Shown: positions 1 to 64,000 of the stretch, in pieces
Layout of the letters: each line of letters opens with the position of its first letter
How positions within the stretch are numbered: position 1 is the first letter of the stretch
NCBI RefSeq assembly: GCF_044324875.1
Contig: NZ_CP172185.1
From: Escherichia coli
GTDB lineage: Bacteria > Pseudomonadota > Gammaproteobacteria > Enterobacterales > Enterobacteriaceae
Length of the DNA: 64,000 nt
Direction: 5' to 3' (one strand)
Program-made: the position numbers and the translations under genes
The notes under the pieces: model-generated
The model's database searches: none
Seen by the model: only the letters and a program-made list of their open reading frames with translations
Told to the model about the DNA's origin: nothing

Positions 1-1312
<1,312 letters not shown>

Positions 1313-1346
1313 TTACCCCGACAGCAGTGACCTGTTTGAGCGAGAA

Positions 1347-4300
1347 TTACTCGTCTTCCAGTTCGATGTTGATACCCAGCGAACGAATCTCTTTCAACAA
1401 TACGTTGAAGGATTCTGGCATGCCCGGCTCCATCTGATGGTTGCCGTCCACGATGTTCTTATACATCTTGGTACGACCGTTCACGTCATCAGACTTAACG
1501 GTGAGCATTTCCTGCAGGGTGTATGCTGCGCCGTATGCTTCCAGCGCCCACACTTCCATCTCCCCGAAACGCTGACCACCGAACTGTGCCTTACCACCCA
1601 GCGGCTGCTGAGTAACCAGGCTGTAAGAACCGGTGGAACGCGCGTGCATCTTGTCGTCGACCAGGTGGTTCAGTTTCAGCATGTACATGTAACCAACGGT
1701 TACCGGACGTTCGAACTGTTCACCAGTGCGTCCGTCGTACAGGCGGATCTGACCAGAAGTCGGCAGGTCGCCAAGTTTCAGCAGCTCTTTAATTTCTGCT
1801 TCTTTCGCACCGTCGAACACCGGCGTTGCGATTGGCATACCTTTGCGCAGGTTTTCAGCCAGACGCATAACTTCTTCATCGCTGAAGGTACTCAGGTCAA
1901 CTTTCTGACGAACGTCAGCGCCCAGATCGTAAGCACGCTGGATGAATTCGCGCAGTTTCGCGACTTCTTGCTGCTGTTTCAGCATGGCGTTGATCTTGTC
2001 GCCGATACCTTTCGCAGCCATACCCAGGTGGGTTTCGAGGATCTGACCGATGTTCATACGAGACGGTACGCCCAGCGGGTTCAGTACGATGTCTACCGGC
2101 GTACCGTTTTCATCGTAAGGCATATCTTCGATCGGGTTGATCTTAGAAATTACACCCTTGTTACCGTGACGACCTGCCATCTTGTCACCAGGCTGGATAC
2201 GGCGTTTAACCGCCAGATATACCTTAACAATCTTCAGCACGCCCGGTGCCAGATCGTCGCCCTGGGTGATTTTGCGGCGTTTCGCTTCGAGTTTCTTCTC
2301 GAACTCGTGTTTCAGTTCGTCATACTGCTCAGCCAGCTGTTCCAGCTGATTTTGTTTCTCTTCGTCGGTCAGGCCCAGCTCCAGCCAGCGATCGCGCGGC
2401 AGTTTGTCGAGCTTCTCAGCTTCAACGCCACCGGCTACCAGCACAGCACGGATACGGCTGAACAGACCCGCTTCGAGGATCTGCAGTTCTTCAGACAGGT
2501 CTTTCTTCGCCTGTTTGAGCTGCATTTCTTCGATTTCCAGCGCACGTTTGTCTTTTTCTACGCCATCGCGAGTAAAGACCTGAACGTCGATAACCGTACC
2601 GGATACACCGTTTGGTACTCGCAGAGAAGAGTCTTTAACGTCAGACGCTTTCTCACCGAAGATCGCACGCAGCAGTTTTTCTTCTGGGGTCAGCTGGGTT
2701 TCACCTTTCGGCGTTACCTTACCAACCAGAATGTCGCCACCGGTTACTTCCGCACCAATGTAAACGATACCGGATTCATCCAGTTTGGAGAGCGCAGCTT
2801 CACCCACATTCGGGATGTCAGCGGTGATCTCTTCTGGCCCCAGCTTGGTGTCACGGGACACACACGCCAGTTCCTGAATGTGGATGGTGGTGAAACGGTC
2901 TTCCTGAACAACACGCTCGGATACGAGGATGGAGTCTTCGAAGTTGTAACCATTCCACGGCATGAACGCTACGCGCATGTTCTGACCAAGCGCCAGTTCA
3001 CCGAGGTCGGTGGACGGACCGTCTGCCAGCACGTCGCCACGTTCAACCGGTTCACCCAGAGACACACACGGCATCTGGTTAATACAGGTGTTCTGGTTAG
3101 AACGGGTGTATTTGGTCAGGTTGTAGATGTCGATACCTGCTTCACCCGGATACATCTCGTCTTCGTTAACTTTGATAACGATACGGGAAGCATCCACGTA
3201 CTGAACGACACCACCACGTTTAGCAACCGCAGTTACACCGGAGTCAACGGCAACAGCACGTTCCATACCAGTACCAACCAGCGGCTTATCAGCACGCAGA
3301 GTCGGAACGGCCTGACGTTGCATGTTCGCACCCATCAATGCACGGTTGGCGTCATCGTGTTCCAGGAACGGGATCAGGGACGCACCGACGGATACCACCT
3401 GCTGGGTGGATACGTCCATGTAGTCAACCTGGTCACGGCTGAACAAGCTGGATTCGCCTTTGCTACGGCAAGTTACCAGGTCTTCTACGAAGTGGCCTTC
3501 TTCATCCAGGTTGGAGTTCGCCTGGGCGATAACGTAGTTGCCTTCTTCGATAGCAGACAGGTAGTGAATTTCGTCAGTTACAACACCGTCGGTCACTTTA
3601 CGATACGGAGTCTCAAGGAAGCCGTATTCGTTAGTCTGTGCGTACACGGACAGAGAGTTGATCAGACCGATGTTCGGACCTTCAGGGGTTTCGATTGGAC
3701 ATACGCGACCGTAGTGAGTCGGGTGTACGTCTCGAACTTCGAAGCCTGCACGTTCACGGGTCAGACCACCCGGGCCGAGTGCGGAGATACGACGTTTGTG
3801 CGTAATTTCAGACAGCGGGTTGTTCTGGTCCATAAACTGAGACAGCTGGCTGGAACCGAAGAACTCTTTCACTGCTGCGGAAATCGGCTTAGCGTTGATC
3901 ATATCCTGAGGCATCAGGGTATCCAGATCGCCCAGAGACAGACGCTCTTTCACCGCACGCTCTACACGTACCAGGCCAACGCGGAACTGGTTTTCCGCCA
4001 TTTCGCCAACGGAACGGATACGACGGTTGCCGAGGTGGTCGATATCATCGACTTCGCCTTTACCGTTACGGATATCGATGAGCTTTTTCATAACATCAAT
4101 GATGTCGTCTTTGCTCAGGATACCGGAACCTTCGATTTCTTCGCGCAGCAGAGAACGGTTGAACTTCATACGACCAACCGCAGACAGGTCATAACGGTCT
4201 TCGGAGAAGAACAGGTTCTCGAACAGGCTTTCAGCTGCTTCACGAGTCGGCGGCTCGCCAGGGCGCATCATGCGGTAGATTTCTACCAGTGCGCTCAGAC

Positions 4301-5375
4301 GGTCGTTAGTTGGGTCGACACGTAAGGTTTCAGAGATATACGGGCCGTGATCCAGGTCGTTGGTGAACAGCGTTTCGATACGCTTGTGACCAGACTGGCT
4401 CAGCTTAGCCAGCAGATCCAGGCTCAGCTCCATGTTCGCTGCGCAGATCAGCTCGCCGGTAGACTCATCAATATAGTCTTTAGCAACCACTTTACCTGCG
4501 ATGTACTCAACCGGGACTTCGATCAGTTTGACGTCGTCTTTTTCCAGCTGGCGAATGTGGCGCGCAGTGATACGGCGGCCTTTTTCTACGTACACTTTAC
4601 CGTTAGCTTCGATGTCAAAAGATGCGGTTTCACCACGCAGGCGTTCCGGCACCAGTTCCATCTGCAGCTTGTTATCACGGATTTCAAAGATAACTTTTTC
4701 AAAGAACAGGTCGAGGATCTGCTCTGTGGTGTAGTTCAGGGCACGCAGAATGATGGTCGCAGGCAGTTTACGGCGACGGTCAATACGTACGAACAGGTTG
4801 TCCTTCGGATCGAATTCGAAGTCCAGCCAGGAACCACGGTAAGGGATGATACGCGCGTTATACAGCACTTTACCCGAAGAGTGGGTTTTACCTTTGTCGG
4901 AGTCAAAGAAGACGCCCGGACTACGGTGCAGCTGGGAAACGATAACACGCTCAGTACCGTTGATAACAAAGGTACCGTTGTCTGTCATGAGCGGAATTTC
5001 GCCCATGTAGACTTCTTGTTCTTTAATGTCTTTTACGGTGCCTTCCGGCGCTTCGCGCTCATAGATCACCAGACGCAGTTTAACGCGCAGCGGTGCGGAA
5101 TAGGTCACGCCACGGATTTGACATTCCTGGACGTCAAACACCGGTTCGCCAAGGCGGTAGCTGACGTATTGCAGCTCGGAATTACCGCTGTAGCTCTGAA
5201 TCGGGAATACGGAACGGAAAGCAGCTTCCAGACCATACTGCCCTTCAGGATCTTGCTCGATAAATTTCTGAAACGAGTCAAGCTGGATAGAAAGGAGATA
5301 AGGTACATCCAGAACTTGTGGACGTTTACCAAAATCCTTACGAATACGTTTTTTCTCGGTATAGGAGTAAACCAT
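1347..5375 (-). CDS. rpoB: DNA-directed RNA polymerase subunit beta
   Basis: ORF 1347..5408 contains [35 protein letters not shown]..., full-length RpoB; start placed at the MVYSYTEKK methionine giving 1342 codons. Confidence 0.97.
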
Positions 5376-5620
5376 AGGGTTCCTCAGCTCGCTGACAAGT
5401 CGACCCATCTGTCCATTGAGCGGACAGTTTGTGCAACACTATTTTGTTGACCGGAAAATGGAACACTTTCCGCAATGCCTGTTGCTATCACGCTTAAACC
5501 ATTTCATTGCGATTTACACAGAACGGACGTCCTGTCGCAGTATATTAAGTCGTCGATAGAAACAAGCATTGAAAGGCACAGCAGTAGTCAAACAGTGTGA
5601 AACGCTACTGGTGCCTTACA

Positions 5621-5655
5621 GCGCAAAAAGGCTGGTGACTAAAAAGTCACCAGCC
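5621..5655 (-). terminator. rplL-rpoB intergenic attenuator (partial intrinsic terminator)
   Basis: On - strand: GGCTGGTGACTTTTTAGTCACCAGCC hairpin followed by TTTTTGCGC, between rplL stop and rpoB start; matches the known attenuator position. Confidence 0.7.
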
Positions 5656-5694
5656 ATCAGCCTGATTTCTCAGGCTGCAACCGGAAGGGTTGGC

Positions 5695-6063
<369 letters not shown>

Positions 6064-6129
6064 TTAAATTGTTCCTGAATATCAGAATAAGTTTATACGT
6101 AAGCGAATGCGTTAAAAAGATAACTGCGA

Positions 6130-6627
6130 TTAAGCAGCTTCTTTCGCATCGCGTACAGCAGCCAGAGTACGAACCAGTTTGCCAGCCGAAGCTTCTTTCA
6201 TGGTTGCCATCAGGCGTGCAATTGCTTCTTCGTAGGTCGGCAGAGTTGCCAGGCGGTCGATCTGAGACGCCGGGATCAGCTCACCTTCAAAGGCAGCGGC
6301 TTTGACCTCAAATTTTGCATTCGCTTTCGCGAACTCTTTGAACAGACGAGCAGCAGCGCCCGGGTGTTCCATAGAGTATGCAATCAGGGTCGGACCAACA
6401 AACGCGTCTTTCAGGCACTCGAACGGAGTACCTTCAACAGCACGGCGCAGCAGGGTGTTACGAACAACACGCATGTATACGCCAGCTTCGCGACCTGCTT
6501 TACGCAGTTCAGTCATTTTATCTACAGTCACGCCACGGGAATCCGCAACTACTGCAGACAGCGCGCCTTTGGCTACTTCGCTGACTTCAGCAACAATCGC
6601 TTGTTTGTCTTGAAGATTTAAAGCCAT
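6130..6627 (-). CDS. rplJ: 50S ribosomal protein L10
   Basis: ORF translation [63 protein letters not shown]..., 165 aa. Confidence 0.97.
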
Positions 6628-7043
6628 TAGCTTTGCTCCTGGATGTTTGCCAGAGAAAATCTCTGGAACTCACTTCACTCCTCCAAACGGAGAGAGCGTC
6701 TTAATTACGGTGAGCAGAAACAAGCCAGAATATAAAAGAATAATCTTAGCGTTCTGTCACCGTCTACGCAGGGGATTAAGTTTCTTGCGAAACTCCTGCG
6801 GTCTTCGACGGAGGCCTGGATAGGCCAGGCTCCAACGAACAAATCTTTTCTATCCGTCGCTATTCAGCTTGTGGTGGCGTTGGTTGGCTTCCTTCGTTCG
6901 CACCAGTCACATAGTTAGCTATGCTCCTGGCGACTCACTCAGTTGCCGCCTTGCCACAACCCGAATATCTCGGACATACGTCTGCATTAAGCATTATACG
7001 TGGGGGTAAGATTGTAGACAAAATCACCGCCCACGTAAAGGCA
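6628..7043 (-). promoter_or_regulatory. rplJ leader region (long 5' UTR carrying the L10 promoter and L10(L12)4 autoregulatory site)
   Basis: About 416-nt non-coding gap between rplA stop and rplJ start, as in the E. coli rplKAJL-rpoBC cluster; exact sites not mapped by eye. Confidence 0.5.
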
Positions 7044-8243
<1,200 letters not shown>

Positions 8244-8338
8244 TTACGGGCAAGGCCCATAAAAACAAAAGGCGCGAAATTGTATTCCAATCTCGCGCCT
8301 TGTGCAACGATTAAATCGCCGCTTTTTTGATCGCTGGG

Positions 8339-8884
8339 TTAGGCTTTTTCAACCTGGCTGAAGTCCAGCTCTACCGGGGTCGCACGACCGAAGATAGAAA
8401 CAGACACTTTCAGACGAGATTTCTCGTAATCCACTTCTTCAACAACACCGTTGAAGTCAGCGAACGGACCATCATTAACACGGACCATTTCACCCGGTTC
8501 AAACAGCGTTTTCGGACGCGGCTTATCACCAACCTGCTGCAGGCGGTTCATAATCGCATCGACTTCTTTATCGCTGATTGGTGCAGGACGATCGGAAGTA
8601 CCGCCGATGAAGCCCATCACACGCGGTACGCTGCGCACCAGGTGCCAGCTCGCGTCGTTCATCACCATCTGAACGAGGACGTAGCCAGGGAAGAATTTAC
8701 GTTCGCTTTTGCGACGCTGACCGCCACGGATTTCAACCACTTCTTCGGTTGGTACCATGACTTCACCAAACAAATCTTCCATGTTGTGTAATTTGATATG
8801 CTCACGCAGCGACGTTGCTACGCGGCCTTCAAAACCGGAAAACGCCTGAACGACGTACCAGCGCTTTTTAGGAGCTTCAGACAT
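8339..8884 (-). CDS. nusG: Transcription termination/antitermination factor NusG
   Basis: ORF translation [73 protein letters not shown]..., 181 aa. Confidence 0.97.
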
Positions 8885-8885
8885 C

Positions 8886-9269
8886 TCAGAACCTCAGGCC
8901 AGTGATAAAGGATACCAGGCGAACCAGAATACCATCCAGTCCCCACAGGATCAGTGACATTACTGCGGTAACCGCAGCCACAATCAGCGTGGTGTGCAAT
9001 GTTTCCTGGCGAGTCGGCCAAATGACCTTACGGACTTCGGTACGCGCTTCACGGGCAAAAGCAACGGTAGCTTTACCTTTTGTCGTTAACAGCGCGACAC
9101 CACCCGCTGCAGCAATCAGAATTACTACGGCCAGCGCACGCAGCGGCAGCATAATGTCGCGATAAAGATAGTTGCCGACAATCGCCACCAGGAGCAATGC
9201 CACCACAACGACCCACTTCATCGCTTCCAGGCCGCGCCCGCTTCCTTGAGCTTCGGTATTCGCACTCAT
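8886..9269 (-). CDS. secE: Preprotein translocase subunit SecE
   Basis: ORF translation [94 protein letters not shown]..., 127 aa. Confidence 0.97.
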
Positions 9270-9436
9270 AAACCAACCTGTCAGAAGTTTTCTACAAACA
9301 TTTTCACCCCGCGATCGCGAGGCAAACCAAATCGAAACGCGTATTAGCTTTTCGGATTATACGCCCTCAACAGAGCCTGTCTCAGCAATGATTATGACAA
9401 AGAAAATCACTGATGAGCCAGGTTCTGGTACGAAAG

Positions 9437-9470
9437 CGTGCAAAAAGGGCATCAAATGATGCCCTTTTAG
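9437..9470 (-). terminator. tufB intrinsic terminator
   Basis: Palindrome AAAGGGCATCATTTGATGCCCTTT followed by T-run on the - strand, directly after the tufB stop. Confidence 0.7.
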
Positions 9471-9498
9471 TGCGCATTGCGTCAAATGTTATCGGCAA

Positions 9499-10719
<1,221 letters not shown>

Positions 10720-10797
10720 TCACCACATCAACCAGGCAACATGCCCGACTTGTTGAATGCAATAAACAGAAGGAAAAAACAGGGAGGAGAAAAGAAG

Positions 10798-10873
10798 TGG
10801 TGCTGATAGGCAGATTCGAACTGCCGACCTCACCCTTACCAAGGGTGCGCTCTACCAACTGAGCTATATCAGC
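10798..10873 (-). tRNA. thrT: tRNA-Thr
   Basis: Reverse complement reads GCTGATATAGCTCAGTTGGTAGAGCGCACCCTTGGTAAGGGTGAGGTCGGCAGTTCGAATCTGCCTATCAGCACCA. Confidence 0.95.
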
Positions 10874-10879
10874 ACATCT

Positions 10880-10954
<75 letters not shown>

Positions 10955-11070
10955 ATCCTGGAACTCGGCTACCTGATTTTCATTCTGCACTGAATATCGA
11001 GAGAAGCTCTCTTTATTCGAGCCGGTAAGCGAACTTATCGTCTCGGGCTACGCCATCGCGTGGCCGAAAT

Positions 11071-11155
<85 letters not shown>

Positions 11156-11163
11156 GGACTTGA

Positions 11164-11239
<76 letters not shown>

Positions 11240-11600
11240 ATCAAGTAGCGCGCATTCTATGGAGACATGCGAGTTCATGCAACTAAAAAATTGCATAATT
11301 TGTTTTATTGGTCACATTTTATGCGACACGATGAAGAAACAGCCGAATGGAGGGCAGATTAGCACACTTTTTCAACATCATTGTGCTCAACAATGCGCTC
11401 CTGCTAAACCATAATTCTTTTTATCAGATGGAATATCTGTCACATTGCTTTTCAACGATAGCTTCCTGGGAGAGATTTTTTCTTATTATTCCTCCCCATC
11501 TGGTGTTACCCTCCTGCCCATTAACCCATTCAACAGAACTGTGACGCGCCATGGCAAATATCGCTTTGCCGATAGAGCTATGACCGCCAGAAACATGCTT

Positions 11601-12551
11601 ATGAGTATAAAAGAGCAAACGTTAATGACGCCTTACCTACAGTTTGACCGCAACCAGTGGGCAGCTCTGCGTGATTCCGTACCTATGACGTTATCGGAAG
11701 ATGAGATCGCCCGTCTCAAAGGTATTAATGAAGATCTCTCGTTAGAAGAAGTTGCCGAGATCTATTTACCTCTGTCACGTTTGCTGAACTTCTATATAAG
11801 CTCGAATCTGCGCCGTCAGGCAGTTCTGGAACAGTTTCTTGGTACCAACGGGCAACGCATTCCTTACATTATCAGTATTGCTGGTAGTGTCGCTGTGGGG
11901 AAAAGTACAACCGCCCGTGTATTGCAGGCGCTATTAAGCCGTTGGCCGGAACATCGTCGTGTTGAACTGATCACGACTGATGGCTTCCTTCACCCTAATC
12001 AGGTACTGAAAGAACGTGGTCTGATGAAGAAGAAAGGCTTCCCGGAATCGTATGATATGCATCGCCTGGTGAAGTTTGTTTCCGATCTCAAATCCGGCGT
12101 GCCAAACGTTACAGCACCTGTTTACTCGCATCTTATTTATGATGTGATCCCGGATGGAGATAAAACGGTTGTTCAGCCTGATATTTTAATTCTTGAAGGG
12201 TTAAATGTCTTACAGAGCGGGATGGATTATCCACACGATCCACATCATGTATTTGTTTCTGATTTTGTCGATTTTTCGATATATGTTGATGCATCGGAAG
12301 ACTTACTTCAGACGTGGTATATCAACCGTTTCCTGAAATTCCGCGAAGGGGCTTTTACAGACCCGGATTCCTATTTTCATAACTACGCGAAATTAACTAA
12401 AGAAGAAGCGATTAATACTGCCATGACGTTGTGGAAAGAGATCAACTGGCTGAACTTAAAGCAAAATATTCTACCTACTCGCGAGCGCGCCAGTTTAATC
12501 CTGACGAAAAGTGCTAATCATGCGGTAGAAGAGGTCAGGCTACGCAAATAA
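11601..12551 (+). CDS. coaA: Pantothenate kinase (type I)
   Basis: ORF 11445..12551 contains [41 protein letters not shown]... and Walker A motif GSVAVGKST; start placed at MSIKEQ (316 codons). Confidence 0.93.
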
Positions 12552-12556
12552 TTTTC

Positions 12557-12578
12557 AGGGGAGCTAATGCTCCCCTAT
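12557..12578. terminator. Bidirectional hairpin between convergent coaA and birA
   Basis: Palindrome AGGGGAGCTAATGCTCCCCT with flanking T/A runs immediately after the coaA stop. Confidence 0.6.
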
Positions 12579-12582
12579 CTTA

Positions 12583-13545
12583 TTATTCCGCACTACGCAG
12601 GGATATTTCACCGCCCATCCAAGGTTTTATTATTCCATCCTGCTCAAGCAATAAAGCGCCCTGTTTGTCTATTCCGCGCGAAATGCCAAATATTTCTTTA
12701 TCACCAATGATAAGTTTCACTGGGCGATTAATAAAATTATCCAGCTTTTCCCAGCGCGAAAGATAAGGTGCCAATCCTTCTTGCTCGAAGAGTTCCAGCG
12801 CCGCGCGTAATTCACGTATGAGCATGGCCGCCAACGTATTACGATCGAGATTGATCCCGGCTTCCTGCAGCGTGATCCACCCTTGATTAACGACACTCTC
12901 TTCAACACGACGCATTGCCATGTTGATCCCGGCTCCAATGACTATTTGCGCCGCATCGCCGGTTTTGCCAGTTAGCTCCACAAGAATGCCTGCCAGCTTG
13001 CGATCCTGCAGATAGAGGTCATTAGGCCATTTAACACGAACTTTATCTGCACCCAGCTTGCGTAATACTTCCGCCATCACGATACCGATAACCAGACTTA
13101 AACCAATCGCCGCCGCCGGGCCTTGTTCCAGACGCCAGAACATCGACAAATATAAGTTTGCGCCAAAAGGCGAAAACCATTTCCGACCCCGGCGACCACG
13201 GCCAGCCTGCTGGTATTCTGCAACACAGGCATCGCCCGATTTAAGCTCTCCGATACGATCAAGAAGGTACTGATTCGTGGAGTCAATAACGGGCAGCACA
13301 GTTACACTACCGCCATCCAGCTGACCCAATATCTGTTCAGCATTAAGTAACTGGATAGGCTCAGGCAGGCTGTATCCTTTACCCGGAACGGTAAAGACAT
13401 CAACGCCCCAGTCACGCAGTGTCTGAATGTGTTTATTAATAGCCGCCCGGCTCATTCCCAGCGTTTCACCCAACTGCTCGCCAGAGTGAAATTCACCGTT
13501 CGCTAATAGGGCGATCAATTTCAGTGGCACGGTGTTATCCTTCAT
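12583..13545 (-). CDS. birA: Bifunctional biotin-[acetyl-CoA-carboxylase] ligase / biotin operon repressor
   Basis: ORF translation [62 protein letters not shown]...; 320 codons. Confidence 0.95.
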
Positions 13546-14570
13546 GAAATCGTCTCCACTGCGCTCACTTCACCTGATGCACCAATAAAGCGGACTTCAG
13601 GCTCAAGCCAGACATTAAATTTTTCACCCACTTTTTGTCTTACATGGTGTGCCAGTTGCACCACATCTTCGCTTTTTGCATTGTCTTCATTAATGAGAAC
13701 TAACGCCTGTTGACGGTGCACCGCAGCCCCACCCATTTGCATCCCTTTTAGCTGGCACTGATCGATAAGCCAACCTGCTGCCAGTTTTACTGAACCATCC
13801 GCCTGGGGATAATTTGGTGCTGTTGGAAATTGTGCCAGTAATGCTTTAGCCGTTTCGGCAGATACAACAGGGTTTTTGAAGAAACTACCGGCATTGCCAT
13901 TCACTTTTGGGTCAGGAAGTTTGGTGGTGCGCATATGACACACCGCATCAAATACTTGCTGTGGCGTTATTGTTGTAGGATCCAGACGAGTTAAGTCACC
14001 ATACGTTAGTACAGGTTGCCACTCTTTTGGCAGACGCAGACCTACGGCTACAATGGCGAAGCGATCCTGGTATTCATGTTTAAAAATACTGTCGCGATAG
14101 CCAAAACGGCACTCTTTGGCAGTTAAGCGCACTTGCTTGCCTGTCGCCAGTTCAACACAATCAACATAAGCGCAAACTCGCTGTAATTCTACGCCATAAG
14201 CACCAATATTCTGGATAGGTGATGAGCCGACACAACCAGGAATTAATGCCAGATTTTCCAGACCAGGCATACCTTCCTGCAAAGTGTATTTTACCAGGCG
14301 ATGCCAGTTTTCTCCGGCTCCTACATGTAAATACCACGCATCAGGTTCATCATGAATTTCGATACCTTTGATCCGGTTGATGATCACCGTACCGCGATAG
14401 TCTTCCAGAAAAAGTACATTACTTCCTTCACCCAGAATAAGAACGGATTGTCCTTTTGCGGTTGCATGCTGCCAGGCATTGAGTAGTTGTTGTTCGTCTT
14501 CGGCACATACAATGTGCTGAGCATTATGATCAATGCCAAATGTGTTCCAGGGTTTTAAGGAGTGGTTCAT
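13542..14570 (-). CDS. murB: UDP-N-acetylenolpyruvoylglucosamine reductase
   Basis: ORF translation [93 protein letters not shown]..., 342 aa; 4-nt overlap with birA. Confidence 0.96.
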
Positions 14571-14662
14571 AGCTGCTTTCCTGATGCAAAAACGAGGCTA
14601 GTTTACCGTATCTGTGGGGGGATGGCTTGTAGTTATGACGACAGGGAGTGTTTGTAGAAACG

Positions 14663-14696
14663 CAAAAAGGCCCAGTCTTCCGACTGGGCCTTTCGC
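14663..14696 (-). terminator. rrnB operon intrinsic terminator (single T1/T2-like hairpin)
   Basis: On - strand right after the 5S gene: CAAATTAAGCGAAAGGCCCAGTCGGAAGACTGGGCCTTTTTGCGTTTCTAC, a stem-loop plus U-run. Confidence 0.8.
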
Positions 14697-14704
14697 TTAA
14701 TTTG

Positions 14705-14824
14705 ATGCCTGGCAGTTCCCTACTCTCGCATGGGGAGACCCCACACTACCATCGGCGCTACGGCGTTTCACTTCTGAGTTCGGCATGGGGTCAGGTGGGA
14801 CCACCGCGCTACGGCCGCCAGGCA
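14705..14824 (-). rRNA. rrfB: 5S ribosomal RNA
   Basis: Reverse complement begins TGCCTGGCGGCCGTAGCGCGGTGGTCCCACCTGACCCCATGCCGAACTCAGAAGTGAAACGCCGTAGCGCCGATGGTAGTGTGGGG... and ends ...GGGAACTGCCAGGCAT; 120 nt. Confidence 0.97.
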
Positions 14825-14922
14825 AATTCTGTTTTATCAACACGTCTCGTTATGACCTGTCGATTTAATCTGTATCAGGCTGAAAATCTTTCTCTCATCC
14901 GCCAAAACATCTTCGGCGTTGT

Positions 14923-17827
<2,905 letters not shown>

Positions 17828-18020
17828 TCACAACCCGAAGATGTTTCTTTCGATTCATCATCGTGTTGCGAAAATTTGAGAGACTCACGAACAACTTTCG
17901 TTGTTCAGTGTTTCAATTTTCAGCTTGATCCAGATTTTTAAAGAGCAAATATCTCAAACAAGACTTAACAGTCTGTTTTGAGATATTGAGGTCGGCGACT
18001 TTCACTCACAAACCAGCAAG

Positions 18021-18096
18021 TGGCGTCCCCTAGGGGATTCGAACCCCTGTTACCGCCGTGAAAGGGCGGTGTCCTGGGCCTCTAGACGAAGGGGAC
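18021..18096 (-). tRNA. gltT: tRNA-Glu in the 16S-23S spacer
   Basis: Reverse complement reads GTCCCCTTCGTCTAGAGGCCCAGGACACCGCCCTTTCACGGCGGTAACAGGGGTTCGAATCCCCTAGGGGACGCCA. Confidence 0.95.
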
Positions 18097-18181
18097 GTAT
18101 CAGTCTGCTTCGCAAGACGCCTTGCTTTTCACTTTCTATCAGACAATCTGTGTGAGCACTGCAAAGTACGCTTCTTTAAGG

Positions 18182-19723
<1,542 letters not shown>

Positions 19724-19849
19724 AAAAGTTTGATGCTCAAAGAATTAAACTTCGTAATGAATTACGTGTTCACTCTTGAGACTTGGTATTCATTTTTCGT
19801 CTTGCGACGTTAAGAATCCGTATCTTCGAGTGCCCACACAGATTGTCTG

Positions 19850-19862
19850 ATAAATTGTTAAA
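19850..19862 (-). promoter_or_regulatory. rrn leader boxA antitermination element
   Basis: Reverse strand contains TGCTCTTTAACAA in the 16S leader. Confidence 0.7.
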
Positions 19863-19894
19863 GAGCAGTGCCGCTTCGCTTTTTCTCAGCGGCG

Positions 19895-20075
19895 CGGGGT
19901 GTGCATAATACGCTTTCCCGCTACAGAGTCAAGCATTTTTTTGCTTTTCCCTGTTGAGATTCTCAGGAGAACCTCGCTGACCCGGCGGCGTGTTTGCCGT
20001 TGTTCCGTGTCAGTGGTGGCGCATTATAGGGAGTTATTCCGGCCTGACAAGAGGAAATTTAAAATAATTTTCTGA
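19895..20075 (-). promoter_or_regulatory. rrnB tandem promoters P2 and P1 with UP element
   Basis: On - strand: P1 CTTGTCAGGCCGGAATAACTCCCTATAATGCGCCACCACTG (-35 complement at 20045..20050, -10 at 20023..20028) preceded by A/T-rich UP element; P2 TTGACT-N17-TATTAT (complement 19927..19932 and 19905..19910). Confidence 0.85.
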
Positions 20076-20095
20076 CCGCGCAACATTCAACCAAA

Positions 20096-20953
20096 TCAGT
20101 CTAAAACTGCCAGTTTTTCGAGCGTTTCGAAGCCGTAACGCTGTAAAACGGGCAATAATTGTTCAGCTTCTGGCGTCATTGCCATACAAAAGGCAATATT
20201 CGCATCGGCAGATTTTGCATCCGGGGCTTCATGCTCTAGCAACCAGGCCGTTCGGCGAGCAATCGCTGCGCCAGAATCCACCAGCCGGGTTCCCTCTGGC
20301 AGCACCTGTAACAGTTCTTCTTGTAGTAGAGGGAAATGGGTACACCCCAGTACAACGGTATCTGGCGGCTCTTTCATTCTTAACCACGGACGCAAGATAC
20401 GTTTTAGCGCATCCAGAGAAACATCTTCGCCATGCAGCTTCGCTTCAGCCAACTCAACCATCTCTGCCGAGCCCAGCATTTCTATCTGGCATTCATTAGC
20501 GAATCGCGCGATCAGCTCATGAGTATAAGAACGTTTAACTGTTCCGCGGGTTGCCAGTAATCCAACAATGCCATTTGCCGTCAGACGTGCAGCAGGTTTA
20601 ATCGCCGGCACGACACCAACAACCGGGAAGTCGAACTTTTCGCGTAATGCAGGAAGTGAAACGGTACTGGCGGTGTTGCAAGCGACCACCGCCAGCGCAA
20701 GGGGATAACGTTCTTGCACCGCGGTGACAATTGCCACCACTCGCTCAACAATAAACGCTTCGCTTTTTTCGCCATACGGGAAAGCGACGTTATCGAAAGC
20801 ATAAATGTAATGGAGATCCGGTAAGAGATGCCGGATCTCGTCATAGACCGACAACCCACCGACGCCGGAGTCAAACACCAGCACGGTGGGACGTGGTTCA
20901 GAAGGTGTAGCTGCCAGACAAGGTGTATTCCCGTCCTGCAGTTTGGTAGCCAT
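20096..20953 (-). CDS. murI: Glutamate racemase
   Basis: ORF 20096..20965 contains [65 protein letters not shown]...; start placed at MATKLQ (285 codons); overlaps the btuB 3' end as in E. coli. Confidence 0.93.
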
Positions 20954-22746
20954 AGACTGTCTCATAATCTTTGTCGAACAGGTTGGCTATTTTACCACGA
21001 ACTGTCAGATGAGAGGTGACCGGATACGCAACCGCAAGATCCCACAAGCTCACACCGCCCATTTTAACGGTTTGATAAGGATAAGATGAGTAATCCTTAT
21101 CATAGCGAGTGCCTAAATACTGATAAGTAATACCCCAGTCGAAGTCATACAATTGCCAGTCGAGCTGGTATTTCACCTGCTGTTTAGCACGGCGTAACAA
21201 CGGCACGTCGGTAATCGCATTACGCGCATCGACATAATCATAACTCACAGTATGCGTCAGTGGTCCGGTATCAAAATTGGCGGTCGCCTCGACGCCCTTA
21301 ATCCGCGCTTTCCCTTCGTTGTAATATTTCAGGGTGTGATCATCATAATCGATCAAATCACTGACATCGTTACGATATCCGGAAATACGCCAGTTCACCC
21401 CAGCGGTTAAGCCTTCAAACGCGCCTTCCCACTGTTTGCTTTTCTCAGGATTCAGATTCGGATTTCCGTAGAAACCATACAGTTGCCCAAGATTAGGTGC
21501 CTTGTACGACGTGCCATAAGAAGCGATAAAACGATAGCCTTCGATGAATTCCCAACCGGCACTCGTTTGCCAGGTTCCATGACGACCAAACTGTGAGTTA
21601 TCGTCGCTGCGGGCTGCGCCTTCAAACGTAAAATCGCCGACTTGTTGCAGCCCAGTCAGATATGATGCCGGTATTACGTTGATCATATCCATCCTTAACA
21701 TAAGCTGTGCCCGGTGCCGTGCTCTGCTTCTGCCAGTCAACGCCCGCACCAATATTACCGTGGCCAACGGTAACGTTATTTGCCCACTGGACGGTGTACT
21801 GCTTCATCTCATCCAGCGTCGCCGACGAATCATAACGACCATAATGGGGATCGTAGTTGTAATCTTTGCTATGGCTATAGCTGGTAATGAGTTGTGATTT
21901 AATCATTTCGCCGTTATAGCGCAGCCCGGCGTCCCAACTTTGGCTATAGAGTTTACGGGTATCGAGCAACGGTGAGCCGGGAGAATAATACGCGTCATAA
22001 TTGGTAAGGTTATCATAGCCATAGCCGCGCACAAAGCCGCTCCAGGCATCAGTAAAGTTATGCTCCAGCGCGCCATAAAGCGTTTTACTTAAAAAACCAT
22101 CGTTATCTGTCTGCGCTTGCGTTCCGGTATTACCATAGGCAACAACATCATAACCATGAGTATGGGCATAATCGCCCAACAGCGTTACCCGTGTCTTATC
22201 CCCCAGTTGTTGCTGCGTGGAGACATCATAGTTCTGATAACTATTGCTTCCCCACCCTGCTGAAATTTCCGTTCCGGGTTCATCGCGCGTCGTGATGATA
22301 TTCACCACCCCACCTATCGCATCGGAACCATAAACGGCGGAGCGCGGCCCACGGATATATTCAACACGCTGGACAAGCGCAATAGGGAACTGGCTAAGGT
22401 CGGCAGAACCACTCACCCCTGCCAGATTCAGGCGTACGCCATCAATTAACACCAACACATGACTGGCATTTGTACCGCGAATAAAAATAGATGAGAGCTG
22501 ACCTGAACCGCCGTTTTGGGTGATATCGACGCCCGGAAGACGGCGCAGCACATCATTGACCGAGGTCGACTGCCAGCGGTCGATATCCTGACGCGTCACA
22601 ACGGTGGTTGGTGCAAGCACAGTGCTGCGCGGCTGTTCAAAACGGTTAGCAGTAACAACGAGAGTATCCGGGCTGGTATCCTGTGCCCAAGCGGAAAAGG
22701 CTGTGACGGAAAACGCCGTCAGCAGCGAAGCTTTTTTAATCATTGT
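20898..22746 (-). pseudogene. btuB: TonB-dependent vitamin B12 / colicin E / phage BF23 outer-membrane receptor, interrupted by a +1 frameshift
   Basis: Two overlapping ORFs in different frames: 21622..22788 gives [37 protein letters not shown]...[10 protein letters not shown] then out-of-frame residues and a stop; 20898..21767 gives ...[24 protein letters not shown]...GSYTF. Span 20898..22746 is 1849 nt = 614 codons + stop + 1 extra nt. Confidence 0.85.
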
Positions 22747-22789
22747 AAAGCATCCACAATAGAAGAAGGATGCCGCAGGTTTCATCAAT

Positions 22790-23020
22790 ATTACGCGATG
22801 ATGAGAACCAGATGCGACGTTAGCCGGCAGGTCTTCGGGCTTGGAGGGGTATCTAAGATACTAAGAGATGATGACTTCCCACCGGATGGCAGTGTCCGCA
22901 TAACGCAATCATCGCACCTTTCCTTACCGCTGCGCGTCAGCTCCAGATTCGCACTGGATTCCCTATTAACTCACAGGACCGGCAAGTGGATGCTACAGGT
23001 TGTAACAAGTTACTGTCCAG
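22790..23020 (-). promoter_or_regulatory. btuB 5' leader: adenosylcobalamin (B12) riboswitch
   Basis: Reverse strand contains GCCGGTCCTGTGAGTTAATAGGGAATCCAGTGCGAATCTGGAGCTGACGCGCAGCGGTAAGGAAAGGTGCGATGATTGCGTTATGCGGACACTGCCATCCGGTGGGAAGTCATCATCTC..., the btuB leader. Confidence 0.85.
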
Positions 23021-23111
23021 ACGTAGCTCACAAATAGGAATTCATCAAGATCTGGACATCTGATGAGCAATCCCTACAATCGCCGCGTACTTTAATTTTT
23101 CAGGATACATC

Positions 23112-24212
23112 ATGACCCCCGAACACCTTCCAACAGAACAGTATGAAGCGCAGTTAGCCGAAAAAGTGGTACGTTTGCAAAGTATGATGGCACCGTTTTC
23201 TGACCTGGTTCCGGAAGTGTTTCGCTCGCCGGTCAGTCATTACCGGATGCGTGCGGAGTTCCGCATCTGGCACGATGGCGATGACCTGTATCACATCATT
23301 TTCGATCAACAAACCAAAAGCCGCATCCGCGTGGATAGCTTCCCCGCCGCCAGTGAACTTATCAACCAGTTGATGACGGCGATGATTGCGGGTGTGCGTA
23401 ATAATCCCGTTCTGCGCCACAAGTTGTTCCAGATTGATTACCTCACCACGCTGAGTAATCAGGCGGTGGTTTCCCTGCTGTACCATAAGAAGCTGGATGA
23501 TGAGTGGCGTCAGGAAGCGGAAGCCCTGCGCGATGCACTGCGCGCGCAGAATCTGAATGTGCATCTGATTGGTCGGGCAACGAAAACCAAAATCGCGCTG
23601 GATCAGGATTACATCGACGAACGTCTGCCGATCGCGGGGAAAGAGATGATCTACCGTCAGGTAGAAAACAGCTTTACCCAGCCGAACGCGGCGATGAATA
23701 TTCAGATGCTGGAATGGGCGCTGGACGTCACCAAAGGCTCAAAAGGCGATTTACTGGAGCTGTACTGCGGCAACGGTAACTTTTCATTAGCACTGGCGCG
23801 CAATTTTGATCGGGTATTAGCCACCGAAATCGCTAAGCCGTCGGTCGCTGCCGCGCAATACAACATTGCCGCTAACCATATTGATAACGTACAAATTATT
23901 CGTATGGCGGCAGAAGAATTTACTCAGGCGATGAATGGCGTACGCGAGTTTAACCGCCTGCAAGGGATCGATTTAAAGAGTTATCAGTGCGAAACCATTT
24001 TTGTCGACCCACCACGCAGCGGTCTGGACGGTGAAACCGAGAAAATGGTGCAGGCGTATCCACGTATTCTGTATATCTCCTGCAATCCGGAAACGTTATG
24101 CAAGAATCTGGAAACATTAAGCCAGACGCACAAGGTTGAACGTCTGGCTCTGTTTGATCAGTTCCCCTACACGCACCATATGGAGTGCGGCGTATTACTG
24201 ACCGCGAAGTAA
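23112..24212 (+). CDS. trmA: tRNA (uracil54-C5)-methyltransferase
   Basis: ORF translation [80 protein letters not shown]..., 366 aa. Confidence 0.96.
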
Positions 24213-24217
24213 AACCC

Positions 24218-24245
24218 ATGCCGGATGCATCAGCATCCGGCATGA
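24218..24245. terminator. Bidirectional hairpin between convergent trmA and yijD
   Basis: Perfect palindrome ATGCCGGATGCATCAGCATCCGGCAT directly after the trmA stop; could equally be a REP-type palindrome. Confidence 0.55.
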
Positions 24246-24251
24246 TTCCGA

Positions 24252-24611
24252 TTACTCAGCAACTTCCTGCTTACGGTTACGCATCTTCGCGCCAATCCAG
24301 AACACCATAATGACGGAGAGTACTGCCGGGAAGAAGTTAGAGCCGATATCCGGATACTCCGCACGAACTACCGTGCTGTACAGCAGTACGCCGAGAATAA
24401 AACAGGCAGCAGCCAGACCCGGCAAGCCTACCGGCATGGTGCGATTAAGATAACGTTGATGCAGGCAATAAACCGTCAGCACCAGGGAAATAATCGGGAA
24501 TACAGAAAATGGCACAATGGAGCTAAACAGCGCTGCGAAAGTACCATTAATCGATAAGCCAGCCACCAGCGCCAGCAGCAGCGTACCTCTATCTTGATTT
24601 GCTTGTTTCAT
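24252..24611 (-). CDS. yijD: Inner-membrane protein YijD (DUF1422)
   Basis: ORF translation [90 protein letters not shown]..., 119 aa; hydrophobic. Confidence 0.93.
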
Positions 24612-25258
24612 TACTCGTCCTTCACATTTCCCGGAATAATTGCGGTTTTCTCTTGTTCACGGCGATACCAGTAATAAGCCCCTTTCGAAATCATTCGCAG
24701 TTGCAGTACCAGTCGCTCTTCTAATTGCCGACGTTGTTCGACGCCGACGTCCAACGCCTCGGCCCCCGCACTGAAGACAATCGTCACCATGGCTTCGGCT
24801 TGCGCTTCAGTAAACGCACGCGGCATATGGTTTTCGAGTTCCAGATAGTCCGCAAGTTCCGCAATGAAGTGCTGAATTTCACGCGCAACGGCGGCACGAA
24901 ACGCAGCGGAGGTGCCGGAGCGTTCCCGCAATAATAACCGGAAGGCGTTAGGATTATTACCGATGAACTCCATAAATGTGGAGACCGAGGTACGGATCAC
25001 ACTCCCGCCTTTGGCGATACGCTGACGCGCCTGGCGCATGAGTTGGCGTAGCATTAAACCGCTCTCATCAACCATGGTCAGACCCAGTTCGTCTACGTCG
25101 CGGAAATGCCGATAAAAAGAGGTGGGAGCAATGCCCGCTTCACGCGCCACTTCACGCAAACTCAGGCTGGCGAAGCTGCGTTCAGCACTTAATTGGCTAA
25201 ATGCGGCTTCCACCAGCGAACGGCGGGTTTTTTCTTTTTGTTGCGCTCTTACGCCCAT
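24611..25258 (-). CDS. fabR: TetR-family repressor of unsaturated fatty acid biosynthesis
   Basis: ORF 24611..25354 contains [62 protein letters not shown]...; start placed at MGVRAQQ (215 codons); an alternative upstream ATG at 25315 would give 234 codons. Confidence 0.9.
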
Positions 25259-25592
25259 CACGATGTCTGAATCCTTGCCAAAAGTACTGCTGGCACTATA
25301 CCAGAGAATGAACATACTGGATTGCTCCAGTGTTGTGAATGAACGGTAACGCAATAAAACATATTTACTGCAATTCTTTGGCCGGTTCTTTTACGTACAA
25401 CGGAAACCTGCCGCTTAAACGGAGAGTATCGTCGATAAAAATCCAATAAAACGTTCAGGTCAAAAGTAAGAAACAGACAAAGCAAAGGCCGCTCACGATA
25501 TAGCCAGATAAATGACGGGGATCAATTGGCTTACCCGCGATAAAATGTTACCATTCTGTTGCTTTTATGTATAAGAACAGGTAAGCCCTACC

Positions 25593-26993
25593 ATGCCACA
25601 TTCCTACGATTACGATGCCATAGTAATAGGTTCCGGCCCCGGCGGCGAAGGCGCTGCAATGGGCCTGGTTAAGCAAGGTGCGCGCGTCGCAGTTATCGAG
25701 CGTTATCAAAATGTTGGCGGCGGTTGCACCCACTGGGGTACCATCCCGTCGAAAGCTCTCCGTCACGCCGTCAGCCGCATTATAGAATTTAATCAAAACC
25801 CACTATACAGCGACCATTCGCGACTGCTCCGCTCTTCTTTTGCCGATATCCTTAACCATGCCGATAACGTGATTAATCAACAAACGCGCATGCGTCAGGG
25901 ATTTTACGAACGTAATCACTGTGAAATATTGCAGGGGAACGCTCGCTTTGTTGACGAGCACACGCTGGCGCTGGATTGCCCGGACGGCAGCGTCGAGACA
26001 CTAACCGCTGAAAAATTTGTTATTGCTTGCGGCTCTCGTCCATATCATCCAACAGATGTTGATTTCACGCATCCACGCATTTACGACAGCGACTCAATTC
26101 TTAGCATGCACCACGAACCGCGCCATGTACTTATCTATGGTGCTGGAGTGATCGGCTGTGAATATGCGTCGATCTTCCGCGGTATGGATGTAAAAGTGGA
26201 TCTGATCAACACCCGCGATCGCCTGCTGGCATTTCTCGATCAAGAGATGTCAGATTCTCTCTCCTATCACTTCTGGAACAGTGGCGTAGTGATTCGTCAC
26301 AACGAAGAGTACGAGAAGATCGAAGGCTGTGACGACGGTGTGATCATGCATCTGAAGTCGGGCAAAAAACTGAAAGCTGACTGTCTGCTCTATGCCAACG
26401 GTCGCACGGGTAATACCGATTCGCTGGCGTTACAGAACATTGGGTTGGAAACTGACAGTCGTGGACAGCTGAAGGTCAACAGCATGTATCAGACCGCGCA
26501 GCCGCACGTTTACGCGGTGGGCGACGTGATTGGTTATCCGAGTCTGGCGTCGGCAGCCTATGACCAGGGGCGCATTGCCGCGCAGGCGCTGGTGAAAGGT
26601 GAAGCCACCGCACATCTGATTGAAGATATCCCTACCGGCATTTACACCATCCCGGAAATCAGCTCTGTGGGCAAAACCGAACAGCAGCTGACCGCGATGA
26701 AAGTGCCATATGAAGTGGGCCGCGCCCAGTTCAAACATCTGGCACGCGCACAAATCGTCGGCATGAACGTGGGCACGCTGAAAATTTTGTTCCATCGGGA
26801 AACAAAAGAGATTCTGGGCATTCACTGCTTTGGCGAGCGCGCTGCCGAAATTATTCATATCGGTCAGGCGATTATGGAACAGAAAGGTGGCGGCAACACT
26901 ATTGAGTACTTCGTCAACACCACCTTTAACTACCCGACGATGGCAGAAGCCTATCGGGTAGCTGCGCTAAATGGCTTAAACCGCCTGTTTTAA
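25593..26993 (+). CDS. sthA: Soluble pyridine nucleotide transhydrogenase
   Basis: ORF translation [75 protein letters not shown]..., 466 aa. Confidence 0.96.
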
Positions 26994-27893
26994 CACTTTA
27001 TCGAAATGGCCATCCATTCTTGCGCGGATGGCCTCTGCCAGCTGCTCATAGCGGCTGCGCAGCGGTGAGCCAGGACGATAAACCAGGCCAATAGTGCGGC
27101 GAGGTTCCGGCTTAATACACGGCAAATAAACAACCCCATCGCGTTTGCGCTCCGGCGGCACAGCCAGTGCAGGCAGTAAAGTGATCCCGCTACCTGCCGC
27201 CACCATGTTGCGCAGCGTCTCCAGGCTGGTCGCGCGGAAGTGTGTATCTTCATCCGCCCCGGCTTCAAAGCAGAAACCCATTGCCTGATCGCGCAAACAG
27301 TGACCGTCTTCCAGCATCAGCAGTTTTTCCCCTGCCAGATCGGCCATCGGTACGCATTCGCGGTTCGCCCACGGGTGATCTTCATAGATAGCCAGCAACA
27401 TTGGCTCATCAAACAACGGCACTTCAATGAATGCTTCGCTCTCTTTCACCAGCGCGAGGATCACGCAATCGAGCTTGCCGCTGTCCAGTTGCGCCAGTAA
27501 CTGGTGGGTCTGTGCTTCATGCAGATACATTTCCAGCTTTGGAAAGGTCTGGTGCAGCATCGGGATAATATGCGGTAGCAGGTACGGTCCAACCGTGGGA
27601 ATCAAACCAATATGCAGCGGTCCGGACATCGTCTCGCCCTGCTGGCTTGCCATCTCTTTAAGGACTTTCACCTCACGCAGCACGGTACGCGCCTGATCCA
27701 CCAGCAGCATTCCCGCCTGGGTGAACAACACTTTACGGCTGGTCCGCTCCAGCAACATCACGCCCAACTCATCTTCCAGCTTACGAATTTGCCCGCTAAG
27801 CGTCGGCTGGCTAACGTGGCAGGAATCTGCCGCACGCCGAAAATGGCGGTGTTCGGCCAATGCCACCAGGTACTCAAGATCACGAATATTCAT
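26976..27893 (-). CDS. oxyR: LysR-family hydrogen peroxide-inducible regulator
   Basis: ORF 26976..27938 contains [67 protein letters not shown]...; start placed at MNIRDLEY (305 codons). Confidence 0.95.
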
Positions 27894-27988
27894 TATCCAT
27901 CCTCCATTGCCACGATAGTTCGCGGCGATAGGTAGCATAGCAACGAACGATTATCCCTATCAAGCATTCTGACTGATAATTGCTCACA

Positions 27989-28104
27989 GAAACGGAGCGG
28001 CACCTCTTTTAACCCTTGAAGTCACTGCCCGTTTCGAGAGTTTCTCAACTCGAATAACTAAAGCCAACGTGAACTTTTGCGGATCTCCAGGATCCGCTTT
28101 TTTT
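27989..28104 (+). ncRNA. oxyS: OxyS small regulatory RNA, divergent from oxyR
   Basis: GAAACGGAGCGGCACCTCTTTTAACCCTTGAAGTCACTGCCCGTTTCGAGAGTTTCTCAACTCGAATAACTAAAGCCAACGTGAACTTTTGCGGATCTCCAGGATCCGCTTTTTTTT with 3' hairpin plus U-tract. Confidence 0.85.
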
Positions 28105-28159
28105 TGCCATAAAAAAGCCCGGCGATAAGCCAGGCTCAAATTTGTACATATAAATGTTC

Positions 28160-29533
28160 TTACCCCAACCGAGCCTGCGCAAAAGCAATCGCCTGCGCCA
28201 CCTGCTGCGGTGAGACGCCGCCTTTTGCCGCACGCTTGTCGAGGCACGATTGTAGCGACAAAATCGGATAGACATCTTCGCCAATCACCTGACTGAATTT
28301 CTGCAACTCACTGAGCGGTAGTTCTTCCAGCGGTTTGCCCTGACGAATGGCTTCCACCACCGCTTCACCAACAATATGGTGCGCCTCGCGGAACGGTACG
28401 CCTTTCGCCACCAGGTAATCCGCCAGTTCAGTGGCGTTGGCGTACCCCTGCTGAGCCGCTTCCTGGCAACGCGGACGTTTCACCTGAATGCCGTCCAGCA
28501 CCAGCGCCGCCATATGCAGGCAGTCCAGCCAGGTATCGAGCGCGTCGAACAGACCTTCTTTGTCTTCCTGCATATCTTTGTTGTAAGCCAGCGGCAAACC
28601 TTTCAGCGTCATCATCATGCCGGTTAACGCGCCCTGCACCCGACCGCATTTACCGCGAATCAGCTCCAGCGCATCCGGGTTTTTCTTCTGCGGCATCAAT
28701 GATGAACCGGAAGTCACGCGGTCAGAAAGCTCGACAAACCCCGCTTCGCCGGTGTTAAAGAAAATCAGATCTTCAGCAAAACGCGACAGATGCACCATGC
28801 CGATAGCGGCAGCAGACAGCAGTTCCAGCACGTGGTCACGGTCAGAAACGCTGTCGAGACTGTTACGGGTCGCTGAGGCAAATCCCAGCCAGCCTGCTAA
28901 TTGTTCACGGTCGATTTCATAGGCCGTTCCCGCCAGCGCGCCACAGCCTAGCGGGCTGACATCCAGACGCTTAAGTGCATCCTGCAAGCGGCTTTCATCA
29001 CGCGCCAACATCTCAACATAGGCCAGGCACCAGTGCGCGAACGTCACCGGCTGGGCGCGTTGCAGGTGAGTGTAACCTGGCATCACCGCGTCCTGATTGT
29101 TTTGTGCGGTTTCCACCAGCGCCGATTGCAGCTGCCGGTTAGCCGTCAGCAACTCGCTAACGGTATCTTTGCACCACAGTTTCAGGTCAGTCGCTACCTG
29201 ATCATTACGGCTACGCCCGGTGTGCAGTTTTTTGCCTAACTGACCCACTTTGTCGATCAGTTTGCCTTCCACCCAGCTATGGATATCTTCGGCGTCGCTT
29301 TCGAGGATTTGTTGTGGCCTGGCGCGAACATCTTCCAGCAGCACGTTCAGCGCCTCTTCCAGTTGCGCCTGCTCTTCTGCGGTTAACACGCCGACCGTTA
29401 CCAGGGCTTTGGACCAGGCCACAGAGCCAACAATATCCTGCTCCGCCAGACGGTAATCAAAGCGCAGTGAGTCGTTGAATTGTTTGAACCGTTGATCTGC
29501 TGCCTGGGTAAAACGCCCGCCCCAAAGTGCCAT
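28160..29533 (-). CDS. argH: Argininosuccinate lyase
   Basis: ORF translation [97 protein letters not shown]..., 457 aa. Confidence 0.96.
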
Positions 29534-29593
29534 AACTCTGTTTCCTTATTTTGAAATTCAATGCCGGAAAGCTGCGCCTCCGGCTAACAAAAC

Positions 29594-30370
29594 TTAAGCT
29601 AAAATCCGCGTACCCATCGGCATACCGTTAAACAGTGCCGGAAGTTGTTCCGCATGACGCCAGGAGGCGATATCTACCGGACGGCCCAGCGTGCGCGCAG
29701 CATCCAGCGCCGCGTTCACTTTCACTATCATGCCGTCAGTAATAATGCCCTGCTCAATCAGTTGTTCTGCTTTCGCGGCGGTCATTTCGGCAATGCGTTG
29801 CCCTTTGCCGTCGAGAATGCCACTGACGTCGGAGAGCAAAATCAGATCCGCGCCCAGCGTTGCCGCCAGCGCCGTCGCCGCCTGGTCGGCATTGACGTTC
29901 ATCAGTTGCCCTTCGTCTGTTACGCCAATCGAGCTGACCACCGGCAGATAACCGTTTTCCAGCAATGTATTGATAAGCTTAGGCGAACCTGGCTGCGCCA
30001 GTCCAACATGGCCTAACTCTTCATCAAGCTGGATCACTTTGACGCTGTCGCCGTCACCGAGAAACAAACCTACGGACGCAATCTGATGTTTCTTCGCCCA
30101 TGCCAGCAGGGTTTTATTTGCCGTTCCCGCCAGTGCTCCGGTGATAATGTTTATCTGATCCGCTGGCGTCACCCGCAGGCCATTTTTCTTTTTCACCGGC
30201 AGATTCAGCCCTTTCATCAGCTCATCCACCACGCAGCCGCCACCGTGGACAATCACCAGCGGACGCTGATGCGACTCACGATAATTCACCAGGGCGCTAA
30301 ACAGACGTTCCAGCGCCTCTTCACTATCCAGCAGTACGCCGCCCAGTTTGATAATTAATGGATTCATCAT
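29594..30370 (-). CDS. argB: Acetylglutamate kinase
   Basis: ORF 29594..30403 contains [69 protein letters not shown]...; start placed at MMNPL (258 codons). Confidence 0.93.
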
Positions 30371-30377
30371 TGCACCC

Positions 30378-31382
30378 TTAAATAAGAGACTGCGTTTCCG
30401 CATAGCCGAAACGTATATTGGCGCACTGTACCGCTTGTGCCGCCGCGCCTTTCAGTAAGTTGTCTTCGGTCGCCACAATAATCAAATGCTCGCCCTGAAC
30501 GGCAAACCCGATATCGCAAAATGGCAGCCCAACGACATTTTTCAGCGCCGGAACGCCTTTGTCATACAGCCGCACCAGCGGTTTATGGGCATACGCCTGC
30601 TGTAACGCTTGCGCGACTTGCGCCTGGGTCACACCCGATTTCAGGCGGCAGGTAATGGTTTCGAGAATGCCGCGCGGGAAATTGCCCAGATGTGGGGTGA
30701 AGATAACGTCAGCACCGAGGTGTGTGGCGATCTCTGGTTGATGGCGATGAGTAAAGACGCCATACGGTTGCAGGCTAACTTCACAAAAACTATTTGAAAT
30801 CGCTGCCTTACGTCCTGCACCGCTCACGCCGCTGGTGGCGTTGATCACCGGCCACTGATTGAGGTTAAGAAGATCGGCATCAATCAACGGTTTCAGCGCC
30901 AGCTGTGCCGCCGTCGGATAACAGCCTGGCACGGCAATCAAGTTCGCTTCTTTTAATTTATTACCGCACCACTCGGCCAGACCGTAGGCTGCCTGTTCCA
31001 GCAGTTCCGGATACTGATGGGTAAAGCCGTAATATTTTTCATAGAAGGTGGCGTCGTTAACACGAAACGCGCCGGAAAGGTCGAACACCACGCAGCCGGC
31101 TTCAAGAAATTGCGGCGCTAAATCGTGGCTAACTTCATGGGCGGTGGCGAGAAACACCACGTCCACCCCTGGGCTAAACTCGCTGATATCCGACATCGGC
31201 TGCAACGGCAGATCAACGATGCCTTTTAGCTGCGGATGCAAATCGGAGATTAACTTTCCCGCATCATTGCTTTGCGCTGAAACAGTCAAAGCGGTTATGT
31301 TCATATGCGGATGGCGATTTACATAGGTCACTAGCTCTGCGCCAGCGTAGCCGCTGGCACCCACAATCAGCGTATTCAACAT
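30378..31382 (-). CDS. argC: N-acetyl-gamma-glutamyl-phosphate reductase
   Basis: ORF translation [92 protein letters not shown]..., 334 aa. Confidence 0.96.
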
Positions 31383-31535
31383 CGGGGCTATTCACCTTCT
31401 TATGTCTGGTTGCCAGGTTAAACGTAAAACATTCACCTTACGGCTGGTGGGTTTTATTACGCTCAACGTTAGTGTATTTTTATTCATAAATACTGCATGA
31501 ATATTGATACTATCATGACCAGAGGTGTGTCAACA
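31383..31535. promoter_or_regulatory. Divergent argE / argCBH control region with ArgR operator (ARG boxes)
   Basis: Intergenic region between divergent argC and argE containing AT-rich ARG-box-like palindromes around 31470..31510 (TTATTCATAAATACTGCATGAATATTGATACT). Confidence 0.75.
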
Positions 31536-32687
31536 ATGAAAAACAAATTACCGCCATTTATCGAGATTTACCGTGCTCTGATTGCCACACCTTCAATAAG
31601 CGCCACGGAAGAGGCACTCGATCAAAGCAATGCAGATTTAATCACTCTGCTGGCGGACTGGTTTAAAGATTTAGGCTTCAATGTGGAAGTGCAGCCTGTG
31701 CCAGGAACTCGCAACAAATTTAATATGCTGGCAAGTACCGGACAGGGGGCTGGCGGTTTGTTGCTGGCGGGGCATACCGATACGGTGCCATTTGATGACG
31801 GACGCTGGACGCGCGATCCGTTTACACTGACGGAGCATGACGGCAAGCTTTACGGCTTAGGCACCGCCGACATGAAAGGCTTTTTTGCGTTTATCCTTGA
31901 TGCGCTACGCGATGTCGACGTCACGAAACTGAAAAAACCGCTCTACATTCTGGCGACTGCCGATGAAGAAACCAGTATGGCCGGAGCGCGCTATTTTGCC
32001 GAAACTACCGCCCTGCGCCCGGATTGCGCCATCATTGGCGAACCGACGTCACTACAACCGGTACGCGCACATAAAGGTCATATCTCTAACGCCATCCGTA
32101 TTCAGGGCCAGTCGGGCCACTCCAGCGATCCAGCACGCGGAGTTAACGCTATCGAACTGATGCACGACGCCATCGGGCATATTTTGCAATTGCGCGATAA
32201 GCTGAAAGAACGTTATCACTACGAAGCGTTTACCGTGCCATACCCTACGCTCAACCTCGGGCATATTCACGGTGGCGATGCATCTAACCGTATTTGCGCT
32301 TGCTGTGAATTGCATATGGATATTCGTCCGCTACCGGGCATGACACTCAACGAGCTAAACGGTTTGCTCAACGACGCGCTGGCTCCGGTGAGCGAACGCT
32401 GGCCGGGTCGTCTGACGGTCGACGAGCTGCATCCGCCGATCCCTGGCTATGAATGCCCACCAAATCATCAACTGGTTGAAGTGGTTGAGAAATTGCTCGG
32501 AGCAAAGACCGAAGTGGTGAATTACTGTACCGAAGCGCCGTTTATTCAAACGTTATGCCCGACGCTGGTTCTGGGGCCGGGTTCCATCAATCAAGCCCAT
32601 CAGCCTGATGAATATCTGGAGACGAGGTTTATCAAGCCCACCCGTGAGCTGATCACCCAGGTAATTCACCATTTTTGCTGGCATTAA
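31536..32687 (+). CDS. argE: Acetylornithine deacetylase
   Basis: ORF 31497..32687 contains [67 protein letters not shown]...; start placed at MKNKLPP (383 codons). Confidence 0.94.
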
Positions 32688-32730
32688 AAAAGCAAATCAG
32701 GCTGATGACAAAGCCATGCAAGCGCACGGA

Positions 32731-32778
32731 CAGTCCCCTCGCCCCTTCGGGGAGAGGGTTAGGGTGAGGGGAAAACCG
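32731..32778. repeat. GC-rich intergenic repeat unit (boxC-like family)
   Basis: CAGTCCCCTCGCCCCTTCGGGGAGAGGGTTAGGGTGAGGGGAAAACCG downstream of argE; same motif family recurs at 48275..48384. Confidence 0.6.
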
Positions 32779-33098
32779 TGCCCATACTGACCCGTAAGCG
32801 AGTTTGTCAGCAATCTCAAATGATGCCCAAATGGTAACTACAACTCATAACTCTTTGGTGTTACTTGAGGCGATTTTTTAACATTTCCATAAGTTACGCT
32901 TATTTAAAGCGTCGTGAATTTAATGGCGTAAATTCCTGCTATTTATTCGTTTGCTGAAGCGATTTCGCAGCATTTGACGTCACCGCTTTTACGTGGCTTT
33001 ATAAAAGACGACGAAAAGCAAAGCCCGAGCATATTCGCGCCAATGCGACGTGAAGGATACAGGGCTATCAAACGATAAGATGGGGTGTCTGGGGTAAT

Positions 33099-35750
33099 AT
33101 GAACGAACAATATTCCGCATTGCGTAGTAATGTCAGTATGCTCGGCAAAGTGCTGGGAGAAACCATCAAGGATGCGTTGGGAGAACACATTCTTGAACGC
33201 GTAGAAACTATCCGTAAGTTGTCCAAATCTTCACGCGCTGGCAATGATGCTAACCGCCAGGAGTTGCTCACCACCTTACAAAATTTGTCGAACGACGAGC
33301 TGCTGCCCGTTGCGCGTGCGTTTAGTCAGTTTCTGAACCTGGCCAACACCGCCGAGCAATACCACAGCATTTCGCCGAAAGGCGAAGCTGCCAGCAACCC
33401 GGAAGTGATCGCCCGCACCCTGCGCAAACTGAAAAACCAGCCGGAACTGAGCGAAGACACCATCAAAAAAGCAGTGGAATCGCTGTCGCTGGAACTGGTC
33501 CTCACGGCTCACCCAACCGAAATTACCCGTCGTACACTGATCCACAAAATGGTGGAAGTGAACGCCTGTTTAAAACAGCTCGATAACAAAGATATCGCTG
33601 ACTACGAACACAACCAGCTGATGCGCCGCCTGCGCCAGTTGATCGCCCAGTCATGGCATACCGATGAAATCCGTAAGCTGCGTCCAAGCCCGGTAGATGA
33701 AGCCAAATGGGGCTTTGCCGTAGTAGAAAACAGCCTGTGGCAAGGCGTACCGAATTACCTGCGCGAACTGAACGAACAACTGGAAGAGAATCTCGGCTAC
33801 AAACTGCCCGTCGAATTTGTTCCGGTCCGTTTTACCTCGTGGATGGGCGGTGACCGCGACGGCAACCCGAACGTCACTGCCGATATCACCCGCCACGTCC
33901 TGCTGCTCAGTCGCTGGAAAGCCACCGATCTGTTCCTGAAAGATATTCAGGTGCTGGTTTCTGAACTGTCGATGGTTGAAGCAACCCCTGAACTGCTGGC
34001 GCTGGTCGGCGAAGAAGGTGCCGCAGAGCCGTATCGCTATCTGATGAAAAACCTGCGTTCTCGCCTGATGGCGACACAGGCATGGCTGGAAGCGCGCCTG
34101 AAAGGCGAAGAACTGCCAAAACCAGAAGGCCTGCTGACACAAAACGAAGAACTGTGGGAACCGCTCTACGCTTGCTACCAGTCCCTTCAGGCATGTGGCA
34201 TGGGTATTATCGCCAACGGCGATCTGCTCGACACCCTGCGCCGCGTGAAATGTTTCGGCGTACCGCTGGTCCGTATTGATATCCGTCAGGAGAGCACCCG
34301 CCATACCGAAGCATTGGGCGAGCTGACCCGCTACCTCGGTATCGGCGACTACGAAAGCTGGTCAGAGGCCGACAAACAGGCGTTCCTGATCCGCGAACTG
34401 AATTCCAAACGTCCGCTTCTGCCGCGCAACTGGCAACCAAGCGCCGAAACGCGCGAAGTGCTCGATACCTGCCAGGTGATTGCCGAAGCGCCGCAAGGCT
34501 CCATTGCCGCCTACGTGATCTCGATGGCGAAAACGCCGTCCGACGTGCTGGCTGTCCACCTGCTGCTGAAAGAAGCGGGTATCGGGTTTGCGATGCCGGT
34601 TGCTCCGCTGTTTGAAACTCTCGATGACCTGAACAACGCCAACGATGTCATGACCCAGCTGCTGAATATCGACTGGTATCGCGGCCTGATTCAGGGCAAA
34701 CAGATGGTGATGATTGGCTATTCCGACTCAGCAAAAGATGCGGGCGTGATGGCGGCTTCCTGGGCGCAATATCAGGCACAGGATGCATTAATCAAAACCT
34801 GCGAAAAAGCGGGTATTGAACTGACGTTGTTCCACGGTCGCGGCGGTTCCATTGGTCGTGGCGGCGCACCTGCTCATGCGGCGCTGCTGTCACAACCGCC
34901 AGGAAGCCTGAAAGGCGGCCTGCGCGTGACTGAACAGGGCGAGATGATCCGCTTTAAATATGGTCTGCCAGAAATCACCGTCAGCAGCCTGTCGCTGTAC
35001 ACTGGGGCGATTCTGGAAGCCAACCTGCTGCCACCGCCTGAGCCGAAAGAGAGCTGGCGTCGCATTATGGATGAACTGTCAGTCATCTCCTGCGATCTCT
35101 ACCGTGGCTACGTACGTGAAAACAAAGATTTTGTGCCTTACTTCCGCTCCGCTACGCCGGAACAAGAATTGGGTAAACTGCCGTTGGGTTCACGTCCGGC
35201 GAAACGTCGCCCGACCGGCGGCGTCGAGTCGCTGCGCGCCATTCCGTGGATTTTTGCATGGACGCAAAACCGCCTGATGCTCCCCGCCTGGCTGGGTGCA
35301 GGTACGGCGCTGCAAAAAGTGGTCGAAGATGGCAAACAGAGCGAGCTGGAGGCTATGTGCCGCGATTGGCCATTCTTCTCGACGCGTCTCGGCATGCTGG
35401 AGATGGTCTTCGCCAAAGCAGACCTGTGGCTGGCGGAATACTATGACCAACGCCTGGTAGACAAAGCACTGTGGCCGTTAGGTAAAGAGTTACGCAATCT
35501 GCAAGAAGAAGACATCAAAGTGGTGCTGGCGATTGCCAACGATTCCCATCTGATGGCCGATCTGCCGTGGATTGCAGAGTCTATTCAGCTACGGAATATT
35601 TACACCGACCCGCTGAACGTATTGCAGGCCGAGTTGCTGCACCGCTCCCGCCAGGCAGAAAAAGAAGGCCATGAGCCGGATCCTCGCGTCGAGCAGGCGT
35701 TAATGGTCACTATTGCCGGGATTGCGGCAGGTATGCGTAATACCGGCTAA
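33099..35750 (+). CDS. ppc: Phosphoenolpyruvate carboxylase
   Basis: ORF translation [93 protein letters not shown]...IAAGMRNTG, 883 aa. Confidence 0.97.
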
Positions 35751-35764
35751 TCTTCCTCTCCTGC

Positions 35765-35794
35765 AAACCCTCGTGCTTTTGCGCGAGGGTTTTC
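35765..35794 (+). terminator. ppc intrinsic terminator
   Basis: AAACCCTCGTGCTTTTGCGCGAGGGTTTTCTG hairpin plus T-run right after the ppc stop. Confidence 0.7.
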
Positions 35795-35932
35795 TGAAAT
35801 ACTTCTGTTATAACACCCTCGTTTTCAATATATTTCTGTCTGCATTTTATTCAAATTCTGGATATCCCTTCAGATATCCTTAAGGAATTGTCGGTACATT
35901 CGGCGATATTTTTTTCAAGACAGGTTCTTACT

Positions 35933-37666
35933 ATGCATTCCACAGAAGTCCAGGCTAAACCTCTTTTTAGCTGGAAAGCCCTGGGTTGGGCACTGCTCTA
36001 CTTTTGGTTTTTCTCTACTCTGCTACAGGCCATTATTTACATCAGTGGTTATAGTGGCACTAATGGCATTCGCGACTCGCTGTTATTCAGTTCGCTGTGG
36101 TTGATCCCGGTATTCCTCTTTCCGAAGCGGATTAAAATTATTGCCGCAGTAATCGGCGTGGTGCTATGGGCGGCCTCTCTGGCGGCGCTGTGCTACTACG
36201 TCATCTACGGTCAGGAGTTCTCGCAGAGCGTTCTGTTTGTGATGTTTGAAACCAACACCAACGAAGCCAGCGAGTATTTAAGCCAGTATTTCAGCCTGAA
36301 AATTGTGCTTATCGCGCTGGCCTATACGGCGGTGGCAGTTCTGCTGTGGACACGCCTGCGCCCGGTCTATATTCCAAAGCCGTGGCGTTATGTTGTCTCT
36401 TTTGCCCTGCTTTATGGCTTGATTCTGCATCCGATCGCCATGAATACGTTTATCAAGAACAAGCCGTTTGAGAAAACGTTGGATAACCTGGCATCGCGTA
36501 TGGAGCCTGCCGCACCGTGGCAATTCCTGACCGGCTATTATCAGTATCGTCAGCAACTAAACTCGCTAACAAAGCTACTGAATGAAAATAATGCCTTGCC
36601 GCCGCTGGCTAATTTCAAAGATGAATCGGGTAACGAACCGCGCACCTTAGTGCTGGTAATTGGCGAATCGACCCAGCGTGGACGCATGAGTCTGTACGGT
36701 TATCCGCGTGAAACCACGCCGGAGCTGGATGCACTGCATAAAACCGATCCGAATCTGACCGTGTTTAATAACGTGGTGACGTCTCGTCCGTACACCATTG
36801 AAATCCTGCAACAGGCGCTGACCTTTGCCAATGAAAAGAACCCGGACCTGTACCTGACACAGCCGTCGCTGATGAACATGATGAAACAGGCGGGTTATAA
36901 AACCTTCTGGATCACCAACCAGCAGACGATGACCGCCCGCAATACCATGCTGACGGTATTTTCGCGCCAGACCGACAAGCAGTACTACATGAACCAGCAA
37001 CGTACGCAGAGTGCGCGTGAATACGACACCAACGTGCTGAAGCCGTTCCAGGAAGTGCTGAATGACCCTGCGCCGAAGAAACTGATCATCGTTCATCTGC
37101 TGGGTACGCATATCAAATACAAATACCGCTACCCGGAAAATCAGGGCAAGTTTGATGGCAATACCGATCATGTTCCGCCGGGATTAAACGCGGAAGAGCT
37201 GGAGTCATATAACGATTATGACAACGCTAACCTGTATAACGATCATGTGGTTGCCAGCCTGATTAAAGACTTTAAAGCAGCAGACCCGAACGGTTTCCTG
37301 GTTTACTTCTCTGACCACGGTGAAGAGGTTTACGACACGCCGCCGCACAAAACTCAGGGGCGTAACGAAGACAACCCGACGCGTCATATGTACACCATTC
37401 CGTTCCTGCTGTGGACGTCGGAAAAATGGCAAGCGGCTCATCCGCGTGATTTCTCACAGGATGTTGATCGTAAATACAGCCTTGCGGAACTGATCCACAC
37501 CTGGTCAGATTTGGCGGGCTTATCTTACGACGGTTACGATCCAACCCGTTCAGTGGTGAATCCGCAGTTCAAAGAAACTACCCGCTGGATTGGTAACCCG
37601 TACAAGAAAAACGCGCTGATCGATTACGACACGCTGCCATATGGCGACCAGGTAGGTAATCAGTAA
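35933..37666 (+). CDS. eptC: Phosphoethanolamine transferase (LPS core modification), sulfatase-family inner-membrane enzyme
   Basis: ORF 35888..37666 contains MHSTEVQAKPLFSWKALGWALLYFWFFSTLLQAIIYISGYSGTNGIRDSLLFSSLWLIPVFLFP...; start placed at MHSTEV (577 codons). Confidence 0.93.
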   Translation: MHSTEVQAKPLFSWKALGWALLYFWFFSTLLQAIIYISGYSGTNGIRDSLLFSSLWLIPVFLFPKRIKIIAAVIGVVLWAASLAALCYYVIYGQEFSQSVLFVMFETNTNEASEYLSQYFSLKIVLIALAYTAVAVLLWTRLRPVYIPKPWRYVVSFALLYGLILHPIAMNTFIKNKPFEKTLDNLASRMEPAAPWQFLTGYYQYRQQLNSLTKLLNENNALPPLANFKDESGNEPRTLVLVIGESTQRGRMSLYGYPRETTPELDALHKTDPNLTVFNNVVTSRPYTIEILQQALTFANEKNPDLYLTQPSLMNMMKQAGYKTFWITNQQTMTARNTMLTVFSRQTDKQYYMNQQRTQSAREYDTNVLKPFQEVLNDPAPKKLIIVHLLGTHIKYKYRYPENQGKFDGNTDHVPPGLNAEELESYNDYDNANLYNDHVVASLIKDFKAADPNGFLVYFSDHGEEVYDTPPHKTQGRNEDNPTRHMYTIPFLLWTSEKWQAAHPRDFSQDVDRKYSLAELIHTWSDLAGLSYDGYDPTRSVVNPQFKETTRWIGNPYKKNALIDYDTLPYGDQVGNQ

Positions 37667-37740
37667 ATGACCTTTGTATCGCGTCTGGCGCTATTTGCCG
37701 GATGCGATACTGCCGCAATGTTTACATCGAACTCCCCTCA

Positions 37741-37767
37741 GGCCACACTTTTCAGGTGGCCTTTTTT
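37741..37767 (+). terminator. eptC intrinsic terminator
   Basis: GGCCACACTTTTCAGGTGGCC hairpin followed by TTTTTT. Confidence 0.7.
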
Positions 37768-37814
37768 AATAATGCCAGTTACTGTTTTCCCGTCTACATA
37801 CCTAAGGGAATAAC

Positions 37815-38666
37815 ATGTATCACGACGTCAGCTATCTGCTCTCCCGCCTGATCAACGGCCCGCTGTCCCTGCGCCAGATTTACTTTGCCAGCAGTAACGG
37901 CCCGGTGCCCGATCTTGCGTATCAGGTCGATTTTCCACGGCTGGAAATTGTGCTGGAAGGTGAGTTTGTTGATACCGGTGCTGGAGCAACGTTAGTTCCC
38001 GGCGATGTGCTGTACGTTCCTGCTGGTGGCTGGAATTTTCCACAATGGCAAGCCCCCGCCACTACCTTTAGCGTGCTGTTTGGCAAACAGCAACTCGGCT
38101 TCAGCGTCGTGCAATGGGATGGCAAACAATATCAAAATCTGGCGAAGCAACACGTCGCCCGGCGCGGCCCACGCATAGGTTCTTTTCTGCTACAAACGCT
38201 CAATGAAATGCAAATGCAGCCGCAGGAGCAGCAAACGGCAAGGCTTATCGTCGCCAGCCTGCTTAGCCACTGCCGCGATTTGCTCGGCAGCCAAATCCAG
38301 ACCGCCTCACGCAGCCAGGCACTATTTGAAGCTATTCGCGATTATATCGACGAACGCTATGCCTCCGCGCTTACCCGCGAATCTGTTGCACAGGCGTTTT
38401 ATATTTCACCAAATTACCTCTCGCACCTGTTTCAAAAAACGGGGGCCATTGGTTTTAACGAATACCTGAATCACACGCGACTGGAGCACGCTAAGACGTT
38501 ATTGAAAGGCTATGACCTGAAGGTAAAAGAAGTGGCGCACGCCTGCGGCTTTGTCGACAGCAACTACTTCTGCCGTCTGTTTCGTAAAAATACCGAACGC
38601 TCACCGTCGGAATATCGTCGGCAGTACCACAGCCAACTGACAGAAAAACCGACTACTCCAGAATGA
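37815..38666 (+). CDS. yijO: AraC/XylS-family transcriptional regulator
   Basis: ORF translation MYHDVSYLLSRLINGPLSLRQIYFASSNGPVPDLAYQVDFPRLEIVLEGEFVDTGAGATLVPGDVLYVPAGGWNFPQW..., 283 aa with C-terminal helix-turn-helix region (…CGFVDSNYFCRLFRKNTERSPSEYRRQ). Confidence 0.9.
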   Translation: MYHDVSYLLSRLINGPLSLRQIYFASSNGPVPDLAYQVDFPRLEIVLEGEFVDTGAGATLVPGDVLYVPAGGWNFPQWQAPATTFSVLFGKQQLGFSVVQWDGKQYQNLAKQHVARRGPRIGSFLLQTLNEMQMQPQEQQTARLIVASLLSHCRDLLGSQIQTASRSQALFEAIRDYIDERYASALTRESVAQAFYISPNYLSHLFQKTGAIGFNEYLNHTRLEHAKTLLKGYDLKVKEVAHACGFVDSNYFCRLFRKNTERSPSEYRRQYHSQLTEKPTTPE

Positions 38667-38994
38667 GATGGGTTTGCTGCGGCGCAGAAAGCACTTTGCG
38701 CACCGCGCTCATCACCCGCTGCGGCTCACGCAGGAATGCGTAGATGCTGCATTGCACATAGCGGCAATGGTCAAATCGCTCAGCACCGGCAAGCTCGATA
38801 TCCGTAATTAACAGAGCAACATCCGCCCGACGGATATCCTCGTCCGCTAAACGATTCTCCGTTCCCAGCGCGCCCTGAGTTTCAATGCTGACGCCCCGCT
38901 TCTCTAACAGGCACAACTTTTCCAGCCGTTCCGCCGCCATATAAGTATGCGCCACGCCGCTTACGCAGGCGGTTACTGCCACCAGGTATGCCAT
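38653..38994 (-). CDS. frwD: PTS fructose-like EIIB component
   Basis: ORF 38653..39057 contains MAYLVAVTACVSGVAHTYMAAERLEKLCLLEKRGVSIETQGALGTENRLADEDIRRADVALLITDIELAG...; start placed at MAYLVAV (113 codons). Confidence 0.9.
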   Translation of the reverse strand: MAYLVAVTACVSGVAHTYMAAERLEKLCLLEKRGVSIETQGALGTENRLADEDIRRADVALLITDIELAGAERFDHCRYVQCSIYAFLREPQRVMSAVRKVLSAPQQTHLILE

Positions 38995-38995
38995 T

Positions 38996-39874
38996 TTAAC
39001 CTCCCACGGTAACCTGAAATCCGGCCCGCTCTGCCATTTCACGCATCGTTGCCACATCGACTGACGACGGCGCAGGCACCTCTTTCATCGACCATGTTTT
39101 CCCCAGCAGGCGGTATTTCGGTTCGCCGTACTGATGAAACGGTAACAGATGGATCTGCCTGATATTCAGCGGGATCAGCACGTCCAGCGCCTGCTGCATA
39201 TTCTCCCGGCTGAGCGTGAAACCAGGGATCAGCGGTAAACGCGGGATCACGTTGACGCCCTCACTCACCAGCAAACGCAGATTCTCCAGCACGCGTGGCA
39301 GGTTCATCTTCACCACATCCCGCGCCTGAGTCGCGTCCATAATTTTTAAATCGAACAACACTTCATCGCACAATTTCGCCAGCGGTAACAGCTTGCTAGC
39401 TGGCGCGTCTCCGGCAGTTTCAATGGCGCATGACACGCCCCACAACCGCAGCCGCTGTAAAAAACGGGTAGCAAACTCCGCCTGCATTAACACTTCGCCG
39501 CCAGAAAGCGTGACGCCGCCGCCGGACGTGCGAAAGAAAATGTCATCTTTCATCACTTCCCGTTCCAGCGCGTCAAGGCTGATATCGCGGCCAATCCGTT
39601 CAAACGCCCCGGAGGGGCATTCATCCGCATCACGCAAACATTTCGCACAGTGCAGACATTTCGCCTCTCTGCGTACCGTCTGGATTTTGCCGGAGATCGA
39701 CTCCGGATTAGCACACCATGGGCAAAGATGCGGACAGCCTTTAAAAAAGACCACCGTACGAATGCCCTCGCCGTCATTCAGTGAATAACGCTGAATGTTG
39801 AAAATGCGCGCCACATCATTGCGGCGCGTTTCCACAACGTTACAGCTGATGCGCTGTCCGGCGGATGATGTCAT
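38996..39874 (-). CDS. pflC: Glycyl-radical enzyme activating protein (radical SAM), pyruvate formate-lyase 2 activase
   Basis: ORF 38996..39943 contains MTSSAGQRISCNVVETRRNDVARIFNIQRYSLNDGEGIRTVVFFKGCPHLCPWCANPESI... with the CxxxCxxC radical-SAM motif; start placed at MTSSAG (292 codons), overlapping the pflD 3' end. Confidence 0.9.
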   Translation of the reverse strand: MTSSAGQRISCNVVETRRNDVARIFNIQRYSLNDGEGIRTVVFFKGCPHLCPWCANPESISGKIQTVRREAKCLHCAKCLRDADECPSGAFERIGRDISLDALEREVMKDDIFFRTSGGGVTLSGGEVLMQAEFATRFLQRLRLWGVSCAIETAGDAPASKLLPLAKLCDEVLFDLKIMDATQARDVVKMNLPRVLENLRLLVSEGVNVIPRLPLIPGFTLSRENMQQALDVLIPLNIRQIHLLPFHQYGEPKYRLLGKTWSMKEVPAPSSVDVATMREMAERAGFQVTVGG

Positions 39875-42137
39875 CCTGGATCTCCTTCGACAATTCGACA
39901 AAGAAGGCGCTGTATCCGGCAACGCGCACCACCAGCCCGGCATAATCTTGTGGGCGCTGTTGCGCTTCCCGCAACGTGTCGGCGTTCACCACGTTAAACT
40001 GAATGTGTTGTAACTTAAGCTGGGTAAATGCCCGTAAGAAGTCGGCCAGTTTGCGTAATCCCGCTTCACCTTCCAGGGTCGCCGGAGTGAATTTCACGTT
40101 CAGCAACGTACCGTTAGACAGCAGCGTATTATCGAGCTTACTGACTGACTTCAGTACCGCCGTTGGCCCTTGTGCGTCCTGACCCAGCATAGGTGACAAG
40201 CCGCCGTCTGCCAGTTGTTCCCCGGCAAAACGACCGTCTGGCGTCGCGCCAACCACCGATCCCAACGGGACGTGAGCAGAAACGGTATACGATCCTGGCG
40301 TGAAGTAGCCGCCGCGCGGGTTCTGGTATTTTTCCACTTCTTTGCAGTAGTGGCGTAACAGTTCGGCGCTGATGTTATCCACCTCGTCGATATCGTTACC
40401 GTATTTCTCGAAGCGGTTAATTAAGCGAGCGCGGACTTTTTCGCCTTCTGGCGTTGCGAAGTTGGCTTTTAATACCGACAGCAATTCGTCAAAACTTAAA
40501 CGCTGTTGATCAAAAATCATCCCTTTCAACGCATGGAGAGAATCGCTCAGGTTGGCGATACCGATCCCCTGTACGCCGGAGAAGTTATAACGCGCGCCGC
40601 CATCGGTAATATCGCGACCTTTTTCCAGACAATCGCTGATAAAAGACGAGAGCAGCGGTACAGGTGCCCAGTCGCGATGGCCGATATCACAAATATTGCT
40701 GCCCTCTACCATCAGGGTGATGTAGTGGCTGATCTTGGCGCGGATCTGTTCCAGTAAACCTTCATAAGTCAGCGCAGCGTTACCTTCATTTTCATGCAGG
40801 CAGATTTCCATCACTTTCAGCAGGTTAAACATCGCGATGTCATGCAAGCCGTAGGTTCTGCCGGGAATAGATAATTCCACGCAGCCCACTACGGAATAGT
40901 CGCGCGCATCTTCCAGCGAAACGCCACGGTTGAGGAACGCTGGCACCACCACTTCATCGTTAAAGATTTGCGGAATACCGGTACCGAGGCGAATAGTTTC
41001 TGCGGTTTTCATCAGGAACGGCGTGTCGATCAAGGCGTTAGTGCGCACCCCCAGGTTCGGTTGCGGTAATTGCACACTTTGATAGGCGTCGAGACAGAGG
41101 AACGAAAGTACGTTCACCGCGCTACGTCCGTTCTCGGTTAACCCGCCGAGCAGTGCGGTATAGCCGGTCGGGAAACCGGCGAAATAACGCGCGCTACTGG
41201 TGGAGCGCAACAGCACGATGTCGTTGCATTTCACCCATAAAGATTCGAGCAGTTCTTTCAGGAACGCCGGATCTTCGCCCTGGGTTAATGATGCCTGATA
41301 GAACGGCAACATATACTGGTCGAAGCGCCCTAAAGACAGAGAACTGGCGTTGGATTCGTATTGCAGAATGATGTTCATGTACCAGAATAACTGGCACGCC
41401 TGCCAGAACGTCTGCGGCTTATGTTCGGCGTTATGGCGGGAGATCTCCGCAATAGTCAGCAGTTCTTCGCGACGCTGGGCATCTGTGCAGTTTGCCGCCA
41501 TCGTTTCCGCCAGTTCAGCGTAACGCAGAATGTGTTTCCGCGAGGCTTCCAGCAGTAACAGCGCTGCCTGATAAAAGTGATTCTCCGGCTGTTGCTGACA
41601 ATGTTGCTGCATCTGTGCCACCAGCTCACCCAGCCCGTGATTCAGCAGGCGCGGGTAATCAATAATAATGTGCCCCTGGCCTTTATCCGTCTGGTTGATG
41701 CTGAAAATCTGCGTGCTGGTCGCGGCTTTTACTTCATCCGTCATCTGCCCGTTAATGAAATCTTTCATCGAACGTTTTTCCCAGTACGGGAACAACTCTT
41801 CGCGGTAGATACGTTTATCTTCTTCGCTGATAGCAAAGCGGTCCTGCGGACGCGTCGGGAATTGATCCAGCTCTTTCAGCAGCCAGTAAGGGTCCATTTC
41901 CGGCGACATAATTCCGGCGCGCGGTTTCACCGTACGGTTACCGGCAATCAGTTCTTCATCACGAATCGAAATTTCAACATGTTCAAGGATATGCGCTGTT
42001 GCTTTCGCCCGGCGCAATATCACCGGTTCGCCTTCGGTTTGCCGATGGCTGGCGGTATAAAGCAGCGCCCGCTCCAGCGAGATTTCACGGGTATTGGCAA
42101 ACAGTGCAGTTTTGAGGCGAGAGATACGATTCGTCAT
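39840..42137 (-). CDS. pflD: Glycyl-radical enzyme (formate acetyltransferase 2 / PFL-like), physiological substrate unknown
   Basis: ORF translation MTNRISRLKTALFANTREISLERALLYTASHRQTEGEPVILRRAKATAHILEHVEISIRDEELIAGNRTVKPRAGIMSPEMDPYW...RVAGYSAFFVELSKEIQDDIIRRTAHQL, 765 aa with C-terminal glycyl-radical motif. Confidence 0.95.
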   Translation of the reverse strand: MTNRISRLKTALFANTREISLERALLYTASHRQTEGEPVILRRAKATAHILEHVEISIRDEELIAGNRTVKPRAGIMSPEMDPYWLLKELDQFPTRPQDRFAISEEDKRIYREELFPYWEKRSMKDFINGQMTDEVKAATSTQIFSINQTDKGQGHIIIDYPRLLNHGLGELVAQMQQHCQQQPENHFYQAALLLLEASRKHILRYAELAETMAANCTDAQRREELLTIAEISRHNAEHKPQTFWQACQLFWYMNIILQYESNASSLSLGRFDQYMLPFYQASLTQGEDPAFLKELLESLWVKCNDIVLLRSTSSARYFAGFPTGYTALLGGLTENGRSAVNVLSFLCLDAYQSVQLPQPNLGVRTNALIDTPFLMKTAETIRLGTGIPQIFNDEVVVPAFLNRGVSLEDARDYSVVGCVELSIPGRTYGLHDIAMFNLLKVMEICLHENEGNAALTYEGLLEQIRAKISHYITLMVEGSNICDIGHRDWAPVPLLSSFISDCLEKGRDITDGGARYNFSGVQGIGIANLSDSLHALKGMIFDQQRLSFDELLSVLKANFATPEGEKVRARLINRFEKYGNDIDEVDNISAELLRHYCKEVEKYQNPRGGYFTPGSYTVSAHVPLGSVVGATPDGRFAGEQLADGGLSPMLGQDAQGPTAVLKSVSKLDNTLLSNGTLLNVKFTPATLEGEAGLRKLADFLRAFTQLKLQHIQFNVVNADTLREAQQRPQDYAGLVVRVAGYSAFFVELSKEIQDDIIRRTAHQL

Positions 42138-42187
42138 GAGGAACTCCTGTGGGAAAGCGAACCCGCCCTTACGGGCGGGATAAGAAC

Positions 42188-42508
42188 TTAAGCGGTTTGT
42201 GCCAGGTGAGCTTCAATTTTGCTCATAATGGCATCAGCGCGTTTTACCGCGTCGCTGATGTTGACGCGCACGATGGTCTTGCCAGCAAAACGCTCTTCAA
42301 ACTTGATGCCGATATCTTTGGTCAGAATCACCATATCGGCGCTCGCCACGTCTTCCGCAGTCAGTTCATTTTCCAGACCAATCGAGCCCTGGGTTTCTAC
42401 TTTCACTTCCCAGCCTTTCGCTTTCGCGGCACTTTCCAGCGCCTCTGCCGCCATATAGGTATGGGCAACACCAGATGGACACGCGGTTACTGCAATAATT
42501 TTCGTCAT
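42188..42508 (-). CDS. frwB: PTS fructose-like EIIB component
   Basis: ORF 42188..42577 contains MTKIIAVTACPSGVAHTYMAAEALESAAKAKGWEVKVETQGSIGLENELTAEDVASADMVILTKDIGIKFEERF...; start placed at MTKIIAV (106 codons). Confidence 0.9.
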   Translation of the reverse strand: MTKIIAVTACPSGVAHTYMAAEALESAAKAKGWEVKVETQGSIGLENELTAEDVASADMVILTKDIGIKFEERFAGKTIVRVNISDAVKRADAIMSKIEAHLAQTA

Positions 42509-42518
42509 GGCTCGTTCC

Positions 42519-43598
42519 TCAATTAATTTCAAAATCCAAATCCAGGTCGTCTTCTTTTTCATCAGCCGAAGACCCATTTTTACGCGCCAGACTTTTCAGC
42601 ACGTTCACGCAGACTGCCGTCACAACCGCCCCGACAGCCACTGCTGCGATATAACCCAACTTACCTTCAACCACCGGCAGCACAATCAGACCACCCCAGC
42701 CTGCATAGCATTGCGCACCGACCAGCGCCGCAGTTACTGCACCACAAACTGAACCGACCATGATGGAAGGAATGACACGCAGCGGATCGGCTGCGGCGAA
42801 AGGAATCGCCCCTTCAGTAACGCCAACACACCCCATCACCAGCGCCGCTTTACCGGTTTCGCGCTCTTCTGCGGAGAAATTTTTACGACCAATCAGCGTC
42901 GCCAGCCCCATCCCCAGCGGCGGAACACAAATCCCCACGGCAGCAATGGCCACCACGGTATAAACACCCTGAGCAACGCAAATCAGCATGAAGGCATAGG
43001 CCACTTTGTTAACCGGACCGCCCATATCGAACGCCAGCATCAGACCCATGATCACCGCCAGCATAACAATGCTGCCCTGCTGCATCCCCTGAAGCCACTG
43101 AGTCAGGCTGTTGGTCAATGCCCCCACAGGCTCGCCCAGCCCCCACATCATGATGCCTGCGGTAATCAGTGTGCCGACGATCGGAATGATGAAGATTGGC
43201 ATCACCGAGCGCAGAACTTTATGCACCGGAATTTTCTTCAGGTAATGCACCACGATGCCGCCAATAATCCCGGCGATCAGCGCACCAAAGAAGCCCGCAC
43301 CAAAGCTGTTGCCGACCCAGGCACCGATAGCGCACGGGGCCAGCGCAGAGCGTTCTGCAATGGAATAACCAATGTAAGCAGCGAGGAAAGGCACCATCAG
43401 CGTCAAACCTGCAACGCCGATATCAAACAGTTTTTTCAGATTCGGATCGGCTACGGCATCCGGCACTGCGCCTTTGCCATACAACATGACGGAAACCGCC
43501 AGCAAAATACCGCCCGATACCACGAAGGGAATCATGTGTGAAACGCCCGTCATTAAGTGCTGACGGGTATTTTTCAGGATCTGCACCAACTCATTCAT
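42519..43598 (-). CDS. frwC: PTS fructose-like EIIC permease component
   Basis: ORF 42519..43619 contains MNELVQILKNTRQHLMTGVSHMIPFVVSGGILLAVSVMLYGKGAVPDAVADPNLKKLFDIGVAGLTLMVPFLAAYIGYSIAERS...; multi-pass hydrophobic; start placed at MNELVQ (359 codons). Confidence 0.92.
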   Translation of the reverse strand: MNELVQILKNTRQHLMTGVSHMIPFVVSGGILLAVSVMLYGKGAVPDAVADPNLKKLFDIGVAGLTLMVPFLAAYIGYSIAERSALAPCAIGAWVGNSFGAGFFGALIAGIIGGIVVHYLKKIPVHKVLRSVMPIFIIPIVGTLITAGIMMWGLGEPVGALTNSLTQWLQGMQQGSIVMLAVIMGLMLAFDMGGPVNKVAYAFMLICVAQGVYTVVAIAAVGICVPPLGMGLATLIGRKNFSAEERETGKAALVMGCVGVTEGAIPFAAADPLRVIPSIMVGSVCGAVTAALVGAQCYAGWGGLIVLPVVEGKLGYIAAVAVGAVVTAVCVNVLKSLARKNGSSADEKEDDLDLDFEIN

Positions 43599-43906
43599 AA
43601 GCTGCTCCCGGGCTTGCAAAAGCCCATGTCCATATTTTTGATGGAGGAAACAATAGGCAATCGCAGGCGGAGCAAACAGTGGATAAAAAGGCCATTTACT
43701 GGACTTTTGTAATATCAGTACAAAAATGCGATCCGCCTCATAACTTGCGGCAACCCGGAAGCATGCCGCAAAACGGCGTCTTGTGAGACGCGTCGCAAAT
43801 TGACGGTTACATTACATTTGTCCAGCTTTTGGCAGATTTGTCACATGGCAGGCCGTTGCCGTGCGCTCTTATCCTGTAAACAGAAAACCGTACCGGGAGA
43901 GAGGCA

Positions 43907-46408
43907 ATGGCCCTGATTGTGGAATTTATTTGTGAGCTACCTAACGGCGTACATGCGCGCCCGGCAAGCCACGTTGAAACGCTGTGTAATACTTTTTCAT
44001 CACAAATTGAGTGGCATAACCTGCGCACTGACCGCAAGGGCAACGCCAAAAGCGCCCTTGCGCTGATTGGCACCGATACGCTGGTGGGCGATAACTGCCA
44101 GTTACTGATTTCCGGGGCCGACGAACAGGAAGCGCACCAGCGTTTAAGCCAATGGCTGCGCGATGAATTCCCCCACTGCGACGCACCGCTGGCGGAAGTA
44201 AAATCTGACGAACTGGAACCACTGCCGGTTTCACTGACCAATCTGAATCCGCGAATTATCCGCGCCCGCACCGTGTGCAGCGGTAGCGCAGGTGGCATTC
44301 TGACGCCGATCTCTTCTTTAGATCTCAATGCGCTGGGTAATCTTCCTGCTGCCAAAGGCGTTGACGCCGAGCAATCCGCGCTGGAAAACGGCCTGACACT
44401 GGTGATGAAAAACATTGAATTTCGTCTGCTGGATAGCGACGGTGCTACCAGCGCGATACTGGAAGCTCACCGATCCCTGGCTGGCGATACTTCTTTACGT
44501 CAGCACTTACTGGCAGGCGTCAGCGAGGGATTAAGCTGTGCCGAAGCGATTGTCGCCAGTGCACACCACTTCTGCGAAGAGTTCGCCCGTTCCAGCAGCA
44601 GCTACCTGCAAGAACGTGCCCTGGACGTACGCGACGTCTGCTTCCAGTTACTCCAGCAAATCTACGGTGAGCAACGCTTCCCGGCACCGGGCAAACTGAC
44701 GCAGCCCGCCATTTGTATGGCTGATGAACTGACCCCCAGCCAGTTCCTCGAACTGGATAAAAATCACCTCAAAGGATTGTTGCTCAAAAGCGGCGGCACC
44801 ACCTCACATACGGTGATCCTTGCCCGTTCGTTCAACATTCCGACGCTGGTTGGTGTGGATATTGATGCCCTCACTCCGTGGCAGCATCAAACGATTTATA
44901 TCGACGGCAACGCTGGGGCGATTGTGGTTGAGCCAGGGGAAGCCGTAGCTCGTTATTATCAGCAGGAAGCCCGCGTACAGGACGCCCTGCGTGAGCAACA
45001 GCGTGTCTGGCTGACCCAACAAGCCCGTACCGCTGACGGTATCCGCATTGAAATTGCCGCTAACATCGCTCACTCCGTGGAAGCGCAGGCCGCATTCGGC
45101 AATGGTGCGGAAGGCGTTGGTTTATTCCGCACTGAAATGCTCTATATGGATCGCACCAGTGCACCGGGCGAAAGCGAGCTGTACAACATTTTTTGCCAGG
45201 CGCTGGAGTCCGCCAACGGACGCAGCATTATTGTGCGCACTATGGATATTGGCGGTGACAAACCCGTTGATTATCTGAACATTCCCGCAGAGGCAAACCC
45301 GTTCCTCGGTTATCGCGCCGTGCGTATTTATGAAGAGTACGCGTCGTTATTTACCACACAACTACGGTCGATTCTCCGTGCCTCCGCTCACGGCAGCCTG
45401 AAAATCATGATCCCGATGATCTCCTCAATGGAAGAGATCTTATGGGTAAAAGAAAAACTGGCAGAAGCCAAACAGCAACTACGTAACGAACACATTCCGT
45501 TTGATGAGAAGATCCAGCTCGGCATTATGCTGGAAGTGCCGTCGGTGATGTTCATCATCGATCAATGCTGCGAAGAGATTGATTTCTTTAGTATCGGTAG
45601 TAATGACCTGACGCAATATCTGCTGGCAGTGGATCGCGATAACGCTAAGGTTACTCGTCACTATAACAGCCTGAATCCAGCATTCTTGCGGGCGCTCGAT
45701 TACGCCGTGCAGGCGGTGCATCGCCAGGGCAAATGGATTGGTCTGTGCGGTGAACTGGGAGCGAAAGGTTCCGTGCTGCCATTGCTGGTCGGTTTAGGGC
45801 TGGATGAGCTGAGCATGAGCGCACCGTCAATTCCGGCGGCGAAAGCGCGGATGGCGCAACTTGATAGCCGTGAGTGCCGCCAGTTGCTCAACCAGGCAAT
45901 GGCCTGCCGTACTTCGCTGGAAGTGGAACACCTGCTGGCGCAATTCCGCATGACCCAACAAGACGCACCGCTGGTCACCGCCGAGTGCATCACACTGGAA
46001 AGCGACTGGCGCAGCAAAGAAGAAGTGCTCAAAGGCATGACCGATAACCTGCTGCTGGCGGGCCGCTGCCGCTATCCGCGTAAACTGGAAGCCGACTTGT
46101 GGGCGCGCGAGGCCGTTTTCTCTACCGGTCTGGGCTTTAGTTTTGCCATTCCCCACAGCAAATCGGAACATATTGAGCAATCCACCATCAGCGTAGCGCG
46201 TCTGCAAGCGCCGGTGCGCTGGGGCGATGATGAAGCGCAATTCATCATTATGTTAACGCTGAACAAACACGCTGCGGGCGATCAGCACATGCGCATTTTC
46301 TCGCGCCTCGCTCGCCGCATCATGCACGAAGAATTCCGTAACGCGCTGGTTAACGCCGCCTCTGCCGACGCTATCGCCAGCCTGCTGCAACATGAACTGG
46401 AACTGTAA
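43907..46408 (+). CDS. ptsA: PTS multiphosphoryl transfer protein (fused HPr / Enzyme I / EIIA-like domains)
   Basis: ORF translation [88 protein letters not shown]..., 833 aa. Confidence 0.94.
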
Positions 46409-46419
46409 AAGGAAACATC

Positions 46420-47082
46420 ATGGAACTGTATCTGGACACCGCTAACGTCGCAGAAGTCGAACGTCTGGCACGCATATTCCCGATTGCCGGGGTGACAACT
46501 AACCCGAGCATTATCGCTGCCAGCAAGGAGTCCATATGGGAAGTGCTACCGCGTCTGCAAAAAGCGATTGGTGATGAGGGCATTCTGTTTGCTCAGACCA
46601 TGAGCCGCGACGCGCAGGGGATGGTGGAAGAAGCGAAGCGCCTGCGCGACGCCATTCCGGGTATTGTGGTGAAAATCCCGGTGACTTCCGAAGGTCTGGC
46701 AGCAATTAAAATACTGAAAAAAGAGGGTATTACTACACTTGGCACCGCTGTATATAGCGCCGCACAAGGGTTATTAGCCGCACTGGCAGGGGCAAAATAC
46801 GTTGCTCCGTATGTTAACCGCGTAGATGCCCAGGGCGGAGACGGCATTCGTACGGTTCAGGAGCTGCAAGCGCTGTTAGAAATGCACGCACCAGAAAGCA
46901 TGGTGCTGGCGGCCAGCTTTAAAACGCCGCGTCAGGCGCTGGACTGTTTACTGGCAGGATGTGAATCCATCACCCTGCCCTTAGATGTAGCGCAACAAAT
47001 GCTCAACACCCCTGCGGTAGAGTCAGCTATAGAGAAGTTCGAACACGACTGGAATGCCGCATTTGGCACTACTCATCTCTAA
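46420..47082 (+). CDS. fsaB: Fructose-6-phosphate aldolase 2 (transaldolase-like)
   Basis: ORF translation [97 protein letters not shown]..., 220 aa. Confidence 0.95.
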
Positions 47083-47092
47083 AGGAGCAATT

Positions 47093-48196
47093 ATGGACCG
47101 TATTATTCAATCACCGGGTAAATACATCCAGGGCGCTGATGTGATTAATCGTCTGGGCGAATACCTGAAGCCGCTGGCAGAACGCTGGTTAGTGGTGGGT
47201 GACAAATTTGTTTTAGGTTTTGCTCAATCCACTGTCGAGAAAAGCTTTAAAGATGCTGGACTGGTAGTAGAAATTGCGCCGTTTGGCGGTGAATGTTCGC
47301 AAAATGAGATCGACCGTCTGCGTGGCATCGCGGAGACTGCGCAGTGTGGCGCAATTCTCGGTATCGGTGGCGGAAAAACTCTCGATACTGCCAAAGCACT
47401 GGCACATTTCATGGGTGTTCCGGTAGCGATCGCACCGACTATCGCCTCTACCGACGCACCGTGCAGCGCATTGTCTGTTATCTACACCGATGATGGTGAA
47501 TTTGACCGCTATCTGATGTTGCCAAATAACCCGAATATGGTCATTGTCGACACCAAAATCGTCGCTGGCGCACCTGCACGTCTGTTAGCGGCGGGTATCG
47601 GCGATGCGCTGGCAACCTGGTTTGAAGCACGCGCCTGTTCCCGTAGCGGCGCTACCACTATGGCGGGCGGCAAGTGTACCCAGGCGGCGCTGGCACTGGC
47701 AGAACTGTGCTACAACACTCTGCTGGAAGAAGGCGAAAAAGCGATGCTTGCCGCCGAACAGCATGTAGTGACTCCGGCGCTGGAGCGCGTGATTGAAGCG
47801 AACACCTATTTGAGCGGCGTTGGTTTTGAAAGCGGCGGGCTGGCGGCGGCTCACGCGGTGCATAACGGCCTGACCGCTATCCCGGACGCGCATCACTATT
47901 ACCACGGTGAAAAAGTGGCATTTGGTACGCTGACGCAGCTGGTTCTGGAAAATGCGCCGGTGGAGGAAATCGAAACCGTAGCTGCACTTAGCTATGCGGT
48001 AGGTTTGCCAATAACTCTCGCTCAACTGGATATTAAAGAAGATGTCCCGGCGAAAATGCGAATTGTGGCAGAAGCGGCATGTGCAGAAGGTGAAACCATC
48101 CACAACATGCCTGGCGGCGCGACGCCAGATCAGGTTTACGCTGCACTGCTGGTAGCCGACCAGTACGGTCAGCGTTTCCTGCAAGAGTGGGAATAA
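47093..48196 (+). CDS. gldA: Glycerol dehydrogenase
   Basis: ORF 47054..48196 contains [81 protein letters not shown]...; start placed at MDRIIQ (367 codons). Confidence 0.94.
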
Positions 48197-48205
48197 CCTA
48201 CTCCA

Positions 48206-48229
48206 AACTCCCGGCTTGTCCGGGAGTTT
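48206..48229 (+). terminator. gldA intrinsic terminator
   Basis: AAACTCCCGGCTTGTCCGGGAGTTT perfect hairpin just after the gldA stop. Confidence 0.7.
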
Positions 48230-48274
48230 GAGAGTGCAGGCAAAGTGGCTCACTCGTCACTGCGGGCATGTTTT

Positions 48275-48384
48275 TCCCCCTCGCCCTTTCAGGGAGAGGG
48301 TCGGGATGAGGGTAAATATTCGCCCCGGAGCTGGCCTGTTCCCCTCACCCTAACCCTCTCCCCAAAGGGGAGAGGGGACTGTTC
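48275..48384. repeat. Inverted pair of GC-rich intergenic repeat units (boxC-like family)
   Basis: TTCCCCCTCGCCCTTTCAGGGAGAGGGTCGGGATGAGGGTAAAT (48275..48318) and its near reverse complement TTCCCCTCACCCTAACCCTCTCCCCAAAGGGGAGAGGGGACTG (48340..48384); same family as 32731..32778. Confidence 0.6.
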
Positions 48385-48526
48385 GAGCACTTTTTATACG
48401 TTATCACCCGTCTGAAACTCCCACGTTGTTCAGGAATTTTTTATCCGCTTCTGGACATTTTCTCTACAGAACAATCGTTAGCCCGGAAGGTCGAATCTGT
48501 GACTCTTATTTTCACGGACGAACCAG

Positions 48527-49144
48527 ATGAAAGCTTCACTGGTGCTGGTCAGCCTGCTAACGGCGTTTACCAGCCACTCCTTAAAATCTCCCGCCGTTCC
48601 ACCAACCGTGGTACAAATCCAGGCCAACACCAACCTTGCCATCGCAGACGGTGCCAGACAGCAAATCGGCAGCACGCTATTTTACGATCCGGCGTATGTG
48701 CAGCTTACCTATCCTGGCGGTGATGTCCCGCAAGAACGCGGCGTATGTTCCGATGTGGTGATCCGCGCCTTGCGCAGCCAGAAGGTCGATTTGCAGAAAC
48801 TGGTTCACGAAGATATGGCGAAGAATTTTGCTGAGTACCCGCAAAAATGGCAGTTAAAGCGCCCGGACAGCAACATCGATCACCGTCGGGTGCCTAATCT
48901 GGAAACCTGGTTTAGCCGCCACGATAAAACACGCCCCACCAGCAAGAACCCCGGTGATTATCAAGCGGGCGATATTGTCTCCTGGCGATTAGATAACGGG
49001 CTGGCGCATATTGGGGTGGTTTCAGATGGCTTCGCCCGCGACGGTACGCCGCTGGTGATACATAACATTGGCGCAGGCGCGCAGGAAGAAGACGTGCTGT
49101 TTAGCTGGCGGATGGTGGGGCACTATCGGTATTTTGTTAAATAA
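48527..49144 (+). CDS. yijF: DUF1287-family protein YijF (predicted periplasmic, signal peptide)
   Basis: ORF translation MKASLVLVSLLTAFTSHSLKSPAVPPTVVQIQANTNLAIADGARQQIGSTLFYDPAYVQLTYPGGDVPQERGVCSDVVIRALRSQ..., 205 aa. Confidence 0.9.
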   Translation: MKASLVLVSLLTAFTSHSLKSPAVPPTVVQIQANTNLAIADGARQQIGSTLFYDPAYVQLTYPGGDVPQERGVCSDVVIRALRSQKVDLQKLVHEDMAKNFAEYPQKWQLKRPDSNIDHRRVPNLETWFSRHDKTRPTSKNPGDYQAGDIVSWRLDNGLAHIGVVSDGFARDGTPLVIHNIGAGAQEEDVLFSWRMVGHYRYFVK

Positions 49145-49170
49145 GCGATCGCCCCACATGAAGAAAAAAT

Positions 49171-50076
49171 TCAGATGTTTTTTACACTGACAGCTTCTTT
49201 TTTCTTACGGCTCACCAGCGCCAGTGCCAGCACAATCAGCACAATACCGCTACCTTCAACGGCCCCCGGATTCTCACCGAGCAGCCACCAGGAAAAGAGT
49301 ACGCCGCAAACGGGAACGGCCAGTGTGCTTAAGCTGGCAATACTGGCAGGCAAGTTTTTCAATACAAACAACCATAAGCTCCACGCCAGCGCCGTCGCCA
49401 GAATCGCACTGTAGGCCAGCGCCCAGAACACGGTGGGCTGCCAGTCAATTTCACGTTGCGGCACCAGTAAAGCGACCACACTCATCACCATCGCCGCATA
49501 AAGCATCTGCCAGGATGTTAACGACAATAAATCCACGCGTGGATGGCGGGCGTATAGGCGTTTCGCGACAATCGCGCTCGCCCCCCAACTAACACCGGAG
49601 AGGATTGCCAGCATGGCACTTTTCATCGAAGAGAAATCGAGCTGCCACGGTTGTAACACCAGCAGTAAGCCAACGGCGGCAATCAGAATCGCAAAATATT
49701 GCCCACGTCGCAGGCGTTCACCGAGAAACAACGCGGCGAAAATCACCACCCAGAACGGCATGGTATAGCTCAGGATCGCCACCTTCCCCGCTCCGCCGCT
49801 GACCAGCGCCCACTGCGCCAGGCCAACCATCCCACAGGTTTGTAACAGGGCAATGGCTAAGGTGTATTTAAACGGCGTCAGGCGCATTCCGCGACCACGT
49901 AATAAAAGGACGATGAATAAAACGAGAGCGCCGAAAATGCAGCGTAAGGCGGTAAAGTCGAAGGCACCGATGTAGCTGGTGACTTGCTTCATGAAAATCC
50001 AGCTATAACTCCAGATAAGTGTGAGCACAACCAGGCCACTGATTGCCAGTGGGTTGCTCTTTCCTGCGGCAGACAT
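49171..50076 (-). CDS. yijE: EamA/DMT-family inner-membrane transporter YijE
   Basis: ORF 49171..50109 contains [69 protein letters not shown]...; start placed at MSAAGK (301 codons); polytopic hydrophobic. Confidence 0.9.
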
Positions 50077-50128
50077 GAGAGATCCAGTGTGTAGTTTTCC
50101 TGTGGACACTATACGCCGGTAAAGAAAC

Positions 50129-50161
50129 TTCAGCGACTGCCATCAGGCAGTCGCTGAAGAA
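50129..50161 (-). terminator. katG intrinsic terminator
   Basis: Palindrome CTTCAGCGACTGCCATCAGGCAGTCGCTGAAG immediately downstream of the katG stop, followed by a T-rich run on the - strand. Confidence 0.65.
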
Positions 50162-50168
50162 GGTCAGA

Positions 50169-52403
<2,235 letters not shown>

Positions 52404-52677
52404 TTATAATTGAATTAATCCACGGATGCGATAGTTGAGATCTTACATATTGTTGGTTAAAGAGATGTAGATCAAATTGATCGTAATTAAGCTTTTTTGA
52501 TTATGTCCGAATTCGGATAAATGCTTTATAAAAAAGGGTTTTAGCTTCATATCCTTCAAGTAATGAGGGAGAAAACAAGGCTGACAACCTTATTTTCCCG
52601 CCCTCATTTCGAGGCAGCATTTTGTGCTCTGTTTAAAATTTGTGATCACTGTGTGATTTTCACAAAAGCCACACTAT

Positions 52678-53571
<894 letters not shown>

Positions 53572-53604
53572 TTACCTCATCAATCGCTTGTCGTTATATG
53601 TTGT

Positions 53605-53650
53605 GTTGTGAACATCTATCCATTTAGACGTCCAGATGTAAAGATGAAGG
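53605..53650 (-). promoter_or_regulatory. metF promoter with MetJ operator (met boxes)
   Basis: On - strand upstream of metF: ...TTACATCTGGACGTCTAAATGGATAGATGTTCAC..., tandem AGACGTCT-like met boxes. Confidence 0.7.
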
Positions 53651-53863
53651 AAAAGCCGAGGGGCGTCAACCGAAAAATGACCAATGATGGTGAGGAAAAA
53701 TCAGGGAAGTTGAAAAAAACTCATCTTAATTAGAGGCGATAAAAGATTTCTCTATAGAGCAATCCACCTCGCACGTTTTGACTGATATTCTGACAACACA
53801 GCGACACCTGGGCTTATTCGAAAAACAACGTCCTGCCACCGGATGGTGATGCTAAGGCATCTG

Positions 53864-53893
53864 ATTCGGCCTGCGCCCTCGCGTAGGCCGAAT
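53864..53893. repeat. REP-like palindromic element
   Basis: ATTCGGCCT-N12-AGGCCGAAT perfect 9-bp inverted repeat with no adjacent T-run, lying between the metF promoter and the accessory insert. Confidence 0.4.
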
Positions 53894-53949
53894 ACTGGAT
53901 CTGCAAAATCAACTGGTAACAAACAGATGAATCAACTCAATACGTACTT

Positions 53950-55503
53950 TTACTTGATATCTTTCACGCGCATACCGTTGATCTGTTCATCCGTGATGGT
54001 GTTACCCGCTTTGAAGTAATCAACCACGGCGTGATAAACGTAATAACCGCCCGTTGTGTTACGCGCTTTCCCTTCGGTAAAGGCGGTAAAACCATCTCCA
54101 CCATCAGCAAGGAAACTCTGAGTAGCAATGTGGTAAATCGTCGCATCTTCAATGGGTTTGCCATTCAGAGTCAGTGTGATTACCCGCTGACCAACCGGTT
54201 TGCTGCTGTCGTACTTCATTTCCAGGCCTTTCGATACCTGTAAAACGCCATTACTTAAACTTGCGCCGTGTTCCATCAAACTGCGTAATTGTTTACCTGT
54301 GAGATCCATCGTCACCAGTTCATTGGGGAACGGGAAGGTACTGATGACGCCGCCCATCGTAATCGCCCCTGCGGGGATCTCATTGCGAATGCCGCCAGAG
54401 TTGGTTAACGCCAATTGGGTGTTTTTACCCGCCGCTACCAGTAAAGCATCAGCCGCCAGGTTCCCGAGGGAAGCCGATTCACCATAGGCACGTTTTAATT
54501 CAACCGGCGATTTCGCGACCGTTTGTTGCACCACTTCATCAAGCTTTTTATTCCAGCCGTCGATCACCTGTTTCGTTTGCGGATCGGGCTTCCACTCATC
54601 GGCGTAAATGGTTTTAAGCTCGAAGTTTTTCACCGTAAAATCATGCGGCTTCTCTTTGTAGTCGAGGACCAGTTTGCCCACATCAATCCCGCCGCTGTCA
54701 GTGGAGAGGATGAGCGTATTGCCGACTTTAATCGGTTCCGGCGTACCCACATGTGCATGTCCGGTGATCAAAATATCCAGCCCTTTCACCTGACTTGCCG
54801 TCTGAATATCTTTATCCAACGCGCGACGCACATCGGTCCCTCCCATACTGGACTGGCGGGCCGGAACACCTTCGTGGATCAGGGCGACGGTCAAATCAAC
54901 CTTGCCTTTGAGTTCATCGATATAACGTTGTAGCCATTTAATTTCATCACGCGCCTCAATACCCACTCGCGTTGCCGCAGATACCGTGTCATTAAAGGCA
55001 AATACACCGTGCAAACCTATAACGCCTATTTTCACACCGTCTTTTTCGATGATGGTATAGGGCTTATCCCAGAATGATTTACTGCTGTTCTGATAAAAAA
55101 CATTGCCCTGCACAATCGGGAATTTTGCCTGACTCAACTGTAATAATGTGTTGTCCCAGCCGTGGTCAAATTCATGGTTGCCTATCGTGACGGCATCAAA
55201 CGGCATAGTATTCATAATATCGATAATAGCCTTACCTTTGGTCAGGCTGCTGATATAGGGCCAGGTAAAATAGTCGCCCGCATCAAAAAACCATGTCGCT
55301 TTATTTTTTGCTTTTTCTTGCTTAACCAGCGTAGTGATATTTGCCCAGCCGCCAATATCCCGTTTACCGTCAGCGATCCACGGCACTTTATAAGGCTCGA
55401 CATGTGCATGGAGGTCGTTGGTATAAATGATGGTGACATCTTTAGCGCAAGCCCAGAATGGCAGTGTTAATGCGATACCCGCAGCAAGTATTTTAATTTT
55501 CAT
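53950..55503 (-). CDS. Secreted bifunctional metallophosphatase / 5'-nucleotidase (UshA/CpdB family); not present at this locus in K-12
   Basis: 517-aa ORF: N-terminal signal peptide [20 protein letters not shown]; metallophosphoesterase motifs DLHAH, GDYF, GNHEFD, GHAHV; C-terminal 5'-nucleotidase motifs [20 protein letters not shown]; good SD (AAAGGGA) upstream. Confidence 0.85.
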
Positions 55504-55559
55504 AAACAGTCCCTTTCAGTGAGATAAAGGATTGCTACATTACGTTCTGAAAGAGTTAT

Positions 55560-55581
55560 TTATGTGAGAGTAATCACATCC
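55560..55581. promoter_or_regulatory. Candidate cAMP-CRP binding site in the divergent promoter region of the two accessory genes
   Basis: TTATGTGAGAGTAATCACATCC: TGTGA-N6-TCACA half-sites at 55563..55578, about 65 bp from each start codon. Confidence 0.5.
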
Positions 55582-55635
55582 ACAGGGGAGCGTTGCCGGA
55601 CAAAATCAACGACCATGTGAAATCGTTGGTGATAT

Positions 55636-56766
55636 ATGTCGACTCTGTTTACGATTAATGCCTGCAAGTCGTTTGGTTGCCGTAATTTAGGGCAGCCAAC
55701 ATCGACAGATTATAGCTGGCCCGACTATCGACTGGGTTATCCGGCATTGCACTGTCGGGCATGTGGCAGTTACCCGCCGTTGTTTGACGAGCAACAATTT
55801 CGTGACTGGTTGACAGTTCACTTATCTACTTTTGCAACAGAGAAAGGCCATTTTTGCCCGGTATGTTATGGCACAGAGACGATTTGTTATGGTCACAATC
55901 CACAGGGTTCGCAACGCATTCAATGCCGTAACTGCAAAAAAGTATGGACACCCAAACAATATCAGAAAGAAATAACGCCTCCCGAAATAATCGAAACGGT
56001 TGCTTTTCTCGTGCCATTTCAGGGAGTCAGCAGCGGGCAGAAACTGTATGTTTTAATCAGTTTTGATGCTCTTCGCGGTAATATTCTTCATCTTTCTACT
56101 AATTACACGCAGCATCAGGCTGGAGAAAGTCTGCATTATCGATACAGAGGAAATGCAGAACCAGAGTTACACGACAATAATATTGTACAACGCGTTGATA
56201 TGCGCGAAGCACAATTTCTACGCCGCAGTCAGTTTGATGAAATTCAGTATGGCAGCGCAGCGCTCAAGCGCAATGCCAAAGGCATTATTCTGCGTCCGGT
56301 TATCACAGCGCACGGGCATTTTAGAGTACTGAATATTTTATTCCCTACAGTAAAAACACATGTAATTTCACACGAGTGTTTTTTAAGAGGTGCGATTATT
56401 ACGGCCTGGGCAGAACTGTTTCGCCAACAGCAAGGTGAGATTTGGTTTATTGAAGAGGAAATAGCTGACTATACCGATAATACGCCCTGGCGTTTTCAGG
56501 GAACAACTTATCACGGCTGGTGGAAAAATCAGTGGCAACTTTGGGGTCAGGGCAAAAATCGTAAAATGGTATGTGCATTAACAGGCGGAAATAACAGCAA
56601 AGCTGAAATGCTCTCTTTCGCAACCAGCAGACATTTTATCGACTGGCTACATAAACAAGCAGTATTTACTCACAGCACCCCGCTTTCCGCAGGGCGCGTT
56701 ACGCAAATACTGCTTTCTCTGGCTCAGGATTACAACAACTGCGCCAGCCGGTTGATATCCGACTGA
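55636..56766 (+). CDS. Cys-rich hypothetical protein with two N-terminal zinc-ribbon motifs (second resembles transposase-type IS1 InsA / IS1595 ribbon) and an unrecognised C-terminal domain; not present in K-12
   Basis: 376-aa ORF in AT-richer DNA; CKSFGC...HCRAC and CPVCYGTETICYGHNPQGSQRIQCRNCKKVW (compare IS1 InsA CPSC...GHQRYLCSHCRKTW); last ~12 codons overlap the metL 3' end on the opposite strand. Confidence 0.7.
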   Translation: MSTLFTINACKSFGCRNLGQPTSTDYSWPDYRLGYPALHCRACGSYPPLFDEQQFRDWLTVHLSTFATEKGHFCPVCYGTETICYGHNPQGSQRIQCRNCKKVWTPKQYQKEITPPEIIETVAFLVPFQGVSSGQKLYVLISFDALRGNILHLSTNYTQHQAGESLHYRYRGNAEPELHDNNIVQRVDMREAQFLRRSQFDEIQYGSAALKRNAKGIILRPVITAHGHFRVLNILFPTVKTHVISHECFLRGAIITAWAELFRQQQGEIWFIEEEIADYTDNTPWRFQGTTYHGWWKNQWQLWGQGKNRKMVCALTGGNNSKAEMLSFATSRHFIDWLHKQAVFTHSTPLSAGRVTQILLSLAQDYNNCASRLISD

Positions 56767-59162
56767 ATCGCCCCGGCGGTGACATCGCGCCCTGCGCCTG
56801 GTCCGCGGATCACCAGAGGGTTATCGCGATACCAGCGGCTTTCGATGGCAAAGACGTTATCGCACGGCAGCAGTGATGCCAGCGGATGGTCTTCACGCAC
56901 CGCTTCCACGCCCACACGCGCTTTGCCATTGGCATCGAAACGCGCCACATAGCGCAGCACCAGCCCCATTTCGCGGGCCGCTTCCAGTCGTTGCACCATC
57001 TGCTCGTTAAGTTCATCGCCGTTTTCAAAGAAATGGTCGATGCTACCGCCTTCGCAATGGGCAGGCACCAGCGATTCCACGCGCACCTGATCTGGTTCGA
57101 TGTCGTAACCCGCTTCACGCGCCAGAATCACCAGCTTGCGCATCACGTCTTTGCCGGAAAGGTCATCACGCGGATCAGGCTCGGTTAAGCCCTGCTGCCA
57201 CGCCTGATCCACCAGCTCGGTAAACGGCACGCTACCGTCGAATTGCAGGAACAGCCAGGAGAGCGTGCCGGAGAAGATCCCGCTGATCGACAAAATAGTA
57301 TCGCCGCTGTCGATCAGATCGCGCACGGTATGGTTGATCGGCAAGCCCGCACCGACGGTGGCGTTGTACAGCCAGTGACGCCCGGTTTTTTCGAAGGCGT
57401 CGTGGATCTGGCGATATTTATTGCTGTCGCTGGCTCCCGCCAGTTTGTTGGCGCTGATGACGTGGAAACCGTGGCTGGCAAAATCGAGATACTGATCAGC
57501 AAGCTGCTGGCTGGCGGTAACGTCCAACACCACTAAATCATCATACGGATGGGCGCGCATCCACAGGAACAGCGACTCTTCATCCTGCTCGACCGCTTCA
57601 TCGTTGAAGAAGGCTAACGCGCGGCTGGCGTCCAGCCCGTCATAGCTCAACAGGCTGCGGCGGCTGTCCACCACGCCTGCCAGCACAAATTCAAAGCCGG
57701 TACGCGCCGAAAGCGTGCTCTGCTCACGGGCGAACAGTTCCAGCCAGCGGGAACCGATATTGCCCTTGCCGAACAATACCAGGCCGATGCGTTTTTCTGC
57801 GCGGAAGACGGACTGATGCAGCCCCTGAATCAGGCTTTCGGTTGGTCCGGTGCGCAGTACTGCCACCAGGCTGATGCCGTCATCGGACTGCCAGGTAAAT
57901 TCGACCGGCTGGCCTTTCAGTTGCTGCCAGAAGCGGTGGCAATGCAGCGGGTTACGGGTGACACCCGCCCCAACCATCGCCACCAGCGCCAGCCCCTGAC
58001 GCAGGCGCAGTTCGCCAGGTAATCCCGCTTCGTCGAGGATTTTCAGCGCACTGTCGGCCACTTCTGAGGTGTAGCAAAATTGCAGCAACTGGCGATCGTT
58101 ATGCACGCCAACCGCCAGTGGGCGCACCTGAGCACGTTTCAGGATCTGGTCGATCTCTTTATGCGCCAGTTTGAAATCCTGGCTGGCGGGCACCTGAAAC
58201 TCAATCAAGCAGACATCATCATGGCTGGTGACAATACGCGCACCAGTACCGGAGGCCAGCACGCGTTCAATGCGCGTGGAACCTTGATCCGGCGTGTAGC
58301 TACAGCGCAGTTGCAGGTCGATTTCGCTGCCAGAAACTGGCTGTAAAGTACGGGCGTGAAGAACGGGAGCCGCCAGACGCGCCAGTTCGCTGGCCTCATC
58401 CAGACGCAGCAACGGCAGCAGGCAGGCATCTTTCACTTTACGCGGGTCGGCGCTGTATACCCCGGCGACGTCGCTCCAGATGGTTACGCGGGAAACTCCC
58501 GCCAGCGCACCGATTTGTGTCGCGGAATAGTCGGAACCGTTACGCCCCAGCAGCACCGTTTCACTGGCGTTGTTACGGCTGATAAACCCGGTCACCACCA
58601 GACGTTTGCCCGGATGTTGTACCAGTAGCTGTTGCAGCAACGGGTAAGAAAGTCCTTCATCAACCTGCGGTTGCGCAGCGCGTTCAGCGCGTAAAAACTC
58701 GCGGGCATCAAGCCAGGCCGCTGGCAGCCCTTGTTGATTAAGTACCGCAGACATCAGGCGCGCCGACCACACTTCGCCGTGGCCCACCACTTCCGCATAC
58801 ACCGCGTCGTTAATACCGCTGTCGAGCAGCGCCGCCAGGCGTTCCAGATCGCTGACAAAAGCGCTAATGAGGCTATCGGCTTCTTCGGCGGGTAACAGGC
58901 CGCTAATCAGATCGCACTGATAGCGACGCAGCGTTTGTTGAACCTGATGCGCAGAGAGACGATCGGTCTGGCTTAGTTTCAACCAGTTAATCAACTGGTT
59001 AGTGGTGCTACCGGCGGCGGAAACCACCATCATATCGTCAGGCTGAGAGTACTCCGCCATAATGCCCGCGACACGCAAATAACACTTCACATCAGCCAGA
59101 CTACTGCCACCAAATTTATGCAGTTGACGACCTTTCGCCCCTGCCTGCGCAATCACACTCAT
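56730..59162 (-). CDS. metL: Bifunctional aspartokinase II / homoserine dehydrogenase II
   Basis: ORF translation MSVIAQAGAKGRQLHKFGGSSLADVKCYLRVAGIMAEYSQPDDMMVVSAAGSTTNQLINWLKLSQTDRLSAHQVQQTLRRYQ...DINRLAQLL, 810 aa. Confidence 0.96.
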   Translation of the reverse strand: MSVIAQAGAKGRQLHKFGGSSLADVKCYLRVAGIMAEYSQPDDMMVVSAAGSTTNQLINWLKLSQTDRLSAHQVQQTLRRYQCDLISGLLPAEEADSLISAFVSDLERLAALLDSGINDAVYAEVVGHGEVWSARLMSAVLNQQGLPAAWLDAREFLRAERAAQPQVDEGLSYPLLQQLLVQHPGKRLVVTGFISRNNASETVLLGRNGSDYSATQIGALAGVSRVTIWSDVAGVYSADPRKVKDACLLPLLRLDEASELARLAAPVLHARTLQPVSGSEIDLQLRCSYTPDQGSTRIERVLASGTGARIVTSHDDVCLIEFQVPASQDFKLAHKEIDQILKRAQVRPLAVGVHNDRQLLQFCYTSEVADSALKILDEAGLPGELRLRQGLALVAMVGAGVTRNPLHCHRFWQQLKGQPVEFTWQSDDGISLVAVLRTGPTESLIQGLHQSVFRAEKRIGLVLFGKGNIGSRWLELFAREQSTLSARTGFEFVLAGVVDSRRSLLSYDGLDASRALAFFNDEAVEQDEESLFLWMRAHPYDDLVVLDVTASQQLADQYLDFASHGFHVISANKLAGASDSNKYRQIHDAFEKTGRHWLYNATVGAGLPINHTVRDLIDSGDTILSISGIFSGTLSWLFLQFDGSVPFTELVDQAWQQGLTEPDPRDDLSGKDVMRKLVILAREAGYDIEPDQVRVESLVPAHCEGGSIDHFFENGDELNEQMVQRLEAAREMGLVLRYVARFDANGKARVGVEAVREDHPLASLLPCDNVFAIESRWYRDNPLVIRGPGAGRDVTAGAIQSDINRLAQLL

Positions 59163-59164
59163 TT

Positions 59165-60325
59165 TTACCCCTTGTTTGCAGCCCGGAAGCCATTTTCCAG
59201 GTCGGCAATTAAATCTTCGCCATCTTCAATACCGGTGGAGATACGCAGCAGCGTCTCTGAGATCCCGGCGGCAGCACGCGCTTCTGGTGCCATGCCTGCA
59301 TGTGTCATGGTTGCGGCGTGAGAGATTAAACTTTCCACTCCCCCTAATGATTCCGCCAGCGTAAACAACGACAGCCCGCCCAGGAAACGACGCAGCGTCT
59401 GCTCATCGCCATCCAGTTCAAAACTCAACATTGCGCCAAAGCCTTTTTGCTGGCGCGCGGCAATTTCATGCCCCTGATTTTCCGGCAGCGACGGGTGATA
59501 CAGTTTTTTCACCAACGGCTGGGTTTGCAGATATTTCACAATCGCCTGCGCGTTGCGCTGGGCCAGCTCCATACGCGGCACCAGCGTTCGCAAACCACGT
59601 AGCAGCAGATAGCTGTCAAACGCGCCGCCCGTCACGCCAATATTGTTTGCCCACCAGGCAAGTTCAGTGACAACGTCCGGGTCTTTAGCAATCACCACGC
59701 CGGCCACCACGTCTGAGTGACCGTTCAGATATTTCGTACATGAATGCAACACCAGATCGGCACCTAATGCCAGCGGATTTTGTAATGCCGGGCTTAAGAA
59801 GGTGTTATCCACCACGCTCACCGCCCCGACTTCCCTTGCCAGATGGCAGATTTTCGCAATATCCACGACGCGTAACAATGGATTACTTGGGCTTTCTACC
59901 AGTACCAGTTTGGGTTTTTCTGCCAGCGCTGCCCGTAATGCCTGTTCATCGCCTTGATCAACAAACAACACGCGATAGCAACCGCGTTTAGCCAGGCTGT
60001 CGAACAGGCGATAGCTGCCGCCATAGCAGTCGTGCGGCGCAACCAGCAGATCGCCAGGTTTCAAAAAGACGGTCGTTACCAGGTGAATCGCGGACATGCC
60101 GGTATTAGTAAGTACTGCACCAGCACCGCCTTCCAGTTCTGCCAGCGCACGCTGAACCACATCGCGCGTTGGGTTGCCGCGCCGCGAGTAATCATGCGCG
60201 CGCGGTTCATTAAATCCGGTAAAGTTATAGGTGCTGGAAAGATGGATGGGAGGGACAACGCAACCATACTGTTCGTCGTCATTTAACCCGCTACGCACTG
60301 CGATGGTGGCCTGTTTACGCGTCAT
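59165..60325 (-). CDS. metB: Cystathionine gamma-synthase
   Basis: ORF 59165..60502 contains MTRKQATIAVRSGLNDDEQYGCVVPPIHLSSTYNFTGFNEPRAHDYSRRGNPTRDVVQRALAELEGGAGAVLTNTGMSAIH...; start placed at MTRKQAT (386 codons). Confidence 0.95.
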   Translation of the reverse strand: MTRKQATIAVRSGLNDDEQYGCVVPPIHLSSTYNFTGFNEPRAHDYSRRGNPTRDVVQRALAELEGGAGAVLTNTGMSAIHLVTTVFLKPGDLLVAPHDCYGGSYRLFDSLAKRGCYRVLFVDQGDEQALRAALAEKPKLVLVESPSNPLLRVVDIAKICHLAREVGAVSVVDNTFLSPALQNPLALGADLVLHSCTKYLNGHSDVVAGVVIAKDPDVVTELAWWANNIGVTGGAFDSYLLLRGLRTLVPRMELAQRNAQAIVKYLQTQPLVKKLYHPSLPENQGHEIAARQQKGFGAMLSFELDGDEQTLRRFLGGLSLFTLAESLGGVESLISHAATMTHAGMAPEARAAAGISETLLRISTGIEDGEDLIADLENGFRAANKG

Positions 60326-60601
60326 GTGATGAAGTTTCCTGGGCTTTGTCGGTGAAATGTCAGCCACCAGAGTAAACATTGTGTTAATGGACGTCAATAC
60401 ATCTGGACATCTAAACTTCTTTGCGTATAGATTGAGCAAATCCCAAATAGCCGTTAAAATTATATGCATTATCACGCCGACAGGTGCATTACACGATGTC
60501 ACGGTAGCGCCTGTACGGTAAACTATGCGGGTTTACGGTCAGTACCCACATAAATTGTGTGGTCTGGTCTCAATTTATTGACGAAGAGGATTAAGTATCT
60601 C
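60326..60601. promoter_or_regulatory. Divergent metJ / metBL control region with met-box operator repeats
   Basis: Intergenic region between divergent metB and metJ; met-box-like repeats around 60403..60430 (GGACATCTAAACTTCTTTGCGTATAGATT). Confidence 0.65.
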
Positions 60602-60919
60602 ATGGCTGAATGGAGCGGCGAATATATCAGCCCATACGCTGAGCACGGCAAGAAGAGTGAACAAGTCAAAAAGATTACGGTTTCCATTCCTCTTAAGGTG
60701 TTAAAAATCCTCACCGATGAACGCACGCGTCGTCAGGTGAACAACCTGCGTCACGCTACCAACAGCGAGCTGCTGTGCGAAGCGTTTCTGCATGCCTTTA
60801 CCGGGCAACCATTGCCGGATGATGCCGATCTGCGTAAAGAGCGCAGCGACGAAATCCCGGAAGCGGCAAAAGAGATCATGCGTGAGATGGGGATTAACCC
60901 GGAGACGTGGGAATACTAA
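60602..60919 (+). CDS. metJ: Methionine repressor MetJ
   Basis: ORF 60557..60919 contains [105 protein letters not shown]; start placed at MAEWSG (105 codons). Confidence 0.95.
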
Positions 60920-60978
60920 AGCGGAAAAGAGCGGCGCGGAGTTAACCAGCCGCTTTTTTCATACATGGACGTTTAACG

Positions 60979-61587
60979 ATGAAAATCAGGCTACTGATCC
61001 TCAGTCTGCTGGTTTCTGTGCCTGCATTTGCCTGGCAACCACAAACCGGCGACATCATCTTTCAGATCTCTCGCTCATCGCAAAGTAAAGCGATCCAACT
61101 GGCGACCCATTCCGATTACAGCCACACCGGTATGCTGGTGATACGCAACAAAAAGCCCTACGTTTTTGAAGCGGTCGGCCCGGTGAAATACACCCCGCTC
61201 AAGCAGTGGATTGCCCATGGTGAAAAGGGCAAATACGTTGTTCGCCGCGTTGAAGGCGGACTGAGTGTTGAACAACAGCAAAAGCTGGCGCAAACGGCAA
61301 AACGTTATCTCGGCAAACCGTACGATTTCAGCTTCTCGTGGAGCGACGATCGCCAGTACTGTTCGGAAGTGGTTTGGAAGGTTTATCAGAACGCGCTGGG
61401 AATGCGCGTGGGCAAACAGCAAAAGTTGAAAGAGTTCGACCTTAGTAACCCGCTGGTTCAGGCAAAGCTCAAAGAACGCTACGGCAAAAATATTCCGCTT
61501 GAGGAAACGGTGGTCTCACCACAAGCTGTTTTCGATGCGCCACAACTCACCACTGTCGCCAAAGAATGGCCGCTGTTTTCGTGGTAA
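60979..61587 (+). CDS. yiiX: YiiX-family periplasmic protein (permuted papain-fold peptidase, DUF830)
   Basis: ORF translation MKIRLLILSLLVSVPAFAWQPQTGDIIFQISRSSQSKAIQLATHSDYSHTGMLVIRNKKPYVFEAVGPVKYTPLKQWIAHGEKGKYVVRRV..., 202 aa with signal peptide. Confidence 0.88.
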   Translation: MKIRLLILSLLVSVPAFAWQPQTGDIIFQISRSSQSKAIQLATHSDYSHTGMLVIRNKKPYVFEAVGPVKYTPLKQWIAHGEKGKYVVRRVEGGLSVEQQQKLAQTAKRYLGKPYDFSFSWSDDRQYCSEVVWKVYQNALGMRVGKQQKLKEFDLSNPLVQAKLKERYGKNIPLEETVVSPQAVFDAPQLTTVAKEWPLFSW

Positions 61588-61598
61588 TACGACCAAAA

Positions 61599-61626
61599 TT
61601 CAGGCACAAAAAAAGCGCCGTGCGGC
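61599..61626. terminator. Bidirectional terminator between convergent yiiX and rpmE
   Basis: AAAAAAAGCGCCGTGCGGCGCTTTTTTC: GC hairpin flanked by A-run and T-run. Confidence 0.75.
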
Positions 61627-61647
61627 GCTTTTTTCGGAAATCCGGTC

Positions 61648-61899
<252 letters not shown>

Positions 61900-61903
61900 C
61901 TAA

Positions 61904-64000
<2,097 letters not shown>

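Follow-up and report, generated by a model that had tools for sequence, protein, structure and literature searches.

An apparently domesticated IS1-like transposase adjoining nucleotide-scavenging genes in Escherichia coli and other gamma-proteobacteria

The domestication of transposases into host regulators is a textbook theme in eukaryotes. One account of such proteins presents FHY3/FAR1, which stem from Mutator-like elements, and POGZ as immobile former transposases that lost catalysis and reuse their DNA-binding module for regulation (PMC13306707). A bacterial counterpart, that is, a regulator derived from a DDE transposase, was not found in our literature searches. In the IS1 element, InsA represses the IS1 promoter, and both its zinc finger (ZnF) and its helix-turn-helix (HTH) are required for DNA binding (PMC12428005). 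Nucleoside uptake and catabolism in enterobacteria and vibrios are the province of CytR and DeoR, and CytR-controlled promoters are described in one source as CRP-centred with flanking sites (PMC3454398).

Here we analyze a gene of Escherichia coli that touches on all of these systems. The window, the whole stretch of 64,000 nucleotides under analysis, is a segment of the E. coli chromosome with the gene order yijE-katG-metF-[5'-nucleotidase]-[gene of interest]-metL-metB-metJ, and the query region is 100% identical to E. coli O169:H41 strain Res13. The gene encodes a protein of 376 residues (Table 1).

The N-terminus of the protein is homologous to that of IS1 InsA/InsAB', and the two proteins share a fold. 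The present protein differs from InsA/InsAB' in an extra N-terminal zinc ribbon and helix, in the replacement of the catalytic residues D1 and D2, and in an added Trp-rich beta insertion and a longer C-terminal helical region. Unlike IS1, it is immobile and lacks both terminal inverted repeats (TIRs) and the frameshift organisation, and the HTH is missing from the E. coli clade. The eukaryotic transposase-derived transcription factors embody the same concept but come from other transposon superfamilies, and regulation by the present protein is putative. ISCth4 transposase (IS256/Mutator family, PDB 6XG8) is 8% identical to the protein, with no family-level sequence relationship, and is, unlike it, an active DDE enzyme. 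CytR and DeoR act on the same kind of genes as those inferred here (deo, nupC, tsx and nucleotidase-type genes), and the promoter of the present gene resembles CytR-controlled promoters in being CRP-centred with conserved flanking sites. However, CytR belongs to the LacI family and DeoR to the DeoR family, and their folds are unrelated to that of the present protein; to our knowledge, its conserved promoter blocks are also unlike CytR or DeoR operators. The case is thus one of a domesticated transposase that is bacterial, DDE-derived and tied to nucleotide scavenging.

Table 1. Features of the locus (positions in the window)
Feature	Position	Strand	Remarks
Two-gene accessory island	53719..56728		in about 1837 of 5426 complete E. 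coli genomes
Partner gene, UshA-like metallophosphatase/5'-nucleotidase, 517 aa	53950..55503	-	divergent from the gene of interest
Divergent intergenic (promoter) region, 132 bp	55504..55635		between nucleotidase and gene of interest
Conserved block 1, TTACGTTCTGAAAG	55540..55553		nucleotidase side; from alignment
Perfect CRP-type core, TGTGA-N6-TCACA	55563..55578		centre of intergenic region
Conserved block 3, CAAAATCAACGACC-N5-AAATCGTTGGT	55601..55630	+	just upstream of start codon; from alignment; candidate operator or -10/+1 region
Gene of interest, 376 aa, ATG start	55636..56766	+	RefSeq WP_001306640.1, 'hypothetical protein'/'cytoplasmic protein'
Zinc ribbon 1, aa 8-48 (N8, C10, K11, C15, C40, C43)	55657..55779	+	family-specific
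Zinc ribbon 2, aa 73-104 (C74, C77, C97, C100)	55852..55947	+	homologous to IS1 InsA / IS1595 N-terminal zinc finger
Degenerate RNase H-like (DDE transposase) core, aa 118-263	55987..56424	+	topology b1-b2-b3-a1-b4-a2-b5-a3
Trp-rich four-stranded beta insertion, aa 264-316	56425..56583	+	GWWxxxW motif; AF2 model, alignment
C-terminal helical region, aa 317-376	56584..56763	+	conserved S351, Y366-N367; AF2 model, alignment

A small family under purifying selection

Comparison with other genomes indicates that the open reading frame is a real gene. Homologues that match over the full length, at 56-100% identity, are found in Escherichia, Pseudocitrobacter, Citrobacter, Klebsiella, Enterobacter and Kosakonia, as well as in Phytobacter, Pluralibacter, Kluyvera, Rahnella and others. 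Between pairs of sequences, dN/dS amounts to 0.10-0.18, even at dS >1, and the family is under purifying selection. It is also small and restricted, given that an exhaustive phmmer scan of 1.84 billion representatives retrieved 120 clusters and no more. The search for related loci, which used a profile from a 17-sequence sub-alignment of the 53-sequence family alignment, recovered 70 loci from 100,044 species genomes. Their hosts are Enterobacterales, Vibrionaceae (Vibrio, Photobacterium, Enterovibrio and Thaumasiovibrio), Psychromonas, Agarivorans, Aliagarivorans, Motilimonas and Celerinatantimonas.

Direct family assignment in Pfam, NCBIfam, PHROGs, PADLOC and PDB sequences returned nothing beyond weak zinc-ribbon matches, and strong full-length homology to a characterised family was found in none of them. 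The low dN/dS and the intact state of the dominant E. coli clusters speak against a decayed pseudogene. Literature searches for the family, including by accession, found nothing relevant, and automated labels on distant members read 'IS1 family transposase' or 'Transposase and inactivated derivatives'.

Broken copies are found as well. In E. coli, a W303-stop allele comprises 178 member sequences (P0050, P0046 and P0049 are decayed alleles), and N-terminal frameshift alleles also occur. Kluyvera genomosp. 3 carries a broken copy with internal stops and frameshifts (L045), and Salmonella enterica subsp. arizonae yields a partial match to residues 126-368 only (L046). The gene appears to have decayed independently in some lineages. 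A metagenomic homologue, P0132 (L013, about 7870-8000), has a called start that is too far downstream; its upstream DNA encodes the first zinc ribbon (…NINVCKNFSCKNLG…LGYKALHCRHCDSYPPLFDDE), and therefore this member, too, has the full N-terminus.

Zinc ribbons and a degenerate RNase H-like core

The sequence-only reading described the reading frame as encoding two cysteine units, the second resembling an IS1/IS1595 zinc ribbon, followed by a Trp-rich C-terminal part with no DDE signature. This description holds in each respect. The protein contains two four-cysteine units, C10-x4-C15...C40-x2-C43 and C74-x2-C77-x19-C97-x2-C100, the latter followed by KKVW. In the 53-sequence alignment, from which all residue conservation counts were taken, C97 and C100 are invariant, C10, C15, C40, C43 and C77 are at least 90% conserved, and C74 is the majority residue. 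Zinc ribbon 1 is the most conserved segment of the protein, with 81% mean identity in the enterobacterial clade.

Zinc ribbon 2 is a four-cysteine zinc finger of the InsA type. Its likeness to the IS1/IS1595 ribbon is real, being sub-threshold in the E. coli protein, above threshold in relatives and significant by profile comparison. The E. coli protein scores 21.8 bits against NF050000 (cutoff 28; E 2e-4) and E 0.023 against Pfam InsA, and its best PHROGs match is a transposase family (E 3.7e-4), the PHROGs matches being weak zinc-ribbon ones. Its relatives P0141 (32.3 bits) and P0123 (31.4 bits) exceed the NF050000 cutoff, and the family profile matches IS1 InsAB' (residues 4-87) with 96.4% probability and an E of 1.3e-9 in hhalign. 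The InsAB' reference sequence was validated against NF033558 (243 bits, full length). The same model returns only 21.1 bits for the E. coli protein (cutoff 100), at model positions 1-46 alone, and thus does not identify the whole protein as an IS1 transposase. Membership of the IS1595 family is not indicated either, as PF12760 (Zn_ribbon_IS1595) reaches E<=0.1 at best, in five of the 53 members, and the DDE_Tnp_IS1595 domain matches none of the 53. Pfam/HMMER searches accordingly yield weak matches to zinc ribbon 2 and no DDE domain.

Distant full-length relatives (21-41% identity, 356-568 aa) contain ~80 extra residues after ribbon 2, and the NCBIfam IS1 model aligns with these proteins over positions 1-81/87, which correspond to the zinc finger plus the HTH. 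In the E. coli protein, no HTH follows the zinc finger, and C100 is connected to b1 by 17 residues that form no helices. The HTH was lost in the E. coli clade, and any DNA binding by the protein would have to be accomplished by the twin zinc ribbons.

What does the C-terminal part of the protein represent? The PDB sequence search gave no match for the C-terminal 270 residues. Structure prediction yielded a confident AF2 model (pLDDT 95, pTM 0.93), in which this part contains a core with the RNase H-like/DDE fold, as judged by core topology and by structural similarity to solved members. Comparison of the C-terminal profile with InsB by hhalign found no homology, and none was detectable over the catalytic domain; the IS1 ancestry of the core thus rests on the fold and on the N-terminal homology.

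In DDE enzymes, the first Asp (D1) belongs to strand b1, the second (D2) comes immediately after b4, and the Glu opens the helix that follows b5, as exemplified by D64, D116 and E152 of HIV integrase. Mapping by secondary-structure topology predicts T121, R220/P221 and E247 as the equivalent positions. Among the 53 sequences, position 121 is occupied by Thr in 41 and Ser in nine, position 220 by Arg in 29, Lys in 10 and Glu in five, and position 221 by Pro in 51, and position 247 is acidic throughout (48 Glu, five Asp). The D1 carboxylate is missing in 50 of the 53 members and the D2 carboxylate in 47, and on this topology mapping the catalytic D-D-E triad of the IS1 family is absent, in agreement with the lack of any DDE match in Pfam or NCBIfam. 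Because two of the three catalytic carboxylates are replaced (D1 by Thr/Ser and D2 by Arg/Lys plus Pro) and only the Glu is kept, DNA cutting and joining are not expected. The core is still functionally constrained, given its other invariant or near-invariant polar residues (N156, Y168, R197, Y205, H228, H246 and R251), and its conservation in the enterobacterial clade is 71%, versus 74% for ribbon 2. We conclude that the protein is very probably a catalytically disabled descendant of an IS1-like DDE transposase.

In the Trp-rich insertion, W295, W296 and W300 are conserved in 46-52 of the 53 sequences. The final 37 nt of the gene (56730-56766, including the stop codon) are antisense to the metL 3' end in a convergent overlap, and the C-terminal tail encoded there is the only stretch that the model predicts with low confidence. 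An imperfect 27-nt inverted repeat (56657-56715; 74% complementary, 5-nt loop) lies within the 3' coding region, just downstream of the metL stop (minus strand), and may be a metL terminator embedded in the gene.

Immobility and nucleotide-scavenging neighbours

The sequence-only reading also held that no TIRs flank the gene, that it is not an intact insertion sequence and that it may be transposase-derived and domesticated. Our results bear this out. No TIRs were found around the gene, which has a median of one place per E. coli genome at a syntenic site, and neither the TIRs nor the multiple copies of IS1 are thus present. At least eight genera have the gene pair at this site between metF and metL. 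Together with the lost catalytic residues, the single syntenic place and the lack of TIRs dismiss an intact insertion sequence, and a domesticated transposase is supported by the InsA-type N-terminus, the RNase H-like fold, the lack of TIRs, synteny and dN/dS. The gene thus combines transposase ancestry and the loss of mobility signals with syntenic retention under purifying selection.

K-12 contains, instead of the island, 197 unrelated bp (L002 618-814) with an annotated 44-aa hypothetical ORF, and K-12 homology picks up again exactly at the metL stop codon. Many genera have the island at this very site, so that a loss in K-12 seems a better account of its absence there than a mobile gain elsewhere. 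The B2 strain IHE3034 (L003) matches the window at 93-98% identity through the nucleotidase gene, the intergenic region and the first 114 codons, whereas identity falls to 53-79% from about 55978 to 56766, that is, from the ribbon/core boundary onward. The two alleles encode proteins that are 75% identical overall and differ by a dS of 1.1, versus 0.15-0.2 for the neighbouring genes. The C-terminal domain was exchanged as a module between E. coli lineages. B2 strains also carry an extra frameshifted metallophosphatase/5'-nucleotidase gene between the homologue and metL (IHE3034, L003 5092-6172), with about 68% DNA identity to part of the first nucleotidase gene.

The adjacent gene was rightly read as a nucleotidase, and it is transcribed divergently. 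Its N-terminus reads as a Sec signal peptide, and the protein of interest reads as having none. Neighbours were scored with reference proteins by tblastn at 78 loci from Enterobacterales, Vibrionaceae and the Agarivorans/Motilimonas group. Of these loci, 72 have a 5'-nucleotidase, Tsx/NupC or deo gene no more than 1.6 kb away, and 58 have one within 250 bp; short contigs, loci at contig edges and partial matches are among the six without such a neighbour.

The arrangement varies among the clades. In Enterobacterales, the gene is divergent from a UshA-like 5'-nucleotidase gene at a distance of about 133 bp, and the same holds for paralogous copies elsewhere on the chromosome. In Vibrionaceae and Psychromonas, it is located directly downstream of the 5'-nucleotidase gene and is apparently co-transcribed with it. 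In Agarivorans, Aliagarivorans, Celerinatantimonas and Motilimonas, it lies beside nupC-deoCABD or beside deoB-deoD and tsx. In Franconibacter, Buttiauxella and 'Enterobacter pulveris', a homologue closes an operon of tsx, a phosphodiesterase gene and a 399-aa ORF. The constant is therefore the pathway, from periplasmic dephosphorylation through nucleoside uptake to Deo catabolism, and not one partner protein. Such a constant pathway with varied partners, in conjunction with the lack of a signal peptide, is regulator-like and argues against a physical partner of the nucleotidase. Involvement of the protein in nucleotide/nucleoside scavenging is likely.

Some genomes contain two copies of the family. 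Paralogues at other sites in Enterobacter asburiae (L021), E. coli SCPM-O-B-8794 (L023) and Citrobacter sp. wls619 (L043) adjoin two to four tandem 5'-nucleotidase paralogues with 51-93% identity to the window enzyme. Primers for VCA0545 (PMC4714964), a possible identity for the partner nucleotidase in Vibrio, did not match the one locus compared, that of V. mimicus (L067). At a distant locus (L006 1077-1988), an Rpn/Transposase_31 gene (PD-(D/E)XK, YhgA-like) is located beside a nucleotidase-tsx cluster; the presence there of another transposase-like host protein is probably a coincidence.

The divergent promoter and the function of the protein

The CRP-type core at the centre of the intergenic region is a perfect TGTGA-N6-TCACA, of which the 64-kb window contains no other (0.11 expected), and divergent loci retain it whether they are orthologous, paralogous or distant. 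When 23 orthologous and paralogous regions were aligned, from loci whose proteins are 57-75% identical, three conserved islands emerged, namely the CRP core, TTACGTTCTGAAAG and CAAAATCAnCGACC-N5/6-AAATCGTTGGT, and none of the 23 departs from the 11-mer AAATCGTTGGT. The same promoter plan, with a related word, TTCGACTGACAAAATCAGTTGG, recurs in loci whose proteins are 35-40% identical. The conserved blocks would overlap the -10/+1 regions expected of class II CRP-dependent promoters in both directions, with block 1 overlapping a predicted -10/spacer, and may in part be promoter elements for other factors. No further operator copies were found, near-matches to AAATCGTTGGT being coding coincidences. 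Exact or one-mismatch copies in tufB (9943-9953 of the window, on the minus strand) and some 92 bp into each nucleotidase gene were rejected as operators, since they represent E-I-V-G codons and T-N-D-L catalytic-motif codons, respectively.

Because the gene adjoins scavenging genes in 72 of 78 loci, its product is a probable, so far undescribed, regulator of the pathway. More specifically, we propose that it is a domesticated transposase that acts as a local transcription regulator of the adjoining scavenging genes, a proposal for which the considerations on either side are evenly balanced. Distant members still display the ancestral architecture, in which the zinc ribbon specific to the family, the InsA-type zinc finger and the HTH precede an RNase H-like catalytic core, which is followed by the beta insertion and the C-terminal helices. 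In E. coli, the regulated gene would be that of the divergent periplasmic 5'-nucleotidase. The N-terminal zinc-ribbon module would bind the conserved blocks that flank the central CRP site in the 132-bp divergent promoter and modulate the CRP-dependent divergent transcription of both the nucleotidase gene and its own gene, by analogy with the repression of the IS1 promoter by InsA. The remodelled RNase H-like pocket (T121, R220, H228, H246, E247, R197, N156 and Y168) may serve oligomerisation and/or the sensing of an effector, possibly a nucleoside, a nucleotide or a pentose phosphate. Transposase descent and the pathway link are well supported; we infer the regulatory role and, with it, DNA binding, the regulatory direction and the effector. 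The weakest point of the proposal is that the E. coli clade lost the HTH, without which IS1 InsA does not bind DNA.

A non-regulatory role in the pathway is a less probable reading that still carries some weight. The His/Glu/Arg/Asn/Tyr pocket would then act on or bind nucleic acids, nucleotides or nucleosides inside the cell, as would a cytoplasmic nuclease, a phosphotransfer enzyme or a protein that binds nucleotides and either supplies or senses salvage, with the ribbons holding the substrate nucleic acid. The core is as strongly conserved as ribbon 2, R197 and H228 are invariant, and H246, E247, N156 and Y168 are near-invariant, a pattern that could indicate catalysis rather than a sensor pocket. 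The E. coli clade also lost the HTH, whereas IS1 InsA requires both ZnF and HTH, and the co-operonic arrangement with pathway enzymes in Vibrionaceae and in the Tsx/phosphodiesterase group equally fits such a component. However, two of the RNase H-type metal-binding carboxylates are missing, with a basic residue at the D2 position, and no enzyme family matches the protein in Pfam, NCBIfam or PDB sequence searches. Moreover, the protein has no signal peptide while its commonest partner reads as a periplasmic enzyme, and local regulators are typically arranged as in E. coli, divergently across a conserved promoter centred on a CRP site.

RNA binding is common among zinc ribbons, and a post-transcriptional autoregulator, whose ribbons would recognise an element of its own mRNA in the 5' UTR, immediately ahead of the start codon, was also weighed and appears improbable. 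The invariant AAATCGTTGGT lies 5-25 nt upstream of start codons that vary in type and position, and a short inverted repeat, CAACGA/TCGTTG, overlaps it. However, the putative stem shows no compensatory changes across the 23 regions, its left arm varying while the right arm is invariant, and no Rfam match was found for the 5' UTR element; an RNA element was rejected on both grounds. Such a mechanism would also leave block 1 on the nucleotidase side and the deo/nupC linkage unexplained.

A two-gene anti-phage or conflict system, in which the nucleotidase and a nucleic-acid sensor would form a variable island, could account for the presence/absence polymorphism in E. coli and for the mosaic allele with a swapped C-terminal domain in B2 strains. 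We rejected it as very improbable because neither protein matches a PADLOC-DB protein model (E<=1), the nucleotidase reads as having a Sec signal peptide, the genes found beside it elsewhere (deo, nupC and tsx) are ordinary catabolic ones, and the pair occupies the same site in many genera with no sign of positive selection. Finally, an active or recently decayed IS1/IS1595 family insertion sequence, to which the InsA-type zinc finger and the automated label of distant members point, is effectively refuted by the missing TIRs, the constant syntenic position in different genera with a median of one place per genome, the two lost carboxylates, the low dN/dS over dS >1, the IS1 score of 21 against 100 bits and the single uninterrupted ORF without InsA/InsB frameshift organisation.

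The proposed local regulator can be extended, tentatively, to a wider scenario. An IS1-like element captured in a gamma-proteobacterial ancestor would have become a ligand-responsive transcription factor, whose InsA-type module reads nucleotidase, tsx, nupC and deo operators and whose dead active site senses the effector. If so, the family would constitute a third, structurally unrelated class of nucleoside-catabolism regulator beside CytR and DeoR, and the domain-boundary mosaicism in E. coli B2 strains would represent a swapping of sensor modules.

About one in three complete E. coli genomes contain the gene, as do common Klebsiella, Citrobacter, Enterobacter and Vibrio species. The small product of the gene, its confident model and the 132-bp candidate target region make for a testable case. 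Should the regulator idea prove wrong, an unknown step in nucleotide scavenging would still be indicated by the strict linkage to the pathway. If the idea is right, a widespread 'cytoplasmic protein' or 'IS1 family transposase' annotation would acquire a role, and the accessory periplasmic 5'-nucleotidases and, in some marine gamma-proteobacteria, the deo/nupC operons would gain their missing regulator. The family would then also show how a retired RNase H-type active site can be reused.
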